From positions 15,314,001-15,378,000 of the forward strand of contig OX597816.1 in assembly GCA_951406725.2 (NCBI GenBank): 64,000 nt of DNA, written 5' to 3'. A program made the translations under genes and the position numbers. Source of the stretch: Octopus vulgaris (Eukaryota). This document shows positions 1 to 64,000 of this stretch, one piece after another (within the stretch, counting starts at the first letter, position 1; every line of letters starts with the position of its first letter). The notes under the pieces are model-generated. The model was not told where the DNA came from. It was given only the letters and a program-made list of their open reading frames with translations, and made no database searches.

Positions 1-37
1 ATAGATAGATAGATAGATGGATAGATAGATAGATGAA

Positions 38-79
<42 letters not shown>

Positions 80-179
80 GATGGATAGATAGATAGATAG
101 ATGATGGATAGATAGATAGATAGATGATAGATAGATAGATAGATAGATAAATTGATAGATAGATAGGCAGATAGATAGA

Positions 180-228
<49 letters not shown>

Positions 229-231
229 ATT

Positions 232-269
<38 letters not shown>

Positions 270-278
270 TAGATAGAG

Positions 279-348
<70 letters not shown>

Positions 349-488
349 AGAGAGAGAGAGAAATAGACAGATAAATAAATAGATATATGTACAGAGAGAA
401 AAATAGATAGAAAGATAGATAGATAGATGTGCAGAGAGAAAAATAGATAGATAGATGTACAGAGAGAAAGATAGATAAATAGATAGAT

Positions 489-539
<51 letters not shown>

Positions 540-566
540 GATAGATAGATAGATAGATGTATAGAG

Positions 567-609
<43 letters not shown>

Positions 610-628
610 GAGAGACAGATAGATAGAT
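1..628. repeat. Compound (GATA)n/(GA)n/(GACA)n microsatellite
   Basis: Directly visible tandem repeats. Confidence 0.97.
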
Positions 629-981
629 GAGTGTGGGATGGCACAGAAGAAAAACAAGACAAGACATTTATATTAACGAATGATGGATAGAAAAATAAAC
701 GTTTGAAATGAAAAGAGCTGAGTTTGAATTAAAGATTTGCATGAAAAAGCTTTGTGCATTATTGCAGCCTGACGTGAAAACGTAATGAAAAAGAGATCTA
801 CATTCAACAGTGTTAAGATAAGCAGCTGATATGCTGAATCCAGAAATAGTTTTGCTAAGAGTCCGACATGCAAATGGTGGCCTTGTGCCAACATAAAAGA
901 AAAAAGAGAAAAGAAAAACAAAACACGATTATCGTTATATGTTATGTTGTTGTTGGTGTTGTTATTTAGCCTCAGGTCAAC

Positions 982-1328
982 TTGTTTTATTTATTGGACT
1001 GTGGCCATGCTGGGGCTGTGGCTCGAAGGGTTTAATTGAGTAAATCAATCTCAGTGCTTATTTTGCTTTTTTTTTTTTAAGCCTGTTACTTAATTCTGTT
1101 CGTTTCATTTGCTTGCTGAACTGCTAAGTCACGGGAATGTAAACAAACTGACACCGGTTGTCAAGCAGTGGTGGGGGACAAGCACAAACACATGCGTGCA
1201 CATGCACACACACACACACTCACACACACACACTTACACACACACACACTCCCCCACACACACACACTCTCACACACACACACACTCACACACTCTCTCA
1301 CGCACACACACTCATACACACACACACA

Positions 1329-1373
<45 letters not shown>

Positions 1374-1502
1374 ACACACACACACTTACACACACACACA
1401 CTCACACACACACACACACTCACACACACACACACTCACACACACACACACTCTCACACACACACACTCATACACACACACACTCATACACACACACACA
1501 CA

Positions 1503-1551
<49 letters not shown>

Positions 1552-1710
1552 ACATAAACATATATGTTGGGCTTATTTCAGTCTCTGTCTACCCCTAACC
1601 CATTCACAAGGCTTTGGTCAGCCCAGAGCTAGCTATAGTAGAAGACATGTACTCAAGGTGCCATGCAGTGGGACTGAACCAAAATCCACTTAGTTGGGAA
1701 GTAAGCTTCT
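982..1710 (-). mobile_element. SINE family A (tRNA-derived), diverged copy with greatly expanded internal (CA)n tract
   Basis: Matches copies at 2187, 12633, 24574 and 48129 (gtggccatgctgg...ggttgtcaagc...[microsatellite]...cacaaggctttgg...gggactgaacc). Internal CA-rich tract at about 1185-1560. Confidence 0.85.
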
Positions 1711-1804
1711 GAAAGCATCTACTTTTAAAAAGTTTGTTTGGTTAAAGAAAAGAGACTGAGCTTATTGCTTTCACATTTGCTTCTGAGACTGATGAAATAC
1801 ATAA

Positions 1805-2010
1805 CAGATGAGCTGGCTGAACCATTAACACATCGGACAAAATGCTTAGCAGTATTTCTTTTGCCTCTTTTTATTCTGAGTTCAAATCCTGTCAACGGTC
1901 AACTATGCTTTTCGTCTCTTAGGAGTTGGTAAAATAAAATACCAGTCAAGTACTGGGGTAAGTGTGATTGACTTGTCCCCTTTCTCTCAAAATTGCTGTC
2001 TTTGAACCTT
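1805..2010 (+). mobile_element. SINE family B (Meta-like), old copy
   Basis: gagctggctgaacc...aaatgcttagcagtattt...ttctgagttcaaat...taccagtcaagtactgggg aligns by eye with 19116. Confidence 0.7.
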
Positions 2011-2115
2011 GCAATGAACTGGTGTCCCTTTCAGAGAGAATGTTGGGATCTTGGTATACCATAGGAACTGGGTAATTGGCCATATGAACCACGGGGGTCA
2101 AGAAAATTAATATTC

Positions 2116-2159
<44 letters not shown>

Positions 2160-2186
2160 GTGTGTGTGTGTGTGTATGTGTATATA

Positions 2187-2597
2187 CTCTTTTACTCTCT
2201 CTTTTACTTGTTTCAGTCATTTGACTGTGGGCATGCTGGAGCACCACCTTTTGTTGAGCACATTGAACCCTGGACTTATTCTTTGTAAGCCTAGTACTTA
2301 TTCTATTGGTCACTTTTGCTGAACTGCTAAGTTACAAGGATGTAAACACACCAGCATTGGTTGTCAAATGATGTTGGGGGACAAATACAGACACACAAAC
2401 ATATAGACACACACATACATATATATATATATACATACGACGGGCTTCTTTCCGTTTCCATCTACCAAATCCACTCACAAGACTTTGGTTAGCCCAAGGC
2501 TATAGTAGAAGACACTTGCCAAAGGTACCATGCAGTAGGACTGAACCCGGAACCATGTAGTTCATAAGCAAGCTACATACCACACAGCCACTCCTAC
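2187..2597 (-). mobile_element. SINE family A, full length
   Basis: Minus strand begins aggagtggctgtgtgg (A-box-like) and contains ggttcagtcc (B-box-like) followed by ttgggcaagtgtctt. Ends in an agtaaaag repeat tail. Confidence 0.9.
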
Positions 2598-2654
2598 ATA
2601 TATATATATACTGTGGATAACATAACAAATTGTTTATGCTTTTGTTCCATTATA

Positions 2655-3080
2655 CATACATACAGTGTATGCCTATATGTAAGTATGTATGTATGTATGC
2701 ATGCATGTATGTATGTATGCATGAATGTATTATGTATTTATGTATGTATGTATGCATGCATGCGTGTATGTATGCATGTATGTATGCTTGTATGCATGCT
2801 TGTATGTATGTATATTTGTATGCATGTATGTATATCTGTTTGTATGTATGCATGCATGCACGTATGTATGTATGCATGTATGTATATATGTATGTATGTT
2901 TATATCTTTCTTTGTATGTTTGTATGTACACATTAAATAGTACAGCCTTTAAATATATATACATATACATATATACAAATACATAAATACATATATACAA
3001 ATACATAAATACATATACATACATACATACATACATACATACATACATACATACACATATACATATATGTGTGCGTGTGT
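2655..3080. repeat. Degenerate (TATG)n/(CATA)n microsatellite
   Basis: Visible tandem repeats; explains the overlapping low-complexity ORFs. Confidence 0.93.
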
Positions 3081-3926
3081 ATAGGGCTGTACTATTTAAT
3101 GTGCACCTCCTTTACATTTCCTATTATGATGATAGGAGGACTGTTCATAACATCATGTCGAGTACCACTTGGAGGCACTCTTCATTAACTAAAACTCATT
3201 CTCTTATTTCCGATCGATGGTTAGAATTTTTATCAATTATAATTGTGTAAGATACTCGTCCGAGGATGTCTTACAGAATTATATCTCGGAGGGGAAAATG
3301 AGTTTAAAACTCACAGTGTTTCCGTATAACTAAGGAATTACATTTATTTTCAATTCGACTTTAGCCAAAGGATAAACATTTTCTAATTAAAAATGTCAAC
3401 ATGTTTGACGTTCGAAGAGTGGGAAGAGGAAGCCATTAGAGTTGTGGTTGCAGTAACGCCGAAGCCATCGTCTGCTTAGGAAAATTTGTAGAAATTTTTT
3501 TTTTATAAATGAATGATTGAATTATTTAATAAAAGACAAAGAAACTTTTACTTTTTCATAAGATTTTTCAGTGAATAATAACAATAAATGTGTCGGTGTC
3601 AATTCTAAAAACAGCAGTTATAGTACGGTGCAAGACATCATTTAGGCAGAACCACCATAAACAAAGGCAACAAACCGTCACCATCTACAACAGCAAGAGT
3701 CAAAACAACATCAATAACAGAGGTAAGAAAAAGGAAAATGCGAAGGAAATTAATGTAATGGACGGTGGAAAAGGTAGAAAAAAAACTAACGTCAATAAAA
3801 CTCGCAATAAAAGGTTGAATTTGTGGGCAATAAAAGTCAAACGAAATAAGTGATGCCATCTTCAACATCAACAATGAAGAAGCAGAAACAAACAACAATT
3901 GCGCTAATAATAGTAATGAACATAGC

Positions 3927-4797
3927 AACAAGATGAAGAAGAACATATCAGTAATGTCAATAATAAAATATACGACATCAACATTAAGAAATGAAACCGT
4001 TTTGTCTGAGCTACCGAGGACCGGGCCTGAATATTCCACTCCAGTTTACAAAGATGAAAGGTAAGTGAAACTTTAAAATAGAGTCCTGGGATGGGTAATG
4101 GGCGATCTTTCGGTACAAGTACCATAACTGCCAAGTCTGTTTGTTTACATTTGAAGAAGAAGATCGTCACTTTCCGTAAAGTGCTTTCTTATATATATAT
4201 GTATATGTGGGGTTAGGGTTTGGGTTAGGGTTAGAATTAGGGTTTGGGTTAGGGTTAGGATTAGGGTCTGTACCGTAAGATCGCCGGGTAATGCTTCCTA
4301 ACGGGATGAGTTGAATCGTTTATTAAGATACACAGTCCATTTCTTTATTAACCATGAGGTTGAGAAAAAGAGGGGACGATACGAGGATAGACAAAACAAA
4401 TATTGGGGTCAGGGTATCGAATGAGACGAAAAGTATGAATAAACAAGATTAAAGAAGAACATATCAGTAATGTCAATAATAACACATACGACATCAACAT
4501 TAAGAAATGAAACCGTTTTGTCTGAGCTACCGAGGAGCGGGCCTGAAATTCCACTTCAGTTTACAAAGATGAAAGGTAAGTGAAACTTTAAAACAGAGTC
4601 CTGGGATGGGTAATGGGCGATCTTTCGGTACAAGTACCATAACTGCCAAGTCTGTTTGTTTACATTTGAAGAAGAAGATCGTCACTTTCCGTAAAGTGCT
4701 TTCTTATATATAAGAAAAAGAGGGGACGATACGAGGACAGACAAAACAGACATTGGGGTCAGGATATCGAATAAGACGAAAGGTATGAATAAACAAA
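3927..4797 (+). repeat. Local tandem duplication with structure A-x-B-A'-B'
   Basis: 3941-4197 is repeated at 4457-4712 (offset 516); 4362-4446 is repeated at about 4712-4797. Confidence 0.9.
4101..4285. mobile_element. MITE with 17-bp TIR and 8-bp TSD (Merlin-like), internal TTAGGG-like repeats
   Basis: TIR GGCGATCTTTCGGTACA / TGTACCGTAAGATCGCC (1 mismatch). TSD GGGTAATG at 4093-4100 and 4286-4293. Confidence 0.8.
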
Positions 4798-4802
4798 CAA
4801 AA

Positions 4803-4957
4803 TTATTTCTTTACTATCCACAAGGGGCTACACACAGAGGGGACAAACAAGGACAGATAAAGGGATTAAGTCGATCACATCGACCCCAGTGCTTAACTGG
4901 CACTTAATTTAATCGACCCCGAAAGGATGAAAGGCAAAGTCGACCTCGGCGGAATTA
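4803..4957 (-). mobile_element. SINE family B, 5'-truncated
   Basis: Reverse complement of the family B body and tail (tatttctttac...cacaagggg...cgaccccgaaaggatgaaaggcaaagtcgacc). Confidence 0.85.
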
Positions 4958-5096
4958 AATATATACAATTAAATGAGAATGAGTGATTTACAAAAAATGA
5001 AGCGGAGTTCGTCGGTGAGTTACTAAATATATAAACAGAAAAAGAGAAAAAGAAGAGGATGAAAAATTGGTGTCGGTATAGGGTGCTTTATATCTA

Positions 5097-5323
5097 TTTC
5101 TTTACTACTCACAAGGGGCTTAACATAGAAGGGACAAACAAGGACAGACATAGGTATTAAGTTGATTACATCGACCCCAGTGCGTAACAGGTACTTAATT
5201 TATCGACCCCGAAAGGATGAAAGGCAAAGTCGACCTCGGCGGAATTGGAACTCACAACGTTGCGACAGACGAAATACCGCATAGTATTTCGCCCGGCGTG
5301 CTAGCATTTCTGCCAGCTCGCCA
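5097..5323 (-). mobile_element. SINE family B, full length
   Basis: Full head (ctgccagctcgcc) to tail; short flanking repeat atatcta. Confidence 0.9.
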
Positions 5324-5393
5324 TATCTAGCCATTTACATTTTAGTGCGCAGTCTAACACTAACCCTAATCTTAACCCAGATCAGGTCATTCC

Positions 5394-5647
5394 GGTACTA
5401 CTTAAAAAGAGTGGTCCCGGTGCACGCACTCGCATACTCGCGCATCCGCGCTAGCTAGTCGTGACTAGTCGATCCTACAACGACTACCAAGCAAAGTATA
5501 TAAAACACAAAATAAATATTTGTTTTTACACAAAATAAATAATTGTTTTAAACAAAATAAATAAAACAAAGACACAAAGTAAGGATCGACTAGTCACGAC
5601 TAGCGAGCATGGATGCACGAGTGCGCACACTCTTCTTAAGTAGTACC
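5394..5647. mobile_element. MITE with long TIRs (GGTACTACTTAA...), copy 1
   Basis: Long inverted arms around an A-rich core. Degenerate 9-bp flanks ggtcattcc / gatcatttt. Same family as 6685. Confidence 0.85.
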
Positions 5648-5899
5648 GATCATTTTATAGTGTAGACTACAAGATACTACGATGGACCGCACGAAAAACC
5701 TTTCTCCTGTGCATGGAGAAAAGTGGTGGCTTTTTAACCATGAACGTCTTTGATTCCTTTTTAACTTTACTGGACCTCCATCGTTATTTGATGTTTTAAA
5801 TAAAATCAATCATTTTTATTATTAAATACTATTAGAAATTGTATAAGATAAGTGTTGAAATATTTTTAGTATTGTAGAAGTATATGAATTATTTTATTT

Positions 5900-6217
5900 T
5901 ATTTTATTTTATTTATGCGCCCTTTTCAAACCTAGCCAGGCTCATGGGCCCGGTTTCCCGGTTTCTGTAGCGTATGTGCTCCTCCCAGTTGGACGGGACG
6001 CCAGTCAATCGCAGCGTAACTCAAGAAGCAGGAAGAGAGAGTGAGAGAAAGTCGGGGCGAAAGAGTACAACAGGGGTCACCACCACCCCCTGCCGGAGCC
6101 TCGTGGAGCTTTAGGTGTTTTCGCTCAATAAACACACACAACGCCCGGTCTGGGAATCGAAACCGCGATCCTCCGACCGCGAGTCCGCTGCCCTAACCAC
6201 TGGGTCATTGCGCCTCC
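5900..6217 (-). mobile_element. SINE family C head with V-domain-like tail (tail T2)
   Basis: Minus strand: ggaggcgcaatgacccagtgg...gtttcgattcc head, then gcgattgactggcgtcccgtcca...gaaaccgggaaaccgggcccatgagcc and an (AAAAT)n tail. Confidence 0.85.
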
Positions 6218-6567
6218 ATATATGTGTTTTATTGCTCATAAATTTTAACAACAGAATCCGATATGGTCCCCACAAGGACCAAATGGACCCCGGTCGGGAA
6301 CCACAGCGCTCAACAATGAAAATAGCTTGCATGAACGGAAACCTTATTCTGAAATGAGGAAGATGGAGAAAAATAAACACACAAAAAAAATATTCCTCTA
6401 AGCTATGTGTTACTGAGGAATTAAACTTAATCTTATTTAATGGGTCATCGCTCGATCAAATGGGCGATTGATAACCTGCCATCAAGCTTAGATCAGTGGA
6501 TTTTGGTGACGATGATTTCATGAGCAATGTCTAGAAACCGAATAGAGATGCTTTTCTTTTATCAATG

Positions 6568-7075
6568 ATTTGTTTCAGTCAATGGACAGCGGCTTTGCTG
6601 GAGCAACACAATGAAAGTATTTCATACGAACGAATCGATCCTAGTACTTATGTTTTTTTTTCTTTTTAACTCTAAAACTTATTCGGTACTACTTAAGAAG
6701 AGTGGTCCCGGTGCGTGCACTCGCGTACTCGCGCATCCGCGCTAGCTAGTCGTGACTAGTCGATCCTTACTTTGTGTTTTTGTGTTTTATTTACTTTTTT
6801 TGAGAAATTATTTACTTCGTGTTATTGTGTTTTATTTACTTTGTTTTAAAAAAATGATTTACTTTGTGTAAAAAAAAAATTATTTTGTGTTTTATTTACT
6901 TTGCTAGGTAGTCGTTGTAGGATCGACTAGTCACGACTAGTTAGCGTGGATGCGTGAGTACGCGTGTGCGGCGCACCGGGACCACTCTTCTTAAGTAGTA
7001 CCAACTTATTCTATCTATTCTTTGACGAACCGCTAAGCTGTGGGGTAAACGAATCAACACCAATTGTCAAGCAGT
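6568..7075 (-). mobile_element. SINE family A fragment interrupted by a MITE
   Basis: Family A tail sequence continues on both sides of the 6685-7002 insertion. Confidence 0.7.
6685..7002. mobile_element. MITE with ~90-bp TIRs and 9-bp TSD (Merlin- or Mutator-like), copy 2
   Basis: Ends GGTACTACTTAAGAAGAGTGGTCCCGGTGC...GCACCGGGACCACTCTTCTTAAGTAGTACC. Perfect TSD AACTTATTC at 6676-6684 and 7003-7011. Confidence 0.9.
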
Positions 7076-7211
7076 GTGTGTGTGTGCATGCGAGACAAAC
7101 ACACAGACACACGCGCGTGCGCACGCACATATATGTATGTATGTATGTGTGTATGTGTATGTGTGCATGTGTGTGTATGTATGTGTGTATGTGTGTGTGC
7201 GCACACACACA

Positions 7212-7479
7212 TATTGGTGTCTGGAGAGAGTCGTTCTTTTAATGCCTTATTAACACACACACACCGGTTCGATTTCCACTCGTTTACTTAATTCTTTTTG
7301 TCTAAAATTTTCGTTGCGTCTTGCAACCTTTTCAATAGTCGTTGACTCTGTCCATTATCGGAGCTGCAAGATGCAACGAAAATTTTAGAAAAAGTAAATT
7401 AGAAAATGAGTGGAAATCGAACCGGTAAGTGTGTTAAATAATAAGGCACTAAAGAGAATGCCTCGCTCCAGACACAATA
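7212..7479. repeat. Fold-back inverted repeat (Penelope-like inverted terminal repeat candidate)
   Basis: 7212-7325 is the imperfect reverse complement of 7365-7479. The arm is homologous to 46105-46230 and 48949-49075. Confidence 0.85.
7302..7338 (-). ncRNA. Minimal type-I hammerhead ribozyme candidate, U3-A8 core variant
   Basis: Minus strand CUA-UUGAAAA-G-GUUGC(AAGAC)GCAAC-GAAA-AU-UU^UAG; identical to 48949-48985. Confidence 0.6.
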
Positions 7480-8195
7480 AAATATGGTTCAACACACAAA
7501 TTCACATAAAGAATCTTGCAAATCAAATACAGAAACGAAATATATTTTCTTTGTTTCAACATCCACGGAAATAGCAACTTCTCTCTCTCTCTATCTTTTT
7601 ATATATGTATATTTGAATTTGCCGCCAGGCAGACACGTGTTGAAACCTGTTAAGGAAGTTTAGCTTCCTTTCACTCTTGTTATATATCTATATATATAAA
7701 ACTCAACTTGTGTGTCTGTGTGTGTATCTGTGTGTGTGTCTGTGTCTGTGTGTTTAACTTCCCGGCACATCTCCTCCTAGCCAACAAATCGTAGAACCAC
7801 AAAAAATGGGTCACTTAAAGTTTAGGCGAATGAAAATTGAACTGCGCTATTTCTGTTCCGAAATTCATCTCGCAAGTGCAAAAATCGATAATGTGTTTGT
7901 TTAGGCCTTATCCCATGCATTGAATAGTGAACTTTACTCAGTCAGCTGTTTGATGTGCACTGTGTTCACCACGCGTGCAAGCATGCGTAAATTGCATGAA
8001 AAATAAAAAAAAATCAAGATATAAAAACGAATCGCCGTAAACATTGTAGAAATTCGGCAAAGAAATGAATTTTCGGGATGTATATATTGTTTGTTATTTA
8101 TGTATTGGTTTATGTCTATCACTGTTTGAGTTGCATAATAGTGGTTTTATCTCTAATTTATATTATATATATATATATATATATAAACCCCCCCT

Positions 8196-8253
<58 letters not shown>

Positions 8254-8786
8254 GAAGGGGTTCTTTCAGTTTACGTCTACCAAATCTATTCACGAGGCTG
8301 GAAGATGGTAGGGGTACACTCTCTTGCTTGCAATATATGTCGGGTGCAGATTGCATCGATAACCAGCTGGGCGAGAGTCCTACTGGGATTAAAATGATAA
8401 TAACATCAGTTCCCACGGAATAGCCATGTTGAAATGGCGATAAACATCACTTTTCAGTATAGTTACTGCTTTAGTCTCCTATAGAGATTTTCTAACTAGC
8501 TTCTTTGCTTCTTATAATTAAAACTTTTCACCATATATTGACCATAGAAAATAATCTAATACCAGGGGATATAAATCCTCGACGGGAAATAATGGAGATT
8601 AGTACACGCGGGAATCGATTCCTATGCGAACTAATGCCAATTTTTTCTTTTCAGTCTGGGGTTTATATATCCTAGTATTGTATTAAACAATTCGTTGTAG
8701 TCGATGTACGGTGAAAACTAATTAATTATATTTACAAAATTTCCACTCGTTACCGTTTCTTAACTTAGGCAATATATATATGCTGC

Positions 8787-8821
<35 letters not shown>

Positions 8822-8830
8822 TGTGTGTCT

Positions 8831-9199
8831 GGAGGCGCAATGGCCCAGTGGTTAGGGCAGCGGACTCGCGGTTTCGATTCCCAGACCGGGTGTTGTGAGT
8901 GTTTATTGAACGAAAACACGTAAAGCTCCACGATGCTCCGGCAGGGGATGGGTGGCGAACCCTGCTGTACTCTTTCACCACAACTTTCACTTGGTCTTTC
9001 TTCCTGTTTCTATTGTATCTGTATTTCAAAGGGCCAGCCTTATCACACTCTGTGTCACGCTGAATCTCCCCGAGAACTATGTTAAGGGTACACGTGTCTG
9101 TGGAGTGCTCAGCCACTTGCACATTAATTTCACGAGCAGGCTGGTCCGTTGATAGGATCAACTGGAACCCTCGTCGTCGTAACCGACGGATTTCCACAA

Positions 9200-9200
<1 letters not shown>
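8831..9200 (+). mobile_element. SINE family C (tRNA-derived head, tail T1)
   Basis: A-box TGGCCCAGTGG, B-box GTTTCGATTCC, tail ...gttaagggtacacgtgtctgtggagtgctcag...gtaaccgacgg. Confidence 0.9.
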
Positions 9201-9243
<43 letters not shown>

Positions 9244-9697
9244 AAGGCGACGCCAGGTCATCAGCATCACTAGGGCTCACCACAGAGTTTGTATTAGACA
9301 CATGCCTGCTCGAAGAATTTTACGTTTTACCGCAATATATTTAGCCCCAAATGGTTTATTATTTTATATCAAGCACTATGTCATTCTCCATTTCTAAGGG
9401 TAAAAATAAAGCAAACCTGCAAAACACAACTGATCTTTACACGCAGACGCACAGAATAACAGCAATCAAATAACAACAGCGGAGTACACAGCAAACATCA
9501 GCGATCTGACTGTCGTCTACACCTGCCAGGTTCGTTCCTATTAGTCCGAGTTGCTGGATTATTTTCCGTTCCTTTAAGAATATTGTAGAACGGAAACATT
9601 TCATAGATTGGAATTTCAATCCTAATCTCTATAGAAATTGTTTGTTTCAAAAAAACATTGAATTTGAATTACTTTTAATTTGTATGATTATAGGTAA

Positions 9698-10338
9698 GTT
9701 TCTTTATTGGCCACACAGGGCTGCACACAGATGGGACAAGTTACAAGGTAGAGCTTTTCTTTTGGGGGATGAAGAGAAAAAAAACAAAAGAAAAAAAAAA
9801 GGGGTGGCGTAGGTTTTCGATCAAGAGGGATCGTAAAAGGGAAGAAAAGAACAAAAAAAAATAAATGAAATAAAAAATAAAAAAGAAAAAGAAAAAAAGA
9901 AAAGGAAAAGAAACAAAAGAAAAGAGAAATGAAAAAAGAAGAAAAAAGGGGAAAAAAAGGGGAAGAGGAAAAAAAAACGATCAATAGGGATCGTGTATCA
10001 TAGTGTTATGATATATGGTGTAAAGGGGAAAGCAAGTAAGGTTTATCCGTGGGAAGAAAAGCCTACGAAAAAGACCACGGTAACCTTGGTCAATATTGTT
10101 ATATGTTACCACATTTGTTTGCAAGTGGGTAACCCTCTGATTTCAATTTCTGGGTTCATAGGATTATGCTCAAGGTGGCTTCGTCATTCATACGTGCCAT
10201 CCTTGCTACATTCACCCATCTTTTTTTAAAACATTCGCTAGACAAAACTTGCCTCTCTACTCTCACTTTCCTTTTCAAGTGGTACTTGAAGAAGTTGATG
10301 AGAGATTGACCAGAGAGGAAAGTGTTTGTCTCCAATCC
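9698..10338 (-). mobile_element. 5'-truncated LINE 3' end (Tx1/L1-clade-like ORF2 C-terminus and 3'UTR)
   Basis: 15-bp TSD TATGATTATAGGTAA at 9683-9697 and 10339-10353. Minus-strand peptide ...FKYHLKRKVRVERQVLSSECFKKRW...SIIL* (stop 10156) resembles Tx1-type ORF2 ends. T-rich UTR ends in aataaagaaac. Confidence 0.7.
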
Positions 10339-10545
10339 TATGATTATAGGTAACAACTCGGGTTGAAACTTCTGAGCCCGAGTCAGGCGCGAATGAACGA
10401 TGTCGAGAGAACGTCTGCCACGAATGATATTTTTTGACGAAAGGCACCAGTTTTATGAAGCTTTTCTATCGTGGGCGTTCAGAGCTCGAAATAGGGAATA
10501 ATTAACAGTCGACAACTGAGGAGGGGTTAGACTTCTTTTGGTATT

Positions 10546-10705
10546 TTGTCCCATACTTGTCACTCATAATGTGCTTACGTACTTTTTACTCATTGACGAT
10601 GTCCTGTTCTTACTGTATATTTTGTGCTAGTTTGTCCTGTACTTATCGCTCATGTGTTTACGTATTTTTCACTCGTTGGTGATGTCCTGTACTTTATGCA
10701 TTATA
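10546..10705 (+). repeat. Two-unit ~87-bp direct repeat
   Basis: ttgtcc..tactt.tc.ctcat...gtg.ttacgta.tttt.actc...gatgtcctgt occurs twice. Confidence 0.7.
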
Positions 10706-10719
10706 TATATATATATATA

Positions 10720-11226
10720 CTAGCAGTATCGCCCGGCGTTGCTCGGGTTTGTAAGGGAAATAACTATATAAGCATTTTTAGAGAGTTACTTCCTTTATAT
10801 AGATGCCAATTCGGGCTTTCTTAGCCATTTCTGTTTTGGTGTCTTCAAGCCATGAAGTCGTTGTTCTAAAAGAACGCTGGTCTCCTTGACAACGCATTAC
10901 GACGTTGATTTCCTTAAACTCCCTTCCCCACAGCTTCATGAGGGAGGGAAGAAGGGGGAGAAGCAAACACAGGTGCAGGTGTTTGAGCGTGGATGCCAAC
11001 TCCGCCGCCATCGACACACGAAAAATTATGCATTAAAATGGAATAAAAAATGATGTTAAATTATTTTTAAAATCGTAGACTCATCGTAGACGCGCGCTAA
11101 TACTCAGACGGGCTTGATATGAATCACGACTATAAGATACCCGAATTTGGTTAAACTGCACCGCAAAATGTGGGAGGAGTTAGGAATCTAAATCGTAGGA
11201 GACAGACACACACACAACTACAGTTT

Positions 11227-11246
<20 letters not shown>
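10720..11246 (-). mobile_element. Non-autonomous Helitron
   Basis: Minus-strand 3' end has hairpin CCCGAGCAACGCCGGG then CTAG|T. Near-identical to 33995-34510. Confidence 0.8.
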
Positions 11247-11295
<49 letters not shown>

Positions 11296-11776
11296 ATGTA
11301 TGTATGTATGTATACACGTTACGGGCTTCTACACAATTTTCGTCTACCACATTTACTCACAAAGCCTTGGTCGTCCTGGGGCTAAAGTAGAAGATGCGTA
11401 AGGTGATGCGTAGTGAACTAAACGCAATACCACATGGTTGGGAACCACATTGCATAAACTTCTTCTTTTGATTTGTTTCAAACTATTTCCATATTGATGG
11501 TGTGTGATAACAGCATCAGAGACCAAAATCTATGCCTTTTAACTGAAATGGCATTAACCGTCTTAGGCCGTTCTCTTCCCATCATAAAGAAGGAACAACA
11601 AAACAAATATCATTGGTATCAATACCAATAACAAACCCCATTAGCAATAACAAAATCAGCAAGTACGACAATTCCATTGTTTCTAATATAAACAGCATAG
11701 CATAAAAAATAATGCAATATATCGATAATTAAAACCACAAGAAAATTGCACGCACTTACTCTTTAAAGTAAAGTTA

Positions 11777-13946
11777 TCAATGAGAAACATGCGCTTGATG
11801 TTTTTTGGAAACGTTTTCAATATTGGGACATATTTGAGAAAGACACCCCCTCATATCTTCTTCGATGGAACGGAGCCTCTCTCTTGTTTTGTGATTTGAT
11901 GTAATCGAGGATTGAAAATCTCAAATCACATAAACACAGTGTGAAAAACTGCATTGAAACGGATATGGCTTTTTTGCCACTGAGGGGGATCCTCCTATAA
12001 TAGCTATCCAAAATGTATCAATAGTTAACTCAGCATACTTGATTTTTAAGTTCGCGATTCCTGGATATAGATGCCAATTCCTCTTCTTCACATATTTTCT
12101 GATAGAATTTTTATGAAGAGATTCCGAACCCAATCATACATTCCTGTGTTAAATGACGGAAAATAAAAGTTTATTTTTTCTTCCAGATTTGTCAAATGTT
12201 CGAATACAATAGGAGTAATTTGTTTTATGCAGCTTTTACGTATTAAGGGAAACATTTCGAAGTTACCACCTTCAGCTCTATTTTTCCAAATTACAACTTA
12301 CTTTTTAAAGGAAACCAGCTTATCTGTCGCAGTGAGAATGTTTTCATCTCTACCTTGCAACTTGTCTTGATGCTATTAAGTTGTGCAAATATCTCTGTTA
12401 AAATATTCCAGTTTGGAAACCCAAAATTCACATGGTAGATATTCCAAGAAGCGTTCCTGTTTTTCTTCTTTATAAAATGCATGCAATTCCTTCTGGAGTT
12501 CAAGAATGCGACATAGCACCTTACCTTTTGTGTGTAAAGGTAAGCGCTTGTTCTGGGAATCCATATCAACACAATTTAGTTCAAATAAGCGACACTTTAA
12601 CGTTCTAATTTTAATATAATTAACCATTTTCTCATGCTGGAGCACCGCCTATAGTCGAGCAAATCGACCCCAGGACTTATTCTTTGTAAGCATAGTACTT
12701 ATTCTATCGGTTTCTTTTGCCGAACTGCTAGTTTACGAGGACGTAAACACACCAGCATCGGTTGTCAAGCGATGTGGGGGGGGGGGGGACACAGACACAC
12801 AAACATATACACACATATACATATATATATATATATACGACGGGATTCTTTCAGTTTCCATCTATCAAATCCACTCACAAGGCTTTGGTCGGCCCGAGGC
12901 TATAGTAGAAGACACTTGCCCAAGATGCCACGCAGTGTGACTGAACCCGGAACCATGTGGTTGGTAAGCAAGCTACTTACCACACAGCTACTCCTGCGCC
13001 TATCAACAATACTTGTTTTAATTCGACTGGTATTGTTTTTGAAACTAGTATCTCCCTATGTATGAATCAATGATTACGTGTAACATTAGGATTTTGCTGT
13101 TGTACGAGCAATATAAAACCTTTAATAGAGCCTATCATAAAGATGGTGCCCCATCGGTATATATTCCAACACATGAATTTCAGGATAAATTCCATTTTAT
13201 GAGGTAGGCAGAGAAAATGTCAAAAATATCTTGATCTCTTGTAGTGAGTGGCATTTCTTCGCAACAAAAGAACTGATTTATGATTTGGTTACCATCAACA
13301 AAGCGAATAAATGTAAGCAATTGTGCTTTGTTGCTAATGTCATCTGATTCATCAAGCAGTGGAATAAATTCCGAGTTCTGAAGTTTGTTCTGTACATTTT
13401 CCTCTATATCAGCAGATAAATCCACAATTCTCCAATGGATTGTATTATTTGAGAGCGGAATCCTGCTTATTTCTTGCTCGGCTTCGTCAGCTAACATGGT
13501 TTTAACCATCTTTCTACAAGCGGGTAAGGTAATCGACTCGGTTAAGGTATGCAATTTCGTTTGTAGTGCCATCATTTCGGCTATCTCAATAAACGCAACT
13601 TGAGCCTTTTCAGAAGCATTTATCCTTTTCTCAAAATAGTTTCTAGCAGTCTTTGGAAATAATTCAGATCTTTACATTGAAGATGTGAGTGTTTAGCTGT
13701 AAAATGTCTTTTCAACTTGCTAGGCAACATGCCTTCGTTACACATCTTTTCACCACAAACAGTACACAGCGGAAGAAGTTGATCCTCATTGCTAGTCCAA
13801 TGAAACCCAAACTTTAAATATCTATTGTAATATTTACGATTGGGTCGAGCTTTCGCATTATTATCACTACGCTTAGTTGCTTATGACGAACGTTTACTGT
13901 CAGATTCATAACCGTCACGGTTATGTTTTTTCTTAAACTTTTCCAT
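11777..13946 (-). pseudogene. hAT (Buster-like) transposase pseudogene
   Basis: Fragments ESITLPACRKMVKTML...IPLSNNTI...LDESDDISNKAQLL; KGKVLCRILEL; FWIAI...FTLCLCDLRFS..IKS; C-terminus HQAHVSH*. Contains frameshifts, stops and a SINE insertion. Confidence 0.85.
12633..13001 (-). mobile_element. SINE family A inserted in the hAT transposase
   Basis: High similarity to the 24574 and 48129 copies. Confidence 0.9.
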
Positions 13947-14875
13947 TTTATAGGTAATTTAGTCTGTCAATATGCATTGTCTAGCACAAAGTGCACATAT
14001 TACTAACAGAGTCAAACTGAGACTGAAACAAGTGACCAAGTGAACTGTGAAAAGTGGCAGCGTGTCACATATTATCGGACTCTTTTGAGAAGTCTTTCAA
14101 AATTAATTGAAAAGATGAAAATTCTCGCCGCTAAATGAATGAAAAAATTGAAATACAGCCGTAATACGTGAGGACGTATTAAAAGATTTAGTTCAACATC
14201 GTATATTTTAGTTCAATAGTTTATTTTTCACACTTATTATTGAAATGAAAACTGCTGAGGCTACGACCGAAATAAACTGAAACATAGTCGTGCACTGAAT
14301 ATGTCCATAAGACATCAATTTCGAAGATAGATTGATGTTAATTTAGTTCTTATCCTTATGAAATTTCAGATTCAAAATTGAATAACACTGACATACCATA
14401 ATTAACCTAAATGAATTGAATGACACAACCACCTCTCATTCTTAGTTTAGAACTTAGAATTTAATTTTTTTTGCCACTTTGACATTTGTATATGAGCTTT
14501 CTAATAAATTTCGGTTTGTACTTTCCATATTTTGAAATATAATCTTACTTTTTCGAGGTGCACCTAAAAACATCTTGCGGTGCACGGTTTGGGAACCACT
14601 GGGCCAAATCCTCATTAATTTTTTCAAGTTTTACTTGAAAAGGAGAGCGGGAGTAGAGAGAGAGAGAGAGAGGTGCTGCCTCTCAGTAAATTTATTTTAA
14701 GGTAGATGAGGGTTGCGAACATGGTCCAAGCGAACAGGTATATTCTGAACATGTACCTGTAGATTGCAGAAGGACAACAGAGAGGTTTCCTGTCTTAGTG
14801 ATCATGGTAACTGGTTTTGTGGGGTTTCCACGACCATCCTTTGGAAATCTACCTCTTTTGGAGATTTGTTCATTA

Positions 14876-15829
14876 CGAGGCCTGATCAAAAAGTATCGGC
14901 ACTGTTGCCATAGTAGCGGAGCTAAAGTACGCAGAGTGAAGCCGCTTGGCACAAAGTGACTTTGAATCTGTCGCGCATGCTCACTAAATTATAACATTCT
15001 CACTCACGTCTGTCGTTTATAGTAGTGCTTGGAAGTAAAGTGTGTAGAGTGCGGTCGTCTCGAAAAGAAGATTGGGTTTCAGATGCGCAGGATCTTGATT
15101 GTGTCGAGGAAGACAAAAACTCTTTGTAAACGATTACAGCAGGGGACGAAGCGTGGATCTATGGCTATGACCCCGAAACTGAGGCTCGGTCTTCGTAGTG
15201 GAAGACTCCAATTAATTAGATTCCAAGACGTCGAGGAAATCCAAGATAATGCGACGAGGTAGCAGCTCGTTATCCTCAAAACGGAATCCGACGAAAGCTT
15301 CCATCAATGGAAACGGCGCTGGATAAGGTGTGTGGCTTCAGAAAGGAACTACTTCGAAGAGGCGCAATGGCCCAGTGGTTAGGGCACCGGACTCGCGGTC
15401 GTAGGATCGCGGTTTCGATTCCCAGACCGGGCGTTGTGAGTGTTTATTGAAGGAAAACACCTAAAGCTCCGCGAGGCTCCGACAGGGGATGGTGGTGATC
15501 CCTGCTGTACTCTTTCACCACAACTTTCTCTCACTCTTACTTACTGTTTCTGTTGTACCTGTATTTCAAAGGGCCGGCCTTGTCACTGTCTGTGTCACGC
15601 TGAATATCCCCGAGAACTACGTTAAGGGTACACGTGTCTGAGGAGTGCTCAGTCACTTACACGTTAATTTCACGAGCAGGCTCTTCCGTTGATTCGGATC
15701 AACTGTAACTCTCATCGTCGTAACCGACGGAGTGCTTCCACCACTTCGAAGAAAATTAAATGTCAAAATGATATATGTTGCAGTTTTCTTTTGATACCAC
15801 CAGTCTCCATACTTTTTGATCAGACCGCG
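14876..15829 (+). mobile_element. Internally deleted mariner element
   Basis: TA-flanked TIRs cgaggcctgatcaaaaagtat / atactttttgatcagaccgcg. Transposase bits ITAGDEAWIYGYDPET and WKRRWIRCVASERNYFE. Confidence 0.85.
15361..15742 (+). mobile_element. SINE family C (tail T1) nested in the mariner
   Basis: TSD ACTTCGAAGA at 15351-15360 and 15743-15752. Confidence 0.92.
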
Positions 15830-15959
15830 TATTTGGAATGTATTTTTTTTCTTTGTTACCGTTTTCTCATTTCAAAATGATCTTTTGTGTAATCCCTCAT
15901 CGTAACGTTCTGTACCGTCTCCAATATTTTCTCGAACCGTTAGTGGTTAATAAAGAAAA

Positions 15960-16023
<64 letters not shown>

Positions 16024-16764
16024 TTATAGAAACCTATGATTAAGTGATCCTAATAGTTGGCATCTGTTCAGATGAAAGATTGCAGACTTTTATTTCTCAT
16101 AGTCTAGTGCATCGTGAAAGAAAAGAGAAGATAACTTTTACGCAAAGTTTTTTTATTGTAGGCTTTTTTGGTTTTGTTTCTGTGGATTCATATTAATTAT
16201 AATTCCATGCAACTAATTACTGGAAGACATTTTATCTATTGGCTTACTGTTTCTGCCAACTCACCACGTTCGAAAGAATAAGAAAAAAATTAACCACAAT
16301 GCAATGCATATTACACATGCAGGCGCAAGTATATAAATATGTGATACATACATACAGGAAAGCACTGGAAAACACATACATAACATACTTTCAATACTAC
16401 AGACATATATACATACATACATGCTCACTCACAGACGCGTGCGTTCATACATATACGTACCCACATTTACAATAAATATATCATGCTGTGTGTTTTATAC
16501 TCTCAAACACCATGGAGACGACGACCACTGATGATTCATAGGAATAAATAAAACCATAAAGAAATAGAATAACAATAATAATAGATGAAGTCGTCGGTGG
16601 TGATGAAGTTGGTGATGGTGCTGGCGATGCTGTGCATGTCATCGATGATGATGATGATGATGATGAGAAATAATGACTATTTTCCTTATCCCACAAAAGC
16701 TCTTGCTAATAAAAATAAGAGATTCTTGCAGTTAAAGGCTATAGTGAAAAAAATCCCTAGATCC

Positions 16765-16804
<40 letters not shown>

Positions 16805-17137
16805 ATATGTACAATACAGATACATATAAATACAATATATTTTCCAATGTTTTTTTACATTCTTAATTAAGTTACTGCTATGTACTATAGAACATGTCTA
16901 AAGATTTAGTAACCAACACTGTGTCACGACGAATGTAGACACTACGTCTATACGATATGCTCATCATAAGCGACAGTGTAATCACAAGGAAGGTACACTG
17001 CATGCCCATTGTTAAAGGAGTGCACTGGACATTGCCCCTTCACTATTCAATGGTGCATCCTCAGATTAACCCCACTTTAGTGATTCTGCTTTTGCATCAT
17101 TACAAATTAGTGCCCACCAAGAATATCTTCAAGTACC

Positions 17138-18554
17138 TATTTCTTTACTGCCCACAAGGGGCTAAAAATGTAAACATAGGTGAAATACCTATTTCTTTAC
17201 TACCCACAAGGGGCTAAACACAGAAGGGACAAACAATGACAGACACACGGATTAAGTAGATTATATCGACCCCAGTGCGTAACTGGTACTTAATTTATCG
17301 ATCCCGAAAGGATGTGTAGCAATATCGTCTCTCATTGCTATCTTCACTGTTTGAGAAGAGTATTAAGAATGACCTCGGTCGAGATTACAAACAGCTTTGG
17401 CTAGTTCAACATTGTTGTAAACACTAATTCGATTGGCTGACACGTTGGTCTCTACTACGCTCGCACCGCTGGTTATAACTTGGCGCAAAATGTCTCGACT
17501 TATTTTCGCGCCATAGTCCAAGCAGCCAATCACAGCTTTCCATTTCTGAAGTTCACTGGGAGCCTGGTGAAGCTTATAAATAAGGTTTCTCAGAAAAATA
17601 TTCGTCTTAGGTTTCTAGTTCTTCTCAGAGATAAACCTCTGACCACACAGCTCGTCTTAGGCTTTTAGTTCTTTTAAGAGCTAAGTCTCTGACCACACAG
17701 AGATACTCGACCAAGTTCCAGTTTCGAGGCAGGCGACCACCATTAATACAAGATGTTACAGATACCTCTCATACTGTTAGTGTGAAATATCACCATGAAG
17801 AAAACGGTTACAGGATATCTATAACTAGAGAAAAATAACCAAGCAGAACATATAATGAAGAAGCAGCAAGAACCAATCGACAAACATCGAAGATTTAAAT
17901 TGTACACGAGACAACTACAGATTCAACTATAGCGGTTAGGTGAAATTCTCGCCACGAAGAAAACGGCTACAGAAACATGTCTGGAAGTATATTCATATCA
18001 AGAGAAAGATAAACACAACGAGTGATTCAATTAATCTCAACTGCGACACGCAATACCTTGATATAGAACTCTTACAGTGTACCTCATAAACGGTAAATCA
18101 ATTATCTGTTTCTTGGGTTCTAGATTCTTCTAAGAACTATCTTAAGCCATCTGTTATTACCTGTTGCCAAGCCGATACCAACAACATGAACTGTGAATAG
18201 AATCCCATCGTCATTTCACTGGTCAGTACCTTTTCACGCCTAACGAACACACAGACACAAAAACATGCTAACACTTACGAACTTCCAACATCAAGCATGA
18301 TTGTAAAATATGTAAAATAAATAATGTATATATCTTAAAAAGAAAACTTGTTGTCATTGCAAACTTATGTGTATTGCCGCTGCATGTATTATATAGTCAG
18401 TAAATAAATTATTAAGAATAGGATCACGTTCTTATTTTTATAGATGAAAGGCAAAGTCGACTTCGGCGGAATTTGAACTCAGAACGTAACGGCAAACGAA
18501 ATACTGCTAAGCATTTCGCCCGGCGTGCTAACGTTTCCGCCAGCTCACCGCCTT
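17138..18554 (-). mobile_element. SINE family B (with short extra tail unit), split by a solo LTR
   Basis: The two halves join exactly across the 17315-18442 insertion. TSD AATATCTTCAAG(T/C)ACC at 17122-17137 and 18555-18570. Confidence 0.88.
17315..18442 (+). mobile_element. Solo LTR (Ty3/Gypsy-like, 4-bp TSD)
   Basis: TSD GATG (17311-14, 18443-46). Ends TGT...ATA. CCAAT motifs near 17431 and 17526, TATAAA at 17575, AATAAA at 18403. Confidence 0.72.
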
Positions 18555-19115
18555 AATATCTTCAAGCACCACCAGGCACAAAAGTCTGGAGACGGGCCTG
18601 GTACGCTTTTGATGGTGACGATTCAAACAAGAACCAAAACGTACATGCAACTGTTTCCCCCTTTTTTTGTCCACGAGTGTATTGTGTACACATAATGTTT
18701 ACATTCGTCATAACATATAGGCCTATAATAGAAACGATTATTATTTCACTTTTTAGTCAGTGATGGCAGTTACATTCAATTTTATTCATGCGTGCAAAAT
18801 ACAAAATCGTAAAAACTAGGTGGGTGACGAAAACGTCAGGAGAGAAACGAGACAGCCTTCTTTTAAAATGCCGGAAGTGGGTCAGCGATGTTATGTAGTG
18901 GTAATGATTTAAGAATTTGTCTTAGATATCATCGACAGCAAAAGCTCATAAATAACCAATTAGTGCATTCTCACACCTGTGAGAACGCACTTGTTAGGTT
19001 GCTCTAGAGTACCCCACAGCTTTCTTTTTCTATCAGTTTCTTATACTGGACCTTGGTGTACACAAAGGTACCCTTCAGTAATCTTTGTTTGGGCGTGATG
19101 AAAAACAAATCGCTT

Positions 19116-19696
19116 AAGGCGGCGAGCTGGCAGAAACGTTAGCACGCCGGGCGAAATGCGTAGCTGTATTTCGTCTGCCGTTACGTTCTGAGTTCAAATT
19201 CCGCCGAGGTCGACTTTGCCTTTCATCCTTTCGGAGTCGATTAAATAAGTACCAGTTACGCACTGGGGTCGATGTAATCGACTTAATCCGTTTGTCTCTC
19301 CTTATTTGTCCCTTCTGTGTTTGGCCCCTTGTGGGTAGTAAAGAAATAGGTATTTCGTCTGCCGTTACGTTCTGAGTTCAAATTGCGCCGAGGTCGACTT
19401 TGCCTTTCATCCTTTCGGGGTTGCTTAAATAAGTACCAGTTACGCAATGGGGTCGATATAATCGATTTAATCCGTTTGTCTGTCCTTATTTGTCCTCTCT
19501 GTGTTTAGCCCCTTGTGGGTAGTAAAGAAATAGGTATTTCGTCTGTCTTTATGTTCTGAGTTCAAATTCCGTTGAGGTTACTTTGACTTTCATCCTTTCG
19601 GGGTCGATTAAATAAGTACCAGTTTCGTACTGGGGTCGATCTAAGCGACTGGTCCCCTCCCCAAAAATTTCGGGTCATGTGTCTAGAGTAGAAAAA
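19116..19696 (+). mobile_element. SINE family B trimer (one head, three bodies)
   Basis: Units start at 19166, 19350 and 19534 (184-bp period). Meta-like core gcctttcatcctttcggggtcgattaaataagtaccag. Flanking repeat GAAAAACAAATC(G/T)CTT. Confidence 0.92.
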
Positions 19697-19824
19697 GAAA
19701 AACAAATCTCTTGTCCTTCATAAACTATTTCTTTTGCTTGTGATAAAATCTTGATACTTTTACAGAAAATTTGTCACTTGCATATTTCTATCATTTCGGC
19801 TCTTTTTATTTTTTATTTTGTATC

Positions 19825-20024
19825 CTTTACTTGTTTCGGTCATTAGACTGTGGCCGTGCTGCAGCTGCAGCACTGCCTTGAAGAACTTTTAGACAGATGA
19901 ATCGATCCCAGTGCTTATTTTTTGGTTTTTGAGCCTGGCACTTATTTTATCGGTCTGTTTTGCCGAGTCGCTAATGTTACGGCAGACATAAACACGCCAA
20001 CACCTGTTATCAAACGGTGGTGGA

Positions 20025-20075
<51 letters not shown>

Positions 20076-20242
20076 ACACACTCAGGGCTGTTTTGAGTTT
20101 CCATCTACCAAATCTACTCACAAGACTTTGATCTGCCCGAAGTTATTGTGGAAGACATCTGTCCAAGGTGCCATGTGATGCGACTGAACCCGGAATCATG
20201 TGGTTGGGAAGCAAACCTCTTATTACAGAGCCACGACTGCGC
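19825..20242 (-). mobile_element. SINE family A, older subfamily
   Basis: Alignable by eye to the other A copies; internal (CA)n. Confidence 0.85.
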
Positions 20243-20289
20243 TCTATTTAGTTTACATTAATTGCCAAATCAAAGCACCTTCTGTTGAA

Positions 20290-20900
20290 CAACTACTGTT
20301 TTTTTTTTTTCATATTTATGAGGTACTGGTTTATGCTCTAAAATGCCCTTGAGTTATCCGCTATTAACGTCCTCTTGTTCTTTCACAAGCTTTTAGGTGA
20401 AGCTTACCCTGTCTTCTTTCTTCTGGTAATTTTGTTTCTTTATGACTTCTTACATCCCCATTGACACAAGACGGTGGGTCGGTATTATAAATTGGAGGAA
20501 AGAAGGTTTTCTGCGCATCAGGTTCTGGGACTGAGAGTAAGACAGATTCTCTGGCCCTTTGCGGGTATAGATTCGGCGCGGCTTGCTGTTCCTACAACTG
20601 TCGACTACTCTCTACTTTCATCTCTTTACTAACAGTGTTAATTATGGTCAGGGAAAGGAATATCTGGTCACTAGCTTCAAAACCTGCTACAAAGTGAGTA
20701 CCATCTTCGGCCATGTCTGGTGCTTCGATCATTTTACTCGAACGTCAACTCCTGGAATCTACCCATTCTTCATTTTCCCCCAGCATTTGAAGATAGAGAA
20801 CTTGGAAAGTCCAAGAACTGGGCTCTCTACTCTACGCTGTCAACGTTGTTGTTCTTGAGTCAGTAGTACCCTCAATGGAACGTGACTCTTGAACGATTCT
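20290..20900 (-). pseudogene. Possible highly decayed mariner transposase remnant
   Basis: Only faint traces of motifs (KMVLT..., IYNTDPPSC resembling YSPDLAP). Confidence 0.3.
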
Positions 20901-21163
20901 CACTAATCATAAGGAGTATTACAAGTCCATGCTGACTCCCATCCACATTTCATTTCTCGTTTCTTATCAACCATATGTGTGTGTTGTTGTAAAGCGGTCT
21001 GTTGTATCTGTCTTTTGACGACGGTTGTCGCTCTGACAAATATTGTTATATTGCGTAGTCGTCGACAAAGTGGTTCTATCTAGCACTGTACAACCCTTAG
21101 TTGTACAGTGTTGTTATCCTCAAACGGTTGGGTCATATAACATCCACTCAGTATCACAGTATA

Positions 21164-21580
21164 TATTTCTTTACTGCCCACAAGGGGCTAAACGCAGAGA
21201 GGACAAACAAGGACAGACAAACGGATTAAGTTGAATACATCGACCCCAGTGCGAAACTGGTACTTTATGTATCGACCCCGAAAGGATGAAAGGCAAAGTC
21301 GATATCGGCGGAATTTGAACTCAGAACGTAGCGGCAGACGAAATACCTATTTCTTTATTACCCACAAGAGGCTAAACATAGAGGGGACAAACAAGGACAG
21401 ACATAGGTATTAAGCCGATTACATCGACCCCAGTGCGTAACTGGTACTTAATTTATCGACCCCGAAAGGATGAAAGGCAAAGTCGACCTCGGCGGAATTT
21501 GAACTCAGAACGTAGCGCCAGACGAAATACCGCTAAGCATTTCGCCCGGCGTGCTAACGTTTCTGCCAGCTCGCCGCCCT
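21164..21580 (-). mobile_element. SINE family B dimer
   Basis: Junction gacgaaatacc|tatttcttta near 21346. Perfect 16-bp TSD TCAGTATCACAGTATA at 21148-21163 and 21581-21596. Confidence 0.92.
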
Positions 21581-21712
21581 TCAGTATCACAGTATAATTA
21601 CTATATCAGCGCAGACACGACTATCAACACAGTCTACACATACTCTCGACCTTCATCTGTTGGCTGGCTACTACTATTTTTTTACCGGGAGGGGTGTACA
21701 ATTCCCCTATAC

Positions 21713-21761
<49 letters not shown>

Positions 21762-21886
21762 TAAAATAAGTTCAAGTAGAACAATTAAAATTTTTGTTGG
21801 GGTGAGGAGGTCCAAAAATACTTTTCAAATAAGTATTCTACATATCAAAATAATAGCCAGCTATAGCAAGCATTTAAAATATGAAA

Positions 21887-22257
21887 ATAACAAGTGAAAA
21901 GTTTGTAATAGGCATGTAGAAGATAAAATCATATATAAAACACCACTAACAGTTACAAAAATAGAGAAGAGATGTTAAATGTTCAAATTAGAATTTAATT
22001 TTCACATACGACCGTTTCGAATGATAATACCAACATGTAAGAAAAAACATAAATGGTAATACATAACTAATGTAATTATTATTATAATTAATGCTTTTTC
22101 TTACATGTTGGTATTATCATTCGAAACGGTCGTATGAGAAAATTAAATCCCAATTTGAACTTTTAACATCTTCTTCTCTCCATTTTTGTAACTGTTAGTA
22201 GTGTTTTATATAAGATTTTATCTTATACATGCCTATAACAAACTTTTTACTTGTTAT
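21887..22257. repeat. Fold-back palindrome (~165-bp arms) containing the hammerhead 3'-half motif GAAACGGUC
   Basis: 21887-22050 is the imperfect reverse complement of 22092-22257. Confidence 0.9.
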
Positions 22258-22285
22258 ACATATATCTTTGTAAAACGATATATAT

Positions 22286-22487
22286 GTGACCGCGTGTGTA
22301 TCGTTGGCGATTTTCTTTCTCCGTCTTCCCTTCTTTGGACTTCATTTTTTTTTCTATATTTCTGACGAAGAGCTCTGCTCGAAGCGTTAAATCCGCCTTC
22401 TTTCTTTCCTTTCCTCAGCATCTAATAACACTATACTTGTTTCACGTCCTCGCGTTTCTTTTCTCTTTGTTCATGTATAGATTAACT
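22286..22487 (+). mobile_element. ~200-bp hammerhead-bearing dispersed repeat (family H1), copy 1
   Basis: Homologous to 33788-33993 and, reversed, to 56290-56520; adjacent to (TA)n. Confidence 0.8.
22358..22392 (+). ncRNA. Minimal type-I hammerhead motif (A15.1>G, probably inactive)
   Basis: AUUU-CUGACGA-A-GAGC(UCU)GCUC-GAAG-CG-UU^AAAU. Confidence 0.6.
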
Positions 22488-23679
22488 ATATATATATATA
22501 TATATATATATAGTTTTGCAAAGATGACTACGAGTTAGGATGAATGTGACATACTATGGTCCTTACTGTCATATATTTTTATATTACAATATGAAAGAGA
22601 GAACAAGATTGTGAAGCGTGTTCTTTTGCATATGTATCCAACATTCCACCACGGTCTTGAAAGTCGGGCAGAGGTTAAGCTTTAGCCATCAACATGTACA
22701 AAATACAAGCTTATGCATCTGCCATAGCTTTCCTAAACTTGTCTTTTAAGGGCACAGAGAAGCTACAACCACCTCATCTCATGAGACGAAGATAGGCCAG
22801 TCGTCTCCTTACCTACGTCTACATACTTATATCTTCTTCGCTCAAATAGATGCAATTCTTATGAATGTAATTTTGTCAGTGTTTTTCATATCAGTCTGTG
22901 ATTTGTTCATGCTTAAAATTCGACACCGGAGATTAACAAAACGCACTCTATAGGTACACCCTTTGCTTGGCGATGTTTTTGCCTCTGTGTGAACATCAAT
23001 GTTACCGTTACCGTCACCGAACGAATTCACATAATGCCTTAAACTATTTTTTCCTGAAAACACAAGGTTCTCTTTTTTTCAAAACATGCAAAACGTGCGT
23101 GTGCTGCTGTAAAGCAGGTATGTTATTGTCCCTTTTTTCTTTTTTTTTGCTTTGATTATGCAAAATCTTTCGCTCCCCTCCCCACCACACTTTTTGCTTT
23201 GATAGGCGTTGCTTTGCAGGCTGGTCGCCATTACAAATGTTGCCGAGCCATTAACAAACCAAATGTTCGAATAAATTGAAATAAATTTCTTTTCTTTTTC
23301 GTTTTTATTTTAACGAAAAACAATTAATTAAAAATCCTTGCATTGTAAAGTAGGGCTACGCGATTTAAACGTAAAAATATTGATCCAATTTCTTGCAAAA
23401 CAGGAGGCGTTAATATCCAATGCAACAGAAGGTGTTAATAATATCCATACGATGTTAAGTTAAACGAAATACAAAAAGGAATGGTAAAGAAAAGAAAATG
23501 TTCGATGGATTTCCTTTCTCTTCTTTTCAATGATAAAATACAACTAAGTAACCTTACACGCGAAGAATATTATTCAAGTTTTGGAAACCACGGGAAGGAA
23601 CTGTTCTTAAGTCAATATCATGCACGAACAAAACCCTATCTGCTCTGACTGATTCAATCATAATGTAATAATAATCATA

Positions 23680-24570
23680 ATGCTTTCTACTATAAGCACA
23701 AGGCCTTAAATTTGGGGGAATGGGATAAGTCGATTATATCGACCCCAGTGTTTAACTGGTACTTATTTTATCGACCCTGAAAGTATAAAAGGCAAAGTCG
23801 GCCTCACTCTCTCGCTCCACACCAAAGAACGTAGCTTTATTAGCTCAACCTGCTGGAAATAGAAACTAAGTTTCCCTCAAACCATAGCCTTACATTTCAA
23901 ATATGTAGAGAGTATGAAGAGCTGAACGAAATGCCTCTAAGTATTTTAACCGGGGAGCTAAAGATTCTACCAGTTTGCTCTTTAAAATAATTTCTGATTT
24001 CGATATAAGGACAACAGTTTTGAGAAAAAGGGGTTAAGTCAATTCTATCGACCCCAGATTTTGACTGGTAGATATTTTATCGGTCTTAAGAGGATGAAAG
24101 GCAAAGGTGAATTCGTTAGGTGACGGTAACAATAACATCGACTCTAGTTTTTGAATTTGATTATAACTTTAATTTATCAACCCAGAAGGGCTGAAAGGCA
24201 AAGCTGAACGTAGAGGGCGAGGAACTACTGCATGGCTTTATTTCTGATGCTCTAACCAATTTGCCCGCTCGCCAACTTAAAAATGGTTTCTCATTTAGAT
24301 AAAAGGACAATAACTTTCAATTGTTGCTTAAGTAGATTCCATCAGTTCCGGTTTGTGATTTCAGTTTTCAACTTAGTTTATAGACCCTGAAAAGATGAAA
24401 GGCAATGTTGACCTTTGTAGAGTTTGAAACTAAGACGTAAAGAACTGGGACGATAATAGTTTCTTATTTAAACAGATGGCCAGCAATTTGAGGAGGAAAG
24501 AGTTGTAGACTACCCCAACCTCTTTACTTTATTCTATCGACAACGGGAATGCTGAAAGGGAAATTTGACC
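23680..24570 (-). mobile_element. Cluster of about five co-oriented degenerate SINE B units
   Basis: Recurrent atcgacc...gaaaggcaaag motifs near 23785, 24095, 24192, 24395 and 24552. Confidence 0.7.
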
Positions 24571-24573
24571 TTA

Positions 24574-24963
24574 TTCTTTTACTTGTTTCAGTCATTTGAC
24601 TGTGACCATGCTGGAGCACCGCCTTTAGTCGAGCAAATCGACCCCAGGACTTATTTTTTGTAAGCCTAGAACTTATTCTATCGGTCTCTTTTGAAGATCC
24701 GCAAAGTTACGAGGACGTAAACACACCAGCATCGGTTGTCAAGCGATGTTGGGGGGACAAACACAGACACACACACACACACACACGCATACAATTATAC
24801 GACGGGCTTCTTTCAGTTTCCGTCTACCAAATCCACTCACAATGCTTTGGTCGGCCCGAGGCTATAGTAGAAGACACTTGCCCAAGGTATCACGCAGTGT
24901 GACTGAACTCGGAACCATGTGGTTGGTAAGCAAGCTACTTACTGCACAGCCACTCCTACGCCT
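24574..24963 (-). mobile_element. SINE family A, full length, young
   Basis: Near-identical to the 48129 copy. Confidence 0.92.
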
Positions 24964-25319
24964 ATGTGGAACACGAACTCAGAATGTTGAGTCAGATTCT
25001 CGACGGAATTTCATAGCATTTTCCCCACAAGCAGAACAAAAGACAGGAATAAATTTTGCACACTGAGCGTAAACTACATAAAAGTGTTGCAACCGAACAT
25101 GTGTAGGTAAGACACACGAATTCAGAGTATATTCCTAAGTTTAAATTAGTTAGTCGTTGGAGTGAGTGATCAAAAATTGAATCATGTTTGTCTTAAGTTG
25201 AGCACAGTGCAATAGACAACATGCTTCAGTTAACCAACTTGTCTGAAAATAGATATCAGCTACTTGACATAGATGAATGGTCATATTTAGAAAGCCTGCA
25301 CAACCACTAACTTTTATCT

Positions 25320-26350
<1,031 letters not shown>

Positions 26351-26484
26351 TTGAGTATATAACCAATTAGCCAGTGTTGCGTATATTCATCAATGATGCA
26401 TATCGATCCCTTGAAATAGATTTGTAGTTAAGAGGAACGCCTACGTTACGCAGACACACACTCTGTTCCTTACACTCACAGACA

Positions 26485-26527
<43 letters not shown>

Positions 26528-26735
26528 GAAAGGAAGGTTGTTTCTAGTTGAATACTTTTCCATTGTGAACCGTTCAACTATGACGAGAGTAGAGCGTAAA
26601 ATACTTACACACCCTATAAACAAACACATACACAGCACTACATACCATCTGGCTCCTGTTAATTACATTAGGGCACTCTGCTTTACATACATGTATACAC
26701 CTATACCCTACCTTGTGTATGTGTGTTTGTGTGTT

Positions 26736-26770
<35 letters not shown>

Positions 26771-27079
26771 CTTCATGCATACATACATATAATTTTTAAG
26801 AAATCGATATCTATCCATTTATCTGTCTAGGTGTGTGTGTGTGTGTGTGTGCGTGTGTATGCTTGGAAATATAAATTAAGGTGACACCTTTGACAGGAAT
26901 CGAACCATTGTTTGCCCAATGCCCCCTTCCCCACCAAAAATATCAACAACAAATAAAAACAAAACAAAACAAAAAGCAAGAAATCAAAACCAGTCATCTA
27001 AGATATTGCATAATGTCTCGGCAGGATATACTCCAGATTATATCCGATTTGTTTGCACACACACACAGACACACGCACG

Positions 27080-27112
<33 letters not shown>

Positions 27113-27473
27113 ACACACACACACGCACACAAATGCATACAACCGCACACTCTTTCGTTCTTTCTCTCTCTCTCTCTCTCTCTCTCCACTCACACAGATA
27201 AAAGTGTCTTTATTAGCTAACCCAACCTGCTGGAAATAGTAAATAAGTTTCCCTCAAACCACAGCCTAACATCTTGAAACTGAAGGCGACATATTGAATT
27301 ATATAGACTCGTATACAATATGAATACAAGTAGGAAACGAAAGGGTCACATCTAGAACGCTTTAATCACAGGTATGCTTTTCTAATCAATGCAGCCATTG
27401 GAGAAGTTATCTCGGCAGTTGATACCCAATTTAAAAGCGAGGTAAGTAAGATTTTCCTCTCGTCTACTGGAAG

Positions 27474-27870
27474 CAGGCCCTAAGCACTTAAAATCTTTTT
27501 GTGTCCCCATATATATGTCATTCAAAATATAAAATAGTAACAAATCTTATAACAAATTCTTATGCTTCAAAATGAAACCAAATTAACAGTAAGATGGTAT
27601 ATAATGTTTAATTTTTGTATACTTCCTCTTCATATGTGAAAAGTTTTCTCCTACTTGTTTTAATTGCTGAGTCTTTGATCAGATCCTCCTTATAACACAA
27701 GGGACACCTCGAAATTATATTTCTGATCATATAAACCACATCGAATATTACTTTAGCAAGTTCAAAATGATTTCTCCTGAGCCGTAAACCATTTACCATT
27801 TCTGTGGTTCAACTCTTCCCTTGATGCCCTAAGCACGTGCTTATTTTGCTTAATGGTTAATCCAATGCTG
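27474..27870 (-). mobile_element. hAT-like remnant (C-terminal dimerisation-domain trace)
   Basis: Minus peptide NGLRLRRNHFELAKVIFD...DLIKDSAIKTSRRKLF resembles hAT C-termini; terminal-like ...ttaatccaatgctg. Confidence 0.4.
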
Positions 27871-28433
27871 ACTCGAAGCATTTGAACCCACTGAAAGCAT
27901 CTTTATTTTCTGATGAAACACGAGTGTATCTTTTTGAAATGAGGGCTTAGTCCATGGAATGGCATCACACTGCTTCACCAAATCATCAGAGGTTCAAGAG
28001 CCAGCAATTGGCACAGGAAGTCAGGGTAATCGTTTTGGGGGATGACGAGAGCCCCATTCTTAGTGACTTTCTGGGATGTGTTGTAACGTGAATATTGAAC
28101 AGCGCATTGAAGCATTAGATAAAAGGGAATATGCAAGAATCGGAAACTATCCACAATCACTATGGCAATTTCCCCAACATACATATATACATTTTTTTTG
28201 CAACTGAAGTTCCCATCAAATTGTATTTCGAACAGTCTAGAACTTTTGTCTGAAGTTATAAAAAGCTGGTAATTTGAACACTCGAGAAGGGTTACCTTGG
28301 AATCTAAAATGTGTACATATTCGACAAAGATAGTTATACTCGTGTTTTAGTCAACATACATACATACATACATACATACATACATACATACATACACAAT
28401 TCTATATAATTACCTCCCCTACTCTCTATTATA

Positions 28434-28830
28434 TCTTTATATATAAAAGAGAGGTTGTGTGTCTGTCTCCTACGATTTAGATTCCTAACTACTCCCACAT
28501 TTTGAGGTGCAGTTTAACCAAAACCGGGTATCTTATAGTCGTGATTCATATCGAGCCCTTCTGGGTATTAGCGCGCGTCTACGATGAGTCTACGATTTTA
28601 AAAAAAAATTTACCATCATTTTTTTCCATTTTAATGCATTTTTCGATATTATATAAGGGAAGTAACTCTCTAAAAATGTCTACCATGAGTCAACGATTTA
28701 AAATAAATTTGCCATCATTTTTTCCCCATTTTAATGCATTTTTTTTGCTATTTTTTGGCTATAATTCTCTAAAACTGCTTATATAGTTATTTCCCTTACA
28801 AACCCGAGCAACGCCGGGCGATACTGCTAG
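28434..28830 (+). mobile_element. Non-autonomous Helitron (short variant)
   Basis: Starts A|TC; ends with hairpin CCCGAGCAACGCCGGG then CTAG|T. Shares both ends with the 10720 and 33995 copies. Confidence 0.85.
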
Positions 28831-29057
28831 TTTATAATAATAATGATAGACATATGTCACAACGGCTTTAACTTGGACGTTCTCTCTATCTTTCATATTG
28901 AAAAGCTTTAGGTATCACATACACCCTTGCATAACTGTTTATTTTTCAATATAATATAGATTTACTTTGTACACATGCAACATATTAACTATTTAATATA
29001 ACATATATGGAAATGAATTTTGTTTATTGTGTGACCATTCCTGTGTAAGAATACAGC

Positions 29058-29463
29058 CTTTTCTTAAATAACAATATCAATGCAATGACCAAACGAAGAA
29101 GTGAAATAAAATCTTTTCAACTGATATTCTACGTCTGAATTTTATGCCATACTTTAAAATGCCTTCCAGAGGTTTCGTCTTATTGAAAAATTGTCAGCTT
29201 TGAAGCTTCACATGTTTTCTGAACATTGGCAATTTCTAATTTCGAGGAGAGAGTGTTAGTCGATATCATTGACCACAACACTAGTTCTGTTATTTTATTT
29301 TATTAACTCTGAAGCAATCAAAACTGAGAATTTTTAAATAAGACGAAACTTCTGGAAGGCATTTTAATGTGTGGCATAAAATTCAGATGTAGAATATCAG
29401 TTGCAAAGATTTTATTTCACTTCTCGGTTTGATCTTTGTACTGTCATTGTTATTTAAGAAAAG
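29058..29463. repeat. Inverted repeat (~150-bp arms, ~100-bp spacer)
   Basis: 29058-29210 is the imperfect reverse complement of 29310-29463. Confidence 0.88.
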
Positions 29464-29780
29464 TTAACCCCGGTGTGAATTGAACTCTGAACGCAATGGG
29501 TCGGGAGGAATAGCTCTGGGCATTTTGTTCAATGCTCTAATGATTCTACCAATTCCCTGCCTTAGTTTCAAATATGGCTCAAAGCTAACCATTTTAAAGA
29601 AGAGGTTAGTCAATACCATCTATCTTAGCACTTCACTGGCACTTTATTTTATGGCCCCCTGGAGGATGAAAGGTAAAGTTGACCTCGGCAGGAATTAAAC
29701 TTAGAACGTTAATGCCTGGAATGAATGCCACAAAACATTTCTTTCCGACGCTTTAACGATTCTGCCAGCTCGTCGCCTTG
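29464..29780 (-). mobile_element. Degenerate SINE B units
   Basis: gaggatgaaaggtaaagttgacctcggc...ttctgccagctcgtcgcctt. Confidence 0.7.
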
Positions 29781-30139
29781 TTGACGGTAAAGGCTGCAAT
29801 CCAAAATTAGCAATACAGAATGCGTATGATGTCCCCCCGTTTAAGTGGGGTAACGTTGATTCTTGGTATATTATCAACAGTCTACAATCAGGGTTTGAAT
29901 CGTGTCAAACTCGACTTTTCCTTTCATTCTCCCGGGGTCAATAAAATAAATTCCACCTTGTTTGTGGCGATTAAAATCAACAGTGCCCTTTCCCACAAAT
30001 GTGTGTCCCTTAAGCTTAAATTAGAAATCGTTACAAAAGAAGCTCCCTTCAGAGTAATTTGCTCAACAACAATTGAAACATTGAGCTTTAGAGAAAAAGG
30101 TACAAATAGAAAATAGCCTATAACTCATAAATATTATTC

Positions 30140-30193
<54 letters not shown>

Positions 30194-30306
30194 GTTTCTT
30201 TTATTGGCCACAAGGGCCCAAGATATTGAGAACTACATCAAAAGACGAAATACCACACAAAAAAGGTGAGTTTACATCGATCAAAAGGGAAATAATAATA
30301 ATAATG

Positions 30307-30341
<35 letters not shown>

Positions 30342-31124
30342 GTATTGCTTTCGGTCTTTTTTTTGTTGTTGTTATAATTTTGGTTAGTTTATTTTTGTTC
30401 CTGAAATGAAAAGAAAGAGCGCAAAACACTGACAAAATAGTTTAAACCCAAGGGACAGCGAAGTAGAAGTCGACATTTTTATAACTAACTACAAGGAAAA
30501 ATGTTCATGTAGTGAATGATGGAAACTGATATAAAAGACAATTGTGATGGCAAGAGTGAAAAAGTCGGATAATAAAATAGAAATTAAAAAAAACAAAATC
30601 GCAACAAAAAATAACAATTCTCCAGCCTTGAAAATACAAAAGGTGAGATCCGCCATTTCTTTTCAGTCGTAGTTAAAAAGGAATTCGTATGAACTGTAAA
30701 GAAGAAATATGGAAATAATAAAAATAAGAATAATGTAAAAAGAAATAAGGAAAGGAAGGAAGAAAGAAAGAAATTATTAAAATCCAAATAAAAGGAAATG
30801 AAATATTAATATTAAAAATCATTTCCGAAATTAAACATAGAACAATCGAGAAATCAAATAACATTAAAAATTAGATCATCAAGTTCAAATAGGATTTTTA
30901 GAATAAAGAATAAAGAGTAAAGAGTAAAAATGAAAAGAAAAAAAAAATATGAAAGACAATATGAAACAAAAGCATAAAAAAATGAAAAATGAAAATAAAA
31001 AATAATAATAATAATAATAAAAATAATAATTGTCCATGCCGTACCATCTTATGCTAAATAACAAATCAAGCAATGAGCTGAGAGCTGTTTCAATGATGTT
31101 AGATTAGATAATAACAGAAGTAAC

Positions 31125-31720
31125 ACATGCGCACATTTATACACACGCACACACACACACGCACACACACACACACACGCAACACACACGCACACACGCA
31201 TGCAACACACACATAGGCACACACATATTTATTCACTCATTCACGCACACTTATTTTCTCACACATACATATGCAAACACACGCACACACACACACACAC
31301 ATGCACACACACATATGCACACGCACACTCACTCGCTCACACGCGCACACAAAACACATACATATACACACGCACGCATCATATTTACTCACGCAGTCAC
31401 GCACATTTATTCTCTCTCTCATACACACACACACACACACACGCATATACATCCGCATGCCCATATGCACGTAGACACATTTGCTCACACACACACACAT
31501 TCACTCACTCACGCATGCATCTATTCACACACTCTCATGCACACACACTCATGTGCGGGCACACACACTCACCCCCATGCACATATACATGCGTATACAC
31601 ACACGCACACACACACTCTCAAACACACACACACTCTCAAATACATACACACACACACACACATACACATACATACACATGCATACTCTCAAATACATAC
31701 TCACACACATACACACACAC
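31125..31720. repeat. Degenerate (CA)n tract
   Basis: Directly visible. Confidence 0.92.
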
Positions 31721-31829
31721 GCGGTTCAGAATATGAACCAACGCTTGCTAGGAATTGTGCAACCTCTGACAAAGAAAATTCTTTTGGAATGTCCTGCTGT
31801 AGAAAAAACTATAGTAAGACTTTAGATGC

Positions 31830-32448
31830 AGACAAGTATGAGTCGCTAAGAAGTTCGCTCTCCAGCCACGCGGTTTTGGGTTCAGTCCCACTTCGTGACT
31901 CCTTGGGTAATTGCCTTCTACTATAGGCCTAAGGTTGACCAGTTTCTTGTGAGTGAGTGAGCGAGTTTGGTACAGACAAAGTCTGTGTGGAAGCTGCTCA
32001 TCTTGTGTAATTGTGTATGTGTGTGTGTGTGTATAATTGTGTATGTGTGTGTGTGTGTGGTGTGTTTGTCCCTGGTTACCCCTTAATAACTAGTGCTGGT
32101 CTGTTTGTGTTCCTGTAACGTAACGGTTCGGCAAAAGAGTATGTTAGAAAAATAAGTCCTGGGCTCAGTTAGTTCGACTTGACCCTTCAGCACAGTGCCC
32201 CAGGATTGTTTTTCTGTCCAATGATGGAAACAAGTAGATATTAAAAAATGTGTGCGTTTTGTGTTTACTTCCTCAAAGCTTGACAACTGGTGTTAGTTTG
32301 TTTACGGCTCTATAACTTAGTGGTTTAGCAAAAAAGACCCAGATAAAATAAGCACCGAACTTTAAAAATAAGTCCTTGGGTCTCTTTTTTCGACTAACTC
32401 TACAAAGCGAGGCTGCAGCATGGCCGCGGTTCATGACTAAAACAAGTA
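31830..32448 (+). mobile_element. Degenerate SINE family A copies
   Basis: ggttcagtcccac...ccttgggtaattgccttctactatag head and two tail segments. Confidence 0.7.
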
Positions 32449-32912
32449 ATTGTGAAAAGCTTGTAGGTGCAGTATGACAGAATGAGTAAGATATTTTCTT
32501 CACAGTTACAGAAGTCTTGGTTTCGATCCCCTAGACTTGAGTTGATCCACATCTACCTTGTGGACGAAACTGAGAGGACGGAAACCACATAGAAGCCCGC
32601 CGGGTTGAAGGTATCTGTAACTCAGAAGATTCAGCTTTGTCACTCACTGTCACGCTGATTCTGCTTAGTAACTGCGTTAAGGGTACACATGTCTGCGGAA
32701 TACTCAGCTGCTTATACGTTAGTATAGGAGCAGGGAAATCAATTAATTGATCAACTTAATCCTCTTCGTTGAACGACGGAAATCCACCGCGGTGACCACA
32801 ACTGCTGTTATTGCTGATATGTTGCTCCAGGTCTTCTCTGAACGAGCTAGCCTATGACCAGTGATGTTCTAACCATGACGATCTCGTCTTATTTATCTTT
32901 TTAAGCACAGTC

Positions 32913-33183
32913 ACAGGTGTGGTTGTGCGGTTAAGAAGTTCGCTTTGCAGCCACATGATTTCGGGTTCGTTTCCACCGTACGGTACCTTGTGTAATTGTC
33001 TTCTACTATAGCCTTGGGCCGACCAGTCCCTTGTGAAAAAATTCGGTAGGCAGAAACTGTGTGGAAGTCCGTCGTATATGTGTTTGTGTCTTTGTGCTTC
33101 TTTTTTCGCTGCTTGACAACCGGTGTTGATTTGTTTACGTTCTCGTAACTTGGTGGTTCAGCAAAAGAGACTTAATAGAATAA
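32913..33183 (+). mobile_element. SINE family A, 3'-truncated
   Basis: Head and body alignable; interrupted by the adjacent LINE fragment. Confidence 0.75.
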
Positions 33184-33475
33184 TGGACAATGAAGAGAGC
33201 AACAGTCATCAAAATAGGTATAAGGGTACAGGGAGCATTAACAAGCAGATTTGAGAAATTTGTTGAGGAAACTAGGATTGATATGAGGGTAGAACATGCT
33301 CAGAAAACTGCTTTATTGCGGACAGCGAGGATCCTGAGATTGGTACTTGATTGTTAAATATATGGAAAGAGACCCTGTAAGACGTTTGACAATAGGCTAC
33401 TGTCCGCTCTTGCAGAATTAACCGGAGCTAGTGAAATCGAGAACTCTGGGAAGTGAAATGGAAATGTTAATAACG
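33184..33475 (+). mobile_element. 3' end of an RLE-type LINE (R4/Dong-like)
   Basis: Translates WTMKRATVIKIGIRVQGAL...AQKTALLRTARILRLVLDC* (stop 33355-57), the typical C-terminus of restriction-like-endonuclease LINEs. Confidence 0.7.
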
Positions 33476-33477
33476 AT

Positions 33478-33692
33478 GGTTTCAAATTTTGGCACAAGGC
33501 CAGAAATTTTGGAGGAGTTGGCAAGTCGATTACATCGGCCCCATTGATCGACTGGTACTTATTTTATCGACCTCGAAAAGATGAGGATGAAAACAAAGTC
33601 GACCCCAGCGGCATTTGAACTCAGATCATAAAGACAGTTGAAATGCCGCTAAGCTTTCTACTCAGTGTGCTAACGGTTCTGCCAGCTCACCT
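33478..33692 (-). mobile_element. SINE family B (tail type 2)
   Basis: Body and head alignable. Confidence 0.75.
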
Positions 33693-33787
33693 AAGTACTG
33701 GGGTCAATTTGTCCGACTGGACCCTTTAAGGCGGTGCCCAGCATGGCTGCAGTCAGACGACAGAAACAAGCAAACGATAAAAGATAG

Positions 33788-33993
33788 TGTGACCGCGTGT
33801 GTACCGTTGGCGATTTTTTCCTCCGCCTTCCCTTCTTTGGATCTTTCCTTTTCCTATGTTTCTGGAGAAGAGCTCCGCTCGAAACGTTAAACCCTCCTTC
33901 TTTCCTGAGCGTCCAATAACACTATACTTGTTCCACGTCCTCACGTTGTGTTTTCTCTTTGTCTTTTCATGTTTGGATTAACTTTATATATAT
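33788..33993 (+). mobile_element. Hammerhead-bearing repeat family H1, copy 2
   Basis: gtgaccgcgtgtgtaccgttggcgatt...ggattaactttatata; homologous to 22286. Confidence 0.82.
33858..33892 (+). ncRNA. Minimal type-I hammerhead motif (A6>G)
   Basis: GUUU-CUGGAGA-A-GAGC(UCC)GCUC-GAAA-CG-UU^AAAC. Confidence 0.6.
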
Positions 33994-33994
33994 A

Positions 33995-34510
33995 CTAGCA
34001 GTATCGCCCGGCGTTGCTCGGGTTTGTAAGGGAAATAACTATATAAGCATTTTTAGAGAGTTACTTCCCTTATAGATGCCAATTCGGGCTTTCTTAGCCA
34101 TTTCTGTTTTGGTGTCTTCAAGCCATGAAGTCGTTGTTCTAAAAGAACGCTGGTCTCCTTGACAACGCTTTACGACGTTGATTTCCTTACACTCCCTTCC
34201 CCACAGCTTCACGAGGGAGGGAAGAAGGGGGAGAAGCAAACAGGTGCAGGTGTGACCGTGGACGCCAACTCCGCCGCCATCGACACACGAAAAATTATGC
34301 ATTAAAATGGAATAAAAAATGATGTTAAATTATTTTTAAAATCGTAGACTCATCGTAGACGCGCGCTAATACCCAGACGGGCTTGATATGAATCACGACT
34401 ATAAGATACCCGAATTTGGTTAAACTGCACCACAAAATGTGGGAGTAGTTAGGAATCTAAATCGAAGGGGACAGACACTCACACAACTACAGTTATATAT
34501 ATATATATTG
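33995..34510 (-). mobile_element. Non-autonomous Helitron
   Basis: Near-identical to 10720-11246. Confidence 0.8.
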
Positions 34511-35092
34511 AATTACGTTATCCGATGTGTTCTTAAAACCATAAGGTGTGATGAAAAGGGAACTTTAATTGTTTTTCTGTTTTATGAAAATCAGATTGCT
34601 GAATATTCTCGTCTTAAACCCTAAAACGATTTCACTTGAATTTAGATACTGATCTTGGCAACACCATGAACACACAAAGGTGTATGTGTGTGTGTGTAAG
34701 CGGCCCCCATTTTCCCCCTCAATTTTCTTTTCCAAAGGAAACCATTATTCTCTTATTTTAAGACATTGGTGCATTAATCGCCTACGCTACTAATATGTGT
34801 TACTAATTACTTCTTATTTTAATGAAAACACTAAAATATGGATGTAGGAAATTATCTATGAGAGTATGCTAGAAGCTTTTCGAAACCAGTTAATTACTTT
34901 TCATTATCATTGCGCTTTAAATTCATTGATGTTGAGATTATAATATCCATAATGAAATACTGTACCTGCTAAGAAATATTCTATAGCTCTAAATTTATCA
35001 AACTCAGAGTAATATTAACTAATAATACTTACAAAACCGTATAGGAAACTTATAAGGCCTTCTAATATCTTATATACATGTACTTTTTTTTT

Positions 35093-35435
35093 TATTTGTT
35101 TCAGTCATTTGCCTGTGGCCATGCTGGAGCACCGCCTTTAGTCGGACAAATCGACTAATACTTATTCTATCAGTCTCTTTTGCCGAACCGCTAAGTTACG
35201 GGGATGTAAACACACCAACATCGGTTGTCAAGCGATGGTGGTGGTGGAGGGGGACAAACACAGACACACACACATATATACGACAAGCTTCTTTCAGTTT
35301 CCGTCTACCAGATTCACTTACAAAGCTTTGGTCGGCCCGAGGAAGACACTTGCCCAAGGTGCCACGCAGTGGGACTGAACCCAGAACCATGTGGTTGGTA
35401 AGCAAGCTACTTACCACACAGCCACTCCTGCACCT
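35093..35435 (-). mobile_element. SINE family A
   Basis: Alignable to the other copies, with small deletions. Confidence 0.88.
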
Positions 35436-35714
35436 ATATATAAGTTTCAAAAACTGAATAGAAGTAAGACAAAGGAACGAACGGAAAATTCATACACAAA
35501 ACATGAACAGACTACTTCTTTCGTCAGTCATCTCATTATAATTATGCCTTTAAACGATGATATTGTTCATTTTTGGTGGCGTCAGCAGTAAAAGCTGCTA
35601 GGATTAATGAGCAAACGAGGAGGAAAGTGTCGAAAACTAACAAATAGATATTTTGGTGTCAGAAATTTACTAAACTAGGTTTTTTTTTTTTACATTTCAT
35701 ATAATAACTATATT

Positions 35715-36325
35715 TTGGCACCGTTTCCTTTCAGATAGTTCCTTTGGGATTATTCTTAGCGATGTCATTGCATCTTCCATACCTCAAAAATAACTCACAA
35801 GTTCTCTTCCAAAAGGTCGTCCTTTGCTGCCCACGATCCTATTTGAGTTCCATCTGTCTAAGTAGCTCCTCTTCAGCTTCAGTTTCATTTCAGGGTATAC
35901 AGCAATGTCAAGATGCCACTGCTTTTGAGTGAGTGCCAAGAGATGGGGAACAGACTTCACAGGAACACGATACACATTCACTTTTTCTATGAGAATCTCT
36001 TCATAGATTCCATAACTAATTAATTGATCCCTTTCATGCGAGAGGGAGCCGATGGATTGCTTGGTGACAATCCTCATGGATGAATTCGTAAATTTTATTT
36101 TGATATTTTCTGGAATTTTGTTCGTGCTTTGTCGCCCTGAATAATAATCAACTTAAACAAGCACTCGACCAACCTTGAAATGTGCATGTTTTTCAAACCC
36201 GTGTTCGACCAACAGAATGTTCGCCAAAAGCATAACGAAGCATTTCTGGAATCTTGATAGCAGATTCACTGAACTTAGAACCAAATTCGATGTCGGTACG
36301 GTGCTCGTATTTGTTGGCCATAGTA
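35715..36325 (-). pseudogene. Decayed, internally deleted mariner transposase
   Basis: EMLRYAFGEH, ISYGIYEEILIEK...VPHLL (WVPHEL-like), PEMKLKLK and a NYLKG-type C-terminus. Confidence 0.65.
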
Positions 36326-36555
36326 AAAATCTCAGGTCCCTTTTATAACAACCTTACTAAAACTTGTGCAATAGCTGAACTCTAGTAGGAAGTCTAACAC
36401 CTATTTGTAGACTGACTCCATAGGCTGACTGCTACCAGTGATCGTCAGCTGCGCACTCATTTCCCTCAAACAGTACAAACACAGCACATGGATCCAGAAA
36501 TGTTTTTTATAACATCTCAAAATATGGATGTTACATCTTTAAAACGTAAAATTGC

Positions 36556-36636
<81 letters not shown>

Positions 36637-36838
36637 GTTTTCTGAAGAGTACAAGATTAACTGTTAGTTTGAACGATCATAGAATTAAAAGAGTCATACA
36701 GCATCGTACTGTCGAATACACAATACTGGGCGAAAAGCTTAGAGGTATTTCGTCTGCTCTCCCGAAATTGCTGCCCTTGTGGCAAAATTTGAAACCATTA
36801 TTATTATTGTTAGTTGTTCATAAGTCAGAAAATAAATA

Positions 36839-38062
36839 TTAGGTCATCCTATAAATAATGCGTTTTTTTTTTCAATTGCATGAACTAAAAATCGGAGGGG
36901 TACAGGATAAACTACTGACATCAACATGCTATAAAAGCAGGTAGTAATTTTACTTTGTCCTTATTCTTAGTGCAAGTTTTGAAGAGTGCAGTTCAATTTT
37001 AACAGTTATTTATTCAAAGCTATAATGGAAGTAACAAACGAGCATATTCGGTATATTTTGCTTTATGAGTTCAATAAAGGCAACTGCGCAATGGACAGTG
37101 CGAGGAATATTAATGCAGTATATAGGGATAGGACAATAAGCGTAAGCCAGTGTCATCGGTGGTTCCAGAAATTCGGAGCCGGAAACTACAGCCTAGAAAA
37201 CGAGCCTCGTCCTAGAAGATCTGTAGAGCTCGACGAGGACGTCCTGCAAATCCTGGTGGAACAAAATCCCATAACTGTTGAGGAACTAGCAGAGAAGCTT
37301 AGATTTGAGCAATCAACCATTCATCGACACCTGCGTGCTATCAGAAAAGTCAGCAAATTAGGTTAATGAATTCATCACAAACTGTCCGATTCTAATCGTA
37401 CACAGAGAGTGAATGTGTGCTCTTCTTTGCTGTCACGTCTCACGAATGAACCTTTTTTGGCCCAAAGAGCGACTGAATATGAGAAATGGGTTATCTATAA
37501 AAATGTCAAGCGCCGAAGACAGTGGAAAGGAGAAACACCGGCACCCCAGGCCAAAGAAGGTCTTCACACACGTAAGGTGTTGTTATCTGTTTGGTAGGAT
37601 ATGAAAGGTTTAGTCCACTTTGAACTTTTAAACCCCAACTAAACGATAACAAAGTCTAAGTCAGAGCTAGTGGCATCTTTGGTTTCAAGACGAAAGGTGT
37701 TCTTCAATCAGGATAATGTTCAGCCACATACAGCGAGGATGATATTCCAAAGGCTGGAGCAGTTTGAATGGGAAACGATGCCCCACCCACCATATTGGCT
37801 GGACATTGATTGCCCCGTCTGATTATCATTTATTCCGCAGTCTTCAAAATTATTTGGACGGAAAAAATACGAATTCTGTAGACGAGGTCAGAACAGTACT
37901 GGAGAAGTATTTTTCGTCACATACAAGTGAATTTTAGAAGAGGGAACTTTCAAGTCTACCAGACAGATGGAAAAGCATTGTAGAAAATGAAGGAGAGTAT
38001 ATTTTAGATTAAAAAGGAACTTTATCTTAATTTTGAAAAATAAAAGAAATATGAGAAATAAC
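36839..38062 (+). mobile_element. Mariner element, near full length
   Basis: TA|TTAGGTCATCC left end and a transposase remnant; right TIR not clear. Confidence 0.85.
37025..38012 (+). pseudogene. Mariner (DD34D) transposase pseudogene
   Basis: MEVTNEHIRYILLYEF...WFQKF...EPRP; EKWVIY; KVLLSVW; QDNVQPH; PHPPY; APSDYHLF. Several stops and frameshifts. Confidence 0.92.
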
Positions 38063-38114
38063 CAGTAATGTATTGCTCTATGATATAAAATATTTGTGTG
38101 TCTGTTCCTTCGCT

Positions 38115-38650
38115 GTAAAGGCGCGTGGTTAAGAGGTTAGGGTATTCAGTTGACGGTTGTAAGGTTGTAAGTTCGATTTCCGGCGGTGCGATGTGTCCTT
38201 GAGCAAGACGATTTATTTCACTTTGCTGTAGTCCACTCACCTGGCAAAAATGAATAGTACCTGTATTTCAAAGGGCCAGCTTTGTCACACTCTGTCACAT
38301 AATCTCCCTAAGAACTACGTGAAGGGTAAGGCGGCGAGCTGGCAGAATCGTTAGCACGCCGGGTGAAATGCTTAGCGGTATTTCGTCTGCCGCTATGTTC
38401 TGAGTTCAAATTCCGCCGAGGTCGGCTTTTCCTTTCATCCTTTCGGGGTCGATTAAATAAGTACCAGTTACGCACTGGGGTCGATGTAATCGACTTAATC
38501 CGTTTGTCTGTCCTTGTTTGTTCTCTCTGTGTTTAGCCCCTTGAGGGTAGTAAAGAAATAGGTATGCGTATCTGTGGAATGTTCAGTACGTTAATTTCCC
38601 GAGCAGGCTGTTCCATTGATCAGATCGTCGTCGTATCAACAGAGCGTTAG
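38115..38650 (+). mobile_element. SINE family D (CORE-like head, tail T1), split by a SINE B
   Basis: CORE-like tgtgtccttgagcaagac...gtccactcac...aaatgaata; tail T1 resumes after 38544. Confidence 0.78.
38329..38540 (+). mobile_element. SINE family B nested in SINE D
   Basis: Full head to aaagaaata tail; GGTA at both junctions. Confidence 0.9.
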
Positions 38651-39073
38651 TCCCTTCGCCCTTCGCCCTTCGCCACTTGACAGCTGGGGTTCGTTTATTA
38701 CAGTCCTATAACTTAACAATAAGGCAAAAGTAACCGGTAGGATAAGTACCAGACTTTAAAACATAAGTGTTTGGGGTAGGTTTCGACTAAACCTACAAGC
38801 AACCCCGTATTCCAGCATGGTTGCAGTCCAGTGACTGTCACGAATAAAAGAATAATAGAATAGCAATGACAATTTACATATGAAATGGAATTGCGCACAG
38901 TAAGAGGGAAAAAACTATTAACTTTTCCATAAATAGATGTCAATCTATTCTTTCTTTGATTAGATGTCAAAAGTTAACAGACTTTTTCCACAGCAAAATT
39001 GAAAGAAAGGAAATATTTACTTTATTAATAGAGTCATTCTATTTACCAAAATGATAATTTTATTTCCTTATAT

Positions 39074-39236
39074 AGGCACAGAAGTGGCTATGTGGTAAGA
39101 AGCTTGTTCCCAACTACATGGTACCGGGTTCAGTTCCACTGTGTGGCACCTTGGGCAAGTGTCTTCTACTATAGCCACGGGCTGATCAAAGCCTTGTGAG
39201 TGGATTTCGTTGACGGAAACTGAAAGAAGCCCGTAG

Positions 39237-39298
<62 letters not shown>

Positions 39299-39330
39299 GC
39301 TAGCTAGCTAGCTAGATAGCTAGCTATCTA

Positions 39331-39363
<33 letters not shown>

Positions 39364-39581
39364 TTGTGTGTCTGTGTTTGTCTCCCCGCCATCGCTTGAC
39401 ACACCGATGTTGGTGTGTTTACGTCCCTGTAACTTAGCGATTTGGCATTAGAGACCGATAGAATAAGTACTAGGCTTACAACGAAGAAGTCCTGGGGTCG
39501 ATTTGTTCGACTAAAGGCGATGCTCCAGCATGGCCGCAGTGAAATGACTGAAACAAGTAAAAGAAAAGAATAAAAGAATAT
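39074..39581 (+). mobile_element. SINE family A with internal (TATC)/(TAGC)/(TCTG) tract
   Basis: Full-length plus-strand copy. Confidence 0.9.
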
Positions 39582-39617
39582 TCTTCTGCATTCATTATTC
39601 TGAGACGTATTCCGCTT

Positions 39618-39748
39618 AGGTCGACTTTGCCTTTCATCCTTTCGGGGTCGATTAAATAAGCACCAGTTACACACTGGGGACGATGTATTCGACTATCACC
39701 CCCCACTCCTAATTTCAGGCCTTGTACCTATTATAGAAAGGATTATTC
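39618..39748 (+). mobile_element. SINE family B, 5'-truncated (tail type 2)
   Basis: Meta-like core; flanking repeat attattctgagacgta. Confidence 0.8.
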
Positions 39749-40079
39749 TGAGACGTACATATTAATTGCTGGAAGGGACAGCATATTTCGTTTTGCAACC
39801 ATAGAATACCACCAAGTATATTAAAGGTTTATTAAAAGTCAATACTGTGTCTTGCTTTTTGCATTGGTAGTGCGATTCAGTCATTTGAAAGTTATCTCTT
39901 GCGATTTACTATAGAATTTAGATCTAACTCAAACATAATTATTCTGAGAGTTAGAAACTGAGGCAAGAGGACAAGAAACACGTCTCGAGTTGTCACACCA
40001 AACCAGATACATTCTGAAATCCTGGCACTGGAAACGACCAATACAGACATGAGTTACCAGATAGTTTGGTCAATCATTA

Positions 40080-40114
<35 letters not shown>

Positions 40115-40339
40115 CGCACACATACACACACATACACACATATATACACACATACATACATACGTACATACATACAGACAGACATACACATACATGTATG
40201 CGCACACAAGCACATTCATGCATACGCACGCGCACACGCGCACACATTTGCTCTGTTCTCAGTCAATATTTTTATCCCCGATACGTGCTTTGAAATGATT
40301 CGCCATCATCCACAACTGGAGATGAGATTACTGTCTTGC

Positions 40340-40545
40340 GTCCCAGAATCCAATAGGGCTAGCTACCCGGTATCCATAGCATATAAGTAACCGAAATCAC
40401 AACACTGCCCCAGACAGGGAAATCAGTCTATCTCAGAGTTACTCATTTGCATATGAATGAACTGAAGGAACGTTAAATGAAGAGTTTGTCTCAAGAACAA
40501 AACACATTGCCTGGCCCGGGAATTGAAACCACGACTTTACGATCG
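40340..40545 (-). mobile_element. Degenerate CORE-like SINE (family D) with V-like tail
   Basis: ttgtctcaagaacaaaac...ccgggaattgaaacc on the plus strand. Confidence 0.55.
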
Positions 40546-40891
40546 CAGGAGGAAATACCTTTGAAATGGTCGGCTAAGTTAAAACTAACATTAGATTATC
40601 TGATATTAATAGAAGACATTTTATCAAGAAATCGTGTGACACATTTTTATGTATGTGTGAGGATTGTAATTGGAGCTTTTAATAGATAAGACAGATATGC
40701 ACATATGACAACGAAGGAAGTTATTTCTTAGATCAGCATAACAAATTGTAATAAATCCGAGCAATATGAAACCTTTGTGAAACGATGATAAACGAATTTG
40801 CATAAACACGCAAAGTAATTTGTAAAACGTGATCTATAACCTACGAGTATGCGTCAATCCTCCAATCCTAGCATAGAAGGTCGAACGTATG

Positions 40892-41131
40892 AAGGCGGCG
40901 AGCTGGCAGAAACGTTAGCACGCCGGGCGAAATGCTTAGCAGTATTTCGTCTGTCGCTCCGTTCTGAGTTCAAATTCCGCCGAGGTCGACTTATCCTTTC
41001 ATCCTTTCAGGGTCGATTAAATAAGTACCAGTTACACACTGGGGTCGATGTAATCGACTTAATCCCTTCGCCTGTCCTTGTGTGTCCTCTCTATGTTTAG
41101 TCCCTTGTGGGCAATAAAAAAATAAGATATA
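40892..41131 (+). mobile_element. SINE family B monomer
   Basis: TSD AGAA(G/T)GTCGA(A/G)CGTATGAA at 40875-93 and 41132-50. Confidence 0.9.
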
Positions 41132-41265
41132 AGAATGTCGAGCGTATGAACAAAGAAGAAAGAAAAACAATAACAAACCAAAAAATCCTTTCTTATTTTG
41201 GCACAGGGCCAGCAATTTTGAGGGGAGGGAAAGTCAGTTACATCGATCCCTGTGCTTGACTGGTA

Positions 41266-41609
41266 CCCATGGATAAACTCTCAAAGGCCTGTCAGGAATT
41301 CAGCCTGACTGTTAGTCTGAAGAAAACCAACATAATGGGCCAAGGTGTCAACTCCACCTATCACCTCACCAGCAACGATTACGTGCTGAAGGTAGTCCAT
41401 GAATTCATCTACCTCGGCTTTACCATCACTGATAACCTCTCCTTAGATCAGCAGGCGAGTTGGACAAGTATCCTCCACATTTTGTCAAGCTTACAAAGAG
41501 AGTCCAAGATTGCTATCTATAAGGCGTACGTCCTCAGCACACTGCTTTACGGCAGCGAGACATAGAGTCTCTACTCCAGACAGGGGCGGCGTCTCAACAT
41601 CTTCCACCT

Positions 41610-41610
<1 letters not shown>
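41266..41610 (+). pseudogene. RTE-clade LINE reverse transcriptase C-terminal fragment
   Basis: DKLSKACQEFSLTVSLKKTNIM...EFIYLG...IYKAYVLSTLLYGSET*...RRLNIFHL. Confidence 0.88.
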
Positions 41611-41688
<78 letters not shown>

Positions 41689-41841
41689 CGTGACCGTGAC
41701 TGACCAGACTATCAGATGTCTAACCAGACTATCAGACTATAGCCTTCAAATGACGCCACCCCGCTGGCTAAGCGAGCAGGTCAATATGTATATACATACA
41801 TATATATGTGTGTGTTTGTTTCTTTGTTTGTGTGTGTGTAC

Positions 41842-41876
<35 letters not shown>

Positions 41877-43699
41877 TGTATGTATGTATGTATGTATGTA
41901 TGTATATATATTTAGTTTATTTCTAGGTCTGAAGGTATATATATATATATATATACCTGTTGAGTTGACCTACTAGCAAAAGCAACTAAATATTTCTCAA
42001 ATAACACTAACACTATAACGTCTTAAAATAGTAGGGCCACATGAGACAATGTGGTTTAAAATGCACAATTGTCTGAGAAAATAAATATTCAACCATGAGA
42101 TGAGAACTGAAACAATTTTGATTCAAAGCTGACTGGGAGCAAACCAGCAACCACGACTTCAAAGAATTAGCAATTATGTGATTTAATATAATGTGCAGCT
42201 GGTTTGCAATTTCGAGTTCAATGTATCTTAGGAGCTTGAAAAAGAAAAAAAAATACAGAAGCCGCTTCAGTGTATCCACTGTGAAGGAAGACCCTAAGCA
42301 ACATCGATCAAATGTCGTTGGATCTGAATTCTAATTCTGACAACGAATTACGTGTGATTATTGATGTGAAGGAATCTATATTACGTTTAACAGCCAAAAC
42401 ACGTGATGCATGATCATGTAGCACCAGGTGGATGTTTTGATTGATTGATTACATGAAATTTGACGATGACGACGACGACGACGACGACGACAACGACAAC
42501 GACTGTCATAACGATCTGAAATCGATCTAGAAGATTACTATCGTATCGATCACCATCGATTACTTTCTGATTACAACCTGAAAAATTGTTATTTAGATCC
42601 ATAAAATAATAATTTACCGCTTTTGTGGAAATCAGTTGCATAATTAATGCAAAAGATGTTAATAAAATGTAACATAAGTTCAGCTGTAGATTATTGATGA
42701 GATTTATTACCAATCATTATCAGAAAAACGGGTAGTCAGTTTATCTAATTATCCCTGAACCGATGAAAAAGCCACTACATCAATAGTAAGGAACTTTCTA
42801 ACAGTAAACGAGCTTATCCCTTTTGGAAATTTGAAATAGCTTGCTGACGAAGACCCGAAAAACCTATATCAAAATAGTATGTTTAAGTCTCAATATTAAA
42901 ACAGTAATTTTATATAAGTTGGTTAATAATAAAATTCAAGGATTATTACGTAGATGTTGAAATAACATCCTCATGTTGTAAAATATATGTATAAGGCTCA
43001 TGGAAACATATTCAAGGTCAGATATACACGACATACTTAGTCATTCAGATCTAGAAATAAACTAAATTCCTTCTTTTCTGGGCACAGATGCGCCTCTACG
43101 TTCTTATGCATTGGCAATTCACTGGTGATACAAATGTTTTCCAACTGTTGCGCTATGTGGTCTCTCGACCTACTAGAAATATCAATCAGGTCTTATTCAA
43201 TTTACTAAACATCACCATTTAAACAATTTGAAGCACCCGCGGAATAATACAATACTAGATATCGATATCCATAAAGAAAATGCAGGATTGTTATGGTTGA
43301 AATATCTTTGACCTGATCATATGTCTCCTACATGTTGAGTGACGAGGGGTTAAACATCATCAATAGCCACAATAATTACTGCAATTCATTCATCTCGGTA
43401 CGAAGCTTGGCCAATGCTGAGTTCTTAGAAAAAGCAATAACATCAGATGAGTTCCAAAGGCTATTGGAACAACGTAGACGATTGTAGAAATGACGTAAGT
43501 AAATTGAAAACATTCCGGTCTTCGTTGTTTTCATAACCAAGTGGCTAATACGCCGAACCAAACAACACACAGACACACACACACACACGCATTGTTATAC
43601 TTGGGGATGGTGATTTTTTTTGCTAATTAAACACACATACACAATTTATTTGTTATTCACTTTAGTTTTTTATTATTATTATCTTTAGTATATACGTCT

Positions 43700-43742
43700 G
43701 TCAAAGTTCTTTCGTCATACATTCTGTGACCTCATCAGTGAC
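43700..43742 (-). ncRNA. Minimal type-I hammerhead ribozyme candidate (canonical core)
   Basis: GUCA-CUGAUGA-G-GUCA(CAGAAUGUA)UGAC-GAAA-GAAC-UU^UGAC; stems I and II each 4 bp. Confidence 0.62.
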
Positions 43743-43862
43743 TCACTGTCTCATGTGTCTCCGCTTCTCCTGCTTATTACATTTATATATGTAGGCAAGG
43801 CTGCGTGGTAAGAAGCTTGCTTCCCAACCGCATGGTTCCAGATTCAGTCCCCAGGGTGCAGA

Positions 43863-43947
<85 letters not shown>

Positions 43948-43961
43948 TATGTGTGTCTATA

Positions 43962-44163
43962 CAGCAATCCCTCGCCATATCTCGGTTTGTTGGTTAAGCT
44001 TACGTCGATTCCACCGCGGTGTTGTTTTGCATTTATAATAAAATAAATATATACAAATTATAAAAATAGCAAAAAAATACAGTACAGTAGTCTCTACTTA
44101 GTGGACTTTCACCTATCGCGGAGATTTTGGAACGTAACACCCGAGATAGTCGAGGGATTACTG
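43962..44163. mobile_element. Tigger/pogo-like MITE
   Basis: TA-flanked TIRs cagcaatccctcg..atatctcgg / ccgagatagtcgagggattactg. Confidence 0.75.
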
Positions 44164-44180
44164 TATATATATATATATAT

Positions 44181-44466
44181 CGTGTGATCGACCAGATGTT
44201 GTCATACATCGCTGATCACAGTACGCTTCACATCGTTTTAGCTTTCGAACGATGCCACTCCGCTGGCCAGGTGATCAGGCCAACATTCTCCGTGATGGGA
44301 AGGCCATTCCGTCGCAGGGTTGTTTATTTACAGCTGAGTGGACTGCAGCAACGTAAAATTAAATGCTTTGTTCGAGAGCACAACACACCGTTCGGTCCAG
44401 GAATCGCAATCACAATCTAGCGATCATGAATTCGACACTCTGAACACTAAGCCACGCGCCTTTACA
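44181..44466 (-). mobile_element. SINE family D (CORE-like head, V-like piece, tail T3)
   Basis: Minus head gtaaaggcgcgtggcttag; tail homologous to 57035-57147. Confidence 0.7.
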
Positions 44467-45047
44467 TGTATATATCCTTGATCTTTTGCTCTTTTCAGTC
44501 ATTAGACTGCGGCCATGCTGGGGCGCCGCCTTGAAAAAGTTTTTGTCGTATTAATCGACATATTTCTTTCAAACGTGGTACTTCTCTATAGGTATCTTTG
44601 TGCCAAACCGCTAGATTACGAGGACGCAAACACACCAACACCGGTTGTCAAGTGGTAGTAGGAGGACAGATACAGACACAAAGATACCCCCATATATATA
44701 CCTATATATATATAAAACTGAGAATGTGTGTTTGTGTGTGTGTGTGTGTGTCTGTCTGTTTGTATGTGTGCATCACTAAAACTCAAGAACTACCCAACCG
44801 ATTTCAATCAAGTTTTACACATGCATTACTTAGTGTCCATGAAGTCTCATGGGCCAATTTCTTGCCTAATGCGAGCCTGGTGTAGTCTTTTAGACTGTTT
44901 CGGTATTACGTGTCAAAAGTGAAACAATAACATTTCTGTTGTAATGTTATATTATAGTGTCACTTTTATTAATTTCAATAGTTTCACTTTTAATAGTTTC
45001 GTTTCTGTTTGTTTCACTATGCATATATATATATATATAGAAATGTT

Positions 45048-45092
<45 letters not shown>

Positions 45093-45315
45093 GTTTGTAT
45101 ATACATATATATATATATAACTGTATATATGTGTGTGTGTGATTGTATATGTGTGTATATATATGTATATGTATATGTATATATATACATGTATATGTAT
45201 ATATATATATATGTGCGTGTGTGTGTGTATGTGTATAGATATGTATATATCTATATATTTTTGTATATATATATATATATCAAAATAAGCAGCATGATAT
45301 CCAGAGGTGATGCAG

Positions 45316-45394
45316 TACGACCGTTCCAAATGGCTTCATTTAATTGAACAATGCAATCATTACATCAATTTAAATGCAGGGCTATCCTCAGGTG
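45316..45394 (-). ncRNA. Degenerate hammerhead-like motif with long stem II
   Basis: CUGAGGA...(hairpin CAUUUAAAUUGA / UCAAUUAAAUG)...GGAACGGUC^GUA; the conserved GAAA is mutated. Confidence 0.35.
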
Positions 45395-46622
45395 CATAAA
45401 TAAATAAAAATAATTTTTTTCATCAGTCGAACACATTTGTAGATATCATACCCCCATACCCAGTTTACACAGTTTGAGTAGAATAGTTAGTATGCTGTTA
45501 TGTAGATAGATGTATGTATGAGTGTGTGTGAGTGTATGTATATATATATGTATATGCACATGTATGTAAGCATATGGATATGATAGTATACAGATCAACA
45601 TACAGACGGTCAGGTACATAGGTTATATGAATAGACAAGCACACATACACGCACATACATAAATGAAGACTGGAGCACATGACCATATACACACACACAC
45701 TTTACTTCACACAAGGACACATATGGAGACACACATCTATACCTACAAACACGGTACATAGTTGTAAAACAGACACAGACACACACATACGCACACACAA
45801 GGAGATAGAGGTATACACACACATATACAAACACACACACATACATACATAAAAACACACAAACACGAACACGCCAACACATGAATATGCAGAATACATA
45901 CATACAAATGTACACACATACATACATAAATGCATACATACACACACATACATACATACATACATACATACATACATACATACATACATACATACATACA
46001 TACATACATACATACATACATGCCTGTGTATGCACACACACACACTAACCCACACACATGCGCTCAAACAAACAAAGCAGTGTGAATAACGGACAGAGTT
46101 AAAACTATTGAAATGGTTGCAAGAAGCAACGAACATTTTAGAAAAATAAAGGAAATGAGTGGAAATTTTACCGGCGAGAGTGTCAAATTATAAGGCACTA
46201 AAAGATAATGACTCTCCCCAGGCACAACAGCACATTTGTATAATTTTACTTAAATCCTCAAAGAGGGTAAGAAGACAAAGTCCATACTGTTGGCACTTCA
46301 GCTTCGAAGTTTCTAAGATATCAGGAAACAATCTCCTTGGGTCATAGCTTGTCACTGATTTCGGTTCAGTTTTAATTAATTAGTCTTGTTTATCAAATCT
46401 TCGTATATAAAATCTAAGACTAGGGAAAAGTGTCTGTTAGGAAAGGGCATGAGGGAGACGACAGAATCATTGTGGGTATAGTTATAAAACTTGTCAAGGT
46501 TATCTTGAAGTAGTATAAAGTAGTATAAATTCTAGTTCGCCTACGCAACATTATAACAACATATTAACCCAGTACAGTATCAACTTACCAGGCAGCCTGT
46601 ACGTTTATTCGATAAACATAAT

Positions 46623-47046
46623 ATCTTTTCGGTTTGAACGGCTGTTTTTTCTAGCGGCGTCATATGAAATTGTCACCCATAATTATGAACCTAGAATCGA
46701 TCTATTGCATTTCAATCTGTTTTAGAGTTAGGGTTAGTTCGGGTTAGGGATGGGGAGAAGGGTATCTTTTTTTTCTTCACAAATGTAAATAAACCCAATC
46801 TGTTTCTTAAACGAGGGACATATTCATACGGCACAGAATGTTGTTTACCTCAATAGATGTCAGTGATTGGTTGAAATTGCAGAAATTGAAGAAAAAAACT
46901 ACAAATATCTTACAAACTATAGAATTTTCTCAATAAAGCCAAGAGACAAAAGATGTTTTATAAACACATTCTACCAGTATACGAAGTTTAAAATTTTTTA
47001 GTTACCTAGAAATTATTTTAAAAACTGCCGTTCAAACCGAAAAGAT
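46623..47046. mobile_element. Non-autonomous TIR element, copy 1
   Basis: TIR ATCTTTTCGGTTTGAACGGC.GTTTTT / AAAAACTGCCGTTCAAACCGAAAAGAT; internal ttaggg units. Confidence 0.85.
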
Positions 47047-47343
47047 CCTCAAACACGGCTTAGAGACACGTACTACGTTGACATGTTTCTCTATTACCTT
47101 TGAATATATTGAGTCGCCATGTTGTTTTCTGTTTGCAGTTTCACTTTCTACTATTAGGTCAAGGTAACTGTGTGTATTGCGACGTTTAAATCGCAGTGTA
47201 ATGAGGGCGTGTTGTACATAAAGACCAATGTATATAAACGCGTGATTTATAAGACAACATATGACTCTCCCATATACACAATACGTGTACGTTTGCTTAT
47301 CTAAACGCGTAGAAAAGACTCTGTACATAAACAAATGTACATA

Positions 47344-48128
47344 TTAGGTTGTTCGGAAAATACTGTCTGATTTTTCGAAAACGTTTTTTTCAAATTCGAT
47401 TTAAGATTTTATTTTCGTAGTAATTTAGACGAAATTTTACTTGCTTAATAACTAATGTGTACTCTTTAATAAATGTTTATTGATTTCTTTCGAAATATAA
47501 TTTTGAAGCGTAGAAATTCTTAATTTCAAATATGAAAAAAAAAAAAAAATTTTTAATGCATTTATTTTTTTTGCATGAATTCAAGCTTGGACTTAATGCT
47601 TCCAAAACAGCCGCCAATATTAATAGAGCGTGGGTACGAAGGGTCCACTAGTGATCGGACGGTAAGACGGTGGTTTAAGAGATTCCGTAGTGAGGACGAG
47701 AGCCTCGAAGATCAAAAAGGTAGCATATGAATACAACATAGCTTTCTGGAACCTAACCAGAGCATTACATCGGAAGTTTACTGTAAGCAAATGGAAGAAA
47801 TACATGTTCACTTGCGCACAATGAGACCTGCACTTGTTAATCGACGTGGTCCAATCCTGCTTCACGACAACGCTCAACTGAATGTTTCTAGGATGACACT
47901 GCAAAAGCTCACAGACCTGCGATACGAGACTTTACCACATTTTCCATATTCTCCCGATCCTTCGTCTACCGACTACCACTTTTTCAAGCATCAAGAGGTC
48001 GAAACTGAATACAAGGATTTCTTGGCATCAAAACCTTTGGATTTTTATCGAAGAGGCATAAAAGACTTTGTTAACCGATGGGAGAAATGTTCAGAGATCA
48101 TAATTTGAATAATTAAGCCTTTGCATAA
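47344..48128 (+). mobile_element. Internally deleted mariner, copy 1
   Basis: TA|TTAGGTTG end; ILLHDNA...PHFPYSPD..STDYHFFK...RWEKC. Confidence 0.88.
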
Positions 48129-48546
48129 CTCTTTTACTCTTTATTTTTACTCTTTTACTTGTTTCAGTCATTTGACTGCGGCCATGCTGGAGCACCGCCT
48201 TTAGTCGAGCAAATCGACCCCGGGACTTATTCTTTGTAAGCCCAGTACTTATTCTATCGGTCTCTTTTTGCCGAACCACTAAGTGACGGGGACGAAAACA
48301 CCCCAGCATCGGTTGTCAAGCAATGCTAGGGGGACAAACACAGACATACAAACACACACACACATATATATATACATATATACGACAGACTTCTTTCAGT
48401 TTCCGTCTACCAAATCCACTCACAAGGCATTGGTCGGCCCGGGGCTATAGCAGAAGACACTTGCCCAAGATGCCATGCAGTGGGACTGAACCCGGAACCA
48501 TGTGGTTAGTTAGCAAGCTACTTACCACCCAGCCACTCCTGCGCCT
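48129..48546 (-). mobile_element. SINE family A, young, present only in duplicate 1
   Basis: The paralogous site near 50978-50990 is empty. Confidence 0.93.
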
Positions 48547-48835
48547 CAGTTTTTCAGGAATATCGGCTTATTTTAAAAAGTTCCTGGCTTTAAGAGTATT
48601 GCAAAAGGCTTACTCGGAGGCATAAACTTCCGAGTTCTTTTACAGAGTTTAGAAGAACTGAAGGACTGCTGCAATAAACGTGTGAATATGAGAGGGGACT
48701 ATGTTGAATAAAATCAGAATTAACTGATTCTCCTGCATTTTCTTTTACCCAAACCCAGGAACTTTCCGACACCTATCGTATTAATTGAAAGTAGGAACAC
48801 CATAGTTCGTTGCGTAACCATAATATACTACCCAG

Positions 48836-48891
<56 letters not shown>

Positions 48892-48948
48892 CACATGCGC
48901 ACAAACAAACAAAAAGGAACGCAGTGTGAATAATGGCCAGAGTTAAAA

Positions 48949-48985
48949 CTATTGAAAAGGTTGCAAGACGCAACGAAAATTTTAG
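48949..48985 (+). ncRNA. Minimal type-I hammerhead ribozyme candidate, U3-A8 core variant
   Basis: CUA-UUGAAAA-G-GUUGC(AAGAC)GCAAC-GAAA-AU-UU^UAG. The paralogue at 46105-46141 has core mutations. Confidence 0.6.
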
Positions 48986-49469
48986 AAAAATAAAGAAGGA
49001 AATGAGTGGAAATTTTACCGGCGAGAGTGTCAAATTATAAGGCACTAAAAGATAATGACTCTCCCCAGACACAACAGCACATTTGTATAATTTTACTTAA
49101 ATCCTCAAAGAGGGTAAGAAGACAAAGTCCATGCTGTTGTCACTTCAGCTTCGAAGTTTCTAAGATATCAGGAAACAATCTCCTTGGGTCATAGCTTGTC
49201 ACTGATTTCGGTTCAGTTTTAATTAATTAGCCTTGTTTATCAAATCTTTGTATATCAAATCTAAGACTAGGGAATAGTGTCTGTTAGGAAAGGGCATGAG
49301 GGAGAAGACAGAATGATAGTGGGTATAGTTATAAAACTTGTCAAGGTTATCTTGAAGTAGTATAAAGTAGTATAAATTCTAGTTCGCCTACGCAACATTA
49401 TAACAACATATCAACCCAGTACAGTATCAACTCACCAGGCGGTCTGTATGTTTATTCGATATACATAAT

Positions 49470-49893
49470 ATCTTTTCGGTTTGAACGGCAGTTTTTTCTA
49501 GCGGCGTCATATGAAATTGTCACCCATAATTATGACCCTAGAATCGATCTATTGCATTTCAATCTATTTTAGGGTTAGTGTTAGTTCGGGTGAGAGGTGG
49601 AGGGAAGGGTATCTTTTTTTTCTTCACAAATGTAAATAAACCCAATCTGTTTTTTAAACCAGGGACATATTCATACGGCACAGAATGTTGTTTACCTCAA
49701 TAGACGTCAGTGATTGGTTGAAATTGCAGAAATTGAAGAAAAAAACTACAAATATCTTACAAACTATAGAATTTTCTCAATAAAGCCAAGAGTCAAAAGG
49801 TGTTTTATAAACACATTCTACCAGTATACGAAGTTTAAAATTTTTTAGTTACCTAGAAATTATTTTAAAAACTGCCGTTCAAACCGAAAAGAT
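49470..49893. mobile_element. Non-autonomous TIR element, copy 2
   Basis: Duplicate of 46623-47046. Confidence 0.85.
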
Positions 49894-50190
49894 CCTCAAA
49901 CACGGCTTAGGGACACGTACTACGTTGACATGTTTCTCTATTACCTTTGAGTATATTGAGTCACCATGTTGTTTTCTGTTTGCAGTTTCACTTTCTACTG
50001 TTAGGTCAAGGTAACTGTGTGTATTGCGACGTTTAAATCGCAGTGTAATGAGGGCGTGTTGTACATAAAGACCAATGTATATAAACGCGTGATTTATAAG
50101 ACAACATATGACTCTCCCATATACACTATACGTGTACGTTTGCTTATCTAAACGCGTGGAAAAGACTCTGTACATAAACAAATGTACATA

Positions 50191-50985
50191 TTAGGTTGTT
50201 CGGAAAATACTGTCTGATTTTTCGAATACGTTTTTTCAAATTCGATTTAAGATTTTATTTTCGTAGTATTTTAGACGAAATGTTACTTGCTTAATAACTA
50301 ATGTGTACTCTTTAATAAATGTTTATTGATTTCTTTCGAAATATAATTTTGAAGCGTAGAAATTCTTAATTTCAAATATGAAAAAAAAGAAGAAAAATGT
50401 ATTTATTTATTTATTTTTTTGCATGAATTCAAGCTTGGACATAATGCTTCCCAAACAGCCGCCAATATTAATAGAGCGTGGGTACGAAGGGTCCACTTGT
50501 GATCGGACGGTATGACGGTGGTTTGTGAGATTCCGTAGTGAGGACGAGAGCCTCGAAGATCAAAAAGGTAGCATATGAATACAATATAGCTTTCTGGAAC
50601 CTAACCAGAGCATTACATCGGAAGTTTACCGTAAGCAAATTAAAGAAATACATGTTCACTTGAGCACAATGAAACCTGCACTTGTTAATCGATGTGGTCC
50701 AATCCTGCTCCACGACAACGCTCAACTGTACGTTTCCAGGATGACACTGCAAAAGCTCACAGACTTGGGATACGAGACTTTACCACATTTTCCATATTCT
50801 CCCGATCCTTCATCTACCGACTACCACTTTTTCAAGCATCAAGAGGTCGAAACTGAATTCAAGGATTTCTTGGAAACAAAACCTTTGGATTTTTATCTAA
50901 GAGGCATAAAAGACTTTGTTAACCGATGGGAGAAATGCATAGTTGTTCAGAGATCATAATTTGAATAATTAAGTCTTTGCATAAG
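50191..50985 (+). mobile_element. Internally deleted mariner, copy 2
   Basis: Duplicate of 47344-48128. Confidence 0.88.
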
Positions 50986-51342
50986 TTCAGTTTTTCAGGA
51001 ATATGGGCTTATTTTAAAAAGTTCCTGGCTTTAAGAATATTGCAAAAGGCTTGCTCGGAGGCCTAACCTTCCGAGTTCTTTTACAGAGTTTAGAAGAACT
51101 GAAGGTTCATTGCAATAAGCGTGTGAATCCTAGAGACGGGTATGTTGAATAAAATCATAATTAACTGATCCTCCTGTATTTTCTTTTACCCAAAGCCAGG
51201 AACTTTTCAACACCTATAGTATTAATTGAAAGTAGAGACATCATATTTCGTTGTGTAACCATAATATACTACCCAGTATATACATACACACACACACACA
51301 TATATATGTATATGTATATGTATACACACACACACACACACA

Positions 51343-51547
51343 TGAGGGAGTGCTGAACAGTTCCTAGGTTTAAGGGCATCGCGAAACAGCTGGCTGGAGG
51401 CCGAACTTTCCGAGTTTTTTTTACAGGGCTTAGAAAAACTGAACCGCTGCATTAAGTGTGTGAACCTGAGATAGGAATTTGCTCCAACTAGCTGATCTTC
51501 CTGTGTTTTCTTTTACCTACAGCCAGGAACTTTTCAACACTCCTTCG
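51343..51547. mobile_element. Mariner-derived MITE (related partial copies near 48565-48778 and 51005-51218)
   Basis: TIRs gagggagtgctgaacagttcct / aggaacttttcaacactccttcg|ta. Confidence 0.75.
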
Positions 51548-52329
51548 TATTTATGGATTAATCCATAATGTACTCCCAAGTATATTAAACGTTTCTAAAT
51601 CAATACTGTGCCCCACCTGTGTGGCATGTTATGGTTGCAAAACGGAATACGGTGTCCATAACAGCAATTAATTACTATCGGATATGTACATATGAATATG
51701 CATACATGCATGCAGGTACCTTCGTTAACCTGTCTTTGTCAGTGATTTGAAATGCAAACGTGAAATATGAATCATGGTAAATGTTATGTATATCAAACAT
51801 ACACAATATACAGGCTGTTACACTGTAGCTAATGTATTGCTGTCACGTTGCAGAGACGAGACAAAAATTTGCGGTCGTGTAGATGTCTAATATGCAAAGC
51901 AATTTGTTCTTGAACGGTGGAAAGATACGCTGAATATTCCTGGAAACATCAATGGTTATTTCAAAGTAGCGATGAATGAGAAAGCAATGTTTTGGAAATA
52001 GCCGACAAACTACATGAAACCATTGAAGTAAAGGCTCGTGTATTCCACATGGGCTCTCTGAAGCTAAAACAGAGAAAGATTTTAATTTAGCAGTATTTAT
52101 AATGGTCAGTGCATCCCACGATGGCTAAGGAATTTTCATACGTCTGCTGAAGCCGACGTAAGAGTTGACATTTTTGTTGATTCAGAACTGAACAAAAATT
52201 AGAACGTTGTTTCCTCAGTATAATTCTTTTCATATCAATACTTGAGTCGCATTGAATATTACTGTTTAGAGAACAAAAATCATTCCAATTGTCATTTAAA
52301 ACAACGTAGGTCATACCTTGCGGTTATTG

Positions 52330-52406
<77 letters not shown>

Positions 52407-52518
52407 TAGTTTTATTTTTATAGCGTGCTTTCACTTCACTACCGAGCACAGTTCTGTGTGCCTTGGGTATGTGCTGTGATTTGTTGCTCTGATGGTTATT
52501 GTATGGAAAGTGTTTTGC

Positions 52519-52576
<58 letters not shown>

Positions 52577-52632
52577 CACACAACAAATTAGACTGCTGGA
52601 AAAGAAAAGTCCTAATATCGGACTACAAGTAA

Positions 52633-52663
<31 letters not shown>

Positions 52664-52760
52664 CTTCTTCTTGTTATTATTATTGTTATTATTATCATTA
52701 TTATTATTATTGTTATTATTATCATTATTATTATTATTATTATTATCTTTATTATTATTG
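52330..52760. repeat. (TTA)n/(TTC)n trinucleotide tracts
   Basis: Directly visible. Confidence 0.95.
52403..52518 (-). mobile_element. Short 3' end of a Dong/R4-like LINE inside (TAA)n
   Basis: Minus strand KTLSIQ* followed by a ~90-nt UTR, with (TAA)n on both sides. Confidence 0.6.
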
Positions 52761-52933
52761 AGTGAGAGAGCAGTGCATGCCATCATAGTGACACTGGGGT
52801 CAAAAATAAGAAGTCCAGTATAGCCATCGTGACTACCCGTCTGATAAAGGTATACCAGGCACACGCATCACAACCATGTGTGCGAGACAGACATGGTGAT
52901 CTCATATCAAGATAAACAGCGCATGACCTTGCA
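52759..52933 (-). mobile_element. (AAT)n-tailed retroelement 3' end, short copy
   Basis: Reverse complement of about 53570-53740. Confidence 0.75.
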
Positions 52934-53029
52934 TGCCTTCGGCGGAACTTGAACTCAGAAGGTAAAAACGGACGAAATGCAGCCGAGCATTTAATTCGGC
53001 GCGCTAACGACTTTGCCAGCTCACTGCCT

Positions 53030-53096
53030 TAATAATGACGACGACAACAACAACAACGACGACGACAACAACAACAGCAACAACAGCAGCAACAAT

Positions 53097-53133
<37 letters not shown>

Positions 53134-53135
53134 GC

Positions 53136-53224
<89 letters not shown>

Positions 53225-53232
53225 TAATAATA
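53030..53232. repeat. (AAC)n-(AAT)n microsatellite
   Basis: Directly visible. Confidence 0.95.
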
Positions 53233-53236
53233 CTGA

Positions 53237-53739
53237 TTGAAAGTGTTATCATGTACATTGTTTTGTGTTGGTATAAAAGATGGGCTACAGCAAATATTCT
53301 GCTCAATACCACAGATTTGCTTGTCAGTTGTTTGACCTTAACCAGTTGAGCATGTCCCTTAGTGGCTGACGATATGTGCATCTCTGATCACGAGCAGAAG
53401 TAGTTGGGGAGCATCATAGCCATGTGTTGAGAGGGATTCTTTGGGGTTTGAATAATTCACCTCTGGAAATATGGGTGGTTTTTTCAACATCCTTAAACAA
53501 CCCTTATTCATGGACCTTTTGAGCGGGATGGGCTACTCAACCTGAAGAAAATTCTAACTGAGCCCCACCTGCAAGGTCATGCGCTGTTTATCTTGATATG
53601 AGATCACCATGTCGCGCACATATGGTTGTGATACATGTGCCTGGTGTACCCTTATCAGGCGGGTAGTCATGATGGGTATATTGGGCTTCGTATATTTTAC
53701 CCCAGTGTCACTTTGATGGCATGAACTGCTCTCTCACTC

Positions 53740-53770
<31 letters not shown>
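53237..53770 (+). mobile_element. (AAT)n-tailed retroelement 3' end, longer copy
   Basis: Ends ctctctcactc(aat)n; embedded between AAT tracts. Confidence 0.7.
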
Positions 53771-53773
<3 letters not shown>

Positions 53774-53959
53774 GACTTCGCTTTTCATCCTTTCGGGGTC
53801 GATAAGAACACTGGGATCAACATAATTGACTAGGCCCACCCCTACCACCAAATTTCAGGTCTTGTGTCTATAATAGAAAGGATTATTGTTGTTGTCGTAT
53901 CGTCGTTGTCGTCGTTGTTGCCGCTGTTGTTTTTGTTGTTGTTGCTGCTGGTGTTGTCC

Positions 53960-54413
53960 TTCTTCTTCCAATCAGGACTCACGCCATTAGCCACAAAGAA
54001 TAATCTCTAATTCGAGCCTACTCTAAGCTACTAAGAACGCGATAGACTGGCAGTTGAACGGGCGCCAAAGCTACGTTGTTATCCTCATTCCGTAAACGGT
54101 GGCTTTTAACGGGTGGAGAGCTGAGCCATCCTGAGGTACAGAGGATTCGCAATCTAGATTAGGGTCTGAAAGTTTACCACACCATAGTGGGTTACACCAT
54201 GGTTCCTCTGCTTTGTGGCAGAAGTAGGAAGAAAGAGTGAGAGAAAGTTGTGGTAAAAGAGTACAGCGGGGTTCACCACTACCTTTCGCCGGAGCCTCGT
54301 GGAGCGTAGGTGTTTTTGCTCAATAAACACTCACAATGCCCGGGCTGGGAATCGAAAACGCGTTCTTACGACCGCGAGTCCGCTGCCCTATCCACTGGCC
54401 CATTGCACCTCCA
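53960..54413 (-). mobile_element. SINE family C head with a fourth tail (T4)
   Basis: Head at 54225-54413 matches family C; the downstream sequence is unrelated to T1-T3 and ends gtcctgattg(gaa)n. Confidence 0.7.
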
Positions 54414-55267
54414 CTTTGCTGTTGTCTACCCTGCAAGTGACTAATGCAATGAAATTTATGTTCTAAAGCAGTGTTAAGTACAATATTGCATTTTCCAGGA
54501 AAGAGGGATGTAAACGACGTAATTTAAACCGAGACCATTAATAATGGGTTTGCGAAAAAAAAAAAAGAACACAAAAAGCTCTAACCTGGTTTATTTGAAT
54601 CATTGAGACGAATATCTAAATGTTTCAAATAGTTAGGTCATACGTACACGCCCGCGCGAACGTGACTTTCCTTCCCCGACACACACCACTACCACTACCA
54701 CCACCACCTACCCACACTTTGTCCCATGTAAACATACTCCACTGCTCCTATGCAAGTTTATTATTAGCTGTTCTACTTGGAGCATTCTAGCTATTGTTGT
54801 TTGCTTTGTAAATCATTAATAAACGTATGTTGGATATTTTCTTTTTTTCTGTATAGAGTACGTGCAGTGTGGGAATCGGCGTGTCAAAGAATAGACCCCC
54901 CAACGTTTCCTACATGTATCGTAAAGGGCGACTAAAAAGGGGTTGTGGCTCTAGCGTGGCTAGAGTGTATGCCGCTCAGAGCAGCCCTTCCGTTTGCCAC
55001 CCTCGGATCCCACAAAAAAAAAAACATATATTGCCTACAGCCACACCCTACAACAGGATGAAAAATGCCGCCCCTTTAAAAGAGCCACCTGGGGAGGACT
55101 GCCTCTACTGCCCACCCCGCTCAGCTATACTAGTGGGTTGCGGTAGGATTTGCTCTCCGCCCTCGTAAAATCCTTCCCAGCAACGACTACCCAGACATAG
55201 CCAAAAGTAGGAAATCACCAACAAAGGGTGAATGCAGCGATGCATTGATACAGCACATTCCCCCATT

Positions 55268-55329
<62 letters not shown>

Positions 55330-55336
55330 ACTACCA

Positions 55337-55389
<53 letters not shown>

Positions 55390-55396
55390 ACTACTG

Positions 55397-55467
<71 letters not shown>

Positions 55468-55468
55468 G
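55268..55468. repeat. (CTA)n/(CTG)n microsatellite
   Basis: Directly visible. Confidence 0.96.
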
Positions 55469-56289
55469 CATAGAGTATTGACTATTCGTGCTGTATATTA
55501 TACACAACCTCGAACAACTAACAAACCTTTTAATTCCTTCTGATGAAGATTTTATTAAATGTTGGTGTGAAACAGCATTATTTTTTCCCGGATACAAATC
55601 GTATTTCAAGACATGTAGACATTTCTTTTCTTGTGTCTACGATATAGCTTTTGAAGTATAAACTTGTGAATGCGATAAAAAACATGAGAAATTTAAAGTA
55701 AAATGTCACAGAGAGTATTATTAAGCAAATTAAGATTTGGTCAAGAAAATATCTTTAGCTTTGGTGGAAAGCGGTTTTGAAGTTGTAACCCTTTGAAAGA
55801 AAATACTTATCTAGCTATCCAAAGATCATAAATTGGGCCTCCTTAGGTTTTATTCAGATTACGCACACATACACACATGCTCATAAACATGAGCATGCAT
55901 ATGTACATACATACATACATACATACATACATACATACATACATACATACATACATACATACATACATACATACATACAGATTTTCACACACACACACCA
56001 CACCACAGATATATTAGAAATGTAAATAAAAAGAATTTGGGAACATTATTGTTCCAAACGAATTAGAAGGGTTCGATACGCAGATGATTAATAAAGATCA
56101 TTGAATTAGAACAGTCGTATTTTACAACTTTCCTGTTAGATACGAGGTTTTTTTTAAAACGTATCATGTCTAAAAGGCAAGCTATTCCTCATATACATAC
56201 ATACATGCGTGCATACGTACATATATACAAACATGCATATATACATGCACATCATCTATCCATCCATCCATCCATCCATATATATATGT

Positions 56290-56518
56290 AGCAAATCCCC
56301 CCCCAAAAAAACATAGAAAAAAAAGAAAAAGCAACAACGCGATGATGTGGTACATGTAAATTATTAGCAGACGCTCAGGGAAGGAAAGAAAGATGGTTTT
56401 ACGTTTCGAGCAAAGTTCTTCTTCAGAAACAGAGGAAAGTCTAATAGGAAAGGAAGACGGAGGAAAAAAAATCGCCAACGATTCACATGTAGTTACATTT
56501 TGAAATGACCGGAAGGGA

Positions 56519-56520
<2 letters not shown>
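56290..56520 (-). mobile_element. Hammerhead-bearing repeat family H1, copy 3
   Basis: Reverse complement resembles 33788-33993; TA tracts on both sides. Confidence 0.75.
56396..56430 (-). ncRNA. Minimal type-I hammerhead motif, intact core
   Basis: GUUU-CUGAAGA-A-GAAC(UUU)GCUC-GAAA-CG-UA^AAAC; one stem-II mismatch. Confidence 0.62.
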
Positions 56521-56582
<62 letters not shown>

Positions 56583-56862
56583 ACGTGTGTGTGTGTGTGT
56601 GTGTTCATATATATTTTATAAAAGCTGTCTACTCATTAGATGAGTAAAGCCATTGCAGGACAGGTAGGTATCAGCTATGTCTATGCAAAGGTTTTAAGTC
56701 TAGTGCAGTTTGTACAACACACAACAACTCTCACTTGCTCTACCAAGAAGCCCAGACACAAGCAAAGTGCAAGATATCTGGCTCAGTAGAGCTGGATATC
56801 TCGGACAAAAACGCGAGTATTTCTACGTCATGTTGCTCATATATATATATATATATATATAT

Positions 56863-57143
56863 GGAGGCGCAATTGCCCAGAGGTTAGGCCAGCGGACTCG
56901 CGGTTTCGAGTCCCAGACCGGGCATTGTGAGTGTTTATTGAGCGAAAACACCTAAAGCTCCACGAGGCTCCGGCAGAGGGTGGTAGCGATCCCTGCTGTA
57001 CTCTTTCAGCACAATTTTCTCTCACTCTTTCTTCTGTTGGCCTGCTCGCTTAACCTGCAGGGTGGCGTCATTTGAAGGCTAAAAACAATGCAAAGTGCAT
57101 TGTGACCAGCGATGTGTAGCAACAAATGATAGCTTGAGTCACG

Positions 57144-57147
<4 letters not shown>
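56863..57147 (+). mobile_element. SINE family C head with tail T3
   Basis: Tail ggcctgctcgctta...ggtggcgtcatttgaaggcta...gtcacggtga(ta)n. The same tail is reversed at 41685-41780. Confidence 0.85.
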
Positions 57148-57193
<46 letters not shown>

Positions 57194-57656
57194 GGCCAAA
57201 ATTGATATCTTTATCTTTGGGGAAAAGCGGTTTGAAAGTTGTAACCCTTTAAAAGAAAATGTTGATCTAGTAATCGAAAGATCATAAATTGGGCCTCCTT
57301 AAGCTTTATTCAGATTACGCACATGCTCATACTCATGAGTATATATATGTACATACATATTTACACACAGACACACACACACAGATACACACATTAGAAA
57401 CGTAAATAATTGCTAATATGCCACCCTTTTATTTTGTTATATATATAATATTAGGGAATATGACTCCAAACTTACAGGGAAAAATTCAATTTAGTAATAC
57501 TAAATCAAATTTCACAATATATAATACATGTATATAAATTAGAGAAGAACCACCATCAAGCAATTCCACAATGATATACTTATAATATACAAAAAAATTA
57601 ATGATAAGATAAACATTTACCTAAAACTAAATAAAATATTTAATAATAAATAAATA

Positions 57657-57722
<66 letters not shown>

Positions 57723-58512
57723 CCAGAAGTAGTTACAAACACACACACACACGCACAAAAACACATATGTGTCGTGTGTGTGTGGGAATGTATTTAATGA
57801 AGTATGCGGCACGGTTAAGAAATTTACGGTAAAAATTACAGAAAAAAACGTACACAAAATAAACGAGAATAGGCTCTGTCCCTCATCGGCCAAATACCAT
57901 CACAGTTTCGACACATATTAGGGTTAACCCTTTTGCTTTATGACACACGAACTACTTCACCAATACATCAATGACCTAACTACTGACACTTACCTGTAAC
58001 TATTAAAGACAATCTCTGACCAGTTCTTACATGTTTTAGTATGGTTGCTTTGAATTTATCGTCTTCTGTTTCTCTGCATTTTATTACATCTTCCTGACAC
58101 CGTGTTTGTATTTCTTTTTTTTTTCATTTTTATGCTGCTGCTTCTATTGTTTTGTTCTTTCTCTGGTTTCAGTCACTGACTGTGGCCATATTGGAAATAC
58201 GGCTGTTATGAGTTTTATCGATCAAATCAACAATTCTTCTTATTTTTAGTTTGTTAATCATTTTATCTCTTTTCGTTGTCTAGCTAGTTTACGGTGCATA
58301 AAGACATGTCATAAATAAACACCGGCCCTCGTATCTGAGGAAATATAAACACACACAAGTGTGTGTGTGTGTGTGAGTGAGTGTGTGTGTGTGTGTGCGC
58401 GTGTGTGTGTGTGTGCGCACGCATGCGCTATATATATTTTTGTTTCAAATAGATAATAAACATACATATATAGATGCACACATATGTACATACACACGTG
58501 TATACATGTATG

Positions 58513-58581
<69 letters not shown>

Positions 58582-58603
58582 TACATTATATATATATTCT
58601 TTC

Positions 58604-58999
58604 ATTCTTTTGTTTCAATCATTTGACTACGCCCATGCTGGAGCACTGCCTTTAGTCGAACAAATCGATCCCAGGACTTATTCTTTGTAAGCCTAGTACT
58701 TATTCTATCGGCCACTTTTGCCGAACCGCTAAGTTACGGGGACGTAAACACACCAGCATCGGTTGTCAAGCAATGATGGGGGTACAAACACAGAAACACA
58801 AACACACACATACACACACACATACACACACACGCATGCACGCACAGACACATACACACACAAAGTGTGACCGTGCGGAAAGAACCTTGCTTCCCAATCG
58901 CATTGTTCCGAGTTCAGTCCTACAGCGTGGCACCGCGAGCACGTGTCTTCTACAATAGCCTCGGGCCTACAAAACCATTGTCTATGGATTTGATATATA

Positions 59000-59043
<44 letters not shown>

Positions 59044-59210
59044 TGTGTGTGTGTGCATTTGTGTTTGTCCTCCCACCACAGCTTGACAGCTGGTACTGGT
59101 GTTAAAAAAAATGTATGAGCAGTTGTAGATTTATTCGACTAAAAGTCTTCAAGGCAATGCCCCAGCATGGCCGCAGTCTAGTTATTGACTAACAAGTAAA
59201 AGACAAAAGA
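58604..59210. mobile_element. Two SINE A copies in opposite orientation (58604-58860 minus, 58865-59210 plus)
   Basis: Both alignable to family A. Confidence 0.8.
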
Positions 59211-59277
59211 CTGGTACATACACACATTCACATACACACATACATACATACACACACACACACATACACACATACAC

Positions 59278-59313
<36 letters not shown>

Positions 59314-59357
59314 ACACACATACATACATACACACACACACACATACACACATACAC

Positions 59358-59389
<32 letters not shown>

Positions 59390-59402
59390 GCATACATACA
59401 TT

Positions 59403-59775
59403 AGTGGCACTCCGTCGGTTACGACGACGAGGGTTGATCCGATCAACGGAATAGCCTGCTCGCGAAATTAACGTGCAAGTGGCTGAGCACTTCACAGACA
59501 CGTGTACCCTTAACGTAGTTCTCGGGGAGATTCAACGTGACACAGTGTGACAAGGCTGGCCCTTTGAAATACAGGTACAACGGAAACGGGAAGAAAGAGT
59601 GAGAGAATGTTGTGGTGAAAGAACACAGCAGGGTTCGCCACCCACCCCCTGCCGGAGCCTCGTGGAGTTTTAGGTGTTTTCACTCGATAAACACTTACAA
59701 CGCCCAGTTTGGGAATCGAAACCGCGATCCTATAACCGCGAGTCCGCTGCCCTAACCACTGGCCATTGCGCCTCC
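59403..59775 (-). mobile_element. SINE family C (tail T1)
   Basis: Reverse complement of the 8831 and 15361 type. Confidence 0.9.
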
Positions 59776-59905
59776 ACATGCATGCATGCATGCATACATA
59801 CATACATACATACATACATACATACATACATACATACATACATACATACATGTTTATATAGCTAGTGAGAGAGGTAGACAGACAGTCCGACAGACAGCTA
59901 AGTAA

Positions 59906-59954
<49 letters not shown>

Positions 59955-60030
59955 CAGACAGATAAATAAATATAAATGAGGGGGAGAGAGAGAGATCTGT
60001 GTATACTTAAACATAGGCATAAATACATAG

Positions 60031-60061
<31 letters not shown>

Positions 60062-60344
60062 CCACACCCACACCCACACATACCCACACACACATACCCA
60101 CACCCACACATACACATACCCACACACACATACCCACACACACATACCTACACACACATACACAAAAACACGCAACAGATACACACCACACTGATATACG
60201 CATTGTACATTCGAGGAGTGTCACATAAGCAGCCGGTCACAAACAATCGATATGGCTGAAAAATACTTTCATTATTGCATTCTTTCTGTTTCTTTCTGGT
60301 GACTTAACTAAATTTTCGATATATTCTATTTCAGATTTAACTAG

Positions 60345-60530
60345 AAGGCGACGTGCTTAGCAGAATCGATAGCGCACCGTCTAAATACTTAGCGCCATCT
60401 CTTCCGGCTTTACATTCTCTGTTTAAATCCCGCTGATGTCGGCTTTGTAGTACCAGTCGAACATTGGGGTCGATATTATCGACTAAACCTTCTCCTAAAA
60501 TTTCGGGCTTGCGCATGTAGCTGAAAAGAA
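60345..60530 (+). mobile_element. Degenerate SINE B
   Basis: aaggcgacgtgct...gcagaatcg...ggggtcgata...aaaatttcgggc. Confidence 0.65.
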
Positions 60531-60604
60531 AAGGAAATTTAGCTAATCTCAAATACAAACAACGAGACTCTTTCTGGTTTTTCTAATGTGTTGTATGGAG
60601 TCGG

Positions 60605-60930
60605 TGAAGGTAGGTGGCTTTGTGGTTAGGAAATTCGACTCACGATCGTATAATCGTGAGTTCGATTCTCAGTTGCGTCTTGTGTCTTTGTGCAAGACAC
60701 TTTGTTTCATCGTGCTCCAGTCCACTGAGCTGGCAAAAGTGAGTAGAACCTGTATTTCAAAAGACCAGTCTTGTCATATTCTGTGTTATGCTGAATCTCC
60801 TTGAGGATTCCGTTAAAGGCACGCACGTCTCTGGAGTGCTCAACCTCTTGCACGTTAATTTCCTTTGCAGGCTATTGTTCTGTTGGACGGATCAACTGGA
60901 ACCTTCATCATCGTAACCGACGGAGTGCCA
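60605..60930 (+). mobile_element. SINE family D (CORE-like head, tail T1)
   Basis: tgtgtctttgtgcaagacact...ctccagtccactgagctggcaaaagtgagta followed by T1. Confidence 0.78.
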
Positions 60931-61119
60931 GTTGTTGTTGTAAGGAGGCAAGTTTACATAAAAATACCAAGCCAACACCTCAACAGAAACAGATTGAGCA
61001 ATGGACGACAAAAACAGAGCAATTCAAATTATGCGATACAGCACTAAAACATAATTGTGAGCTTCTATTACCAGTGTGATGTCAAGATATTGAATGTCCA
61101 AGGCCATTGCTGCACTGTA

Positions 61120-62680
61120 TGCTTCTTTGTCTCAAACCAACAATACGTGCTTCCTTCTCACAACTTTTTCAGTGTACGCCCCTTTCCAAGGTCCTTTTTT
61201 CTCAACCCTAACAACGTGCTCTTCATTCTCTCACTCCTACAATATGCTCTTTACTGTCTAAGTCCTACATTGTGCATTTCTTTTTCCCACCTCTAAAGTG
61301 TGTTCCCCTTTCACTGAGCCCTTCAATGTGCACCCCTATGTTACAGTTCAACAATGAGCCCTTCCCTCTCTCCTTCCGACGATGTACTCTTCCTTCACTC
61401 ACCCTTGCAAGTGGTATCTCTTCTCGCAGTCCCATGTGTTTTACTATGTTCCAGTCACACAAATTGTTTTTCCTTCTCCCAATTCTATAATCTACCCTTC
61501 CTTCTCCCAACCCTGAAATGTGCATCTCTTCTCTCAGTTCTATAATGTCCTCTTCTATCCCCCAATTGATGTCTTTTCCTCGCCCACTCCTGCAATACGC
61601 TTTTCTGTCTCCAATCAGGCAATGTTGTTTTTCTTCTCCCTCTTTCACAAAGTGTTCTTTCTTTCCTCGGTCATACAATGCGATATTCAACCTCGCAGTT
61701 CTAAATGTGTATTCCCTTCTCCCAGTCAAAAAATGTGTGTTCCATCTCTCACTCATACAAATTGCTCTTCACTCTCCCAGTCCAACTCTCTCAGAAGGTG
61801 CTCTTCCACCTCACAGTCCCATAAGGTGCTCTTCAATTTCCTAGTGTCACAATGTTCTCTTCCTTTGCCCCAAAACCTAGTACAACAAATTGATCTTCAC
61901 TCCTCACATTTTACAATGAGCTCTTCAATTTCACAGTCCGACAATATGCTCCTCTTTTTTCTAATCCCATATGTTCCCCCTTTTCCCAAAACTACGATAT
62001 GCCTTTCCTTCATCAACTCCCGCAATGTGCTCTTCTATATTCCAGTCCTGCAATATGCTCTTTCTTCTCTTAGCCCTTTTCCGTGCATCCTTTCCCCTAG
62101 CCCTAGACTCTGTACCCACTTTCCTCCAAGATCTTCAACTTGCGACTCCTTCTCTCAGTCTACAACGTGGTACTTTGTCCCAGTATTACAATATTACACT
62201 CGTCCCAGTATTGCAGAATTACACTGGATTCTCCTAACCCTTAAATGAACATGTCTTTCTCAAATTTCTACAACGTTCACCCCTTCTTGCCGTAGACTCT
62301 GTGCCCATTTCTCTCAGCTCTACATTGCATAACTCCTTTTCCTACCCTTTAAAGTGTTTCTCTCTCTTGTAGTCCTACAATGTGTATTTTTTTCTCTTAG
62401 CCTTGGACTTTGTGCACTTCTCTCAGATCTACGATTTACTCTTCTGCCTTCCAGCCCTCCAATGTACGCAATATCTTCCTAGTCCTTCAGTATGCACCCC
62501 GCATGGTGTGTGCTTCCTCCTTTCAGCCCTTCAAAGTCACCCCCTTTTCCTAGTCAAATAACGCTGGCCCTTTTACCACAATGCTAGAATTTGAGTTTCT
62601 CTTAGCCCTACAATTTGCACTTTTTCTCCCAACCCCCACACCTACGCCTTGTTTTCCTGGCCCAATATCATACGCTCCCA
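61120..62680. repeat. Highly degenerate 28-bp-period pyrimidine-rich minisatellite
   Basis: Motif resembling cagtcctacaatgtgctcttccttctct recurs at 61235, 61263, 61291, 61319, 61347, 61375, 61403 and onward. Confidence 0.8.
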
Positions 62681-62930
62681 GTAATATTTTTTCCATAAAT
62701 TGCTTCGGTCATCCTCGTCTCTGCACCAACTGAAAAATACTGTGGAAAATGTTTTAGTTTAATTGCGCACGAGAAATTTATTTTAAAGGAATTAGAGTAT
62801 TTTTATTAACAAAATATTTTTACAGGAAGAATAAAAAAACTTCAAACGTTTAAAAGATCAAATTACCGAGAAAAAAACCCTATAACTACCTCATCAAGAA
62901 AACAAAGAAAAAGGGGGAATTAAGTAGCTG

Positions 62931-62945
62931 AAGATGGCGGTAAGG
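62931..62945 (+). promoter_or_regulatory. Candidate start codon, YY1-like motif and splice donor (AAGATGGCG|GTAAG)
   Basis: ATG GCG is followed immediately by GTAAG at the start of a CpG-richer unique segment (about 62930-63320). Confidence 0.4.
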
Positions 62946-63665
62946 AGTAGCGGGTTGTACATCCCAGAATGGCCTGAGACCCCCCTGCGGCAGCCACCCC
63001 ACCTTGCGGGGCACGTTTCTCAGACGAGCCGCAGTTATCCAGATTTTGCGAAGAAAATCGGTAGTGAGGGTTCCAAAGACTCACTAGTGAGGTCTTCACC
63101 GGTCAGGCGACCGGTCAGACTCCTGTATTTATTTATTTTCTCTCCTCTGCGCTACGGGCGGTGATAACCGGGTCTGTGACCAATGTAGCAATGTTGGAAC
63201 TAGAGAATGTGTCGCAGCACGTCGCGTCCCAGATTAGGGATCTACCTTTCTCGTATGAGAAGAGGGTTATTCCCTGCAGTCAAGACCTAATGACGTGAAG
63301 CCAGCCGCGTCGAGACCCTTCATGTGGATGTCACTGAGTAAATCTGTTATCCTGCAAAATTTAAATGTTCCATACACGATCAAATGACAGTTCATCACAC
63401 TGCACGACCCTGATGATATCCTCTTCCCTGCAGTGGCGTAGGATAGGTTTCAGCCACCCGTACGGTCGCCAAATTGTCCGCCCCCTTTTTTTAGTTTACC
63501 TTCAACTACAACAAATATATGTATACATATATACAGTAGTTATCCTCAGTGATCTGTGCACCCTGCACATCCTCGTTTGACACTTCTCCTCACCCAACCT
63601 TGTCTGCCTTCCTCCCGTGTTCAATGGGGGTGATCTCTCTTATTCTCATTATTGCCAAGAATAAG

Positions 63666-64000
63666 AAGGCGGCGAGCTGGCAGAAACGTTAGCACGCCGG
63701 GCGAAATGCGTAGCCGTATTTCGACTGCCGTTACATTCTGAATTCAAATTACGCCGAAGTCGACTTTGCCTTTTATACTTTCAGGTCGATAAATTAAGTA
63801 CCAGTTGACTACTGGGGCCGATTTAATCGACTATACTCCACCCCCCGCCACCATTCCAAGCCTTGTGCCTATAGTAGAAAGGATTATTTCATTCGTCTTT
63901 ACGTTCTGAGTTCAAATGCTTCTGTGGTCGACTTTGCCTTTCATCCTCTCAGGGTCGATAAAATAAGTGCTAGTTGAGCACTGGAATCGATGTACTCGGG
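63666..64000 (+). mobile_element. SINE family B followed by a head-less second unit (runs off the window)
   Basis: Head at 63666; second body starts near 63885. Confidence 0.85.

What the first reader, a model, noticed from the sequence alone, without database searches (positions are those of the whole stretch)
19116..19696. Head-less 184-bp SINE concatemers with a fixed junction: self-targeting or circular-RNA replication?
Seen: one head followed by three bodies with exact 184-bp spacing, each restarting at the same base (aaagaaata|ggtatttcgtc), all inside one TSD. Units 1-2 carry the Tx1-like tail and unit 3 a different tail. The restart point lies at the 3' edge of the loop of the head hairpin cgaaatgc...gtatttcg, and the tail gaaata is complementary to tatttc. 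The same junction recurs at 21346 and 17177. Inference, three alternatives: (a) site-specific insertion of the SINE into its own tRNA-like head by a target-specific Tx1 endonuclease; (b) loop cleavage, ligation to a 184-nt circle and rolling-circle reverse transcription; (c) programmed template jumping. The mixed tails favour (a) or (c).
Basis: partly seen in the sequence, partly recalled or inferred. Interest (0 to 1): 0.72.

Follow-up and report, generated by a model that had tools for sequence, protein, structure and literature searches.

The report
SINE inserting into its own head
A very common short jumping element in this likely octopus genome forms chains of one front end plus several bodies joined at one fixed base, likely because new copies are pasted into that base of older copies and overwrite their front end, with longer chains then likely growing by ordinary DNA duplication rather than from a circular RNA.

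Summary
The trimer is real: head, two young Tx1-tailed bodies (T1) and an older T2a body inside one 16-bp TSD. It is one case of a genome-wide pattern: 29,484 exact junctions; 68 of 157 T1 tails in 1.06 Mb join position 49 of another copy, against 0.3% expected from the loose target motif. Mixed arrays hold two ages: head and first body are T1-young; last body and outer TSD are T2a-old (TSD test p=0.029). Units of T1-T1 dimers are as unlike as random copies, which argues against rolling circles and against slippage as the origin; arrays of 4 or more units are homogenised, so DNA-level duplication adds units later. Rare two-headed and truncated insertions duplicate head positions 49 to ~66. Best reading (0.6): LINE-driven insertion into resident copies at position 49, the new cDNA's head annealing to and replacing the host head, as in R2 'annealed' junctions. 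Tail variant predicts landing site (position 49 versus 16), hinting at RNA-end pairing. The SINE-targeting LINE was not found by me. Not found in the papers searched; earlier AI notes on this genome reach a similar idea.

The parts
19100..19115 (+). 5' copy of the 16-bp outer target-site duplication
   Evidence: 1 mismatch to 3' copy
19117..19164 (+). Single SINE head (positions 1-48, A box, hairpin); carries variant 44G, seen in 29% of T1 monomers and 0 of 34 T2a monomers, so donor-derived
19165..19348 (+). Unit 1: T1 body, positions 49-232, B box, core, Tx1-like tail
19349..19532 (+). Unit 2: T1 body restarting at position 49; 94% identical to unit 1
19533..19696 (+). Unit 3: older T2a body (62T, 64T, 145T, 158C; T2a tail), inferred original resident copy
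19697..19712 (+). 3' copy of the outer TSD
21164..21579 (-). T1-T1 dimer with the same junction; the two units differ at subfamily positions; perfect 16-bp TSD at 21148-21163 and 21581-21596
17134..17314 (-). 5'-truncated T1 copy followed by 8 junction-like bases, non-SINE sequence and a second short tail piece; an ordinary target of the preferred type, not an array junction
9699..10160 (-). 3' end of a Tx1-clade LINE whose last ~40 bases resemble the T1 tail; relatives carry zf-RVT-type ORF2 ends and 9 of 12 top loci are followed by (TATC)n

Best explanation
The young T1 subfamily of this SINE is likely reverse-transcribed by a Tx1-type LINE into position 49 of resident SINE copies, and the new cDNA's head likely anneals to and replaces the resident head, leaving one young head, a new body and the old body inside the old TSD. 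Steps: (1) shown: T1 tails end at a fixed base, ordinary targets begin with a loose DRTAT motif, best GGTAT, which the head carries at 49; (2) shown: landing at 49 is more than 100-fold above what that motif gives; (3) shown in rare cases: insertion there duplicates head 49 to ~66 (second head or truncated donor); (4) inferred: full-length cDNA pairs with the 66 upstream bases, as in R2 annealed junctions, and the heteroduplex resolves mostly to the donor; (5) inferred: the junction recreates the target, so it can be hit again; (6) shown for arrays of 4+ units: later homogenisation, inferred to be slippage or unequal exchange in the 184-bp register; (7) inferred, open: the extra specificity comes from pairing of the RNA 3' end (read-through into the next unit, no T4 terminator in the consensus) with the nicked target, and/or from a LINE endonuclease that recognises the head.
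For: 29,484 exact junctions versus 22,823 exact heads and 117,733 T1 tails. 68 of 157 tails at +49; 38 of 110 T1-led elements are arrays; motif-only expectation 0.27-0.29%. Two ages in 37 T1-T2a arrays: head CpG decay 0.217 and first core 0.167 (T1 monomers 0.208, 0.185), last core non-CpG divergence 0.054 (T2a monomers 0.051; T1 0.030). Head variant 44G in 12 of 40 such heads, 0 of 34 T2a monomers (p=0.0003). Outer TSD mismatch 0.113 (26 of 42 arrays scored) versus T2a monomers 0.122 (18 of 33) and T1-ended elements 0.063-0.073 (p=0.029); mixture fits agree. Last T2a units share no private mutations (0.18 vs 0.23), so no dimer master. T1-T1 dimers 0.888 identical, random pairs 0.886. Host use falls with host age: 7 of 19 T2a, 3 of 39 T2b, 2 of 45 T2c. 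Split hosts with duplicated head sequence: 5 flagged, plus L159, L259, L260; 5 of 40 hits start a second head. Antisense landings at a GGTAC site, 4 of 157, need a DNA target. Three C28 paralogues with 97-98% identical flanks hold 1, 2, 3 units, with different foreign units.
Against: The TSD clock is noisy: 15-bp windows, about half the elements scorable, TSD versus core divergence in monomers rho 0.24, p=0.13; zero-mismatch test p=0.064; a first small sample pointed the other way (7/153 vs 11/100). Last-unit CpG decay 0.30 lies below T2a monomers 0.40. A heteroduplex would naively resolve 50:50, yet heads are almost all donor-type; the bias is unexplained. In the C28 paralogues the head was kept. 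No first-younger-than-last gradient in T1-only dimers and trimers (0.158 vs 0.180, p=0.33). 11 of 39 dimers share a rare mutation against 7% by chance. No SINE-targeting LINE found in my sample. Part of the T2a sample was picked by an exact tail pattern.
Confidence: 0.6

Rival explanations
1. RNA-level chimeras inserted in one step: the reverse transcriptase starts on a T2a or T1 RNA and switches at position 49 to the 3' end of another T1 RNA, or read-through transcripts of existing arrays are retroposed whole.
For: Explains at once why heads are T1-young and linked to the first unit (rho 0.44, p=0.005; last unit rho 0.10). Consensus unit has no T4 terminator. Unrelated dimer units fit. 5 of 26 scored T1-T2a arrays have perfect TSD windows.
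Against: Predicts young TSDs; they match T2a monomers, also in the 10 arrays with clearly donor-type heads (0.12). No shared source among last units. Does not explain duplicated head sequence in split hosts or antisense landings. The two short run-ons with a TSD end at positions 74-77 and may be tailless hosts rather than read-through RNAs.
Confidence: 0.22
2. DNA-level events only: one early junction spread by slippage, unequal exchange, or excised 184-bp circles recombining into other copies.
For: Arrays of 4-6 units 0.945 and of 7+ units 0.972 identical, with shared rare mutations in 47 of 61 and 28 of 30 adjacent pairs; chimeric units in a 6-mer. Proposed for clam and squamate arrays (PMC11481361, PMC10702118, passages).
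Against: Dimers are unrelated (1 of 39 at 97% or more). Last units are T2a-type already at positions 62 and 64, so no crossover spread through the core. Heads are donor-type, whereas circle recombination keeps the host head. Accepted for growth, not for origin.
Confidence: 0.08
3. A 184-nt circular RNA made by loop cleavage and ligation is copied by rolling-circle reverse transcription.
For: Fixed junction at the edge of a hairpin loop; six identical units in L144.
Against: Predicts near-identical units and cannot give mixed tails or two ages in one array. A head cannot come from the circle. No hammerhead core on either strand of the circularised unit; no ribozyme family match.
Confidence: 0.03
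4. Same DNA-level self-insertion, but the host head is kept and heads only look young because intact hosts are preferred.
For: Some mixed arrays have old heads (0.18-0.27 divergence); T2b/c hosts give intermediate heads; C28 paralogues kept the head.
Against: Best-case selection gives 5.2-5.5 head mismatches, observed 3.3 +/- 0.45; T1-only variant 44G at full T1 frequency in heads of T2a-ended arrays.
Confidence: 0.07

Closest known systems
Crocodilian SINEU-3 / Tx1-Mar (Kojima 2015, PMC4494074; passages read)
   Same: SINE moved by a Tx1-clade LINE into a fixed site of an abundant repeat; tandem copies by sequential insertion.
   Different: Target there is another element (Mariner-N4) and tandem copies are separated by a TSD; here the target is the SINE's own head and the join is seamless and head-less.
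R2 'annealed' 5' junctions in 28S rDNA (PMC3774820, PMC11331408; passages read)
   Same: RNA carrying upstream target sequence gives cDNA that anneals to the target, seamless junction without duplication; occasional duplicated junctions when annealing fails; junction variants can be carried by the RNA.
   Different: R2 is autonomous, uses a restriction-like endonuclease and rDNA; here a non-autonomous SINE uses its own dispersed family as target and a 48-66 nt head as homology. Annealing is inferred here, not shown.
TSD1-(SINE)n-TSD1 arrays of the blood clam (PMC11481361; abstract and passages read)
   Same: One complete head, head-truncated repeats, one flanking TSD, in a mollusc.
   Different: There inner units also lose the tail, about 3% of SINEs are in tandem or palindromic structures and recombination is invoked; here inner tails are complete, about a third of T1-led elements are arrays and units mix subfamilies and ages.
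SINE-derived satellites of squamates (PMC10702118; passages read)
   Same: Tandem repeats from part of a SINE; longer arrays more uniform.
   Different: Explains only the long arrays here; no fixed, recurrent, genome-wide founding junction in the passages I read.
Octopus OR1/OR2 tRNA-derived SINEs (Ohshima and Okada 1994; recalled, OR2 named as a CORE SINE in PMC4758252)
   Same: Likely the same family group: shared head and core with alternative tails.

Membership tests
tRNA-derived SINE | Short, high-copy, A and B boxes, no ORF | tested here: met
   232-bp monomer, 117,733 exact tails; A/B-box-like motifs read from the sequence. ARAGORN and Rfam find no tRNA, so the tRNA origin itself is recalled, not shown.
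tRNA-derived SINE | Target-site duplications | tested here: met
   16-20 bp TSDs in 23 of 73 T1 monomers and 20 of 43 T1 arrays, controls 1 and 0
Tx1-mobilised SINE | 3' tail shared with a Tx1-clade LINE | tested here: met
   18 of 30 zf-RVT loci end in a stretch 84-93% identical to the last 26-36 bases of T1; RVT_1 plus zf-RVT confirmed in L105. Tx1 rather than L1 label rests on recalled domain layout and microsatellite targeting; no tree built.
Tx1-mobilised SINE | Partner LINE shares the target site | tested here: inconclusive
   0 of 18 such LINE copies lie in a SINE head; none among 30 loci. Earlier AI notes report such a LINE; not verified.
R2-type annealed junction | cDNA pairs with upstream target, no duplication, donor variants enter the target | tested here: inconclusive
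   Outcome fits; the pairing step is not testable by sequence alone.
Non-LTR retrozyme / rolling-circle RNA | Self-cleaving ribozyme in the unit | tested here: not met
   (hammerhead core only was scanned by script)
Non-LTR retrozyme / rolling-circle RNA | Units of one array copied from one template | tested here: not met
   dimer identity equals random
Non-LTR retrozyme / rolling-circle RNA | Circular RNA exists | not testable with these tools
   no raw RNA run listed
SINE-derived satellite | Homogenised tandem units from DNA-level amplification | tested here: met
   for arrays of 4 or more units only; not met for dimers or for the focal trimer
Octopus OR1/OR2 | Sequence identity to the published consensus | not testable with these tools
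   no reference sequence held

The most novel reading that the evidence does not exclude
An RNA-guided self-homing SINE: the transcript carries both homology arms (its head upstream, a read-through or tail end matching the landing site downstream), so it directs the LINE machinery into its own family, overwrites the decayed polymerase III promoter of old copies with a young one, recreates the target at every junction and seeds tandem repeats. Each tail variant uses the head site its 3' end matches (TAG tail: 198 at +49, 0 at +16; CAA tail: 5 and 12; T2a 4 at +16).
Probability: 0.3. Interest if true: 0.8.

Novelty: new variant of a known kind. Interest (0 to 1): 0.6.

Why it matters
If right, a SINE uses its own dispersed family the way R2 uses rDNA: a harmless, abundant, self-renewing landing pad. 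It would show homology-steered, promoter-replacing insertion by a non-autonomous element at tens of thousands of sites, give a mechanism by which SINEs seed satellites, warn that subfamily ages and copy numbers from RepeatMasker-type annotation are mosaics in this genome, and offer a natural system to test whether an RNA 3' end can steer a Tx1-type endonuclease-RT, relevant to retrotransposon-based gene insertion.

Tried and rejected
Read laying: contigs of other samples and organisms run 20-30 bases into the head or cover tail plus flank, so the site is shared, but repeats swamp the array and unit number could not be read; no raw RNA run listed, no evidence on expression or circles. Search for the exact partner LINE by negated patterns returned SINE variants only; zf-RVT search gave tail-sharing families with other targets. 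Idea that GGTA belongs to the tail at ordinary sites: rejected as the general case, it stands in both TSD copies, a few downstream-only cases remain. Idea of head-less monomers from a processing site: 12 of 370 hits start at 44-56 without a T1 unit in front, mostly degraded; not a clear class. Two-head collapse by random crossover: predicts old 5' half of head, but positions 13-24 are young (0.034 vs T2a 0.111). Dimer master copy: rejected. Rfam, ARAGORN: nothing. Whole-monomer fold not beyond shuffles (z -1.63). Albertin 2015 not held. Paper searches for a prior description found none for octopus or for self-insertion; PMC13282606 (passages) gives SINE totals only. Ohshima and Okada 1994 and Repbase/Dfam were not searchable, and no supplements were read; a description there cannot be excluded.

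Full report
Observation. The window holds a head (19117-19164) and three bodies starting at 19165, 19349 and 19533, inside a 16-bp TSD with one mismatch. Units 1 and 2 have the tail I call T1, unit 3 the tail T2a. The dimer at 21164-21579 has the same junction and a perfect TSD. The site at 17177 is not a junction to a second body. The organism is likely an octopus; this rests on a recalled likeness to OR-type SINEs and on earlier notes, and I did not try to identify the record.

Scale. The exact 23-base junction occurs 29,484 times in 2.8 Gb, the exact head 23-mer 22,823 times, the T1 tail 21-mer 117,733 times, a second fixed junction at position 16 1,335 times. I analysed about 2 Mb: the window, five coordinate-chosen blocks (1,064,000 bases including the window, all near contig ends) and loci picked by patterns. 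In the five blocks 157 T1 tails end as follows: 68 at position 49 of another copy, 2 within a few bases of it, 4 at 16, 1 at 5, 4 antisense at 137, 78 elsewhere. One 20-mer supplies 19 junctions; by element, 38 of 110 T1-led elements are arrays.

Families. Four tails share head and core: T1 (youngest), T2a, T2b, T2c. The T1 tail is LINE-derived: 18 of 30 top zf-RVT loci end in a stretch 84-93% identical to the last 26-36 bases of T1, another shares positions 176-204, and a related family with a fragment in the window sits in (TATC)n in 9 of 12 loci. None of the 18 lies in a SINE head.

Target. At ordinary sites the tail stops at a fixed base and the TSD begins with a loose DRTAT motif (GGTAT 21, TATAT 22 of 151), present in both TSD copies. 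The head has GGTAT at 49. A weight matrix of that motif predicts 0.27-0.29% of insertions at 49, over 100-fold below what is seen. Tail variant predicts the site: TAG tails 198 at 49 and 0 at 16, CAA tails 5 and 12 (p=4e-16); outside SINEs, targets start with GG in 35 of 81 versus 1 of 41 (pattern-picked loci included). T2a tails are followed by a restart at 15-17 in 4 cases. Either RNA-end pairing or different partner LINEs could cause this.

Direct signs of DNA-level self-insertion. An old T2c copy split at 49 by a full T1 with its own head, head sequence 49-64 duplicated; hosts with 5'-truncated donors after position ~66-68; 5 flagged (denominator not printed), L159, L259, L260, and 5 of 40 hits with a second head. 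These are a small minority of arrays. Antisense landings also need a DNA target. Three paralogous loci on C28 hold 1, 2 and 3 units with different foreign units and a shared head; contraction or conversion between paralogues complicates this case.

Two ages in one array. In 37 head-bearing T1-T2a arrays the head (CpG decay 0.217, non-CpG 0.041) and first core (0.167, 0.033) match T1 monomers (0.208, 0.041; 0.185, 0.030). The last core is T2a-type from position 62 and has non-CpG divergence 0.054 (T2a monomers 0.051), CpG decay 0.30 (0.40). The T1-only head variant 44G is in 12 of 40 such heads and 0 of 34 T2a monomers; the focal trimer has it. The outer TSD looks T2a-old: 0.111 vs 0.119 vs 0.062, 0.153 vs 0.153 vs 0.075 without the first five bases, 0.113 vs 0.122 vs 0.063-0.073, p=0.029. 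The first, smaller sample suggested the opposite and the clock is noisy. Last units share no private mutations. Host use falls with age: 7 of 19 T2a, 3 of 39 T2b, 2 of 45 T2c.

Origin versus growth. T1-T1 dimers are 0.888 identical, random pairs 0.886; 1 of 39 reaches 97%. Trimers 0.908, 4-6-mers 0.945, longer 0.972. So the founding junction joins unrelated copies and later units are often local duplicates. This argues against rolling circles and slippage as origin. No ribozyme was detected.

Mechanism. Most likely a Tx1-type LINE nicks position 49 of a resident copy and copies a T1 RNA there; the full-length cDNA pairs with the upstream head and replaces it; failed pairing leaves two heads or a truncated donor. 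Precedent for the pairing step is R2 (PMC3774820 and PMC11331408, passages). Why the donor head nearly always wins, and whether RNA pairing or the enzyme supplies the specificity, are open. One-step RNA chimeras remain the main rival (0.22).

Comparison and novelty. SINEU-3 with Tx1-Mar stacks at a site in another transposon with TSDs between copies (PMC4494074, passages). Clam TSD1-(SINE)n-TSD1 arrays have a similar outline but truncated inner tails, low frequency and a recombination explanation (PMC11481361, abstract and passages). Squamate SINE satellites match the long arrays (PMC10702118, passages). Seven searches found no description of seamless self-insertion; subscription papers, Repbase and supplements were not seen. 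Several earlier AI notes on this genome reach a similar idea or report a SINE-targeting LINE; they are not independent support, and I could not verify the LINE. Verdict: real, genome-wide, a new variant assembled from known parts; interest 0.6.

Noticed in passing
G000:C28 block (L223-L242), three loci near block positions +6559, +11057, -185681: Paralogous segments with 97-98% identical flanks and the same TSD carry 1, 2 and 3 SINE units; a natural series for array gain or loss.
   Followed up: partly
one of the five unbiased blocks (block name cut from the output): A 20-unit array of near-identical 184-bp units with patchwork variants, satellite-like.
   Followed up: partly
L253-L258, G000:C1:15779642-15780179: T2a tail repeated six times at 101-bp spacing: a different SINE-derived tandem unit (restart near position 120, also seen with T2b).
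   Followed up: no
window 63667-64000: T2b copy followed by a head-less T2c body restarting near position 51, then further copies: older tails also join head sites by short overlaps.
   Followed up: partly
window 9699-10160 (-), 10720-11220: Tx1-clade LINE 3' end of a family that lands in (TATC)n; a second repeat lies upstream.
   Followed up: partly
G000:C2:73046133-73062761: Four zf-RVT hits about 5.4-5.7 kb apart on one strand: a tandem stack of LINE copies, two with 1140-aa open frames.
   Followed up: no
L027-region, G000:C1:1413844-1416866 (L026) and C28 block -5486: Two T1 junction-bearing elements face each other as inverted pairs with the middle missing.
   Followed up: no
window 22003-22138: Long AT-rich inverted repeat (weak miRNA-model hits below gathering scores), likely a MITE-like or foldback piece.
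   Followed up: no
window 17330-18400: High-copy repeat (contig depth in the thousands) with a 50-bp tandem at 17602-17700, not identified.
   Followed up: no
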